Source: Candidatus Altiarchaeota archaeon (GTDB lineage Archaea; Altiarchaeota; Altiarchaeia; IMC4; SCGC-AAA252-I15). Taken from it: DNA of 14,494 nucleotides. The stretch spans positions 1 to 14,494 of the forward strand of contig JAZDIN010000048.1 in assembly GCA_043804895.1 (NCBI GenBank), in the 5' to 3' direction. Position 1 is the first letter of the stretch; each line of letters begins with the position of its first letter. A program made the position numbers and the translations under genes. Positions 1 to 14,494 of the stretch are shown here, in pieces. Under the pieces are notes generated by a model, which did not search any database, was not told the origin of the DNA, and was given only the letters and a program-made list of their open reading frames with translations.

Positions 1-307
1 CCAAGTATGAGTTGACCGAACCGCTAAGCCACAGAGGAAGTGCCGCAATCAGCATACCAACTACCCACCCAAACGCTATGAGGCCCATCGAATGCTTGAA
101 CTGCAGTGTTTCGTTGGTGTGTAAAAATTTCCTAGCTAAAAAATAGATTATGCAGGCCACGTATATGCTGATGATAAAGTCCGTGAGCATATCCCATTCG
201 CCATATAACACTGCAACTGCAGCCGGCACTAGCATCATCAACCCGACACCAAGGAAGATATTTCCCAGGTGATAGCCTATCAGCCTCAGGTCCTTTCTGT
301 CAATCAC
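1..307 (-). CDS. trkH: TrkH-family potassium uptake membrane protein (N-terminal part, runs off window start)
   Basis: Manual translation from GTG at 307 (GTGA overlap with the upstream stop): MIDRKDLRLIGYHLGNIFLGVGLMMLVPAAVAVLYGEWDML...GLIAFGWVVGMLIAALPLWLSGSVNSYL. This resembles the TrkH N-terminal helices leading into the first pore loop. Not in the ORF track because it is truncated. Confidence 0.85.
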   Translation of the reverse strand, partial: MIDRKDLRLIGYHLGNIFLGVGLMMLVPAAVAVLYGEWDMLTDFIISIYVACIIYFLARKFLHTNETLQFKHSMGLIAFGWVVGMLIAALPLWLSGSVNSYL

Positions 308-984
308 GGGACCCACCCCATAATCAAGGCTACCAACACACAGACCACCGCGGCCAGTATTATCAGAAGTATCGTGAATGCAATCTCAGCAACCACACCA
401 GGTATGATATTTCTCCTTATCCTGAAGAATATCCTCCATGTGGGGGAGCTAATAACTGCCTTAGTCACCCTGTATTCCTCCTTAATCTTGTCGTAGAACA
501 GGACAATCACGATTAACCCGAGAAGAAACACCGTCAAGAGCTCAATCACACCAATCGGGTGAGTTACGGCCTTACCCTCTTCCACAACAGTCAGGGAGCT
601 ACAGTGTATGTCCAAGTCCCCTCCGTGGGCTGTGCAGGTCCTGTGGAATACTCCCGTAACCTCGATGGTATCGCCTTTCTTGTTGTAATCCCCCCAGAAT
701 TTTATTTTTCTGGCATCATCTGCAGGACAGAACAAGCCGATGGCGTAAGTTCCGTCATAAACGTTAACCCACGCATCTTCACCCCGGAACATCACAGGCC
801 CCACCACCTCCCCACGGTACAACACCACAGTATTGTCGTGCACGAAACTCTGGTTGATAAGCTCACCACTGGACAAAGCCACACCCACCCCTGAGGATTG
901 ACCAACTCCCTGCGCATCAGCCAGAGTGGGTAAGGCAACCACGCCCAAGAACAGATACGCCAGTAAAGTTGAAACTCTAGCCAT
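304..984 (-). CDS. Membrane-anchored OB-fold-like protein translationally coupled to trkH
   Basis: ORF 304..996; ATG at 984 preferred because GTGAGGGTG (SD-like) precedes it. N-terminal signal/TM segment, beta-rich domain (YRGEVVG...WVNVYDGTYAIGLF...GDTIEVTGVFHRTC..HGGDLDIH) and two C-terminal hydrophobic helices. Confidence 0.7.
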   Translation of the reverse strand: MARVSTLLAYLFLGVVALPTLADAQGVGQSSGVGVALSSGELINQSFVHDNTVVLYRGEVVGPVMFRGEDAWVNVYDGTYAIGLFCPADDARKIKFWGDYNKKGDTIEVTGVFHRTCTAHGGDLDIHCSSLTVVEEGKAVTHPIGVIELLTVFLLGLIVIVLFYDKIKEEYRVTKAVISSPTWRIFFRIRRNIIPGVVAEIAFTILLIILAAVVCVLVALIMGWVP

Positions 985-1158
985 CAACACCCTCACCCTA
1001 TAACCCTTAATGAACCCATTTTCCCAGCAGCCGAAAATCTAACACTTAGACCACCATACCTAGTAGATAGTTAAATCAATTAACGTTTGCTATCGAATAT
1101 AATGCAAACGACCATAAAAAGGGGATTAATGCTTTCCCAAATACTCAAATAATATACA

Positions 1159-1312
1159 AGCCCCCGGGGGGATTTGAACCCCCGACCTACCGATTGCTTT
1201 GAACCTGAATTCTCCCGTTTTTCTTTCTTTGAACCCGAGGGCCTTTCTTTCTTCCTAAGAAAGAAAGGGGCTCTTACAAGTCGGTCGCTCCACCAGTCTG
1301 AGCTACGGAGGC
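1159..1312 (-). tRNA. tRNA-Thr(UGU) with 80-nt intron at 37/38
   Basis: Acceptor GCCTCCG/CGGGGGC, D stem GCTC/GAGC, anticodon stem ACCGA/TCGGT, anticodon TGT at 1278-1276, T arm GGGGG-TTCAAAT-CCCCC, discriminator U. 74 nt after intron removal. Confidence 0.97.
1195..1274 (-). other. tRNA-Thr intron (80 nt) carrying a family C hairpin element at 1221-1274
   Basis: Bulges UA|A and CA|A, central helix CUUG/AAAG (3 pairs plus G.A mismatch), closing helix GAGCC/GGUUC. First 54 nt match the tRNA-Leu intron at 52/54. Confidence 0.93.
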
Positions 1313-1448
1313 GGGCTGTTTTTTGATGTCTTCACCGGGATGTTTAGTCCAGGGTCACTGATTTTTGTCGAATTGGCCCATTCGCCAGCCACGGTAAGGC
1401 TGGTTTGAGGGGGTTTTATGTTTAGGGTTTTTGTTGAATAAAAGGGAG

Positions 1449-3149
1449 TTAGAGGGGTATTTGTTTCGTCACCCAGATGGTGGTCATGCTTGTGTCTGCT
1501 TGTAGCATGCCGAATTTGAGGTCGTAGTATTCGGCGTTCTCGTAGAAGGTTACTTTGCGGCTTTGTGATTTGCCGTACTGGTCTACGACGCGTATGTTAG
1601 CTCCTGTTGAGCAGTTTATCTCGCGTATGAGGCGTTCCAGTTTCAGCGTGTAAGATTGGTAGTCTACCTCCTCAGTCGCTGTCAGGTTCAGTGTGTCGTA
1701 TTGGTAGGGTATTCTAGCGCATGGTTTGCATGGTCCGCCGCAGTCTATCCTTGCTTCACCCTGGTTTTGTATGCAGTCATGGCAGTTTCCTTGTCCCTCC
1801 CGCCCTTCCATGCAGTCGTCCTGTCCTTCGACGCATATTCTCCCCCAGCCGCATACTTCGAGCACTTCTACTGTTTTTTTGATTGTGCAGTTAGCGGGTG
1901 GCGTGCCGGGGTCCGTGCAGATGTTTCTGGTGCAGTTGGTTGTAGGGTTGGCGGCGACATTGCAGTAAGGGGTTATGCACGAGTCCTTTCCGCAGTCTGT
2001 GTTTGTGTTGCAGAGTGCGTCTGTGTTGTTGCATGGTCTGCATTGTCCGCCGCAGTCCACCTTCTCCTCCCCTTCATCGTAGTCTCTTATCTTGTTTCTG
2101 CAGTATTCCGGGTAGCATTCGCCAAGCCAGCAGTACTCCCAGTCTTCGCATCCTTTAACTAGGCGCGGCTCTATGGCGGTGTATTGGCAGTATGATTGCG
2201 GAGCGCCAGGGTGGATGCACATCTGTCTGATGTCCGGGTTTTTGACGTATTTGCCTTCGCAGAACGGCTTATAGGGTATCTCCTTCTCGCACATGCTGTT
2301 GTTGTAGCATTTGGCTGGCAGAGTGACTACCGTCGTTTCAGTGGTTTGTGTTGAGGAGGTTGTTGTGGAGGTCGTTGTCGCCTCAGTGGTTGCTGTTGTT
2401 ACTGGGGGACACTGGCTCGTATCAGCTGCCCAGCTCCCGTCCCAGCACTGGTATTTGGTTTCAGTTTTCGTGAGCGAAGGCAGAACAGTCGCACCGAGGG
2501 CTGCGACAATTATGATGAGTAGGAGCGGTATTGCGTATCTTAGGGGGGAGGCGCCGCCTGGTTTTTTCGGCCGAGGCTCCTCGAACTCGATTCGCCTGTC
2601 CTCGAGGGGTTCGAGTGAGGCTCGCGGAGTCTTGGTTTTAGGTTTCTCTACAGGCTCTTGGGTTTCCTCTGGTTCCGGAGACTTCGACCAGGATATCTGT
2701 GGTTTGGTAGTTTTGTTGGTTTCCTTCTCAGGCTGTGGTTTGGCTTGTACGGGAGTGGTCGGTTGGTCTATCTTCGGCGGTTGCTCGGGTTTAGGTTTGA
2801 CTGGAATCGTTACGGTCACAGCATGCCTGACGCGTTCCTTCTCTAACTCGGCTTTCAACTCGTCAAACTCTTTTTCATCTTCTTCTGGTTGGGGTTTCGT
2901 TATCGCTTTAGGCTGCGGTGGTTCGGGCTTCTTCATACCCTGGTTTGCCCTCTCCCTCTGAAGTTCAGCCTTTAACTCGTTAAATTCCTTCTCATCATTT
3001 TTTGCTGGCTGCTGCTCTGGAGGCTTGGATTGTGCCTGCGGGGTAGTCGGCGCGATGGGCTTCTTTTTGGCGCGCTCCTTCTCCAACTCAGCCTTAAGGC
3101 CTTCCAACTCCTCATCCAACTCCTCAGAGTCCTCATCAGGTTCAGGCAT
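1449..3149 (-). CDS. Single-pass membrane protein: charged/Pro-rich N-terminus, Thr linker, Cys-rich extracellular region
   Basis: 566-aa ORF. Three LKAEL(E/Q)(K/R)ER coiled-coil repeats, TM YAIPLLLIIIVAALGATVL, poly-Thr linker, two DCGGxCxPC motifs and two 8-Cys modules. Confidence 0.85.
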   Translation of the reverse strand: MPEPDEDSEELDEELEGLKAELEKERAKKKPIAPTTPQAQSKPPEQQPAKNDEKEFNELKAELQRERANQGMKKPEPPQPKAITKPQPEEDEKEFDELKAELEKERVRHAVTVTIPVKPKPEQPPKIDQPTTPVQAKPQPEKETNKTTKPQISWSKSPEPEETQEPVEKPKTKTPRASLEPLEDRRIEFEEPRPKKPGGASPLRYAIPLLLIIIVAALGATVLPSLTKTETKYQCWDGSWAADTSQCPPVTTATTEATTTSTTTSSTQTTETTVVTLPAKCYNNSMCEKEIPYKPFCEGKYVKNPDIRQMCIHPGAPQSYCQYTAIEPRLVKGCEDWEYCWLGECYPEYCRNKIRDYDEGEEKVDCGGQCRPCNNTDALCNTNTDCGKDSCITPYCNVAANPTTNCTRNICTDPGTPPANCTIKKTVEVLEVCGWGRICVEGQDDCMEGREGQGNCHDCIQNQGEARIDCGGPCKPCARIPYQYDTLNLTATEEVDYQSYTLKLERLIREINCSTGANIRVVDQYGKSQSRKVTFYENAEYYDLKFGMLQADTSMTTIWVTKQIPL

Positions 3150-3275
3150 ATGGTAGACATTAAACGAGGAGGGTAAAAAACAGGCTTAAAGAGGCTAAAG
3201 CAGTCTCAGAACCGTTTAGTTAGTTCACGCCGAAACGAATTCAAGTCACATTTGATGTGACGATGCATCTAACAG

Positions 3276-3333
3276 TCAGAGGGACTGAAGCGTCAGCGGA
3301 AGTCCCTCCTTCGTGAACCTTAGTAAGGTTCTA
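3276..3333. repeat. Family A double-hairpin repeat, copy 1 (abuts 3' end of tRNA-Pro)
   Basis: gagggact...agtccctc stem then gaacctt-agt-aaggttc stem; homologous to 4052-4161. Confidence 0.85.
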
Positions 3334-3406
3334 TGGGACCGCTGCGATTTGAACGCAGGTCACCAGCACCCCAAGCTGGGAGGATTCCAAGCTACCCCAC
3401 GGTCCC
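3334..3406 (-). tRNA. tRNA-Pro(GGG), no intron
   Basis: Acceptor GGGACCG/CGGTCCC, anticodon arm CCAGC-TTGGGGT-GCTGG, T arm CTGCG-TTCAAAT-CGCAG, discriminator A; 73 nt. Confidence 0.97.
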
Positions 3407-3434
3407 GTCGGTTTGTTGTTTTAGGTTTTTCTTG

Positions 3435-3443
3435 CTTATAATT
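3435..3443 (-). promoter_or_regulatory. Probable TATA box for tRNA-Pro
   Basis: AATTATAAG about 30 nt upstream of the mature 5' end at 3406. Confidence 0.55.
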
Positions 3444-3446
3444 GGA

Positions 3447-4004
3447 CTAGTCTAGGGGTTTTATTTGGTAGCAGGTTCCGTCTGGTTTGAGGATTGGTTT
3501 GTCTGTTTTTGTTGCGGTGGCTGCTGCTGCGGCAAGGGGTACGTTCTCGGTTATTAGGGCCTTTATCATGTTTGGGGGTATTGGTTGGGTTATCCACGCG
3601 TATCCCCTGCCTTCATTGCCTTGGTCCCAGAACTCACGGTATGCTGGGAGCTTTTTCACCGCGTCGTCTATCACATAGATTATCCCTTTTTTGCTGAAGT
3701 AACCTGAGTATTTCACTGCGGAATTTTTCCTTGAGAGGCCTTTCAGTATTGTGATATTCTGGTTTTTGGAGTTGAGGCCTAGACATACCTGCCATTCGCG
3801 GTCTATTTTGTTGTCGTCAGTCTGCTGCGGGACTAGGCCGTATTTGAGGATGTTGTAGGGGTCGGCTTCGCTTCCGTGCATTATCAACCCTGGCAGGTTC
3901 AGGTCAATTGTTGGGGGGATGATTTTCGCAAGACCTATCACTTCTCTTTTGAGACCGTATTTCCTGGCATACTGTGTCACGTCAACCAGGTCAGTCAACG
4001 ACAT
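3447..4004 (-). CDS. Putative ADP-ribosyltransferase-fold protein resembling the NAD-binding lobe of RNA 2'-phosphotransferase Tpt1/KptA
   Basis: 185-aa ORF with ordered motifs LIMHGS (H43), NILKYGLVP, QVCLG, SAVKYS, IIYVID, AWITQPIPPNMI, paralleling LYHGT..I...GL.P..VHLS..A..VI..ID..VWL...VPP.YI of Tpt1/KptA-like domains. Recognised by eye, not by search. Confidence 0.6.
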   Translation of the reverse strand: MSLTDLVDVTQYARKYGLKREVIGLAKIIPPTIDLNLPGLIMHGSEADPYNILKYGLVPQQTDDNKIDREWQVCLGLNSKNQNITILKGLSRKNSAVKYSGYFSKKGIIYVIDDAVKKLPAYREFWDQGNEGRGYAWITQPIPPNMIKALITENVPLAAAAATATKTDKPILKPDGTCYQIKPLD

Positions 4005-4051
4005 AGTCTAGAATGTGTTTCTGCGAAGAAAAATAAGGGGGATTATCACGC

Positions 4052-4161
4052 TCAGAGGGACTGAGCGAAGCGAACACAACCGACCTTTGGTCGGGTGTGT
4101 GTCCGAGACGAACGTCTCGGCCACATGTCCCTCCTTTCGCGAGCCTTTGATAAAGGCTCTG
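4052..4161. repeat. Family A double-hairpin repeat, copy 2 (abuts 3' end of tRNA-Ala), interrupted by a family B insert
   Basis: tcagagggactgagcgaagcgaa[B]gtccctcc...gagccttt-gat-aaaggctct. Compensatory change gaacc/ggttc to gagcc/ggctc relative to copy 1. Confidence 0.85.
4075..4126. mobile_element. Family B 52-bp double-hairpin insert, copy 1 (putative non-autonomous element)
   Basis: cacaaccgac-ctttg-gtcgggtgtgtgtccgagac-gaac-gtctcggccacat. Second copy at 12182-12234; the empty site is at 3301/3302. Confidence 0.75.
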
Positions 4162-4274
4162 TGGACTCGTCGGGATTCGAACCCGAGGCCCCCACCATTC
4201 TGTCGACTGCGGCCGCCAAACGGCTTGCCGCGCCGTTGCCAAGGTGGTGATCTACCGGACTGATCTACGAGCCC
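4162..4274 (-). tRNA. tRNA-Ala(GGC) with 39-nt intron at 37/38
   Basis: Acceptor GGGCTCG/CGAGTCC with G3.U70, D stem GATC/GATC, anticodon stem CCACC/GGTGG, anticodon GGC at 4240-4238, T arm TCGGG-TTCGAAT-CCCGA; 74 nt spliced. Confidence 0.97.
4198..4236 (-). other. tRNA-Ala intron (39 nt, GC-rich hairpin)
   Basis: ACGGCGCGGCAAGCCGTTTGGCGGCCGCAGTCGACAGAA. Central helix UUGG/ACAG with G.A mismatch; closing helix CGGC/GUCG. Confidence 0.92.
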
Positions 4275-4278
4275 TTTG

Positions 4279-4327
4279 TTCTTTCTTTCCGTGCACGCTT
4301 TCTTTCTTTTTAAGAAAGAAAGGGTGC
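4279..4327. repeat. Family C (CTTT/AAAG hairpin) repeat filling the tRNA-Ser/tRNA-Ala spacer
   Basis: ttctttcttt-ccgtgcacg-ctttctttctt-ttt-aagaaagaaagg-gtgc. Same arms as the Thr/Leu intron element; homologous to 12160-12260. Confidence 0.85.
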
Positions 4328-4429
4328 GCAGGGGTTGGGATTTGAACCCAAGGGGCCTTTTGGGCCACAGACTTTCTGTCGTTTGTGGTTAGCAGGCCTG
4401 CGCGTTGGACCGGACTCTGCCACCCCTGC
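4327..4429 (-). tRNA. tRNA-Ser(GCU) with 16-nt intron at 37/38
   Basis: Acceptor GCAGGGG/CCCCTGC, discriminator G, anticodon stem CAGGC/GTCTG, anticodon GCT at 4393-4391, long variable arm GGCC-CAAAA-GGCC, T arm TTGGG-TTCAAAT-CCCAA; 87 nt spliced. Confidence 0.96.
4374..4389 (-). other. tRNA-Ser intron (16 nt)
   Basis: ACCACAAACGACAGAA; central helix CUGC/ACAG (3 pairs plus C.A mismatch). Confidence 0.9.
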
Positions 4430-4510
4430 TTTGTGTATTCCTCTGTATTCGTCTGTATTCGTAAGAGAAGGGGTGCGTGACATGAAGTGTCGCATACACC
4501 CCTGCTTTGT
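4421..4510. repeat. 14-bp direct repeat duplicating the tRNA-Ser 5' boundary around a 62-bp insert
   Basis: cacccctgctttgt at 4421-4434 and 4497-4510. The insert holds three gtattc units at 10-bp spacing and a hairpin. Confidence 0.8.
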
Positions 4511-4535
4511 TGTTGGTTGTTATTGTAGGCAGGGG

Positions 4536-4545
4536 TTAAATAAAA
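4536..4545 (-). promoter_or_regulatory. Probable TATA box for the tRNA-Ser/tRNA-Ala unit
   Basis: TTTTATTTAA about 26 nt upstream of the distal 14-bp repeat copy. Confidence 0.55.
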
Positions 4546-4558
4546 CTGAAGTTTGGGT

Positions 4559-4732
4559 TTAGATTTTTTGTGCTTCGTTTATTAGCATTATTGGTATGCC
4601 GTCTTCGACTTTGTATTTTAGTTTGCATTTCGGGCAGGTTAGGCTTTCCTCCGTCTTAGTGTCCTTGTAGGCGAGGTCGCCTTTGCATTTCGGGCATGCC
4701 ATTATGTCCAGGAGTTTCTTGTCGAGTGTCAT
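4559..4732 (-). CDS. trm112: Trm112-family methyltransferase activator (57 aa, zinc-binding)
   Basis: Manual translation: MTLDKKLLDIMACPKCKGDLAYKDTKTEESLTCPKCKLKYKVEDGIPIMLINEAQKI. LLDxxACPxCKGxL...LxCxxC..Y.V.DGIPxML signature. Below the ORF-track length cutoff. Confidence 0.93.
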   Translation of the reverse strand: MTLDKKLLDIMACPKCKGDLAYKDTKTEESLTCPKCKLKYKVEDGIPIMLINEAQKI

Positions 4733-4760
4733 GTTCTTACTTAGGTTTTTGGGTTATATA

Positions 4761-5729
4761 TCATTTGCTTGTCCACTGTCGGGGGTATGTGTCGGGGTGC
4801 ATTGTTATCCTGTCTGGGGCTGCGATTTCGCCTTTTTTCATACCCATTATCTTGGCTGAGTCTTCGAGTGCTCTGGCGAGGCCTATGAGTTCTCCTTTGA
4901 GTGTGAATAGTGCTATGTAGTCTTTTTTGTGTATGTTGTCTGTGAGTTTGGATACTCCGGGTGCGGCGAGGTGTGCGCCGTGGCATAGTGCGCTGACTGC
5001 GGAGTCTTTCACCCAGATTTTTGGGAGGTGCTGGACTGCGGATTCCATTGGTTGAATGAATTTCCTCAGCTGCGTCTCGTCTTTCTTCTCACGGTAGGTT
5101 TCGATCGCGTCGCGTAGGTCGTGTAAGGTTACGATGGTGTCTTCTTTGAATGGGCCTGCTCGGACTCTCCTGAGTTCCTGCATGTGTGCTCCGACTCCAA
5201 GTACGAGGCCGATGTCGTGACATAGTTTTCGTATGTATGTGCCTGCCTCGCAGTCGACTGTGAATAGGACGTAGTCTCCTTCGCGTTCCAGGTATTTTAT
5301 GGAGTAGATATGGCGTGTCCTCAGCTCCCTTTTGACGGCGCATTTGAGGGGGGGCCTTTGGTATAGTTCCCCGTGGAAGTAGCTGAACGTCTTTTTTATC
5401 TGGCTGTTTGTCGTGTCAGCGTGGAGTTTCATCAGGGTAACGTACTCCTTCCCTGAGACGAGGAGGGCTTGCAGGACTTTGGTGGCTTCTTCCATCGCGA
5501 CTGGTAGCACGCCGGTGACGTTTGGGTCGAGGGTGCCTGAGTGGCCGACGGTTTTGAATCGGAACATCTCCTTCACCCATGCGCTGACTTGGTGTGAGGT
5601 GGGCCCGGCTGGTTTGTCTATATTGACTACTCCTTTCCGTATGTGTTCTTCGATAGGCCTTTGTGATGGGGGGCGGCCGTGTTTTGGGTCTGTGTCCTCT
5701 TCGGATTTGACCAGGATGTTGTCGTCCAT
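4761..5729 (-). CDS. cbf5: RNA-guided pseudouridine synthase Cbf5 (archaeal TruB family)
   Basis: GVVNIDKPAGPTSHQV, catalytic GHSGTLDP, YQRPPLKCAVKRELRTR, CEAGTYIRKLCHDIG, C-terminal PUA domain ending YPRQW. Confidence 0.97.
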   Translation of the reverse strand: MDDNILVKSEEDTDPKHGRPPSQRPIEEHIRKGVVNIDKPAGPTSHQVSAWVKEMFRFKTVGHSGTLDPNVTGVLPVAMEEATKVLQALLVSGKEYVTLMKLHADTTNSQIKKTFSYFHGELYQRPPLKCAVKRELRTRHIYSIKYLEREGDYVLFTVDCEAGTYIRKLCHDIGLVLGVGAHMQELRRVRAGPFKEDTIVTLHDLRDAIETYREKKDETQLRKFIQPMESAVQHLPKIWVKDSAVSALCHGAHLAAPGVSKLTDNIHKKDYIALFTLKGELIGLARALEDSAKIMGMKKGEIAAPDRITMHPDTYPRQWTSK

Positions 5730-5744
5730 CAGAAGTGCTCCTGT

Positions 5745-5960
5745 TTAGGCTAGTTTGAGTTCTGCGAGTTCCTTTGCAGGGTTTTTCCCGCCGACGACCC
5801 AGTGTGTCGGCTCAAGGTGCCTGGCAGACGCTTTGGTTTTTTTGCCGTCAGCTCCCTCGACGTGGAAGCCACCTTCGGTTTTTCCTGTTATGACGCAGAA
5901 CTTCCATGCATCGTTTCCTGCTGTTTTGCGGCATACCCTGCCAACGTCAAGTAAGGCCAT
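5745..5960 (-). CDS. rpl14e: 50S ribosomal protein eL14 (L14e)
   Basis: LDVGRVCRKTAGNDAWKFCVI (KOW) and HLEPT motifs; usual position upstream of cbf5. ATG 5960 preferred to 5975 on TATA spacing. Confidence 0.88.
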   Translation of the reverse strand: MALLDVGRVCRKTAGNDAWKFCVITGKTEGGFHVEGADGKKTKASARHLEPTHWVVGGKNPAKELAELKLA

Positions 5961-5988
5961 TTTGGTGGACACCATTAGGTAGGGAGGG

Positions 5989-5996
5989 TATAAAAA
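5989..5996 (-). promoter_or_regulatory. Probable TATA box for rpl14e-cbf5-trm112
   Basis: TTTTTATA 29 nt upstream of ATG 5960. Confidence 0.6.
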
Positions 5997-6001
5997 GGCT
6001 T

Positions 6002-6832
6002 TTACTTCCAGAACAATATTGCCTGGAGTATTGTCTCTAGAAGTTCTATTATCCTGTCGAGTTTGGTGTTTGTGCGAGTGAATATTGGCTTTTGTGTCGT
6101 GGATGTTGAGGGGGGTTTTTGGGGTTGCGTTGTTGTGGTCGGGGCTTGTGTAGTGGCCGTGGTTTCTGTTGTTGTGGTTGTCGACGTGGTTTCTGTCGTT
6201 GTAGTCGATGTCGTCTCTGATGTCGTGTTTTCGCAGCTGCCAGCCTCACAGACCTGATTTAGGCTGCATGCTTCCAGTGTCACAGTCTCGTACATTTCAG
6301 CGCATTTGGATTGGGCTGTCCCAGGGTTATCGCAGTTCCACCATGTGACTGCCTGGGTTACGTTGCTGCCTTCGCAAGTTGGAGTCCCAATTATTGTAGG
6401 GGGGCAATCTGTGTTGTAGGAGCATGTTACGGTGAGCGGTCTTATAGTGGTCGTGGACGTTGGTTCCGGCTGCTGGCAGCGTCTGCCACCAACGACAAAT
6501 TCCGTGTAGCCTTCGTCCACAAGTTTGTCTATCCTGTACACCTCTACCCTCGCAAGGCGTAAGCCAGGTTTGATGTGGTCCCAGTCTTCAGAGTCCATTG
6601 AGGCTGAGACCTCTGTGAAGCCTGGCTTCAGGTTTTTGGTGTTGAACCTGTAGTTGTCAACGAAGAAGTCAGCGTGCAGGAGGCTGGCTCCCTCGCTCAG
6701 AATCGCCGTCACCTTCGCTGGTTCGCCGCAGTCAACCGGGTTGTTTGAGATATTGAGTAACACTGCAGCGCTTGCGCTTGTGGAGTATAACACCAGTAGT
6801 GTTATGGCAAATAATGATGTTCGTTTTTCCAT
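6002..6832 (-). CDS. Secreted/surface protein with beta-rich N-domain, 8-Cys module and Thr-rich tail
   Basis: Signal peptide MEKRTSLFAITLLVLYSTSASA, one 8-Cys module like those in 1449..3149, poly-Thr stalk, amphipathic C-terminus. Confidence 0.85.
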   Translation of the reverse strand: MEKRTSLFAITLLVLYSTSASAAVLLNISNNPVDCGEPAKVTAILSEGASLLHADFFVDNYRFNTKNLKPGFTEVSASMDSEDWDHIKPGLRLARVEVYRIDKLVDEGYTEFVVGGRRCQQPEPTSTTTIRPLTVTCSYNTDCPPTIIGTPTCEGSNVTQAVTWWNCDNPGTAQSKCAEMYETVTLEACSLNQVCEAGSCENTTSETTSTTTTETTSTTTTTETTATTQAPTTTTQPQKPPSTSTTQKPIFTRTNTKLDRIIELLETILQAILFWK

Positions 6833-6964
6833 TGTTGTTGTAAGCCGGATTGTGTGTCGGTGGAGGAGTAGTCAACTTTATGTCAGACCACACCCCACCC
6901 CCTACTGCATGCGTTATCTTTTTGGGCTTAGTTTATACTAAGTATTAGAATAAATAGCTGCCGG

Positions 6965-8122
6965 TCATCTCATCGTGTTTTTCACGTCTACAACGCGTTC
7001 CTTGGCAGTTTTAAGGCCTTTGACGTTGTTTGCGAGTATTATGGCGTCCATCTGTTTTGGGTCTGTCAGGGGTTTGATTTTAAACAGCTTCTTGACGTCC
7101 TCTTCAGTGAACATTGAGTCCATTCCGAACACTTGGAGTCTCCTTTTTTTGAGCGCTTTTATGAGGGCGTGGGCTCTGGTGTGGCTGGCTTCCTTCACAC
7201 CGCTTCTGTATGAGAGCCCGATTACGGCAACTTTTCCGTTAGGTTTGGCTATTGCCAGCGCCTTGTCAGCGTAATATTCCACCATCTTGTCGTTCAGTCT
7301 CCTGGCCGTTTTTATCAGTGGGACGTTGTATTGGTTGATGAGGAACCACGGGTACACTGGTATGCAGTGTCCTCCTACCATGCCAGGCTCGTGTATGTTG
7401 CAGTACTGGTGAGTCGCAGCCTGCCGCATGCTCCAGAAGTCAACCCCGATTTCTTCGCACACTTTCAGGAGCTCGTTTGCGAGCGCGATGTTCACATCCC
7501 TGTATATGCCTTCCGCCACCTTCACCATTTCAGCTGTCTTCGAATCATCAGCCGTGACGATGGTGCGTGAGAATTTGCTGTAGAGTTCATATGCTGCGTC
7601 GGTGCTTTTCCGGTTTATCCCGCCGACAACCTTTGGGAATTCCTTAAGGCGAGATATGCTGCAGCCGGTCATTATGCGCTCTGGACTGTATGCCAGGAGA
7701 TATTCTCTGCCGGACTTGTCGAGTATTCCTTTGACTAGCTTCTCTGTGGTCTTCGGCGGGACTGTAGTCTCGAGGACTACGAGGTCGCCGTCCTTTAGGA
7801 CTGAGGCGACGTCCTTGAAGGCAGCCTTTATGAGTGTGAAGTCTGGCTTGTTCTTTTTGTCTAGGAGTAGGGGGACTATGACGATGTAGGCTTTCGCATC
7901 TTTGGCGTCTTTTATGTCAGTGGTCGCCTTAAGTGCTCTGCCCCCGTGTCTTCTGACAAGTTCGTCAAGCCCTGCCTCCTCGGGTATGTGATTCTTTCCA
8001 GAGTTTACTGCATGGACCTTTTTCGGGTCTATGTCGACGCCGACAACTTCTAAGCCTGCATCAGCCATGACAGCGGCAAGCGGAAGGCCAGCCCTGCCCA
8101 GCCCGATTACAGCAACCTTCAC
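6965..8122 (-). CDS. Nucleotide-sugar 6-dehydrogenase (WbpA/WecC-like UDP-GlcNAc dehydrogenase)
   Basis: VIGLGRAG Rossmann motif, LETTVPP, YSPER, catalytic GGHCIPVYP, GLSYR; GTGA overlap with the upstream gene. Confidence 0.93.
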   Translation of the reverse strand: MKVAVIGLGRAGLPLAAVMADAGLEVVGVDIDPKKVHAVNSGKNHIPEEAGLDELVRRHGGRALKATTDIKDAKDAKAYIVIVPLLLDKKNKPDFTLIKAAFKDVASVLKDGDLVVLETTVPPKTTEKLVKGILDKSGREYLLAYSPERIMTGCSISRLKEFPKVVGGINRKSTDAAYELYSKFSRTIVTADDSKTAEMVKVAEGIYRDVNIALANELLKVCEEIGVDFWSMRQAATHQYCNIHEPGMVGGHCIPVYPWFLINQYNVPLIKTARRLNDKMVEYYADKALAIAKPNGKVAVIGLSYRSGVKEASHTRAHALIKALKKRRLQVFGMDSMFTEEDVKKLFKIKPLTDPKQMDAIILANNVKGLKTAKERVVDVKNTMR

Positions 8123-9123
8123 AGTAGTATCACCCTGTTGTTTGTCGCGCTCTCCGATATCGCGAGCGCGACTTCAAGGGACTTTAGGCCGTCTAATCCC
8201 GTGACCGTTGTGGGTGTGTTCTTGCGCACTGATTGTACGAATGAGTCTAGCTCAGCCTTGAGGGGTTCCTTCTTCTCTATCCTTATGTGCGTCACATCCC
8301 CCTCTGTCACGCCCATTAGTATGTTCTGGTAGTTGTAGTCTGTGCCGTTGGCTTGCCTGTTCTCGAAGAACGTCAGTTCCTGGGTTATGTACTTCACCTG
8401 GAACATCCCTTTCTCCCCTGTGACCGTAAGCTCCCTTATTTTCTCAGGTGTGAGCCAGTTCACGTCCAACACGCCCACAACGCCGTTTCCGAACTTCAGA
8501 AGCCCTGATAGCATGTCCTCGCATTTGGTGTGTATGCGCTTCTCAGTCTCGGCGTACACCCGCTTAACCTCTGAGCCGGTCACATAGCGCATAACGTCTA
8601 TGTCGTGGACAGCCAGGTCAATCACGACGCCGACATCCCTTATCCTGTGAGGGAACGGCCCTATGCGCGTCGCGTGCATTGAGAATATTCGACCGAGTTG
8701 TTTTTTTTCAATCCTGTTTTTCAGTTCCACGACCGCCGGGTTGAACCGCTCTATATGGCCGACCATTAATTTGACCCCCGCCTCCTTCGCGGATTCCTCG
8801 ATTTTTTTCGCGTTCTCCAGTGTGTCTGCTATTGGTTTTTCAAGAAGAATGGAGGTGCCCTCTTCGATGCATGCGAGCGCGACTTTGGCGTGGGATTGAG
8901 TAGGGACTGCGACAGACACTAGGTCAGGTTTCTCTTTTGAGAGAAGCTGGTCGTAGTCCGAGTATGGAGTGCACTTGAACTTCTCGGCAGTGTTGGATGC
9001 CAGTTTCTTGTCTATGTCGCATACTCCGACCAATTGGACATCCTGCATCTGGGAGTATATTCTCGCGTGGTTGACTCCCATGGCTCCGACTCCGATGACA
9101 GCAGCCTTCAGTGATTCCATCAT
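8119..9123 (-). CDS. Gfo/Idh/MocA oxidoreductase (WbpB/WlbA-like UDP-GlcNAcA 3-dehydrogenase)
   Basis: VIGVGAMG, LLEKPIA, VGHIERFNPA, DVGVVIDLAVHDID; ATGA overlap. Confidence 0.93.
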   Translation of the reverse strand: MMESLKAAVIGVGAMGVNHARIYSQMQDVQLVGVCDIDKKLASNTAEKFKCTPYSDYDQLLSKEKPDLVSVAVPTQSHAKVALACIEEGTSILLEKPIADTLENAKKIEESAKEAGVKLMVGHIERFNPAVVELKNRIEKKQLGRIFSMHATRIGPFPHRIRDVGVVIDLAVHDIDVMRYVTGSEVKRVYAETEKRIHTKCEDMLSGLLKFGNGVVGVLDVNWLTPEKIRELTVTGEKGMFQVKYITQELTFFENRQANGTDYNYQNILMGVTEGDVTHIRIEKKEPLKAELDSFVQSVRKNTPTTVTGLDGLKSLEVALAISESATNNRVILL

Positions 9124-10187
9124 ATGCTATTCAATGTTTCAGCTATATATCCGAGGTTCTCCTCAGTGAGCTTCGGATGTATCGGCAGGGAAATTACCTC
9201 CGCGCATGCCCTCTCAGTCTTCGGGAAATTCCCTTTATAGCCGAGGCTCAGGTAGTGCGGCTGCTGGTGTATCGGCACAGGATAGTAGATGCCACAACCT
9301 ATGCCCTTCTCCTTGAGAGTCTCAGCGACTTTGTCGCGGTTCTTATGCCTCACAGTATACTGGTGGAAGACGTGAACGCACCCCCTTCTAACCTTCGGGA
9401 GCGTGAAGGTCTTGTTCTTGATGTTCTTACTGAGGTATGCTGCATTTTCTATCCGCTTCCTATTGTATTCCGGCAGCTTCTTGAGCTGCTCAACCCCGAT
9501 TGCAGCCGCTATGTCCGTCATCCTCAGGTTGTAGCCGAGCATCTCATGATAGTATCTTCGGAACATCCCATGCTGCCGTATACCCCTAGCCTTCCTGTCA
9601 ACCTCGCCGTCGTCTGTCGTTATAATCCCTCCCTCCGAGGAGGTCATGTTCTTGGTCGGGTAGAAGCTGAAACACCCAGTGCCGAAGGAGCCGACCTTCC
9701 TACCGGAGTATTCCGCCCCGTGGGCCTGGCAGGCGTCCTCGATAACCAATAGATTATGGTCTTTCGCAATCTCCATGATAGCCTTCATCTCAGCCGGGTG
9801 ACCGTACAAGTGGACCGGCATTATTGCCTTAGTTTTTTTTGTTATCCTCTCTGTAATCTGATTCGGGTCCAGGTTATAGGTGTCTTCCTCAATGTCGCAG
9901 AAGAGTGGTTTAGCTCCTGTGAACAGTATCGAGTTCGCTGACGCTATGAACGTGAAGGGAGTAGTGATGACCTCATCCCCCGAACCTATCCCATGGGCCA
10001 GCAATGCGGCATGCAAAGCCGAAGTCCCTGAGGATACTGCTATCGCATGTTTGACTCCGATATAGTTTGCGAAAGCCTGCTCGAACTCCTTCACCTTCGG
10101 GCCTTCGGCTATGATGCCAGAGGATAGTACTGCTAAGACAGCTTTCTTCTCATCATCCCCTATGTCTGGCGATGCTATAGGTATCAT
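9120..10187 (-). CDS. DegT/DnrJ/EryC1/StrS PLP aminotransferase (WbpE-like)
   Basis: [38 protein letters not shown] with the PLP lysine, GYNLRM; ATGA overlap. Confidence 0.95.
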
Positions 10188-10756
10188 TCCTCAAGTATCA
10201 AATATACCTCTTCCGGTATCTGGACTTTCGTCTCACATTCTATACAGAGTATTATGTTGTTTTTTTTCTTCAGTTTCCCGCCGCATTTGCATACGAAAGC
10301 AAACACCCTCGCAGGGTTGCCGTATGCCAGCGCGTGGTCTGGTATGTCCTTTGTCACGACGCTGCCAGCCCCTATCATCGCGTTCTCCCCTATTGTGTTT
10401 CCGCATATTATCGTCGAGTTAGCGCCGATTGACACTCCTTTTTTGACAGTAGTCTTTGAGACGCGCTCTTCGCTCCAGACCTTTGCACGAGGATACATGT
10501 CGTTCGTGAAGCATACCCCAGGGCCGATGAAAACGTCGTCTTCTATAGTCACTCCACGATATACAGATACATTGTTCTGTATCTTGACGTTTGAACCTAT
10601 TTTCACCCCGTAGTCGATGTACACGTTCTTGCCGATCACGCAGTTCTCGCCTATTGTTGCGTCTTCCCTCACCTGGGCTTGGTGCCAAATCTTCGTTCCT
10701 GAGCCTATTTTAGCCATTTCAGAGACGTCGGCTGTGGCGTGTATGTGGGGTTTCAT
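10184..10756 (-). CDS. Hexapeptide-repeat N-acetyltransferase (WbpD/WlbB-like)
   Basis: [39 protein letters not shown]...FTND.YPR, GNPAR..FVCKCG...CIEC tail. Confidence 0.94.
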
Positions 10757-10810
10757 CCTTATGTTAAGGTATTGGGTATTTTAATGTGGTTTATAGTAGG
10801 GAACGTAAGG

Positions 10811-10833
10811 TTTTTATATGATAACATCATATA
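10811..10833 (+). promoter_or_regulatory. TATA box overlapped by a perfect 8-3-8 palindrome (candidate operator)
   Basis: TTTTTATA 10811-10818; tatatgat-aac-atcatata 10815-10833, in the divergent intergenic region. Confidence 0.5.
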
Positions 10834-10837
10834 TTAT

Positions 10838-11092
10838 ATGAAGATGACATCAATACTTGAGGAAACCAACGGAGAACTGAAATTCTCAGGCAACATCCAA
10901 GAGTTCATACTCGACGAAAAAATGGAACTTAAGGCAGTGAAACTGAGAGGCGGAGAGACCGTGGACTACGAACACCTCCATAGGCACTTCTCGCCGAAGC
11001 ACCCGCTCCTGAAGACTCCATCAATCCTGAAACGAACATTAGACCAATTCTTCCTACACGAATTCAAAGAAAAAAGACTAGCGCCGTTCTGA
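10838..11092 (+). CDS. Small hypothetical protein (about 82-84 aa)
   Basis: The only plus-strand ORF that fills a gap. ATG 10838 or 10844 follows a TATA box; soluble, charged composition. The longer 10739 start overlaps the divergent gene. Confidence 0.7.
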   Translation: MKMTSILEETNGELKFSGNIQEFILDEKMELKAVKLRGGETVDYEHLHRHFSPKHPLLKTPSILKRTLDQFFLHEFKEKRLAPF

Positions 11093-11117
11093 AACATAGC
11101 CTAGGTTGTTATGAGAG

Positions 11118-11897
11118 TTAGTCGTGATTAGGTAGTGGGAATAATTTTTTGGACATACGCCAGGAGAAGACGGCAAGCAACCAACCACCAATAATATCCA
11201 CAAAATAGTGATGCCGCAGGTAGAGCGTAGAGAACCATAATGAAAGAACAAACACGCACACGACTAATCTTTCGTGCCTCTTGAGACTCATTGATGAAAG
11301 TAAGACTAATGTTGAAAGGGCCACGTGGAGGCTTGGGAGGCTGTTCATTTGAGTGGAGTTGAGATTGACAACAATATCGTCTAGTTTTTGGATTACTCCC
11401 TCCCCGGAGTCGATAATTGAATTTGAGTAGTTTAGCACATACCTCGGTTCTGGTGCAGGAACGATAAAGAAGATAGGAAGGGCGATTGTGTAGGCTACAA
11501 CAAATGCCGTTAGCAGATGCTCTAGTTCATAAAACCGTTTTCTTGAATGCAAAGTATAAACAGTATAGAGGAACAATGGTATGTATGCGATGATGTACGC
11601 GAAAGACATTAGATAGACTAATGGCAGAGTTAGATACGCCTCTAACGCCTGTGAAGGCTGAAAACCCAGGATTTTATCGTCAAGCCATATGAGAAGATCA
11701 GACTTGTTTTCTTTCGTGACAATATGTATCAAGTCGACTTTGTCTTGGCCGCTTATACCTGCAAGTGACCAATACGAAAAGAATAGGAGGAGTATGACAG
11801 CATACTCCCGGAAGGGTATAACCTCGGAGAGAGGCCTAAACTTTGTCTGGCCCTGCGTCATTCGTATTGCCCTATAAGCCCAGAGTAGTATGAACAA
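11118..11897 (-). CDS. PAP2-superfamily membrane protein (Aur1/Ipt1-like); probably begins at ATG 12076 across a one-base frameshift
   Basis: PAPEPRY, NSLPSLHVA and STLYLRHHYFVDIIGG motifs; several TM helices. The frame stays open and hydrophobic upstream of TTG 11897 to about 11995. Confidence 0.85.
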   Translation of the reverse strand: MFILLWAYRAIRMTQGQTKFRPLSEVIPFREYAVILLLFFSYWSLAGISGQDKVDLIHIVTKENKSDLLIWLDDKILGFQPSQALEAYLTLPLVYLMSFAYIIAYIPLFLYTVYTLHSRKRFYELEHLLTAFVVAYTIALPIFFIVPAPEPRYVLNYSNSIIDSGEGVIQKLDDIVVNLNSTQMNSLPSLHVALSTLVLLSSMSLKRHERLVVCVFVLSLWFSTLYLRHHYFVDIIGGWLLAVFSWRMSKKLFPLPNHD

Positions 11898-12159
11898 GTA
11901 GAACAGAAAGGGCGAAAACAGTTTCAGTAAAAGTTGGACTCCATACCAGTTGAATCCGCGGATGTTGACGCTGAACCTCAGAAGGGTGTAAAAACCAGGT
12001 TGACTAACACCAAGACCTCGTACGCCCTGAACCTAAAGCCTCTTAAGCTTATCCATGGCGTGAGTTTATTCAACATGGTAAGCCTTTGTTGGGGAAAAGT
12101 TGTTCAGACATAATGGACCGGCATCCCCTTATCAACCCTACCCTCCTCTCGTTGTAAAC

Positions 12160-12260
12160 TTTTTCTTTTTCGTGCACGTTTCACAACCGACGCTTCGCGT
12201 CGGGTGTGTGTCTGAGACAAAGTCTCAGCCACATTCTTTTTTCTAAAAAGAAAAAGGTGC
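12160..12260. repeat. Family C repeat 3' of tRNA-Leu, interrupted by a family B insert
   Basis: tttttcttttt-cgtgcacg-ttt[B]tcttttt-tct-aaaaagaaaaaggtgc; aligns with 4279-4327 once B is removed. Confidence 0.8.
12182..12234. mobile_element. Family B 53-bp double-hairpin insert, copy 2
   Basis: cacaaccgac-gcttcgc-gtcgggtgtgtgtctgagac-aaa-gtctcagccacat. Differs from copy 1 only at the two hairpin tips and one compensatory pair. Confidence 0.75.
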
Positions 12261-12262
12261 TT

Positions 12263-12431
12263 TGCGGGGGACGAGGTTTGAACTCGCGCAGTCCTTCGAC
12301 ATAGGGTCTCTCAAAACCTACTATTACGCCTCGGAATGTTCTTTCTTTGAACCCGAGGGCCTTTCTTTCTTACGAAGAAAGAAAGGGGCTCTCCTAAGCC
12401 CTACCCATTTGACCAGCTCTGGCACCCCCGC
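12263..12431 (-). tRNA. tRNA-Leu(UAG) with 85-nt intron at 37/38
   Basis: Acceptor GCGGGGG/CCCCCGC, discriminator A, anticodon stem TAGGG/CCCTA, anticodon TAG at 12396-12394, variable arm GTC-GAAG-GAC, T loop TTCAAAC; 84 nt spliced. Confidence 0.97.
12308..12392 (-). other. tRNA-Leu intron (85 nt) carrying a family C element at 12339-12392
   Basis: Full BHB: bulges GG|A and AG|A, helix CUUA/UGAG, closing helix GAGCC/GGUUU. Confidence 0.93.
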
Positions 12432-12713
12432 AAAAGGGAAATTAAGCCTCAAATGGCCGTCTAAGTATAATGAAGTCATGAAATAAATAGGAAACCACAA
12501 GTCGATTCAGGACAATATCACACTTAACCCGCACTTTTTTCGCATGTACCAAGGCACGCCCATTTGACAAGAAGCCGCAGACAGGCGTACAGGAAAATGG
12601 TCTCGATTTGCCCTTTTCAGGCAAATGTCATATATAAGGCATTCAGTTCATAAAAGCCGTCTATATACCTTATAGGGCTTCTAAAAGGCGTTTAATGGCT
12701 TTTGTGTTTTGGA

Positions 12714-12768
12714 AAGTATTATACACTGTGTGTAATACTCGCAAGTATTATACACTGTGTGTAATACT
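12714..12768. repeat. Two tandem identical 26-bp near-palindromes
   Basis: aagtattatacactgtgtgtaatact at 12714-12739 and 12743-12768, separated by cgc. Each has 12-bp arms with one mismatch. Confidence 0.92.
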
Positions 12769-12963
12769 TTACCCTCTGAAATGCCATACCTATTAAAACG
12801 CCTTAAAATAAAAGCTGTAAGCCCTATTTAGCGTTTCTGGATTATCTTCCCCGAATCTATACCCTGAAACCCCTTGAAATCAATCACAGGCCTAGGTTGC
12901 ACCAGCACAAACAAGCGGCTTACAAGAACAAAAGGTGCAATGATATCGCACATGTAGAGGGGG

Positions 12964-14494
12964 CTATTCTGTCTTTGGCTCGCTTATTATCATCTTCTGT
13001 CCGGCCCTGACGTATAGGACGTCTTTGTCTTTGAACCTGTTGAAGAACTTTTCCCCTTCTGATTCTATTTTAGGTATGGAAAGGCCTAGAATGAGTATGT
13101 CTGCGGCTGCTGATTGTTCAGCTATGAGTGCTTCTATGGTTGTTTCCTCTTCGTCATATCTGAGTTCCTGGATTATGTCTTTTGAGAGCGGTATATCTCC
13201 GGATTCTATTAGAGTGGTTAGTTTTTGCAGGTGGTCGTCCATGTGATTTGTGTGGAATGTGGCGAATATTTCAATTGTGGATCCCTTCCATTCTGGATGT
13301 TCATTCAGTATGTATGCTAGAGTAGCCATAAGTCTCGCATTGCGATAGTCCTCAGGGGTAAGCCAGACATGTATCTTTTTTCGATAGCCGAATCGTTTCT
13401 CAGAGGGTTGTAGTATGCAGATATTGAAACTCATCATTGCGGTTAGGCGACAGGCGTCTATAATGTTTTTGGTGCTGTCCTTGTCTTCGGCATCATATTC
13501 GATGAGAAGGCCATTGTTTTCCATCCCAGATATGCCTGGCATCTGTACGATCATCTCTACGGCAGACTTGAATGTGGGCGCTATGATGGTGTCGACATAT
13601 AGGGATGATTTGCTTGACTGTCCGATGTTCACTAAATCCTCCAAATCCTGTTTGGCTGTTCTCTTCGTATCCTGTAGGAGCTCCCCCTTGATGTAGTGGA
13701 TGTATGTCCCAAATCCGTAGTAGTGTGAGAACCATCTTAATAGGTCAAATAATGCAAGGCGCTTGAATGATGTTGATGAGAGGCTGATGAAGGAAGGCCT
13801 CCATCCAGTGAATGATACTTCCATTTGGTGGTGTTGTATCATTACGCGAAGTTTGCGGGTTAGCTGGAAGAATGCTCCTGAGACCATGTCTGAGAGGTCG
13901 TATTCGTTGGATCTGCTTTGCTTGATACTGACATATATGCCTCCTATAGCCAGCAGGGACAGTGATGCATAGAGGGGAGACATCTGAAACATCATGAAGA
14001 GACATATGAGGGCTCCTGATAAGGAGAGATACCATTTTGTCCTGAACGTTGGTTGGTAGGATAGGTTTCCTGCGAAATGCTGCAAAAAGCTAACAAGGCA
14101 TACGGCGCCGTATGTTATCATGAAGAACATGCTGATTATCTGCGCTACGAAATCGACGGTGCCTATGAATACGAAGAATAATGCTATTATAGCAGTCACA
14201 AATGTTGCATTTGACGGTTCATTCGCTTCCCCGATTCCCTTGCTCAAGTAGTGGTTCAGCGTCTTTGATGGAAAAATCCTATCCTTGGCTAATGCCTGCA
14301 TAGTGCGTGGCGCTATGAGGAGGGAGCCAATTGCGGAAGACAGTGTTGCGCACGCCAGACCGATGAGGATGAGCGGGCCCCACAATGCAATCTTGCCCAT
14401 GATTAGCTGGTCAGCTGCTAAATCCTCAGGTGACGCTGAAAGGGAAAGTTTTATCACAACAAGGAAGTATACAACCATTCCAACTAAGGTAGCG
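12964..14494 (-). CDS. APC-superfamily permease of the cation-chloride cotransporter (SLC12A-like) type, C-terminal part (5' end outside window)
   Basis: ATLSSAIGSLLIAPRTMQALAKD, AQIISMFFMITYG, SYQPTFR, GWRP, IVQMPGISGMENN, IHVW and a long cytoplasmic C-domain. Frame is open to the window edge. Confidence 0.9.
   Translation of the reverse strand, partial: ATLVGMVVYFLVVIKLSLSASPEDLAADQLIMGKIALWGPLILIGLACATLSSAIGSLLIAPRTMQALAKDRIFPSKTLNHYLSKGIGEANEPSNATFVTAIIALFFVFIGTVDFVAQIISMFFMITYGAVCLVSFLQHFAGNLSYQPTFRTKWYLSLSGALICLFMMFQMSPLYASLSLLAIGGIYVSIKQSRSNEYDLSDMVSGAFFQLTRKLRVMIQHHQMEVSFTGWRPSFISLSSTSFKRLALFDLLRWFSHYYGFGTYIHYIKGELLQDTKRTAKQDLEDLVNIGQSSKSSLYVDTIIAPTFKSAVEMIVQMPGISGMENNGLLIEYDAEDKDSTKNIIDACRLTAMMSFNICILQPSEKRFGYRKKIHVWLTPEDYRNARLMATLAYILNEHPEWKGSTIEIFATFHTNHMDDHLQKLTTLIESGDIPLSKDIIQELRYDEEETTIEALIAEQSAAADILILGLSIPKIESEGEKFFNRFKDKDVLYVRAGQKMIISEPKTE

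Follow-up and report, generated by a model that had tools for sequence, protein, structure and literature searches.

How do two tRNA genes of different identity come to hold an almost identical piece of intron? The question is raised by contig C48 of a Candidatus Altiarchaeota draft genome (G000; 1.58 Mb in 71 contigs, 88.7% complete), the whole of which, 14,494 nt, is referred to as the window, and in which the introns of tRNA-Thr(UGU) and tRNA-Leu(UAG) open with nearly the same 54 nt. An earlier note on this DNA had taken the segment for a self-contained intron that spread recently, and had looked for its parallel in Thermoproteales, in whose tRNA genes 'large-scale intron transposition' was reportedly described by Fujishima et al. 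in 2010; the lineage here is that of Altiarchaeota. The near-identical piece stands in two unrelated tRNAs because both introns carry a tightly conserved folding module. The explanation that we hold to be probable, if well short of secure, is that this structure-constrained, tRNA-linked module was spread or homogenised among discarded sites, and that the Thr(UGU) intron was copied from an intron of the Thr(GGU) type. The locus offers a concrete and testable case of archaeal tRNA intron gain, and with it a rare view of the origin of an intron, its assets being intron-free orthologues in three genomes of the same genus and, within G000 itself, a paralogue that could plausibly have been the donor.

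The Shared Segment of the Thr(UGU) and Leu(UAG) Introns

The two segments (Table 1, copies 1 and 2) are identical at 52 of 54 positions, as had been claimed, and matched each other with an E value of 1.6e-20 when blastn was run against the whole 1.58-Mb genome; the pair was recovered also as a repeat family (D2). Both mismatches fall within the 3-nt loop of a 12-bp hairpin, at loop positions 1 and 3 (AGG vs. CGU on the tRNA strand, i.e., the minus strand). The exon coordinates of the two genes place the start of both segments at the first intron base after position 37, that is, at the 5′ splice site, and the exons of intron-free orthologues join exactly where the two introns are inserted, between tRNA positions 37 and 38. 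The remainders of the introns (26 nt in Thr, 31 nt in Leu) were rightly described as diverged: they share 17 matches, which is no better than shuffled sequence (159 of 500 shuffles did as well), and the Leu intron has only the module in common with the Thr intron. The 9-mer GGUUCAAAG, reported to occur twice in the Thr intron, is indeed present at 1227–1235 and 1197–1205; it recurs at 12345–12353 and, unrelated, at 13029–13037.

Table 1. Features of the window that bear on the shared intron segment (minus strand throughout; subdivisions of a module are given in their order along the tRNA strand).
Feature	Position	Strand	Remarks
tRNA-Thr(UGU)	1159..1312	-	exons 1275-1312 and 1159-1194; Rfam tRNA, 50.4 bits; ARAGORN with introns
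tRNA-Thr(UGU) intron	1195..1274	-	80 nt; canonical site 37/38; absent in orthologues of G001, G005 and G006
Thr(UGU) intron remainder	1195..1220	-	26 nt; homologous to remainder of tRNA-Thr(GGU) intron (G000, C4)
Type-A module, copy 1	1221..1274	-	first intron base 1274; GAGCC 1269-1273
Parts of copy 1	pyrimidine strand 1257-1268; loop 1254-1256; purine strand 1242-1253; linker 1231-1241; tail 1221-1230	-	
Double-hairpin element behind tRNA-Ala	4075..4125	-	second copy of this element in the window
Module filling the tRNA-Ser/tRNA-Ala spacer	4279..4327	-	tRNA-Ser 4327-4429; tRNA-Ala 4162-4274
Module of other subtype, directly 3′ of tRNA-Leu(UAG)	12160..12260	-	split by 54-nt double-hairpin insert (12180-12233)
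Parts of Leu(UAG) trailer module	hairpin part 12234-12260; closing strand and tail 12160-12177	-	
tRNA-Leu(UAG)	12263..12431	-	exons 12393-12431 and 12263-12307; ARAGORN with introns
tRNA-Leu(UAG) intron	12308..12392	-	85 nt; canonical site; G001 orthologue without intron
Type-A module, copy 2	12339..12392	-	52/54 to copy 1; GAGCC 12387-12391
Parts of copy 2	pyrimidine strand 12375-12386; loop 12372-12374; purine strand 12360-12371; linker 12349-12359; tail 12339-12348	-	

One may ask if the match is an artefact of assembly or a chance resemblance of low-complexity sequence. The hairpin is of low complexity (TTTC/GAAA runs) and the genome is a draft in many contigs, yet next to no weight can be given to this explanation in view of the E value, the fact that each copy lies within an intact tRNA gene whose flanks are unique, both on the same contig, the occurrence of the same subtype in Leu(UAG) of the independent assemblies G007 and G009, and the length of the segment, which lies below the usual read length.

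Organisation of the Module and Constraints on Its Fold

Both 54-nt segments belong to a single subtype, termed type A, of a tRNA-linked repeat module. Its parts are, in order, the 5′ strand of a short closing helix (GAGCC), a hairpin of 12 bp with a polypyrimidine and a polypurine strand, a linker that contains the return strand of the closing helix, and a purine tail in mirror order to the purine strand of the hairpin. Twenty type-A copies were collected from eight genomes of the order; the linker is identical in 17 of them and GAGCC in 16, and the loops differ in most. AAGCC stands in place of GAGCC in three copies, and it is in these three that the linker has its single change (C to U), which would be a compensatory change if GAG pairs with CUC of the linker. 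When the 7 nt before the hairpin were compared with the start of the linker in diverse copies of the module, a closing helix of at least 4 bp was found in 68 of 110 and not in the other 42, against a mean of 37.7 and a maximum of 50 after permutation of the linkers (1000 permutations), and 58 different closing-helix sequences were counted. Permutation was used here rather than a covariance model, since a MAFFT alignment of 35 modules lost the register of the helix.

The tail is bound to the hairpin by a second rule. With the purine strand of the hairpin read 3′ to 5′ and the tail read 5′ to 3′, the first A-run of the tail equals the last A-run of the purine strand in 207 of 272 copies and fails to do so in 65, whereas with shuffled tails 82 copies agreed on average and 106 at most; the match holds in 12/19 copies of G000, 53/64 of its relatives, 95/133 of other archaea and 47/56 of bacteria. 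Asymmetric run patterns (n = 107) follow mirror order in 86 cases, direct order in none and neither in 21, and for the cases with two runs (n = 59) the respective counts are 36, 9 and 14. Twelve linker classes each hold several run-length states, the tail tracking the hairpin. These counts, like those of the closing helix, overstate the number of independent events, because the copies are related. A comparison of mirror and direct order by the longest common substring was mostly tied and proved too blunt, so that the order of A-runs was used instead.

A switch, in which the tail would be an alternative pairing partner of the pyrimidine strand, was considered and rejected: direct order was found in 63 of the 272 copies. 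Mirror order is a requirement of a third strand lying on the purine strand, not of an alternative Watson-Crick partner. Co-variation in mirror order suggests that the module adopts a natural three-stranded (triple-helix-type) fold, which simple oligonucleotide biophysics could test. The third strand would be of the purine motif in the sense strand, or would form U.A-U/C+.G-C in the antisense strand or in DNA. We know of no A-rich purine-on-purine triple helix that is established as a stable RNA structure.

Contexts of the Module in the Genome

The genome was scanned for the hairpin followed by the purine tail, and the flanks were read by eye. Nineteen modules were found in G000, and rather than being scattered with no preference for splice junctions or tRNA ends, 16 of them abut a tRNA piece. 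Eight stand at the 5′ splice sites of introns (Phe-GAA, Glu-UUC, Thr-GGU, Asn-GUU, Leu-UAG, Thr-UGU, Gln-UUG and Met-CAU, the last a degenerate copy); the Thr(GGU) intron is of the same subtype as the Thr/Leu pair, and those of Phe, Glu, Asn, Gln and Met are of other subtypes. Every module-bearing intron seen in the genome is inserted at 37/38; ARAGORN reported introns in 16 of the 25 tRNA genes found. Six further modules follow a tRNA 3′ end or occupy a tRNA-tRNA spacer, one follows a 20-nt tRNA 5′ fragment and one, at the end of a contig, abuts a tRNA 3′ exon in antisense orientation. The remaining three are located elsewhere, on C17, on C30 (about 110 nt from a 5S rRNA gene) and on C32. No Rfam family matches the module, either at the gathering threshold or at E values up to 1, and around the other copies in G000 only one tRNA and one 5S rRNA were recognised by Rfam.

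For other genomes the context was called automatically (nhmmer with a profile of 44 tRNAs, together with a T-arm motif). As this procedure flagged only 8 of the 19 modules of G000, vs. 16 by reading, its counts elsewhere are lower bounds: at least 24 of 64 copies in relatives and at least 36 of 135 in other archaea have a tRNA context.

Copies of the module also adjoin the 3′ ends of tRNA genes and occupy the gaps between neighbouring tRNAs, positions that do not call for splicing, and hence the 54-nt segment is not a self-contained intron. The earlier note had further derived from the AAAG of the segment, which could pair with C32-U33-U34-U35, a possible donor among the Lys, Glu or Gln (UUN) tRNAs, from which a mobile intron would recently have invaded Thr and Leu. 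It is true that the isolated 54-mer is predicted to fold with GAGCC paired to its own GGUUC and that Gln(UUG) and Glu(UUC) of G000 hold members of the family. However, the tail in Gln and Glu is followed only at a long distance by the 3′ splice site; AAAG belongs to the mirror purine tail in all contexts, trailers obeying the mirror-tail rule too; module-bearing introns occur in Phe(GAA), Asn(GUU) and Thr(GGU), all of which are devoid of U34; and the remainder of the Thr intron matches that of Thr(GGU). An origin of this kind is thus very improbable.

Distribution among Archaea and Bacteria

When 40 relatives were searched with the Thr gene, the module part alone was matched in many of them. 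A type-A copy in G010, which belongs to another genus, is identical at 57 of 57 positions, and module matches of 89–95% were obtained in G003, G007, G017, G019 and G023, the last of these from another family. The 20 type-A copies, with their upstream sequence read by eye, comprise 11 at intron 5′ ends, seven behind tRNA 3′ ends, one behind a 5′ fragment and one of unassigned context, and the anticodons of the intron-bearing hosts include GAA, UAG, CAU, CCA and UCG. A scan with an exact pattern, for which one genome per species was taken, yielded at least 112 stretches, and its taxonomic spread is that of a sample. The archaeal matches listed come from Altiarchaeota, Iainarchaeum, Micrarchaeota, Woese-, Pace-, Nano- and Aenigmatarchaeota, ANME-1 and Methanobacteriota, and among them copies often adjoin tRNA pieces. 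The bacterial matches listed come from Selenomonadaceae, Clostridia, Oscillospiraceae and Spirochaetota; among these, automatic context calls gave a tRNA signal upstream of 0 of 56 copies. A viral carrier was also considered, and the single viral contig that matched the general pattern did so in an AT-rich low-complexity stretch and was not counted.

It is possible, but on the whole doubtful, that the module represents an undescribed class of three-stranded elements which extends from Altiarchaeota to DPANN, some methanogen-related archaea and certain bacteria, and which seeds new BHB introns. If so, the archaeal module would mark the ends of tRNA exons, a trailer-type copy would already hold one strand of the splice helix, and an intron would be born when such a copy enters the anticodon loop.

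Might the constraint be exerted on DNA instead? Bacterial intrastrand triplex motifs, named PIT, BoxC and TMECO, have been described (Holder et al., 2015; PMC4666352), and the module resembles them in being multi-copy and intergenic and in the order of its blocks, which in TMECO is identical: pyrimidine stem, loop, complementary purine stem, second loop and mirror purine stem. The module would then be an intrastrand triplex or H-DNA repeat of this type, prone to recombination or to stalling of the polymerase, and its link to tRNA genes would reflect where such sites arise or are tolerated. That Selenomonadaceae and further bacteria have copies of the same architecture, none of them with an upstream tRNA signal among the matches listed, agrees with this proposal, as do the antisense copies and the duplications of tRNA fragments that flank modules, the latter being expected at recombination hot spots. 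Yet the orientation of the module is overwhelmingly that of the tRNA, the co-varying closing helix and the optional hairpin inserts are traits of a single-stranded fold for which duplex H-DNA has no need, and for TMECO itself the in vivo footprinting described by Holder et al. gave no support for a stable triplex (PMC4666352). A constraint on DNA therefore seems unlikely to us.

There are also differences of build. TMECO is described as G/C-rich with second loops of 3 nt, whereas the module is A/U-rich and its second loop, which holds the co-varying closing helix, measures 11 nt in type A and 6–18 nt or more in other copies. Of the elements in the ITxF definition the pyrimidine stem, the purine stem and the mirror third block are present, and the limit of 1–6 nt for both loops is exceeded by the second; a search with the ITxF settings as described (loops 1–6) would hence miss the module. 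The archaeal module is tied to the ends of tRNA exons, whereas the word tRNA is absent from the main text of the report on the bacterial motifs (PMC4666352).

History of the Two Introns

Intron-free orthologues of Thr(UGU) do exist: inspection of the sequences showed the intron to be absent in G001, G005 and G006, and abutting exon matches indicate the same for G002, G004 and at least 10 further relatives. G001, G002 and G004 are members of the same genus as G000, and the gene next to Thr(UGU) is conserved in G001 and G006, so that synteny is kept. The Thr(UGU) introns of G014 and G023 are of other subtypes and have a different 3′ end. As regards a target-site duplication, comparison of the filled site of G000 with the empty sites of G001, G005 and G006 revealed only a 1-nt ambiguity.

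The 26-nt remainder of the Thr(UGU) intron matches that of the Thr(GGU) intron (contig C4) at 21 of 26 positions, a value that none of 500 shuffles attained, and the two introns are homologous over their whole length save for a 55-nt double-hairpin insert. On account of the remainder match, Thr(GGU) and not a UUN tRNA is the likely source of the Thr(UGU) intron. The exons of the two genes are merely 53/74 alike; a transfer would have stopped exactly at the intron ends, whereas gene conversion guided by the exons ought to have altered the anticodon stem as well, which did not happen. A Thr(GGU) intron is located at the same site, with a similar 3′ end, in G003, G006, G007, G009, G023 and G026. 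Its interior varies: in G003 the hairpin is missing with linker and tail kept, in G006 a simple hairpin of 30 nt is present, G007, G009 and G023 hold another subtype, and G026 holds an unrelated intron. In G010 Thr(GGU) is devoid of an intron. The most economical reading of these comparisons is that Thr(GGU) has an old intron with turnover in its interior, of which Thr(UGU) of G000 would have acquired a copy, and from this we infer the direction of copying. The Thr(UGU) intron would accordingly represent a lineage-specific gain, and the Leu(UAG) intron would be older and of the same subtype. The latter intron is absent in G001, where the sequence was inspected, and, as judged by abutting matches, in G003, G010, G011, G023 and G028; it is of type A in G007 and G009 and of another subtype in G002 and G005. 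Presence or absence of the module varies between close relatives.

The identity of 52/54 cannot serve as a clock, since a copy in another genus is identical over its whole 57 nt, vs. only 68% identity over 824 nt of coding DNA beside the Thr(UGU) orthologue of G001, a genome of the same genus. Near-identity reflects purifying selection or concerted evolution acting on the module, not a very recent jump, and the three-stranded fold is probably the target of that constraint. Of the proposal that an intron element has spread recently, the spreading of an element among tRNA splice sites is supported, and the recency has to be given up. The 54-nt unit stays near-invariant across genera as its surroundings drift, and its presence behind tRNA genes links the intron to trailer sequence.

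Such conservation would also be expected if the module were an RNA cassette of benefit to the host, kept beside the ends of tRNA exons because it assists in forming 3′ ends, in terminating transcription, in processing multi-gene precursors in order, or in warding off or directing nucleases, with intron copies being trailers that were captured secondarily. Outside its loop the module is as conserved across genera as the tRNA exons are, the site right behind Leu(UAG) holds some subtype in five of seven orthologues inspected, modules also separate small RNA-like repeats (on C32) and follow a duplicated tRNA-Ile end, and runs of at least five T are present in 14 of 31 copies behind tRNA 3′ ends vs. 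4 of 26 intron copies (Fisher p 0.022, the copies not being independent). On the other hand, the distribution is patchy, Thr(UGU) has no trailer module, orthologous genes manage without the intron copy, and the swapping of subtypes between orthologues is typical of turnover and not of a fixed function; nor is any processing factor known to recognise such a fold. We regard the cassette as a less than likely explanation, to be kept in mind nonetheless, and continue with the module that spreads or is homogenised among tRNA-linked sites.

Proposed Splicing and Gain of New Introns

In minimum-energy folds of the anticodon stem with the intron (z −2.5 and −3.6), GAGCC, which follows the first intron base, pairs with the 3′-terminal GGUUC in Thr and GGUUU in Leu, as had been foreseen; the hairpin and a further small helix emerge as branches within this pairing. 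In Thr the second GGUUCAAAG, in the remainder, is predicted to pair with GAGCC and with the anticodon loop. When the canonical register is drawn by hand, the BHB of Leu has a central helix of 4 bp (C-G, U-A, U.G, A-U) and two 3-nt bulges, and that of Thr has 3 bp and a G.A mismatch in the central helix; the minimum-energy folds retain the GAGCC helix with the register shifted by two bases from the textbook BHB. One match to the splicing endonuclease domain PF01974 was found in G000, in an ORF of 183 aa (EndA, at C1:19139–19399). Its closest homologues (84–86% identity) are named Candidatus Altiarchaeota, and homologues of 170 aa carry PF02778 and PF01974, the N-terminal and catalytic domains. 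By its length the enzyme of G000 presumably resembles the homotetramer type.

These features can be joined into a mechanism. In introns the module begins with the first intron bases; GAGCC would supply one strand of the intron-side helix of the BHB, and its partner would be the few bases with which the intron ends on its 3′ side; splicing would then take place at 37/38, a single endonuclease of the EndA type excising the whole insert. The module would multiply or be homogenised where tRNA processing discards it, i.e., at the 5′ ends of introns, in 3′ trailers and in tRNA-tRNA spacers, and new introns would arise when sequence of a module-bearing intron or of a trailer is copied into an anticodon loop.

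What could drive the copying? Searches of the 88.7%-complete assembly gave 0 matches to the Y1 transposase (PF01797) and 0 to reverse transcriptase (RVT_1), so no mobility enzyme is in hand. LAGLIDADG_1 likewise had 0 matches in G000, and LAGLIDADG_3 had one, inside a 512-aa ORF on C11 that is 30 kb from the nearest tRNA found; no LAGLIDADG domain was detected in the four ORFs scanned 1–3.1 kb upstream of the intron-bearing Met gene.

Relation to Known tRNA Introns and Repeats

The finding is best filed as a combination of a shared-intron family with a repeat of the intrastrand-triplex type. In searches of the literature on archaeal tRNA introns and on triplex motifs, no paper on a tRNA-linked module of hairpin plus mirror tail was found.

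In Thermoproteales, families of sequence-related introns in different tRNAs are described and are read as transposition at the DNA level (PMC4090602; bioRxiv 10.64898/2026.10.13.758758). As described there, these families share with the present case near-identical intron sequence in tRNAs of different identity within one genome, the gain inferred from intron-free relatives and the requirement for a BHB at the junctions. In contrast to them, the module of Altiarchaeota makes up only the 5′ part of the intron (54 nt in the comparison of Thr with Leu), has its site at 37/38 in every module-bearing intron seen in G000, and occurs outside introns as well, in spacers and after the 3′ ends of tRNAs; its conservation extends over genera and phyla, and it is subject to the mirror-repeat constraint.

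Repeats of the REP/BIME/REPIN and MITE kinds are, like the module, short, gene-less, hairpin-forming and multi-copy, vary in presence between relatives and sometimes form inverted pairs. Unlike REP/REPIN, the module has no Y1 (RAYT or IS200-type) transposase that was found in G000, and it is tied to tRNA ends in a fixed orientation; unlike MITEs, it shows no combination of terminal inverted repeats with a target-site duplication at the Thr(UGU) site. Some long introns do hold two modules, one sense and one antisense, at their opposite ends. A census of MITEs gives Candidatus Altiarchaeum hamiconexum the highest archaeal MITE density, and the supplementary sequences of that census might contain the module (PMC11602168).

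Leaders and trailers of split tRNAs were found to be related to introns (Randau, 2005; Fujishima, 2009; both as summarised in PMC4090602). The module is comparable in that sequence of one kind occurs after a 5′ tRNA half, after a complete tRNA and inside an intron, and in that tRNA fragments adjoin it. Unlike the halves of split tRNAs as they are summarised there, the tRNA fragments linked to modules lie directly in front of complete genes.

Bacterial Copies

Outside the archaea, the module (a closing helix, a polypyrimidine/polypurine hairpin, a linker and a purine tail that mirrors the purine strand of the hairpin) was found at bacterial loci L059-L161, which among the matches listed belong to Selenomonadaceae, Clostridia, Oscillospiraceae and Spirochaetota. 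The bacterial elements are multi-copy and intergenic, and their hairpin, closing helix and mirror tail are as in the archaeal module. In the asymmetric copies the tail runs in mirror order in 14 out of 14 cases among the matches listed, and a tRNA signal upstream was found for none of the 56 bacterial copies among these matches. A G/C-rich hairpin often comes next after the bacterial element.

Module Position and tRNA Duplications

Runs of five to six T were present in 14 of 31 trailer copies, located behind tRNA 3′ ends, whereas only 4 of 26 copies at intron 5′ ends contained them (archaeal modules from all loci; the copies are not independent). Since T-runs are more common in the trailer copies, a terminator role for trailer modules, together with avoidance of termination within introns, would fit these sequences.

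Pieces of tRNA are duplicated beside some modules. In the genome under study (G000), the last 16–17 nt of a tRNA are repeated about 70 nt past the 3′ end of the same tRNA (C33:5054-5140), and the same kind of repeat lies 3′ of tRNA-Val on contigs C47 and C15. The second copy is preceded by complementary sequence, in the manner of a T-arm/acceptor minihelix; on C33 it is followed by a type-A module, the subtype common to the Thr(UGU) and Leu(UAG) introns. In another arrangement, a tRNA 5′ fragment of 20–33 nt is followed by a module and then by the full-length tRNA gene, whose 5′ end is identical to the fragment; this order is found at C33:23450-23654 and again in three other genera (L013, L034 and L038 in genomes G010, G019 and G017, respectively).

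Inserts and Apparent Hairpin Loss

A double-hairpin element of about 54 nt is placed within modules where the purine strand meets the linker; it cuts the purine strand short, yet the tail continues to match the pyrimidine strand in full. Its first hairpin carries a compensatory change in the copy from the relative G001, and the element is also found alone, 3′ of tRNA-Ala. Different two-hairpin inserts occupy other points of the module, i.e., the loop in G009 and the linker/tail junction in G007 and G010.

The Thr(GGU) intron of a same-genus relative (L187, G003 C39:7968-8110) has the linker and tail of type A, as well as the intron remainder, and is devoid of the hairpin. A deletion spanning the hairpin would appear to account for this state, because in G000 a 4-nt direct repeat, GCCC, is present on both sides of it.

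Small Hairpins and Other Elements

Small hairpins that are homologous to one another (GARCC, 6–9-nt U/A loop, GGYUC, RCG, AAGG) lie 3′ of five tRNA genes. They are possibly miniature relatives of the module; the short purine tract that they carry runs in direct rather than mirror order.

Locations of recurrent elements
Element	Location	Strand	Context
Double-hairpin element	window 12180-12233	minus	
Double-hairpin element	window 4075-4125	minus	
Double-hairpin element	G000 C4		Thr(GGU) intron
Double-hairpin element	G000 C33:5170-5225		
Double-hairpin element	L186 (G001 C7)		
Small hairpin	window 3308-3331		
Small hairpin	window 4133-4159		
Small hairpin	G000 C24		behind Met-CAU
Small hairpin	G000 C25		behind Gly-GCC
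Small hairpin	G000 C2		behind Phe-GAA
Motif GGGUAGGGUUGAUAAGGGG	window 12125-12143; G000 C25:~114400; L022, L040, L097, L154		

A motif of GGGUAGGGUUGAUAAGGGG form recurs a short way downstream of modules that lie 3′ of tRNA-Leu genes, in G000 as well as in other genomes. At window positions 12713-12770, two identical 26-nt copies, whose starts are 29 nt apart, are mutually complementary and form a perfect double palindrome; its only database echo was a far sub-threshold Rfam match (28 bits vs. a cut-off of 86). Finally, although only one short gene for the tRNA splicing endonuclease EndA was found, non-canonical tRNA inserts appear to be present in G000, judging from an apparent insert of about 36 nt in the D-loop region of tRNA-Leu(GAG) (C25:114100-114219).

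Follow-up and report, generated by a model that had tools for sequence, protein, structure and literature searches.

The window, i.e. the whole stretch of 14,494 nucleotides analysed here, from a Candidatus Altiarchaeota archaeon, contains an open reading frame (ORF) of 185 codons and a stop codon, identified from the ORF list and its translation, between a tRNA-Ala(GGC) gene and a tRNA-Pro(GGG) gene (Table 1). All three are on the minus strand, and an earlier note on this DNA had already described the ORF as co-oriented. The same note had spoken of an intron-rich tRNA cluster, and introns are indeed present in four of the five tRNA genes of the window (ARAGORN). The motifs quoted there are all found in the translation, namely HGS (residues 43-45), ILKYGLVP, VCLG, AVKYS, IIYVID and WITQPIPPNMI, and the "about 40 residues" preceding the His are counted as 42.

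Table 1. Coordinates of the ART-fold (ADP-ribosyltransferase-fold) gene, its conserved codon blocks and the neighbouring features in the window.
Feature	Position	Strand	Evidence or remarks
tRNA-Ala(GGC), intron-bearing, upstream neighbour	4161..4274	-	Rfam 52.9 bits; ARAGORN with introns
T-rich box CTTATTTTTCT, candidate archaeal TATA-like promoter, leaderless or short-leader mRNA	4027..4037	-	23-33 nt before ATG
CDS, 185-aa ART-fold protein	3447..4004	-	Stop codon 3447-3449; ORF list, homologues, purifying selection, AF2 models
H43-G44-S45 codons, putative NAD-binding motif, strand beta-1	3870..3878	-	H43, G44 30/30; S45 29/30
Q72-V-C74-L-G76 codons, strand beta-2	3777..3791	-	Q72, C74 30/30; strand 72-77 in model
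K93-N94-S-A96-V-K98-Y99 codons, helix after beta-2	3708..3728	-	K93, N94, Y99 30/30; K98 27/30; helix 95-99
Y122-R-E124-F-W126 codons, fourth core strand	3627..3641	-	Y122 30/30; E124 29/30; strand 123-126
R133-G134-Y135-A136-W137 codons, fifth core strand start, canonical third catalytic ART position	3594..3608	-	G134 30/30; A136 29/30
tRNA-Pro(GGG), downstream neighbour	3334..3406	-	ARAGORN; 40 nt past ORF stop codon

The ORF is a genuine gene and evolves under purifying selection. That it is no chance reading frame is shown by its homologues, by the absence of stop codons from all 14 DNA copies, and by a low dN/dS (0.17 for the closest pair; median pN 0.36 versus median pS 0.72 over all pairs). 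The first homologue search with the ORF gave 14 relatives of 51-62% identity, and a profile search gave 33 homologue clusters of 144-220 aa. P0021 is the C-terminal fragment (52 aa) of a family member; P0020 (957 aa), a long weak match in the representative search, was discarded as spurious, being of the leucine-rich-repeat type; P0019 (1770 aa) and P0022 (6746 aa) are further long weak matches of that search. The gene was seen only in one family of Altiarchaeales, being present in six of the 41 genomes searched and in five of the 20 other genomes of the same family as the window's genome. As far as the searches reach, the ORF is the founding member of a small family of single-domain ART-fold proteins of about 183 aa in one Altiarchaeales family.

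Sequence comparison by Pfam, PDB profile search and hhalign gives no support for homology with any ART family. The Pfam hmmscan of the 185-aa protein returns no family at E up to 10, and nothing meaningful is found in NCBIfam, PHROG or PADLOC, the best matches being a tail fibre (PHROG, E 0.1) and REase_II (PADLOC, E 0.03). NRDE2 (PDB sequence search, E 0.61) and Phi92_gp136 (PDB profile search, E 1.4) were rejected as chance matches. The term "orphan" used in the earlier note is accordingly apt with respect to Pfam, NCBIfam, PHROGs, PADLOC and PDB sequences. In hhalign comparisons with KptA (E. coli KptA alone, a 30-sequence profile, or the NAD lobe) the probability is 0.4-2.6%, which is not significant; the profiles are shallow (Neff ~2.5), and the 30-sequence KptA profile is low in diversity, all listed matches being at least 59% identical to the query. 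A literature search on Altiarchaeota and ADP-ribosylation, judged from titles and abstract beginnings, turned up no such enzyme, and one on Altiarchaeota tRNA introns turned up nothing on this locus among the matches listed.

The fold was modelled for the 185-aa protein of the window (AF2 model 1; pLDDT 88.2, pTM 0.87) and for a family member about 45% identical to it (AF2 model 2; pLDDT 96.9, pTM 0.91). Both models have the element order beta-alpha-beta-alpha-beta-alpha-beta-beta-beta, with an NAD-lobe-like core of six strands and three helices (residues ~37-155) that is enclosed by a short beta-alpha-beta at the N-terminus (1-36) and by a helix and a strand at the C-terminus. In the VIA structure search, which covered 48,161 chains and on whose own scale a Z of 7-9 is middling, at least 43 of the 50 rows listed for model 1 are Tpt1/KptA, DarT, PARP or ART toxins by title. 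The top match is TkoKptA (Z 8.8, 86 aligned residues, rmsd 3.1), and DarT is aligned over 123-129 residues (Z 7.4-8.1). A second VIA comparison places the archaeal Tpt1 of P. horikoshii, A. pernix and T. kodakarensis at Z 9.2, 9.0 and 8.9, respectively. Model 2 gives a similar picture (DarT Z 7.1-7.5, yeast Tpt1 7.0, TkoKptA 6.8), with no chain at Z 8 or above, and TASOR, a pseudo-PARP domain, is among its distant matches. In Foldseek the top rows are again Tpt1/KptA and DarT-type families (probability 1.00), and the PDB gives no match at E ≤ 0.001. For the model held in the ESM Atlas itself, the structural neighbours include DarT clusters (TM 0.54-0.56); its feature neighbours (0.90-0.93) are mostly unnamed viral clusters, are within the tool's chance range and count as no more than a lead. 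A single-lobe ART fold is therefore supported for the 185-aa protein as modelled, and the models have no RNA lobe, in line with the single lobe proposed before.

The closest resemblance is to the archaeal Tpt1/KptA structures (8TFI/8TFZ, P. horikoshii; 8TG4/1WFX, A. pernix; 9LD3-9LDI, T. kodakarensis). The two families share the NAD lobe (Z 8.7-9.2, 85-89 residues, rmsd 2.7-3.1, 15-21% identity), an H-G-[ST] motif in register with H43-G44-S45, an overall size of ~180 aa and, judging from element order in the present family, probably the lack of a Glu at the canonical third position. The NAD lobe of CthTpt1 consists of an antiparallel sheet of six strands plus three helices, according to PMC6333775, and this set of elements equals that of the models. 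However, the N-terminal winged-helix RNA lobe of Tpt1, which occupies aa 1-85 in CthTpt1 (PMC6333775), is absent from the family, where only 36-42 residues of beta-alpha-beta precede the HGS strand; every Tpt1 alignment begins at residue 89-96 of the chain and at residue 37-38 of the model. Also absent is the tetrad Arg-His-Arg-Arg, three residues of which are within the missing lobe. The fourth tetrad position, which in Tko and E. coli precedes the beta-2 His by four residues, maps by element order to family position 70; this carries Asp or Glu in 18 of 21 sequences and is variable over 30. The second, beta-2 His of the Tpt1 "H-H-h" signature (Tko H122, contacting the ribose 2''-OH) is an invariant Cys in the family, which has in addition two insertions (about residues 56-71 and 78-94) and its own N- and C-terminal elements. 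A six-frame PF01885 search of the whole genome, the ORF included, gives no match. The 185-aa protein does not belong to the Tpt1/KptA family, because it has no PF01885 match, RNA lobe, tetrad or second His, and because the profile comparison is not significant. Of the Tpt1/KptA-like ART identity first suggested for it, the fold, the best matches to the NAD lobes of Tpt1/KptA and DarT, and the HGS register thus hold, while family membership does not.

The longest structural overlap is with DarT (PF14487; 7OMV, 7YK3, 7OMU and 8BAQ), extending over 121-129 residues (model residues 33-177) at Z 7.1-8.2 in the four entries and with both models. DarT is, like the present family, a single domain of about 200 aa, and its H13-I14-T15 (H-x-[ST]) is in register with HGS. 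A PF14487 search of the whole genome also finds nothing, but it carries no weight, since its control gave a signal in no genome. In contrast to DarT, the family has no PF14487 match (Pfam, E up to 10), no DarG or macrodomain partner adjoins the gene in any locus, and its members are archaeal and syntenic with housekeeping genes. The catalytic residues of DarT are R51 and E160 in Thermus numbering (PMC9967889); R92/K93 and E124 are mere candidates for their counterparts, the alignments giving ranges and not residue pairs. Arr rifampin ADP-ribosyltransferase (9IAF; Z 5.0-6.1) and CC0527 (2O0Q/2JQN; Z 4.8-6.4) are likewise small single-domain ART-like proteins with no separate substrate lobe, but they score below Tpt1 and DarT, show no sequence match to the family and have no corresponding resistance or biosynthetic context at its loci. 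Foldseek also matches short phage proteins annotated as "putative RNA 2'-phosphotransferase" and uncharacterised Caudovirales proteins (BFVD; E 8.9e-5 to 3e-3). Unlike the family, these are viral rather than chromosomal-archaeal; they are uncharacterised and have no detectable sequence relation to it. They show that the family is not alone in having a Tpt1-like lobe outside the complete two-lobe architecture, since phage proteins have one too. An example of the short type is a protein of 121 aa from Pseudomonas phage PaBG.

Residue conservation was counted over 30 family sequences, and at some positions over 21. HGS and some 20 further positions are invariant (21-30 sequences), polar ones included, on core elements. 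H43 is on model strand 41-45. In the VIA ranges, model residue 37 is opposite Tko 92 and model residue 36 is opposite Thermus DarT 6, by which H43 pairs with H98 of Tko and H13 of DarT on the assumption that the first six residues are gapless. The NAD-lobe-only hhalign aligned PGLIMHGS..ILKYGLVP with the KptA HGT segment (E. coli H105) at E 0.017 and a probability of 2.6%. TkoTpt1 H98/G99/T100 and DarT H13/I14/T15 have roles in NAD binding, in which the His binds the NAD ribose, as stated in PMC12678800 and PMC9967889. The HGT motif of Tpt1 contacts both the adenosine ribose of NAD+ and the amide of nicotinamide.

Residue roles beyond H43 are assigned from the order of secondary-structure elements. 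On this basis the invariant C74 probably takes the place of the second Tpt1 His (H122 in Tko, H129 in E. coli); the strand 72-77 reads x-Q-V/I-C-L/M-G, and His is found there in none of the 30 sequences. The K93-Y99 helix may similarly correspond to the helix region of TkoTpt1 in which T133 and H137 contact nicotinamide and phosphate (PMC12678800). On the fifth core strand the protein reads R133-G134-Y135-A136, with no Glu, and a weak low-stringency hhalign places A136-W137 opposite V171-W172 of E. coli KptA. The third catalytic position of ARTs, on beta-5, is E, D or Q in transferases to proteins and hydrophobic in the H-H-h clade. The remark that Glu is missing from the usual catalytic position is consistent with this element order, the nearly invariant E124 being on the preceding strand.

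A tRNA-Pro-type gene is found within 240 nt of the ART-fold ORF, on either strand, in 10 of the 13 related loci, and tRNA-Ala(GGC) within 900 nt upstream in eight of them. The syntenic order is Cbf5-Trm112-tRNA-Ser-tRNA-Ala-[ART-fold gene]-tRNA-Pro-Cys-rich protein-tRNA-Thr, and the slot of the gene has stayed the same even though its proteins now share only ~50% identity. For the most part, the tRNA linkage is a single block of synteny passed on by descent and not many independent associations. It is lost in one genome (G010), where the gene is packed between HisA-like and TatD-like genes, and the three loci with broken synteny each have different neighbours of the gene. Homologues do neighbour tRNAs in most loci, but largely through inheritance. 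As to the link to hairpin elements that was also proposed, nothing beyond adjacency was found. The tRNA-Ala to tRNA-Pro interval varies among genomes: it contains 4.3 kb of other genes and no ART in G005 and a 1236-aa inserted ORF in L020, and in G003 a VirB4-like ATPase is near the locus. Neither the window nor any of the 13 related loci has a conserved partner gene beside the ART-fold gene, no att-like direct repeats of tRNA ends flank it, no integrase adjoins it in the window, and no biosynthetic or resistance context is seen in any locus examined. Similar T-rich boxes are present at about the same spacing from the start in most of the 14 loci compared, which makes the box in Table 1 a putative promoter of the gene. 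No RNA data set is listed for this stretch of DNA, only DNA entries of small share.

The reading that best fits these results, and to which we give somewhat better than an even chance, is that of a new stand-alone family of NAD+-using ARTs, whose acceptor may be a phosphate or a base of a nucleic acid, or else a small molecule. NAD+ binding, catalysis and target are inferred as follows. H43 and S45 would bind the adenosine ribose of NAD+ and the G44 backbone the nicotinamide amide, and the rest of the NAD+ site would be made up of Q72/C74 on beta-2, K93/N94/K98/Y99 on the following helix, Y110, and Y122/E124. ADP-ribose would then be moved from NAD+ to the acceptor, with a nucleic-acid phosphate end or base ranked first, because all close structural neighbours act on RNA or DNA, and a small molecule second. 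The mechanism cannot be exactly that of Tpt1, since the lobe that recognises the 2'-phosphate is absent. The gene would be driven by its own T-rich promoter as an independent transcription unit, and would occupy a variable slot between tRNA-Ala(GGC) and tRNA-Pro(GGG), its position being conserved mainly by descent. A more specific proposal, which we regard as improbable, is that a stand-alone Tpt1-type NAD lobe has specialised in RNA ends within the tRNA pathway, in a lineage where canonical KptA is above the cut-off in none of 41 genomes. It would carry out NAD+-dependent ADP-ribosylation, capping or terminal-phosphate removal on pre-tRNAs, tRNA halves or excised introns, with recognition by its own N- and C-terminal elements or by a partner, and the adjacency to tRNA-Pro(GGG) would reflect co-expression with the substrates. 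The activity on RNA ends put forward in the earlier note is a prediction, and the unrelated cargo captured at a tRNA locus, which it also mentioned, is a live rival for this gene.

That the protein is instead a small-molecule ADP-ribosyltransferase, or a maker of a soluble ADP-ribose derivative by chemistry of the Arr type or of another H-H-h-clade kind, with no relation to the tRNAs on either side, is unlikely. The protein is one small domain with no nucleic-acid-binding lobe, Arr and CC0527 are among the matches, and the family pI is not consistently basic (4.8-9.7; below 7 in nine of 21 members). The low pI of many members may be taken as weak evidence against general nucleic-acid binding. 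However, Arr and CC0527 are clearly below Tpt1 and DarT in score, no Pfam match to such families is found, and the loci offer no suitable metabolic surroundings. A DarT-like toxin or conflict cargo, i.e. a mobile or defensive ART that reached an integration hot spot flanked by tRNAs and ADP-ribosylates cellular or invader DNA or RNA, is fairly improbable. It would account for the length of the DarT alignments, the DarT clusters among the Atlas neighbours, the patchy distribution, the variability of the interval (G005, L020) and the VirB4-like ATPase in G003. Against it, there is no conserved antitoxin or immunity neighbour in any of the 14 loci, and a DarT toxin-antitoxin pair was rejected since no conserved partner gene exists. 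Macro is not matched in the window's genome (88.7% complete), and in the Altiarchaeales family it is found in two of six ART-positive versus four of 15 ART-negative genomes, with no co-occurrence seen. The lack of flanking repeats and of an adjacent integrase, the slot unchanged during divergence, the G010 copy among HisA-like and TatD-like genes, and the poor best PADLOC match also argue against such cargo.

A catalytically dead NAD+/ADP-ribose binder, or a purely structural ART-derived protein, is quite improbable. A non-catalytic binder is conceivable because the canonical Glu and the Tpt1 tetrad are missing and the second His is replaced by Cys, and the pseudo-PARP domain of TASOR among the distant matches is in keeping with it. 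On the other hand, HGS and some 20 further positions are invariant, and among them are polar residues of those elements with which Tpt1 binds NAD+. Purifying selection points the same way, though it would be equally fitting for a binder. Least probable, and very much so, is a true functional Tpt1/KptA orthologue that clears 2'-phosphates from spliced tRNAs. In its favour, archaeal Tpt1 NAD lobes give the highest Z scores, canonical KptA is above the cut-off in none of the 41 Altiarchaeales genomes searched, and the gene is among intron-bearing tRNA genes. Yet the protein lacks the RNA lobe and, of the four tetrad residues, three, and the expected fourth position is acidic or variable. RtcB is moreover encoded at two loci in the window's genome, and RtcB ligation leaves no 2'-phosphate. 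The ART-fold gene cannot be the lineage's general solution, because it is found in only six of the 41 genomes, and a functional replacement of KptA as a general pattern was rejected on these counts. One genome (G008) has a sub-threshold PF01885 match, but this divergent KptA-like ORF is another gene and lies outside the ART-fold family.

The role of Tpt1/KptA in organisms without 2'-phosphate splice junctions is described as an open question in the introduction of PMC6333775. The lineage searched appears to be without canonical KptA, and the present family shows that the NAD lobe can exist and be selected alone, with a rebuilt active site predicted as H...C...Y...E in place of H-H-h plus tetrad. 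With its compact, confidently modelled 185 aa, the protein offers a test case for how a bare Tpt1/DarT-type lobe deals with NAD+, and the ART superfamily gains a family that was unannotated. Should the target not be an RNA end, the family would add another ART to those restricted to a single lineage and be of modest interest; should it be tRNA or another RNA end, the family would represent a new archaeal enzyme of nucleic-acid ADP-ribosylation.

The 185-aa ORF is a real gene under purifying selection. Its reading frame is intact in all 14 DNA copies examined, the closest pair of copies has a dN of 0.087 and a dS of 0.514 (ratio 0.17), and the median pN over all pairs is 0.36 versus 0.72 for pS. 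A T-rich box lies 23–33 nt upstream of the ATG in the window and recurs at a similar distance in most loci; it suggests that the gene has an archaeal promoter of its own and an mRNA with a short leader or none. The motifs quoted for the ORF in the earlier note are all present in the translation, with the His of HGS at residue 43. The ORF is indeed co-oriented with tRNA-Ala and tRNA-Pro, all three being on the minus strand, and the surroundings are intron-rich as described, with introns in four of the five tRNA genes of the window. Trm112-like and Cbf5 genes are further neighbours. The Cys-rich protein is kept beside the tRNA block in most related loci (41–55% identity).

Positions of the ORF, the tRNA genes and the Cys-rich protein gene in the window
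Feature	Position	Strand	Remark
185-aa ORF	3447-4004	minus	ORF call and translation
tRNA-Ala(GGC), intron-bearing	4161-4274	minus	upstream of ORF
tRNA-Pro(GGG)	3334-3406	minus	40 nt downstream of ORF
tRNA-Ser, intron-bearing	4326-4429		
tRNA-Thr, intron-bearing	1159-1312		
tRNA-Leu, intron-bearing	12262-12432		
566-aa Cys-rich protein with Thr/Pro linker	1449-3149	minus	no Pfam match

No usable match to the ORF was found in Pfam, NCBIfam, PHROGs, PADLOC or the PDB sequences, and the first four, the libraries searched, hold no entry for the family. A word-indexed search of 5.8 billion proteins yielded 14 homologues (51–62% identity, 183–220 aa), and an exhaustive HMMER search of 1.84 billion representatives gave four relatives of full length, a 52-aa fragment and three long but weak matches, one of which is, on inspection, a repeat protein. 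After a search with a 21-sequence profile the family comprises 33 clusters of 144–220 aa, none with a Pfam domain. In the paper collection searched, no paper tying Altiarchaeota to such an enzyme was found.

The main idea of the earlier note, an ADP-ribosyltransferase (ART) type of fold, is borne out by structure searches with two AlphaFold2 models, one of the window protein (15-sequence alignment; pLDDT 88.2, pTM 0.87) and one of a member about 45% identical to it (30 sequences; pLDDT 96.9, pTM 0.91). Foldseek against the PDB gave nothing at E ≤ 0.001; its best rows, with E values from 1.7 × 10-3 and probabilities up to 1.00, are Tpt1/KptA (RNA 2'-phosphotransferase), DarT (ssDNA ADP-ribosyltransferase toxin) and pertussis S1. 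VIA-align against 48,161 representative chains gave T. kodakarensis KptA at Z 8.8 (86 residues, rmsd 3.1, model 37–151 against chain 92–180), four DarT entries at Z 7.4–8.1 (123–129 residues) and yeast and mouse Tpt1 at Z of about 7, values of 7–9 being middling by the tool's own warning; by title, at least 43 of the best 50 rows are ART, PARP, Tpt1 or DarT. A second VIA look placed archaeal Tpt1 on top (P. horikoshii 9.2, A. pernix 9.0, T. kodakarensis 8.9). With the second model, DarT (Z 7.1–7.5) stands slightly above Tpt1 (7.0 and 6.8), and no chain reaches Z ≥ 8. The structural neighbours of the ESM Atlas's own model of the protein are DarT clusters (TM 0.54–0.56). In BFVD the one match below 10-3 is an uncharacterised phage protein, and the named rows include a phage DarT and, from phage PaBG, a 121-aa 'putative RNA 2'-phosphotransferase'. 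Since the lists from two models and three methods are filled by the same superfamily, the predicted ART fold is well supported; its nearest known kind may be either the Tpt1 lobe or DarT.

Under the assumption that the first six aligned residues are ungapped, the alignment ranges place H43 opposite H98 of the T. kodakarensis protein (37 pairs with 92) and opposite H13 of Thermus DarT (36 pairs with 6). According to PMC12678800, the adenosine ribose is held by H98 and T100 of T. kodakarensis Tpt1 and nicotinamide by the G99 amide; according to PMC9967889, H13, T15 and I14 of DarT play the same NAD+-binding roles. Among 30 sequences, H43, G44, Q72, C74, K93, N94, Y99, Y110, Y122, G134, T152 and N154 are invariant, and E124 and A136 are conserved in 29. 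An hhalign confined to the NAD lobes gives a weak alignment of PGLIMHGS..ILKYGLVP to the HGT segment of KptA (E 0.017, probability 2.6%), and at low stringency F125-W126 and A136-W137 are weakly paired with F164-W165 and V171-W172 of E. coli KptA. Judged by element order, C74 would correspond to the second His of Tpt1, and helix K93–Y99 to the helix with T. kodakarensis T133 and H137. By the same order, the canonical third position falls where the fifth strand begins and reads R133-G134-Y135-A136. This is consistent with the earlier claim of no Glu at the usual position, but the claim must be qualified by the nearly invariant E124 on the fourth strand, which might reach the NAD site.

The ART gene is accessory and lineage-restricted. 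The family profile matches 6 of 41 genomes (that of the window plus 40 relatives); within the same taxonomic family it matches 5 of 20 further genomes, and it matches none of 20 from six other families of the order. Many of the 41 are incomplete, so that absence means not found in those searched.

Thirteen related loci, five from genomes and eight from metagenome contigs, were compared once intron-bearing tRNAs that had been miscalled were checked again. Ten of them have a tRNA-Pro-type gene no more than 240 nt from the ORF, downstream on the same strand (L014–L018) or the opposite strand (L013, L020–L022), or upstream (L023). The exceptions are L011, with no tRNA in 13 kb, L012, with tRNA-Thr 770 nt downstream, and L019, whose contig stops 154 nt past the ORF. 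tRNA-Ala(GGC) is found within 900 nt upstream in 8 of the 13. Homologues do neighbour tRNA genes, a linkage that the earlier note put forward for testing, but one block, Cbf5-Trm112-tRNA-Ser-tRNA-Ala-[gene]-tRNA-Pro-Cys-rich protein-tRNA-Thr, is common to most of these loci, and the association is thus largely inherited, perhaps with two or three independent contexts. The tRNA-Pro-type gene shares the strand of the ORF in the window and L014–L018 versus the opposite orientation in L013 and L020–L022, which implies that a lone tRNA gene has undergone local inversions with adjacency retained; in L013 and L021 this gene and the ORF stop codon are directly adjacent. Broken synteny goes with unrelated housekeeping neighbours (HisA-like, TatD-like and PurM-like in genome G010, Pop5-like in L023), and no recurring small partner ORF is found there. 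L023, a metagenome contig, also has unusually long introns (111–130 nt), rich in short A/T hairpin-like repeats, in tRNA-Met, tRNA-Pro(GGG) and tRNA-Thr (1311–1517, 3691–3880, 5938–6122), and an integrase-like ORF beginning at 6181.

Directly after both tRNA-Ala and tRNA-Pro of the window (4040–4161 and 3265–3333, minus strand) is a two-part structured trailer, a short hairpin (GAGCCUUUAUCAAAGGCUC / GAACCUUACUAAGGUUC) followed by a long stem (GGAGGGAC...GUCCCUCUGA), with folding z-scores of -5.5 and -3.0. The trailers have an exact 13-nt end in common (TCAGAGGGACTGA, at 3276 and 4052); the 12-mer alone is not above chance, and the trailers have no Rfam match.

Genomes without the ART gene retain Cbf5-Trm112-tRNA-Ser and differ thereafter. 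In G005, 4.3 kb of other genes separate tRNA-Ala from the tRNA-Pro-type gene, and a Macro gene sits right past the latter; G003 has SepRS and a VirB4-like ATPase at the locus, and in L020, an ART-positive locus, a 1236-aa ORF separates tRNA-Ala from the ART gene. With such differing contents, the interval is a variable slot. The ART gene is not bordered by direct repeats of tRNA ends. The Macro gene of ART-negative G005 (L029, 5887–6408), of MacroD type and right after the tRNA-Pro-type gene in the same neighbourhood, may be a coincidence. In the same-genus, ART-negative locus of G003 (L028, 1772–7462), tRNA-Ser and tRNA-Ala have the reverse orientation with respect to Trm112; after them come a SepRS-like gene and a 757-aa VirB4/TraC-like ATPase (names read from translations), an arrangement that hints at a mobile element.

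A true Tpt1 orthologue, as the top-ranking archaeal chains might suggest, is hardly credible. In CthTpt1 an N-terminal RNA lobe takes up aa 1–85 (PMC6333775), while only 36–42 residues, forming β-α-β, precede the NAD lobe here; three residues of the Arg-His-Arg-Arg tetrad are without a place, and 18 of 21 sequences have an acidic residue where the fourth would be expected. The ORF has no PF01885 match, and profile comparisons of the family with KptA are not significant. KptA is over the cut-off in none of 41 genomes of the order; neither KptA nor Macro was found in the window's genome (88.7% complete), which has two RtcB loci. In the second of these (G000 contig C57, 1385–2977; L033/L034), model pieces 1–52 and 44–397 lie about 300 nt apart within a single 580-aa open frame, which suggests an insertion such as an intein. 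The sole Tpt1-like signal among the 41 Altiarchaeales genomes searched is a divergent 224-aa KptA-like ORF in G008 (L035, 1426–2100, minus), whose match to PF01885, limited to the NAD-lobe part, scores 23.5 bits (cut-off 26 bits) and which has FGT in place of HGT. A DarT pair was likewise rejected, with no PF14487 match and no DarG-like partner for the ORF, and as Macro is present in 2 of 6 ART-positive versus 4 of 15 ART-negative genomes of the family, there is no Macro/ART co-occurrence. Conflict or toxin cargo in the variable slot is considered unlikely.

The best reading, to which we give slightly better than an even chance, is a stand-alone NAD+-binding ADP-ribosyltransferase of a new family. 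Its ADP-ribosyl acceptor would be, in the first place, a nucleic acid, since RNA or DNA is the substrate of every close structural neighbour, and a small molecule in the second; the first choice is tempered by the variable pI of the family (4.8–9.7) and by the lack of a substrate lobe. An enzyme of small molecules or soluble ADPr is a minor possibility, and a non-catalytic binder is quite improbable. What is new, by the models, is a free-standing NAD-type lobe of the ART superfamily, which differs from Tpt1 in missing the tetrad and in its predicted H...C in place of H...H.

Follow-up and report, generated by a model that had tools for sequence, protein, structure and literature searches.

A mobile double-hairpin element of about 50 bp in Altiarchaeota, with ends that pair with its center

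The window, that is, the whole stretch of 14,494 nucleotides analyzed here, is contig C48 of a 1.58-Mb Candidatus Altiarchaeota MAG that is 88.7% complete (G000). Two copies of a short element, B, lie in it, each within a longer repeat in the 3' trailer of a tRNA gene. Copy 1 (4075..4125, no strand assigned) is 51 bp long, has the asymmetric CACA...CCACA form and interrupts a family A repeat (4051..4160) that trails an intron-containing tRNA-Ala(GGC) gene on the minus strand (4162..4274). Copy 2 (12182..12233, 52 bp) splits the left stem arm of a family C repeat (12160..12259) at T|T, and the tRNA-Leu(TAG) gene that this repeat trails runs from 12262. The window also holds empty paralogs of both hosts, one of family A behind tRNA-Pro (3276..3332, equivalent junction 3300/3301) and one of family C (4276..4327, junction 4300/4301). 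A sequence search of the window found both copies where an earlier note on this DNA had placed them; as it also said, they occupy two different host repeats with no target duplication at either, and their sequences diverge in no more than the tips of the hairpins and one C-G/T-A pair. Rfam covariance models gave no match over B at E<=1, and a relaxed ARAGORN run (1192 calls, mostly spurious) was used only where Rfam or inspection agreed.

Several other features of the window deserve mention. Near-identical family C modules lie in the introns of tRNA-Thr(TGT) (1159-1312) and tRNA-Leu(TAG) (12262-12430). The introns of the tRNA-Leu(TAG) gene are different in other genera, and in G001 and G003 the gene has none; the tRNA-Ala(GGC) homologue is intron-less in G003 (L155) and has an intron of different sequence in G001. 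An ORF of 185 aa (3447-4004), located between two family A copies and two tRNAs, has no Pfam match; we take its HG...IL..GL.P motif to recall ADP-ribosyltransferase-fold proteins. An AT-rich intergenic stretch at 12713-12770 carries two identical 26-bp units, each nearly palindromic and together forming both a direct and an inverted repeat, which is possibly a protein-binding site or an origin-like element.

Copy 1 is built of two arms. The left arm (4075..4099) has a CACA foot, an A.G mismatch, a 6-bp stem and a TTT/AAA triloop, and its foot pairs with TGTG at 4096-4099. The right arm (4100..4125), a module common to all subfamilies, has a TGT foot, a 7-bp stem, a 4-nt loop, a 2-nt bulge and a terminal ACA. 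Joining the two ends in a circle would create the junction ACA|CACA, to which the center, TGTGTGT (4096..4102), is the reverse complement. It had been suggested that the center could pair with either terminal caca; the pairs are indeed possible, but the choice is not either/or, since both ends can be paired simultaneously, TGTG with the left CACA and TGT with the right ACA. The length had been given as 52-53 bp, which we correct to 51 and 52 bp, because the terminal T (4126, 12234) belongs to the host. At copy 1 this T lies outside B on the plus strand and is the host T of an N|T target, with G at -4 on the minus strand. Empty hosts of the 12182 type, near-identical to the filled one, keep the T at four loci in three other genera (L266, L267, L277 and L278; genomes G014, G015 and G012), and the in-genome empties of families C, D and G also retain the T that follows CCACA. 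Family A variants exist with that T or with matching asymmetry. Because empty hosts keep the terminal T, the ends of B are CACA...CCACA, and the predicted circle junction is now ccaca|cacaa instead of gccacat|cacaac.

The two empty sites to which the earlier note points in the window are diverged paralogs and not the alleles from before the insertion. Its statement that B splits host stems is correct at 12182 (pairing probabilities 0.99/0.99) but not at 4075, where, as read from the sequence, the insertion borders an internal loop and a single base separates it from the GAGGGAC/GTCCCTC stem. The computed fold of the empty 4075-type site gives junction pairing probabilities of 0.62 and 0.40. 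In G003 (L163), a family A host is likewise filled by B, at most one base away from where copy 1 sits, which argues against an assembly artefact.

Each window copy folds into a pair of hairpins (DNA z-scores versus shuffles, -4.3 to -7.1). Pairing is found in 99.3% of 441 stem cells, 42 by double changes, and 0/500 shuffles reach the observed pairing, with two of the five measures not significant; on these grounds the stems of B are kept by pairing. The ends obey a rule as well. When 23 inserts from seven sequence families, several with boundaries hand-set from diverged paralogs, were folded as circles, a continuous helix ran through the junction in 17, the other 6 being not fully flush. An extra T on the right reduced this to 0/23 and an extra base on the left to 1/23. 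Ends trimmed inward were still flush in up to 12/23, so only the outward control is informative. Support independent of these folds comes from a fixed host site, where the left end and the center switch jointly (CACA/TGTG versus CGCG/CGCG), and from L272, where the right end and the center do likewise (ACA/TGT to CCA/TGG). The left-end variants that we tabulated were picked by the flush criterion, and their covariation is non-independent evidence. Families F and J, which are unrelated to B, have 3+3 junction duplexes of other sequence, and family F shows a compensatory change at the last base pair, while families E, K and M fit the flush-circle rule more poorly. Selection maintains pairing between both ends and the center. 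The ends are predicted to pair exactly with the center, and the excised circle to be a closed dumbbell.

The loops speak to the nature of the folded molecule. Triloops make up 124 of 182 loops, and 90 have on one strand the form C(RNA)G, presumably a DNA-type motif; CTTCGG is present in only 16 of 91 elements. The preponderance of triloops fits folded DNA better than RNA. These counts weigh against a route through RNA, by which an intron-like circle would be reverse-spliced or reverse-transcribed with the aid of its position in a tRNA trailer or intron. Such a route would suit the distance of both window copies from the tRNA 3' end (29-36 bp) and a further copy that sits in a tRNA-Thr intron. 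However, most B hosts are not tRNA-linked, family A hosts carry B in both orientations, and no RT match was found in G000. Moreover, a bulge-helix-bulge central helix is possible at only 2/52 junction/strand pairs, on which count an archaeal BHB intron is rejected. We rate the RNA route as the least probable of the explanations considered here.

B is common in one order of uncultured archaea. Its right-hand module is present 27 times in G000, whereas 5 Markov-simulated genomes had 0 copies each, and a scan of G000 for right-arm hairpins found 22, across at least ten different host sites. A covariance model trained on 21 copies, in which symmetric copies match on both strands and so count twice, gave 23 matches in G000, 12 in G033 and 71 in the B-richest genome, G039; 29/61 genomes of the phylum were positive, as were 0/12 in the two families outside the order. 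An exact-pattern search of 185,579 species genomes returned 23 loci, among which the double hairpins came from Altiarchaeota-type records and one Saccharibacteria-labelled record. The B locus of the latter (L038) is nearly identical to metagenome loci L107 and L120, and the record is possibly a mis-binned archaeal contig.

Members of the family are 44-59 bp long, which leaves no room for a transposase gene. The right arm is constant in all forms (TGT-stem-CCACA), the left arm varies (CACA, CGCG, CACG, TAT or TCAG), and conservation of the junction and of the first bases of the stem extends over the whole order. In a symmetric form, TGTGG...CCACA, the left arm is the inverted right arm; this form, with imperfect inverted ends, accounts for 25/73 non-redundant sites. 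It invites the reading of B as a micro-MITE, whose inverted ends would be read in double-stranded DNA by a conventional transposase and whose asymmetric form would be a derivative. Yet no site with a known empty allele shows a target duplication, the unrelated left ends covary with the center and not with the right end, and the two DDE families tested in G000 gave no match. A micro-MITE is in our judgment very improbable.

That B is a very small non-autonomous mobile element, nesting in other hairpin repeats without target duplication, had been proposed in the earlier note and holds. Checked genome-wide, its flanks are many and different. Filled and empty states occur among relatives: in nine of them, the tRNA-Leu(TAG) trailer contains an empty C-type module in four (G001, G005, G006 and G009), a C module interrupted by another double hairpin in two (G003 and G014) and no module in three, with B in none of the nine; the flanking genes are non-syntenic, and orthology rests on the tRNA. 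The same trailer can thus be empty, B-filled or other-filled, and B is therefore mobile. Eleven B-filled C modules (G001, G011, G019 and G020) have the same insertion site and different B variants, to which repeated targeting and inheritance of the composite probably both contribute. Of the B-family copies, 23/26 have a flank within a repeat, versus 13.5% of non-coding DNA, a figure inflated by co-spread with the hosts. B is not limited to repeats, since it also lies inside genes. A 54-bp copy in G039 (L001:1008-1061) is in frame in a DUF835 gene, to which it adds 18 residues, and a nested symmetric composite (L341:1617-1730, also G039) lies in a tnpB open frame near the zinc finger, with an array of further hairpins after the tnpB gene. 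Another copy lies within a long ORF (L008). At G039 L183 and L214-L222, B is found within the GAA triloop of another B-family hairpin, and this composite has spread to about a dozen loci; loops therefore tolerate cargo.

B is one of several such inserts. At least four other double hairpins of 50-57 bp, unrelated in sequence, are inserted in hosts of which G000 also has empty copies, for example C8:2478-2530, C11:54048-54102, C47:14622-14678 and C4:118083-118133, and at C4:64917-64975 an E-type left arm is joined to the right arm of B in a hybrid copy. Families F and J follow the flush-circle and 3' T rules; families B, E, F and J, unrelated in sequence, have in common the flush architecture and the 3' T. 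Elsewhere, a long array of varied triloop hairpins with short conserved linkers lies beside a Y1 remnant in G026 (L078).

The target is (G)NNN|T, on either strand. A T lies directly 3' of the insertion on one strand in 43/43 site clusters and a G at -4 in 29/43, compared with 10-21 and 1-7 clusters, respectively, at shifted-offset controls. To obtain these clusters, related hosts were collapsed and 17 of 138 rows were left out because they were chance matches or duplicate strands or because the left end of a nested or tandem copy had been mis-called; by inspection, one dropped row, the outer element of L183, violates N|T with G|C. The base that precedes the target T is mostly T, A or G. At 48 sites of the asymmetric form, the T is beside the right end only at 21, the left end only at 11 and both ends at 16. 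Both orientations of this form face the target T, and either strand can therefore be inserted. Target positions are paired in 11/20 cases versus a background of 44%, which rules out that B needs a paired stem, and with it a four-way junction, as its target.

From the flush-circle and target rules we infer one reciprocal strand exchange by way of a closed dumbbell. B, with its precise ends and many independent sites, would be a DNA insertion element of some 50 bp, non-autonomous and moving in the form of a folded single strand. In single-stranded or cruciform-extruded DNA, both hairpins would fold, which would make the two terminal bases neighbors across from the unbroken center; after one pair of cuts and reciprocal rejoining, the element would leave as a covalently closed dumbbell and the site would be empty again. 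For insertion, the same single-strand exchange would run backward at (G)NNN|T with the dumbbell of either strand, replication would copy it into the other strand, and the enzyme would act in trans. We consider this folded-strand mechanism, with its enzyme in trans, likely.

Our search for the enzyme centered on G000. Profile searches of this genome found no match for PF01797, PF07282, PF00589, PF01548, PF00078, PF00239, PF13358 or PF01609; PF04986 had no match either, and its control was likewise without one. By tblastn, 10 Y1 proteins revealed no remnant in G000 (best E 0.15), and none of 20 G000 ORFs with repeats on both sides was transposase-like by eye. Across the phylum, strong Y1 matches (E<1e-15) occur in 8/29 B-positive versus 7/32 B-negative genomes, tyrosine recombinases in 16/29 versus 21/32, IS110 in 3/29 versus 6/32 and resolvases in 4/29 versus 2/32: no transposase family tested tracks B. 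The Y1 part of the HUH/Y1 reading offered in the earlier note accordingly finds no support here, for want of a Y1 match in G000 and of phylum-wide tracking, and an HUH enzyme of another type may be at work. Of 154 ORFs next to B loci, 96 were scanned and none encoded a transposase, and the Y1 and integrase loci searched had no B match beside them. The genome, metagenome and viral matches included no genuine case of a right arm alone next to an ORF, and the 2, 15 and 0 matches from viral scans contained no double hairpin. An autonomous element sharing the ends of B was looked for and not found.

Among the candidates, a tyrosine recombinase of the Xer/integrase type would exchange a single pair of strands between a duplex target and the folded dumbbell, leaving a junction for replication to resolve. 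Single-strand-pair exchange of this kind, with the junction resolved by replication, is carried out by tyrosine recombinases on CTX phage and integron cassettes. The 6-7 bp central duplex of B, flanked by two arms with similar first bases, would suit such an enzyme, the incoming T can pair with the center base (A or G) opposite the nick, and the B-positive genomes that have a tyrosine recombinase include G039. Against this, neither G000 nor G033 has a match, tyrosine recombinases are present in the 21/32 B-negative genomes given above, and the nick falls mid central duplex and not at the duplex edge. Its pairing rule would also permit N|C for a C-starting strand, which is needed at 0/48 asymmetric sites. 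We hold a tyrosine recombinase to be quite unlikely.

The main rival to an HUH enzyme keeps the same dumbbell and dispenses with a transposase: the exchange would fall to a structure-specific enzyme of the host or to proteins of an unrecognised family, such as a junction resolvase with a ligase for excision and a topoisomerase-like strand transferase for insertion. G000 and G033 carry their 23 and 12 model matches with no match for Y1, tyrosine recombinase, IS110, serine resolvase or TnpB, and G000, which has no RT, DDE_3 or DDE_Tnp_1 match either, yet has Hjc. (A PATE-like repeat lies directly upstream of the sole Hjc gene, at G000:C47:16781-17186.) The flush architecture and 3' T common to the unrelated families B, E, F and J also speak for a host activity, as does the four-way junction that B is computed to form within a host stem. 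However, the order-wide conservation of the junction and first stem bases suggests sequence-specific recognition, IS genes are often lost from MAGs, a resolvase does not explain insertion, and targets are not preferentially paired, so that a four-way junction is unnecessary. A host or unrecognised enzyme is, in our estimate, rather unlikely.

Our best guess for a single enzyme, which we rank first, is an HUH tyrosine nuclease, Y1/RAYT-like and cutting 5' of T. In the cited sections, TnpA-REP, an HUH enzyme, cuts C|T, needs a mismatched hairpin with a 5' GTAG and is capable of strand transfer (PMC3333891, PMC3479197); the right arm of B on the minus strand reads TGTGG followed by a hairpin, which we count for this reading. 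B-family copies are often a few bases from IS200-type end hairpins, and several B hosts in G000 share ends with IS200-type elements of relatives, from which we take it that a TnpA acted in this lineage, although the assembly lacks its gene. Unlike B, the IS608/ISDra2 paradigm, as outlined in PMC3333891, has a single active strand and distant cleavage sites. The REP pairing rule, in the form given in the sections cited, also stands against an HUH enzyme, since a GTGG guide would predict C|C versus the observed N|T (PMC3479197). The HUH reading is further weakened because G000, at 88.7% completeness, has no Y1 gene or remnant and because Y1 does not track B across the phylum. The dumbbell mechanism and an HUH nuclease together thus make a tentative proposal, which may well be wrong in its choice of enzyme.

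Among known systems, the closest to B by description are SMR-A and SMR-B of Haloquadratum walsbyi, as presented in the sections of PMC3119063 cited here. SMRs and B are alike in being transposase-free, in lacking target duplications and in having ends unrelated to known transposons; SMRs have a strong tendency to insert into PATE and IS605-type palindromes, and B also nests in repeats. SMR mobilisation is there termed enigmatic (PMC3119063). The two differ in size (about 110 bp for SMR-A and >=80 bp for SMR-B, versus 44-59 bp for B) and in ends: those of SMRs are prominently inverted, and the window form of B has no inverted ends, these being confined to the symmetric subfamily (25/73 sites). 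End-center pairing and the N|T target are features of B that do not appear in those sections on SMRs (PMC3119063).

The earlier note had drawn an analogy to IS200/IS605, which our results do not support in that form. PATEs and 52-bp terminal-only IS605 derivatives resemble B in size, two hairpins and the lack of duplication, according to the relevant sections of PMC3119063, and the IS200/IS605 mechanism, as sketched in PMC3333891, probably involves a single-stranded circle, as we propose for B. PATEs, in the same partial accounts, have subterminal hairpins, a 4-6 nt target and one active strand; B has hairpins flush with its ends, no conserved 4-5 nt guided target, only the T at +1 being fixed within (G)NNN|T, and either strand is inserted. 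Nor does B share ends with an autonomous tnpA/tnpB element, and its ends do not match those of Y1 elements in relatives. The IS608 guide-pairing rule did not fit both ends of B when applied by hand. A PATE-like layout is seen in a multicopy IS200-type element of G042, with a TTTAT left boundary and a hairpin 8 nt inside the right end; its six identical 563-bp copies, with subterminal hairpins (L223-L228), have apparently been active recently.

REP, REPIN and BIME units mobilized by RAYTs resemble B, in the sections cited, in doublets with outside tags, in 2-3 nt loops and in an imperfect hairpin, which in B may carry a GT(A/G)G-like foot tag, and likewise in cutting 5' of T, which we propose for B, and in the nesting of some dimers in palindromes (PMC3733652, PMC3116915, PMC3333891, PMC3479197, PMC6006769). 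As far as these sections go, the known REPs are bacterial, a REPIN forms a single long hairpin that is excised asymmetrically, with a tail at its 5' end, and the RAYT gene is usually REP-flanked; no such gene was found for B, in MAGs that are incomplete. The left arm of the window form has no REP-like tag. On the minus strand, the right arm has TGTGG with the variants GTAG and GTGA, but the same bases form the bulge, and the bulge explains the variation equally well. The base before the T is mostly T, A or G, and not the C of C|T cleavage by REP enzymes. B has neither the inverted ends of known transposons nor the target duplication of MITEs. Cyanobacterial small dispersed repeats are, like B, very small, structured and mobile, and their units merge. 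The same is said of mitochondrial GC clusters and double-hairpin elements in the cited part of PMC4478555, a likeness by description only and from another domain of life; those of yeast, unlike B, make 2-3 bp duplications. Full-text searches of the literature yielded no description of such elements in Altiarchaeota or DPANN.

B is a real mobile element of a known but mechanistically unexplained kind. Tiny mobile repeats that leave no duplication have been known since the Haloquadratum SMRs, and their movement is unexplained. B offers a precise, testable substrate, with defined ends, a predicted dumbbell backed by end-center covariation and a simple target rule, and a synthetic 51-mer and a short target suffice for a biochemical search for the enzyme. 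An enzyme for the scarless N|T insertion of a closed dumbbell with cargo-tolerant loops, of which the G039 copies hold whole elements in one loop, would interest recombination biochemists. Families B, E, F and J might even constitute an undescribed class of dumbbell transposons, closed single-stranded circles of about 50 nt whose sole cis requirement would be a nick site in a 6-7 bp duplex between two hairpins, and for whose insertion at (G)NNN|T a single strand exchange would do, catalyzed by a host enzyme or one outside known transposase families; this is a speculative and doubtful extension, which, if true, could also explain the haloarchaeal SMRs. In these small archaeal genomes, B-type elements change tRNA trailers and introns and give proteins additional loops in frame.

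Follow-up and report, generated by a model that had tools for sequence, protein, structure and literature searches.

A three-arm repeat module in the tRNA-Ser to tRNA-Ala spacer and in other discarded parts of stable-RNA precursors of Altiarchaeota

The Ser-Ala spacer and the tRNA genes of the window

The window, the whole stretch of 14,494 nucleotides that was analysed, comes from a Candidatus Altiarchaeota archaeon (contig JAZDIN010000048.1). Its minus strand carries five tRNA genes, namely Thr(UGU), Pro(GGG), Ala(GGC), Ser(GCU) and Leu(UAG). The tRNA-Thr(UGU) gene lies at 1159..1312 and has an intron of ~80 nt (Rfam and ARAGORN), tRNA-Pro(GGG) lies at 3334-3406, and tRNA-Leu(UAG) is found at 12263..12432 with an intron of ~85 nt (ARAGORN and reading of the sequence). 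The tRNA-Ser(GCU) gene, with a short canonical intron, occupies 4327..4429 (Rfam 36 bits) and is followed by tRNA-Ala(GGC) at 4162..4274 (Rfam 52.9 bits). The anticodons GCU and GGC of these two genes are taken from the Rfam alignment; ARAGORN misreads the Ser anticodon.

The spacer between Ser and Ala is 52 nt long and consists almost wholly of one copy of a three-arm module of ~55-65 nt, located at 4275-4327 on the minus strand. In the direction of transcription of the tRNAs, the copy begins with the closing strand P1a, GCAC (4327-4324), and a mismatch base C (4323). These are followed by the Y arm CTTTCTTTCTT (4322-4312), a loop AAA (4311-4309), the R arm AAGAAAGAAAG (4308-4298), a second mismatch base C (4297) and the closing strand P1b, GTGC (4296-4293). 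The linker part ACGG (4292-4289) leads to the third arm AAAGAAAGAA (4288-4279), and the four nucleotides CAAA (4278-4275) separate this arm from the start of tRNA-Ala at 4274. The first G of GCAC is also the discriminator of tRNA-Ser (4327), which bears out a preliminary description of this DNA that had read the spacer as mostly a repeat element overlapping the Ser discriminator. The copy is flanked by two complete tRNAs and does not lie between exon halves; 22 other copies of the family do lie in introns. The spacer RNA folds with -21.9 kcal/mol (z = -5.28; none of 200 shuffles folds as well) and is predicted to form one extended hairpin that leaves the final purine arm unpaired.

Exact copies of the hairpin are found at three places in the window (1243-1267, 4298-4322 and 12361-12385), and none appeared in 200 dinucleotide-preserving shuffles. 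The first and the last of these are the cores of modules on the minus strand at the 5′ ends of the introns of tRNA-Thr(UGU) (1217..1276) and tRNA-Leu(UAG) (12335..12394), both of the GGGTTC linker class. The intron of tRNA-Ala has no module. On the plus strand, the spacer copy shows the linker ccgtgcacg with the end gtgc, versus gaacccgagggc with ggctc in the intron copies, as the preliminary description stated. It had also placed a copy 2 nt past the Leu discriminator (12263). This copy is present as a degenerate long form on the minus strand (12159..12260), in which GCAC:GUGC closes a four-way junction and encloses the Y:R hairpin together with a nested double hairpin. All four copies in the window are in sense relative to their own tRNA, again as described. 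A separate long, near-perfect hairpin is found at 12712-12777 on the minus strand; its match to a microRNA family is at chance level (28 bits against a cut-off of 86).

Architecture of the module

The module was characterized from 75 copies, comprising 61 of the 63 hairpin sites of 19 related genomes, 3 same-locus variants and 11 copies from this genome. In the following, G000 is the genome under study, other G numbers denote related Altiarchaeota genomes and L numbers denote module loci. Two sites (L022 and L054) were not parsed because their third arm is degenerate, and 10 rows were dropped from the comparison because the pattern had joined two adjacent elements in a false orientation. The common plan consists of a flank GNNC(C), a Y arm T(n)CTTTCTT, a free loop of 3 nt, an R arm AAGAAAGA(n), a linker and a third arm A(n)GAAAGAA. 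There are three main classes of linker. The flank pairs with the linker across a C.C mismatch, giving a closing helix of 3-5 bp around a polypyrimidine:polypurine hairpin of 10-14 bp.

Both the closing helix and the lengths of the arms covary between copies. Among 49 distinct short copies, 195 flank-linker positions are paired, compared with 141.7 +/- 6.0 after re-pairing (0 of 10,000 reach 195), and the A-run of the third arm and the T-run of the Y arm have the same length in 67 of the 75 copies, compared with 28.0 +/- 3.6 for shuffles confined to each linker class (0 of 10,000), although such shuffle tests overstate independence because the copies are related. The closing helix is swapped between GAGC:GCTC, GCAC:GTGC, GAAC:GTTC and CAAC:GTTG, and a count for the strand of function gave 13 G.U versus 19 A.C, which singles out neither strand. 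All three runs are equal in 61 of 75 copies, over n = 3 to 6. Copies of the 8-mer linker class that have one more C in the flank also have one more G both after the R arm and before the third arm (8/8 copies), whereas the same double extra G occurs in 2 of the 23 copies of this class with the shorter flank. The run lengths and the extra-G rule therefore describe the third arm as a mirror of the R arm, which is the geometry of a triplex.

The short copies of the GGGTTC class, four out of four from three genomes and two families, are identical from the CCCC flank through the third arm except for the 3-nt loop. As only the loop varies, the body is under constraint, imposed either by the host or by the element's own spread. 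In the long forms, the stretch from the R arm to the linker holds one to three added hairpins, and a multi-way junction is then enclosed by the closing helix. A double-hairpin unit of ~55 nt is nested at this position, or stands after minimal modules (see below), in the window at 12172-12232 and about 4070-4132 (minus) and in G000 at C4:79402-79610 and C33:5172-5230. Different double hairpins occupy the same position of the module in related genomes.

A shorter module of the form GNNCC-T(k)-loop-A(k)-GGNNC-NCG-A(k)GG/CC is found behind 8-9 other tRNAs of G000. In the window, this minimal module lies on the minus strand behind tRNA-Ala (4133..4159, GAGCC-TTT-ATC-AAA-GGCTC-GCG-AAAGG) and behind tRNA-Pro(GGG) (3300..3331, GAACC-TT-ACT-AA-GGTTC-ACG-AAGG), and further examples are located on contigs C2, C15, C24, C25, C29, C30, C52 and C58. 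Minimal modules start 1-3 nt past the discriminator, and their third A-run equals k in 12 of 12 cases. Their third arm is a direct repeat of the R arm and not its mirror. Judged from the sequences, one rule fits the large and the minimal families alike: either purine arm can offer its ‘A(x)-G’ for pairing with ‘C-T(x)’. The module matches no covariance model of Rfam 15 at thresholds of E up to 1 for the window and 0.1 or 0.5 for 36 loci, the only matches in or next to modules being to tRNA and 5S rRNA.

Positions, orientation and turnover of copies

The hairpin is present in 20 of the 61 genomes of the phylum, and a reversed-pattern control gave none in all 61. This survey is blind to orientation because the seed hairpin is palindromic. 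In the set of parsed copies, which spans 21 Altiarchaeota genomes, ARAGORN assigned 22 of the 75 to introns and 25 to trailers, placed 1 in antisense inside an intron and left 27 without assignment. In the 22 intron copies, which open canonical introns on the 5′ side, 43-49 nt separate the T-run from the 5′ end of the tRNA, and the 25 trailer copies have their T-run 2-10 nt beyond the end of the tRNA. All 47 of these are in tRNA sense. The end formed by the closing helix is found 1-2 nt after the canonical 5′ splice site or 0-4 nt after the tRNA discriminator.

The other 27 copies were read by eye. Two are further intron copies and one is a further trailer copy, bringing the totals to 24 and 26; one of the two added intron copies, L017, occupies a non-canonical intron position. 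Three copies stand behind 3′ fragments of tRNAs and five behind 5′ fragments that precede a full tRNA. One lies 12 nt past a 5S rRNA (Rfam 75 bits) and one after an RNA resembling the C/D-box type, recognized by eye only and with no Rfam match. Six sense copies follow the ends of protein genes, which are those for MCM, the alpha subunit of pyruvate oxidoreductase, CTP synthase, a HAD hydrolase and two unknowns, and two copies are antisense to coding neighbours. The remainder of the 27 showed no clear context. Viral contigs contain five exact hairpins, and a third arm is seen only in L087, where a 7.9-kb IMG/VR contig holds one doubtful three-arm copy at 6441-6482; no tRNA was found there.

Copies linked to tRNAs are in sense in all but two cases, which are L039 and the tRNA-Arg(UCU) intron of G000. 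Both exceptions are situated at the 3′ end of the intron and turn the same closing-helix end toward the exon. The rule is therefore that the closing-helix end is set against the mature sequence.

The genome under study holds 19 copies, variants included. Eight are at intron starts, in Thr(UGU), Thr(GGU), Leu(UAG), Gln(UUG), Asn, Glu, Phe and Met, and five are in the trailers of Ser, Leu(UAG), Leu(GAG), Gly(UCC) and Asn. The remainder comprises three copies behind duplicated end fragments of tRNAs, two in the split tRNA-Arg(UCU) and one on contig C32. Thirteen of the 19 fall within the 0.13% of the DNA that is made up of ARAGORN introns and 30-nt trailers (binomial P about 1e-33). The C32 copy (2920-3045) is the only one in this genome without tRNA context; it lies between two diverged direct repeats of 38 nt, and Rfam found nothing there.

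When copies are mapped against tRNA and rRNA ends and strand, the majority do not lie in ordinary intergenic DNA in random orientation. The preliminary proposal of one family occupying both the 5′ splice site and the 3′ trailer in the same orientation is strongly supported by the 22 intron and 25 trailer copies in sense, set against 1 in antisense, among the 75. Its suggestion that copies survive only in discarded parts of pre-tRNA holds for the larger part but is too narrow, as copies are also found at the 5S rRNA, at tRNA fragments and at six protein-gene ends, and two antisense copies abut 3′ splice sites.

The presence of the module varies between related genomes. In G001 and G003, the orthologous Ser trailer is free of the module. 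A distance of 920 nt separates Ser from Ala in G001, the order of the two genes is reversed in G003, and the module of G000 sits at the new Ser-Ala junction. The gene upstream of tRNA-Ser in the window (4430-4520) is located downstream of Ser in G003 (C15, L062), and the Ser gene is therefore inverted relative to this neighbour. Three genomes of the same genus (G001, G002 and G004) have an intron-less Thr(UGU); the Leu(UAG) gene lacks an intron in G001 and G003 and contains a decayed module in G002. The Leu(UAG) introns of G009, G014 and G027 contain the module with three different linker classes. In G009, a private extension of both arms is common to the intron and trailer modules of Leu(UAG), which shows exchange between the two kinds of site. 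Within G000, the modules of the Thr(UGU), Leu(UAG) and Thr(GGU) introns are identical save for the loop, with one arm base and a nested insert also differing in Thr(GGU). Modules are gained and lost among the species of one genus, and the copies inside a genome are homogenised.

Several tRNAs are followed by an insert of ~70 nt and then by a second copy of their last 16-19 nt, which resembles a T-arm with a hairpin inserted in its loop. This arrangement is seen in G000 at C33:5054-5140, C15:31455-31540, C47 (below 21264) and C40 (below 893), and behind tRNA-Ala in G001 and G003 (L061 and L062). At L033:545-640 (G010), G000 C33:23460-23600, L021, L030 and L031, a direct repeat of the first 17-23 nt of the tRNA flanks the module and the full tRNA comes after it. 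At L050:540-720 (G019), the module lies between two copies of the first ~16 codons of a GatB/E-like gene (named by eye), which show synonymous differences. A conserved unit GTAGGGTTGATAAGGGCG..GCCCTTATG, found directly upstream of a tRNA or tRNA 3′ fragment at G000 C25:114376-114435, L022:460-492 and L074 (G003 C29), may be a shared promoter module.

Splicing, spread and alternative readings

In a search for one EndA subunit, the splicing endonuclease is represented in G000 (88.7% complete) by one PF01974 match of 111 bits in an open frame of 184 aa. A length of ~180 aa is that of the strict homotetramer type, to which this EndA may belong. In the minimum free energy fold of tRNA-Thr(UGU), GAGCC is predicted to pair with GGUUC just before the 3′ splice site, giving a bulge, 4 bp and a second bulge. 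In other predicted folds, the GAGCC flank pairs with the internal linker instead. A perfect 5-nt partner of the closing strand is located 3-8 nt before the 3′ splice site in 10 of 22 intron copies; this frequency (45%) is not better than the 40% of a cross-intron control.

The module is established as a real, clade-wide and structure-constrained repeat of those portions of stable-RNA precursors that are discarded. It probably spreads by copying, and its intron copies have probably been recruited into the splicing motif. The favoured reading of the spacer, with a probability of roughly 0.45, is that it is a copy of an Altiarchaeota-specific, non-coding, structure-constrained and non-autonomous repeat which persists in discarded RNA, the closing strand acting in introns as the outer helix of the splicing motif. 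Such a module would spread by transposition or gene conversion and would persist where its portion of the transcript is thrown away. In introns, the closing strand (GAGCC/GAACC) would be taken over as the outer helix of the bulge-helix-bulge needed by EndA. The module together with a short complementary 3′ segment would then suffice for a spliceable intron, and for this reason one and the same module could be a trailer and the start of an intron.

Searches for a mobilising enzyme, which covered the Y1 transposase and, in G000, reverse transcriptase, found none. The Y1 transposase domain PF01797 has no match in the module-rich genomes G000, G007, G009, G010, G014, G016 and G019, which have 4-9 hairpin sites each; there are 10 matches and 1 site in G026 and 9 matches and 2 sites in G020, and the domain does not track the module. 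There are no terminal inverted repeats: the element begins with the GNNCC flank and finishes with the A(n)GAAAGAA arm, and its inverted repeat is internal only. There is also no target-site duplication of fixed length: 47 of 75 copies have none, and ~10 have direct repeats of 16-48 nt which are variable and in some cases diverged. Identical bodies with differing loops could equally fit a host function under purifying selection. The sense orientation of 26 of 26 trailer copies has no obvious reason under a purely selfish element, for which antisense copies at these sites should be harmless.

The idea that the module is a host cis-signal for the formation of stable-RNA 3′ ends, as an oligo-T terminator or as a hairpin for processing or for stopping exonucleases, with the intron copies secondary, is possible but rather unlikely. 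It agrees with the start of modules 0-4 nt past the discriminator and with the shorter modules of the same plan behind 8-9 other tRNAs of G000. Further points in its favour are the copy after the 5S rRNA, the six sense copies after protein-gene ends, the T-runs on both strands of the module and the conservation of the bodies beside variable loops. However, the 24 copies inside introns need read-through, and the module takes up the whole of the Ser-Ala and Gly-Gln spacers (~50-70 nt), so that a promoter would find no space there. About 10 of the 26 tRNAs of G000 lack any hairpin trailer, and the module is missing from the Ser trailer of G001 and G003. The terminator variant is not supported, as T-runs of at least 5 nt are found in 6 of the 24 copies in introns and in 12 of the 26 in trailers, with no difference between them (Fisher p = 0.15).

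A second possibility is that the module marks the end of small cassettes or integrative elements which recombine, in the manner of an att site, into the tRNA 3′ end, the D-loop region or the anticodon loop. An att-like site in a tRNA gene would fix the polarity of the module. By eye, modules are seen behind duplicated tRNA 3′ ends of 16-22 nt (G000 C25:114454 and C33:5148, L020, L028 and L074) and behind duplicated tRNA 5′ ends (17-29 nt) with a full tRNA after them (G000 C33:23490, L021, L030, L031 and L033), and one stands behind a duplicated protein-gene start (L050). The Ser-Ala copy lies where the two genes were joined, with Ser inverted against its neighbour in comparison with G003. A model in which a tRNA fragment, a mobile element and the gain of an intron go together has been presented by Sugahara et al. 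2012 (PMC3293823). Nevertheless, the 47 of 75 copies without flanking duplication, the small size of the inserts between duplicates (~70-250 nt, with no integrase), the variable length and frequent divergence of the duplicates, and the lack of a recombinase tied to the module make this reading unlikely. Further copies of the 13-nt 3′ end of tRNA-Asp were sought, and none was found near the gene.

It is doubtful that the module acts as a triplex-forming element, in which an intramolecular triple helix would serve as an H-DNA-like barrier or affect RNA stability. The sense strand would follow the purine motif (Y-loop-R-linker-R), and the antisense strand would form a U.A-U / C+.G-C helix. The third arm mirrors the R arm across a linker of 8-15 nt as a homopurine mirror repeat of at least 10 nt, a likeness read at sequence level. 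Within each linker class, its A-run keeps step with the R and Y runs at n = 3, 4, 5 and 6, the extra C/G/G linkage described above points the same way (8/8 against 2/23), and if the third arm formed Watson-Crick pairs with the Y arm, only 2 of n adenines would be engaged. The minimal module, by contrast, repeats its R arm directly in the third arm, A(k)GG, with k matching in 12 of 12, and therefore has no triplex register. The simpler pairing rule for ‘C-T(x)’ and ‘A(x)-G’ fits both families, and in a quasi-periodic arm a mirror is hard to distinguish from a shifted repeat. To our knowledge, all-RNA purine-motif triplexes are not established. RNA triple helices of the MALAT1/ENE type adjoin a tRNA-like structure. 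The module is similar in that a hairpin and an extra homopurine/homopyrimidine strand stand in triplex register beside a tRNA processing site, here in sequence terms. It differs in that the transcript strand has one pyrimidine and two purine strands, with U-U-A in the antisense only, and no sequence relation exists.

An equally doubtful reading is that of a self-propagating module which targets the ends of RNA segments or the DNA encoding them, its three arms forming a triple-stranded or switching structure for propagation. A module of the trailer type that lands after position 37 would create a spliceable intron, because it would bring its own outer helix along. If this were true, Altiarchaeota would show the birth of tRNA introns in action. 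The RNA-level insertion suggested in the preliminary description, by which module RNA would be joined to fresh RNA ends (5′ exons, tRNA 3′ ends, broken tRNAs) and copied back to DNA, is highly improbable: the 5′ end of the module always stands on the 3′ end of an RNA segment (exon 1, mature tRNA, 5S rRNA or tRNA 5′ fragments ending in the D-loop) and the duplicated stretch of L033 starts ~10 nt upstream of tRNA position 1, roughly at the transcript start, but the reverse transcriptase domain RVT_1 has no match in the 88.7%-complete G000, and the two antisense copies keep the end-to-exon rule, for which a strand-symmetric rule of DNA or structure is simpler.

The favoured non-autonomous repeat has partial counterparts among known systems. 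Short extragenic palindromes of bacteria, REP/BIME, are mobilised by RAYT. The module resembles them in being short, multi-copy and conserved in structure, often at the 3′ ends of transcription units. Unlike REP/BIME, it has no Y1 (RAYT/IS200-type) transposase in the genomes where it is abundant, keeps a strict polarity relative to the RNA gene, occurs inside tRNA introns and possesses a third arm. Ca. Altiarchaeum hamiconexum is reported to have the highest density of MITEs among archaea, at 146 per Mb (PMC11602168). MITEs and the module have in common that they are small, non-coding and multi-copy, with insertion polymorphism between relatives and a repeat-rich lineage; the ends of the module, however, are not inverted repeats and there is no regular target duplication.

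In Thermoproteales, near-identical introns are found in non-orthologous tRNA genes, and the mechanism of their transposition is given as unknown (Fujishima et al. 2010, via the review PMC4090602). Comparably, Thr(UGU), Leu(UAG) and Thr(GGU) of G000 carry one module, and in both systems the splicing motif limits the sites of survival. The systems differ in phylum and in the shared unit, which is here a three-arm module at the 5′ end of the intron and not a whole intron. In the present set, 22 of 24 intron copies are at the canonical position and 1 (L017, by eye) is not. The module also forms trailers of tRNAs and of 5S rRNA, which the accessible portion of PMC4090602 does not report for the Thermoproteales introns. 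In Caldiarchaeum subterraneum, a tRNA 5′ fragment is followed by inserted DNA and an intact, intron-bearing tRNA (Sugahara et al. 2012, PMC3293823). Five loci here have a similar order, with a tRNA 5′ fragment of 17-29 nt, a module and a full tRNA. The Caldiarchaeum insert, as presented there, is a 1.8-kb element with a recombinase gene, compared with ~70-100 nt and no gene here.

A 2026 preprint on Asgard archaea concludes that ‘how they arrive remains open’. For the question of the origin of archaeal tRNA introns, the module offers a recognisable unit. It forms the 5′ part of many introns and the trailer of tRNAs and 5S rRNA, its presence varies within a genus, and it would carry the strand required by the splicing motif. 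Gain and loss of tRNA introns thereby become traceable site by site and testable in vitro. The length covariation of the three arms is a structural rule not predicted by a simple hairpin repeat. No description of a module common to introns and trailers was found in the literature, and the supplementary tables of PMC11602168 might list overlapping Altiarchaeum repeats.

In the split tRNAs of Nanoarchaeum, the trailer of the 5′ half supplies one strand of the bulge-helix-bulge (PMC4090602). A trailer-type module would likewise supply such a strand, here inside an intron. In contrast to the Nanoarchaeum genes as treated in that source, the genes are contiguous, and no split halves were found save for a contig break in tRNA-Arg(UCU). 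The two halves of this tRNA lie on different contigs of G000, at C17:24900-25130 (+) and C20:55730-55841 (-), which overlap by ~75 nt and then diverge. The intron implied by the two halves, ~230 nt long, begins with a minimal module and ends with an antisense module of the large type.

Follow-up and report, generated by a model that had tools for sequence, protein, structure and literature searches.

Structured repeat families in the intron and trailer of an Altiarchaeota tRNA-Leu(TAG) gene and at other stable-RNA genes

Several described systems touch on the origin of archaeal tRNA introns. In Thermoproteales, nearly alike introns occur in tRNA genes of different identity (Fujishima et al. 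2010, via PMC4090602); according to that review, these introns are placed at sites able to form a bulge-helix-bulge, and their gain is thought to happen at the DNA level, the transposition mechanism being given as unknown. In Caldiarchaeum, according to Sugahara et al. 2012 (PMC3293823), a tRNA gene is disrupted by a 1.8-kb insert encoding a recombinase. A 2026 preprint on tRNA introns in Asgard archaea states that 'how they arrive remains open'.

Here we describe a window of 14,494 nt (the whole stretch of DNA analyzed) from a Candidatus Altiarchaeota assembly (GCA_043804895.1, 1.58 Mb, 88.7% complete; "the assembly" below), whose tRNA introns contain sequence traceable to named repeat modules (families A, B and C). 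As in Thermoproteales, introns of different tRNAs, here Thr(TGT) and Leu(TAG), share 96% identity over 54 nt, above the >70% criterion. Unlike the introns covered by PMC4090602, these belong to another phylum, and their common part is a defined structured module rather than the whole intron; this module also occurs in leaders and trailers, downstream of 5S and RNase P RNA genes and once in a coding start, the modules are nested, and the flank copies have stubs of gene ends. The likeness to Caldiarchaeum (PMC3293823) is a 5' tRNA fragment upstream of an intact copy, and intron gain that would be tied to recombination at the gene, but the inserts here are 60-200 nt long and non-coding, and no recombinase was found in the assembly.

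The families also resemble bacterial REP/BIME-RAYT repeats and IS200/IS605-derived elements in being short imperfect hairpins, often paired, non-coding, multicopy and lacking a fixed target duplication, family B being the closest to the REP/BIME type. They differ in that the Y1 domain (PF01797) has no match in the assembly or in four genomes of the same genus, and in that A and C keep to stable-RNA genes and have a single orientation there (exceptions are given below). MITEs are recognized by a target-site duplication of fixed length and a related autonomous element with a transposase, whereas here the flanking duplicates vary from 9 to 57 nt, are absent from intron copies, and Y1, TnpB, reverse transcriptase, integrase and resolvase models gave no match in the assembly. 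Compared with integrase att remnants, direct repeats of the tRNA 3' part are present, but the inserts are 65-200 nt long and gene-free, and the assembly yielded no integrase. As in H-DNA motifs, a purine-tract mirror repeat of family C stands beside its own pyrimidine complement, but here the pyrimidine, purine and mirrored purine tracts all lie on one strand and form a dispersed repeat family. The 3' end of MALAT1 forms an RNA triple helix beside a tRNA-like processing site; family C has one U-rich and two A-rich strands, the opposite composition.

Among the matches listed, judged by titles and abstract openings, our literature search found no publication on such repeats or on tRNA introns in Altiarchaeota (supplements could list intron families), and nothing related on mirror repeats or triplexes at archaeal tRNAs. 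Judged from sequence, the apparently new features are the mirror, triplex-type layout of C, GAGCC as a putative splice helix, duplicates of gene ends, and the turnover of introns and C subtypes. Copies of these modules also occur outside genes and inside one another, one strand of the splice motif is contained in them, and their insertions appear to leave stubs of gene ends.

Repeat copies at tRNA genes of the window

The tRNA-Leu(TAG) gene occupies positions 12263-12431 of the minus strand and contains an 85-nt bulge-helix-bulge intron. It was missed by the default ARAGORN run and by Rfam, and is reported by ARAGORN with introns allowed (-i) as tRNA-Leu(tag) c[12262,12432], i(41,85). Exon 1 (12393-12431, tRNA positions 1-37) is defined by this prediction, the splice-motif geometry and orthologues in relatives; the intron (12308-12392), whose splicing is predicted, is at the canonical position 37/38 by the same prediction and geometry; exon 2 (12263-12307, from ARAGORN -i) ends with the discriminator A, CCA not being encoded. 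Intronless Leu(TAG) orthologues align with this gene exon to exon. The bulge-helix-bulge reads TAGGG / CTTA / GGA / GAGCC ... GGTTT / TGAG / AGA / CCCTA, comprising the anticodon stem (TAGGG/CCCTA), the central helix CTTA/TGAG with 4/4 pairs, the 3-nt bulges GGA and AGA, and the 5-bp intron-side helix GAGCC/GGTTT, where GAGCC are the first bases of a family C copy.

This copy forms the first 54 nt of the intron (12339-12392, minus strand; covariance model R1 match 12328-12396). It shares 96% identity with positions 1221-1274, inside the tRNA-Thr(TGT) intron, and 61% with positions 4276-4329, which lie between tRNA-Ser and tRNA-Ala (family D2). The GAGCC head is followed by a hairpin of pyrimidine arm, loop and purine arm (12360-12388), a short second hairpin GCCCTCGGGTTC and a purine tail AAAGAAAGAA (12339-12348).

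The trailer (12159-12262) is a C copy of a third type, beginning 1 nt past the tRNA 3' end and split by a 52-nt B double hairpin. Its left part (12234-12262, minus strand) consists of AAGCACC and the hairpin CCTTTTTCTTTTT-AG-AAAAAAGAA, and its right part (12159-12181, minus strand) of the second hairpin AAACGTGCACG and the purine tail AAAAAGAAAAAG. Between them, where the purine arm ends on its 3' side, lies the inserted B, TGTGG-CTGAGAC/GTCTCAG-ACACACACCCGACG/CGTCGGTTGTG, on the minus strand at about 12182-12233 (counted by hand), which is a clean indel relative to B-free C copies and matches positions 4075-4125 in the tRNA-Ala trailer (D16/D19). Positions 12103-12147 (minus strand), read from the sequence and from relatives, hold a decayed copy of a further conserved module (GGGTAGGGTTGATAAGGG...); in relatives and on contig C25 of the assembly (114380-114440), this module precedes a repeated 3' end of the host tRNA. 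The earlier note had described C in the intron, C in the trailer and B within the latter at 12160-12431, exactly the anatomy observed.

The other tRNA genes of the window are also on the minus strand. tRNA-Thr(TGT) (1159-1312; ARAGORN -i and covariance models) has an 80-nt intron (1195-1274) with a C copy at 1221-1274, and an A-like module in its leader (1343-1403). tRNA-Pro(GGG) (3334-3406) is directly followed by a B-free family A copy (3268-3333), the whole unit spanning 3268-3406. Further, tRNA-Ala(GGC) with its intron (4162-4274) precedes a family A copy (4040-4161), the unit spanning 4040-4274, and within this A copy the second hairpin has B (4075-4125) as an insert in its loop. A C copy fills the 52-nt spacer (4275-4326) between this gene and tRNA-Ser (4327-4429), whose leader contains a 67-nt insert (4430-4496) with a 9-nt copy of the tRNA-Ser 5' end upstream of it (4497-4505). 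In total there are four C, two B and two to three A copies, and, as claimed earlier, all of them are in or adjoin five tRNA genes, on the tRNA strand; the claim that the window encodes no mobilizing enzyme is likewise correct. No Rfam family matches A, B or C (E up to 0.1; the window and 10 other loci).

Structure and distribution of the families

Family C is a pyrimidine/purine hairpin with a purine tail that mirrors the purine arm. In 59 of the 76 distinct copies, the tail agrees more closely with the mirrored purine arm of that copy than with a direct repeat of it (2 opposite, 15 ties), and the score with the own partner is 830 against 616 +/- 18 for shuffled partners, with 0 of 5000 shuffles reaching 830, in a control that leaves common descent within subfamilies uncorrected. 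Spacers are mostly 7 or 11-13 nt. Family C has the sequence features of an H-DNA motif, a homopurine-homopyrimidine tract, mirror symmetry and a short spacer, and the layout would be of triplex type (H-DNA or intramolecular triplex); such a design would be an unusual natural dispersed motif of triplex type. Since the tail mirrors the purine arm, it is a poor pairing partner for the pyrimidine arm in any asymmetric tract. An alternative-hairpin switch was considered for the tail and rejected, as the tail is a mirror and not a direct repeat (59 vs 2). Purine-motif triplexes are poorly formed by RNA strands, which makes a triplex in the sense transcript of C doubtful. A role of C as terminator was also considered, as flank copies of the assembly have T-runs of 5 or more, seemingly absent (by eye) from intron copies, and was dropped, since intron copies in relatives carry T-runs of 4-6 (29 loci).

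Family A is a two-hairpin unit with compensatory changes in 9 of 13 pairs; it fits the geometry of neither a kink-turn nor a C/D-box (tried by hand). Family B is a double hairpin with conserved mismatches in both stems. It appears as a clean 52-56-nt indel at a single site in four C copies, that is, in the Leu(TAG) trailer and three others, one of them in another genus; within A it occupies the loop of the second hairpin in either orientation.

The data support A, B and C as genuine families of structured repeats, with a strong concentration at stable-RNA genes, those for tRNAs included. In the whole assembly, 16 of 17 A copies and 18 of 20 C copies lie in or at most 300 nt from a stable-RNA gene, which bears out the enrichment expected in the earlier note. 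Its confinement to tRNA genes holds for B only in part: this family is enriched (8 of 15 copies within 300 nt of a stable-RNA gene), but 7 of 15 copies are far from any, and B is a general intergenic repeat, not a tRNA-specific one. The baseline is 12.4% of non-coding bases, with binomial tails of 5e-14 (A), 8e-15 (C) and 2e-4 (B), on a gene list in which two tRNA-Arg pieces of one gene (contigs C17 and C20) were recognized while inspecting element loci, and another gene is counted twice through the overlap of contigs C33 and C47. A single C copy is found at the 5' end of a protein gene, whose start is interrupted in two genomes.

The statement that each family keeps one orientation is true of the window but not of the genome, where, of 19 C copies linked to RNA genes, 15 share the direction of the gene. 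Two of the four reversed C records of the assembly follow 5S rRNA; the other two are in the tRNA-Arg(TCT) intron pieces of C17 and C20, perhaps a single locus. The A copy behind RNase P RNA is reversed, and B occurs both ways round inside A. In relatives, 33 of 36 C hairpins (29 loci) are inside an ARAGORN tRNA or at most 300 nt away from one (16 introns, 10 trailers, 7 leaders), and all 32 orientable ones point with the tRNA.

The repeat families are found across all seven families of the order. C is present in 44 of its 49 genomes, with 0 to 59 model matches per genome and none in five, and copies in other genera are 96-98% identical, compared with ~70% for protein genes of the same genera. 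Generic repeats lacking tRNA enrichment, or fixed and vertically inherited ones, had been named beforehand as findings that would speak against selfish elements at tRNA genes. Part of the latter is the case: the families are order-wide, with C in 44/49 genomes, and the position of the Leu(TAG) intron is old. In viral contigs the C pattern found one AT-rich low-complexity stretch only, without a tRNA, and the B pattern found no match.

Introns, gene-end stubs and candidate enzymes

The proposal that the modules serve as intron material agrees with 8 of 17 ARAGORN-predicted introns of the assembly holding a C copy; besides Leu(TAG) and Thr(TGT), C is found in Phe, Asn, Ser, Met, Gln-like and Thr(GGT) introns. 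A strict bulge-helix-bulge at 37/38 is present in 11 of the 18 intron-bearing tRNA candidates and absent from the other 7. Five of seven C-bearing introns tested fit the strict motif, the first 3-5 nt of C forming the intron-side helix. The mature tRNAs are intact, in line with the initial description, and the introns carry a proper predicted bulge-helix-bulge motif. The splicing endonuclease EndA is represented in the assembly by one gene (PF01974 match in a 184-aa frame).

Intron presence and content also vary among close relatives. The orthologous Leu(TAG) introns are 0 (relatives G001 and G003), 25, 50, 71, 82, 82, 85, 97 and 146 nt long, and the C subtype in them varies among genomes; the intron position itself is old, being common to several families of the order. 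Thr(TGT) has no intron in any of three other genomes examined, and the intron in the assembly resembles that of Thr(GGT) over its entire length. With the Leu(TAG) intron it has only the first 53-54 nt in common, the 27-32 nt at the 3' side being tRNA-specific and containing the exon-pairing bases. No case of presence in one strain and absence in another was seen; the compared genomes are of different species, whose intergenic DNA is too diverged for empty sites to show.

Flanking copies are accompanied by partial duplicates of the host gene end. In 12 of 29 RNA genes, 10 nt or more of the gene's 5' or 3' end recur without mismatch in the flank (reversed control fragments, 0), and the pattern recurs in relatives, including one tandem doubling. 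The duplications are 9 to 57 nt long, and intron copies lack them. The 3' stubs run from the T-loop or T-stem to the discriminator, a span which we take to be the classic sublocation of integrase sites; they are 16-17 nt long for Val and Ile, 14 nt exact (~21 with mismatches) for Leu(GAG), and 18 nt exact (~23 with mismatches) for RNase P RNA. The stub of the protein gene differs from the gene in 7 of 13 codons synonymously in the assembly and in 8 of 19 in G003, with no non-synonymous differences, which points to recombination with a diverged allele. A retro-copy origin of the stubs was rejected, as complete tRNA copies before stubs have no encoded CCA, and RVT_1 has no match. The stub-linked hairpin behind tRNA-Val and tRNA-Ile was tried by hand as a bulge-helix-bulge, and its geometry does not fit.

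The suggested safe haven in sequence removed by processing agrees with the copies in introns and trailers but not with leader copies, which are mostly upstream of the likely promoter, behind a gene stub. These copies, together with the one in a protein gene, argue that such sequence is not the sole home of the repeats.

The search for an enzyme of the kinds proposed in the earlier note gave no Y1 and no reverse transcriptase in the assembly: Y1, TnpB, RVT_1, Phage_integrase, Phage_integr_3 and Resolvase, the six families covered, have 0 matches there, in an assembly that is 88.7% complete and in which the universal Xer-type recombinase is missed as well. Y1 (PF01797) is found in 13 of 40 relatives, with no visible tie to C copy number. 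In the relative G020, a distance of 1.6 kb separates a Y1 gene from a C+B copy; the gene was discarded as a candidate, as its flanks have no B hairpin.

Possible origins of the repeats

We consider it moderately probable that the three families are structured repeats of a non-autonomous kind, which spread among stable-RNA genes, recombine there and provide sequence for introns. The non-mature parts of tRNA-Leu(TAG) would then be assembled from three short non-autonomous families specific to the Altiarchaeota order. C would be a single-strand fold-back in which a 5' GAGCC-type head is followed by paired pyrimidine and purine arms, a very small second hairpin and the mirrored purine tail; B would insert into loops of A and C; and A and C copies would be exchanged among stable-RNA genes by recombination at the DNA level rather than by retro-copying. 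Such copies would survive at three kinds of sites. In the anticodon loop at 37/38, the GAGCC head would pair with a downstream GGYUY to form the intron-side helix, completing the bulge-helix-bulge, so that the splicing endonuclease might remove the insert. Directly past the mature 3' end is a second such place, and the third would be upstream of a gene, with a duplicated gene-end stub and one intact gene copy left. Some observations count against mobile repeats. Conservation across the order, near-identity between genera, the strict junction with tRNA ends and the near-uniform orientation are also expected of a host-selected RNA or DNA signal; moreover, none of the transposase and recombinase families searched had a match in the assembly, and the stubs are variable in length.

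It is possible, but rather unlikely, that A and C are host-selected signals of stable-RNA genes rather than selfish DNA, acting in end formation, folding, protection or turnover of precursor pieces, or as small RNAs released by RNase Z and EndA cuts. Their likeness would be kept by gene conversion, and stubs would be by-products of recombination between dispersed copies. Consistent with this, the 32/32 orientation with the tRNA in relatives and the persistence in all seven families go together with a C or A 5' end that in every case adjoins a tRNA-derived end (at the 5' splice site, 1-11 nt past the 3' end, or at a stub), and the mirror covariation of C and compensatory pairs of A argue for selection on structure; nested inserts are in loops only, and the assembly revealed no mobilizing enzyme. 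However, the copy number ranges from 0 to 59 matches per genome, with none in 5/49, and the same tRNA may have the module in one species and not in a congener, which suggests that the module is dispensable. A signal is also hard to reconcile with the reversed copies (behind 5S rRNA, in the tRNA-Arg(TCT) intron, behind RNase P RNA), the copy that breaks a protein-gene start in two genomes, the leader copies seemingly outside the transcript, the lack of an Rfam family match, and the failure in relatives of the trend of T-runs of 5 or more in flank copies only, seen in the assembly. Much less probable are units that are att-type scars of integrase-bearing plasmids or viruses targeting tRNA genes, not self-moving repeats. 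This idea draws on the 3' stubs spanning the T-loop or T-stem to the discriminator, and on Caldiarchaeum, where Sugahara et al. 2012 (PMC3293823) link the integration of a recombinase-bearing element to a new intron and a 5' tRNA fragment. Yet the DNA between the repeats is just ~65-200 nt and gene-free, intron copies lack any stub, and no tyrosine or serine recombinase was matched in the assembly; moreover, stubs from genes as different as those for tRNAs, 5S, RNase P RNA and a glycosidase-like protein flank the same A or C unit, which argues against the product of one integrase with one att core.

Returning to mobile, recombining repeats, a bolder form, which we hold to be unlikely, would make C an intron-seeding recombination module: it would fold into a triple helix, an undescribed enzyme would join its GAGCC head to exposed sites of stable-RNA genes, and segments would be swapped between genes and lineages. 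Because the splice helix has this head as one of its strands, a copy arriving at 37/38 would be a spliceable intron from the outset; if true, this would give the gain of archaeal tRNA introns a concrete route.

On the practical side, A/B/C repeats break assemblies and conceal tRNA genes from standard finders, and the default ARAGORN run recovered only one of the five tRNA genes of the window.

The tRNA-Leu(TAG) locus and the repeat families of the genome

The window is one entire contig (C48) of a 1.58-Mb bin comprised of 71 contigs and 88.7% complete. With introns allowed, ARAGORN predicts five tRNA genes in it, all on the minus strand: tRNA-Thr(TGT) (1159-1312, 80-nt intron), tRNA-Pro(GGG) (3334-3406), tRNA-Ala(GGC) (4161-4274), tRNA-Ser (4326-4429) and tRNA-Leu(TAG) (12262-12432, 85-nt intron). 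At default settings tRNA-Pro is the only one detected, and Rfam detects three, tRNA-Leu not being among them. In the minus-strand reading tRNA-Leu consists of exon 1 (12431-12393), the intron (12392-12308) and exon 2 (12307-12263).

The intron starts with a 54-nt unit of family C (GAGCC CC-TTTCTTTCTT-CGT-AAGAAAGAAAGG-CCCTCGGGTTC-AAAGAAAGAA), which shares 96% identity with the beginning of the Thr(TGT) intron and 61% with the 52-nt spacer separating tRNA-Ser from tRNA-Ala. A third version of C begins one base past the 3' end of tRNA-Leu, and this trailer copy is split by a 52-nt double hairpin (family B), whose relative is located in the tRNA-Ala trailer. The intron unit, the trailer copy and the nested double hairpin bear out the anatomy of the locus described in the earlier note. 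Upstream, between the region preceding tRNA-Leu and the end of a permease-like ORF (12964-14478), there are two exact 26-nt direct copies spaced by 29 nt (12713-12770), which jointly form a 27-nt inverted repeat (89% complementary) and do not belong to families A, B or C.

Searched with a covariance model based on 27 copies, the genome under study yields 19 copies of C, and the B-split trailer copy of tRNA-Leu, missed by the model, brings the total to 20. Ten of them lie within tRNA introns, further eight at most 300 nt from a tRNA or 5S rRNA gene, one 315 nt behind a 5S rRNA gene, and one at the start of a protein gene. Family A is made up of a pair of hairpins with GCGAAGG as the joining and CTGAACG as the closing sequence, and 9 of 13 base pairs show compensatory changes; 16 of its 17 copies have a gene for tRNA, 5S rRNA or RNase P RNA no more than 300 nt away, and the last one adjoins an RNA-like sequence on contig C52. 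Family B has about 15 copies, eight near RNA genes (most nested within A or C) and seven in ordinary spacers distant from RNA genes, within two other repeated contexts. Since a mere 12.4% of non-coding bases are within 300 nt of a stable-RNA gene, the enrichment is strong (binomial tails 5e-14 for A, 8e-15 for C and 2e-4 for B), the underlying gene list including two pieces of one tRNA gene recognised during inspection of the element loci and one gene counted twice, as contigs C33 and C47 overlap.

Eight of the 17 introns predicted by ARAGORN in this genome carry a C copy. Contigs end in or beside the repeats and overlap each other there (C33:23515-23654 with C47:21200-21411; C17:25040-25140 with C20:55760-55841); thus the repeats break the assembly, and tRNA genes are located at contig ends. 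The tRNA-Arg(TCT) gene is split across the ends of C17 and C20, its intron being composed of an A copy with a nested insert and a reversed C. Only 26 tRNA genes have been found in the genome. An intron-bearing gene labelled tRNA-Stop(tta) by ARAGORN (C56:7622-7785) probably represents tRNA-Gln, the intron call being offset, as its exons match the intronless tRNA-Gln(TTG) of a relative (G023, L071). On contig C52 (29880-30000, L004), the A copy lies between 24-nt direct repeats of the start of a GC-rich non-coding sequence, which has no Rfam family match at E up to 0.1 and may be an unrecognised structured RNA gene.

In the aligned C copies (two B-free and four B-bearing), B stands out as a clean block of 52-56 nt located where the purine arm ends on its 3' side, at a site identical across two C subtypes and in another genus (G020). 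In A, the B insert occupies the loop of the second hairpin, forward behind tRNA-Ala and reverse behind 5S rRNA and tRNA-Gly. All aligned B cases involve either the junction of the purine arm and linker or a hairpin loop of the host unit. Other double hairpins, similar in architecture and different in sequence, are carried by C copies in other genomes and also occur, in the genome under study, behind tRNA-Leu(GAG).

Mirror symmetry of C and its part in the splice motif

On the sense strand, C is read as a pyrimidine arm, a purine arm and a purine tail, the tail being the mirror image of the purine arm, not its direct repeat. Of the 76 distinct arm/tail pairs compared (29 genomes), 59 fit the mirror better and two the direct repeat, the 15 ties being caused by symmetric tracts. 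Examples of asymmetric pairs are the arm AAGAAAAGAGAAAAA with the tail GAAAAAGAGAAAA and the arm GGGAAGAAAGAAAAA with the tail GAAAAAGAAAGAA. The summed score of tails against the mirrors of their own arms is 830, compared to 616 +/- 18 for shuffled pairs (reached in none of 5000 shuffles), this control leaving the shared descent of subfamilies in. The spacer between arm and tail is a tiny hairpin, mostly of 7 or 11-13 nt. To our knowledge, no duplication process generates mirror symmetry, and in purine/pyrimidine tracts its known structural reason is triple-helix (H-DNA-type) formation. Judging by the order of the tracts, the sense strand would form a putative purine-motif triplex, and the complementary strand a classical pyrimidine-motif one.

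The splice motif at 37/38 was searched for under strict criteria, which required a 5-bp anticodon stem, a helix of 4 bp in which three or more pairs form, bulges of 3 nt on the two opposite strands, and 3 bp or more in the inner helix. It is present in 11 of 18 intron-bearing tRNA candidates, including Leu(TAG) (TAGGG / CTTA / GGA / GAGCC ... GGTTT / TGAG / AGA / CCCTA) and Thr(TGT) (ACCGA / CTTG / TAA / GAGCC ... GGTTC / AAAG / CAA / TCGGT). Five of the seven C-bearing introns tested have the strict motif, and in all five the inner helix is formed by the first 3-5 bases of C. The partner strand of this helix and the bases pairing with the anticodon loop are located in the 27-32-nt tRNA-specific 3' part of the intron; therefore, C supplies one strand of the motif, and the remainder must suit the host. 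The genome has one EndA gene, with a 184-aa frame. A search for RNA data sets covering the locus found none.

Distribution and turnover of C across the order

Matches to the C model occur in 44 of the 49 genomes of the order and in each of its seven families, numbering 0 to 59 per genome (matches on both strands of one hairpin included). In the relatives, sampled as 29 loci centred on the best matches from other genomes, 33 of 36 C hairpins are in or at most 300 nt from a tRNA predicted by ARAGORN (16 in introns, 10 in trailers and 7 in leaders), and all 32 orientable ones share the direction of the tRNA. In the genome under study, the same direction is observed for 15 of 19 C copies linked to RNA genes. 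Two of the four reversed records are behind 5S rRNA, and the other two, in the intron pieces of tRNA-Arg(TCT), may be one locus.

The tRNA-Leu(TAG) intron is old, being shared by several genera and also by a second family of the order. Its length varies (25, 50, 71, 82, 82, 85, 97 and 146 nt, and 0 in G001 and G003), as does the C subtype it carries: GCCCTCGGGTTC in the genome under study, the CGTTCRCGG type in the congener G002 and the relatives G005 and G014, and GTGCTTCATCCC in G027. The first of these subtypes is also present in both Thr introns and the Ile trailer of the genome under study. Of the four genomes examined for Thr(TGT), the genome under study is the only one with an intron, the gene being intronless in G001, G002 and another record, and two of these three intronless genes carry a stub, i.e. 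a partial duplicate of the gene end, followed by C in the leader. Apart from B, the Thr(TGT) intron resembles that of Thr(GGT) along the whole length, and another genus also has a Thr(GGT) intron with C, a pattern compatible with an intron copied between the two Thr genes. The composition of the introns and the Thr(TGT) case support the suggestion of the earlier note that the elements may be a source of new tRNA introns or lengthen existing ones. Different genera have C copies with 96-98% identity, the protein genes of these genera being about 70% identical at the DNA level.

Gene-end stubs and the origin of the repeats

Flanking copies of the repeats are often accompanied by a partial second copy of the end of the host gene. 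Such stubs, defined as exact copies, 10 nt or longer, of sequence from the terminal 30 nt of the gene (either end) inside the 400-nt flank, are found at 12 of 29 RNA genes and at none with reversed control fragments. Six cases are 5' (e.g. Phe with 14 nt, or 26 counting the leader; Ile with 17; Ser with 16 and 13) and seven are 3' (e.g. 17 nt in Val(GAC) and Val(TAC), 16 in Ile, 14 in Leu(GAG), 18 in RNase P RNA, 11 in 5S rRNA), tRNA-Ile having both. Arg(GCG) and tRNA-Ser of the window (9 nt, 4497-4505) have stubs that are shorter or contain mismatches. The upstream order is stub, A or C, spacer and gene, and the downstream one is gene, insert, stub and A or C; these layouts are also seen in relatives (Thr, Asn, Ile, Pro, Gly). 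Stub and C are doubled in tandem in two relatives (L070, G009:C55:13320-13560; L071, G023:C3), the 110-nt unit consisting of a 25-nt 5' stub of tRNA-Gly and a C copy, and in G023 the duplicated segment also holds a leader module of about 50 nt (GGGTTGATAAGGGG...). Complete tRNA copies have no encoded CCA, which is evidence against retro-copies, and this origin of the stubs was rejected.

The most informative case is a protein gene with a similar arrangement. At C32:2922-3070 (L006/L090), a gene of 415 aa with the N-terminus MTSICLYFQVHQPYRL holds a C unit behind codon 13; codons 1-13 are present on both sides of the unit, seven of them differing, all synonymously. In the congener G003, a different C subtype follows codon 19 of the same gene, with eight codons differing, again all synonymously, and the allele types are swapped, so that stub and gene copy resemble each other crosswise between the two genomes. 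No insert is present at this site in the other genomes examined (two further congeners, four genomes from other genera). A decaying stub is expected to gain non-synonymous changes; thus stub and gene probably go back to two functional alleles, joined by recombination at the C unit.

These observations are best fitted by non-autonomous structured repeats that, at the level of DNA, spread and are exchanged between genes for stable RNAs. The repeats would survive where the gene product is unharmed: in a spliceable intron at 37/38, directly behind the 3' end, or upstream with a stub leaving an intact gene. The earlier proposal that processed sequence is a safe haven is reasonable for intron and trailer copies and does not cover those in leaders and at the coding start. 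Selection of A and C by the host as a signal is a possible, though less probable, explanation, since it would account equally well for the long-term conservation of the units, their fixed orientation, the exactness of the junctions and the covariation in structure.

As for a mobilising enzyme, no matches to Y1 transposase have been found in the genome under study or four congeners (it is present in 13 of 40 relatives), and none to TnpB, reverse transcriptase, tyrosine integrase (two models) or resolvase in the genome under study, where the searches covered these families in an 88.7% complete bin. That the units are pure integrase scars is the least likely explanation, and we consider it improbable. 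In Caldiarchaeum, a tRNA fragment together with the gain of an intron has been linked to an integrating element (PMC3293823), and for Thermoproteales similar introns in different tRNA genes are described, the mechanism being unknown (PMC4090602). The literature search found nothing on tRNA introns of Altiarchaeota or mirror-repeat modules at tRNA genes. New here are the mirror-repeat (triplex-type) design of C, its contribution of one strand to the splice motif, the census of C and its orientation across the order, the quantified stubs, including the synonymous-only coding one, and the negative enzyme searches.

Several further features were noted. An insert of about 69 nt is found behind two tRNA-Val genes and tRNA-Ile (C15:31454-31540, C47:21195-21264, C33:5054-5135) and behind tRNA-Ala in G001 (L025); it comprises a stretch complementary to the 3' end of its own tRNA, a hairpin and a 16-nt copy of this 3' end, and could fold into an acceptor/T-arm-like minihelix. 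In the window, all on the minus strand, a 566-aa ORF (1449-3149) belongs to no Pfam family, its relatives having been found solely in two other uncultured archaeal records, and the insert before tRNA-Ser (4440-4470) contains three tandem 9-10-nt units similar to GAATACAGA. An exact copy of positions 19-28 of tRNA-Leu (10 nt), surrounded by loose similarity, lies 127 nt upstream of the gene (12545-12575) and may be a decayed 5' stub or a chance match.
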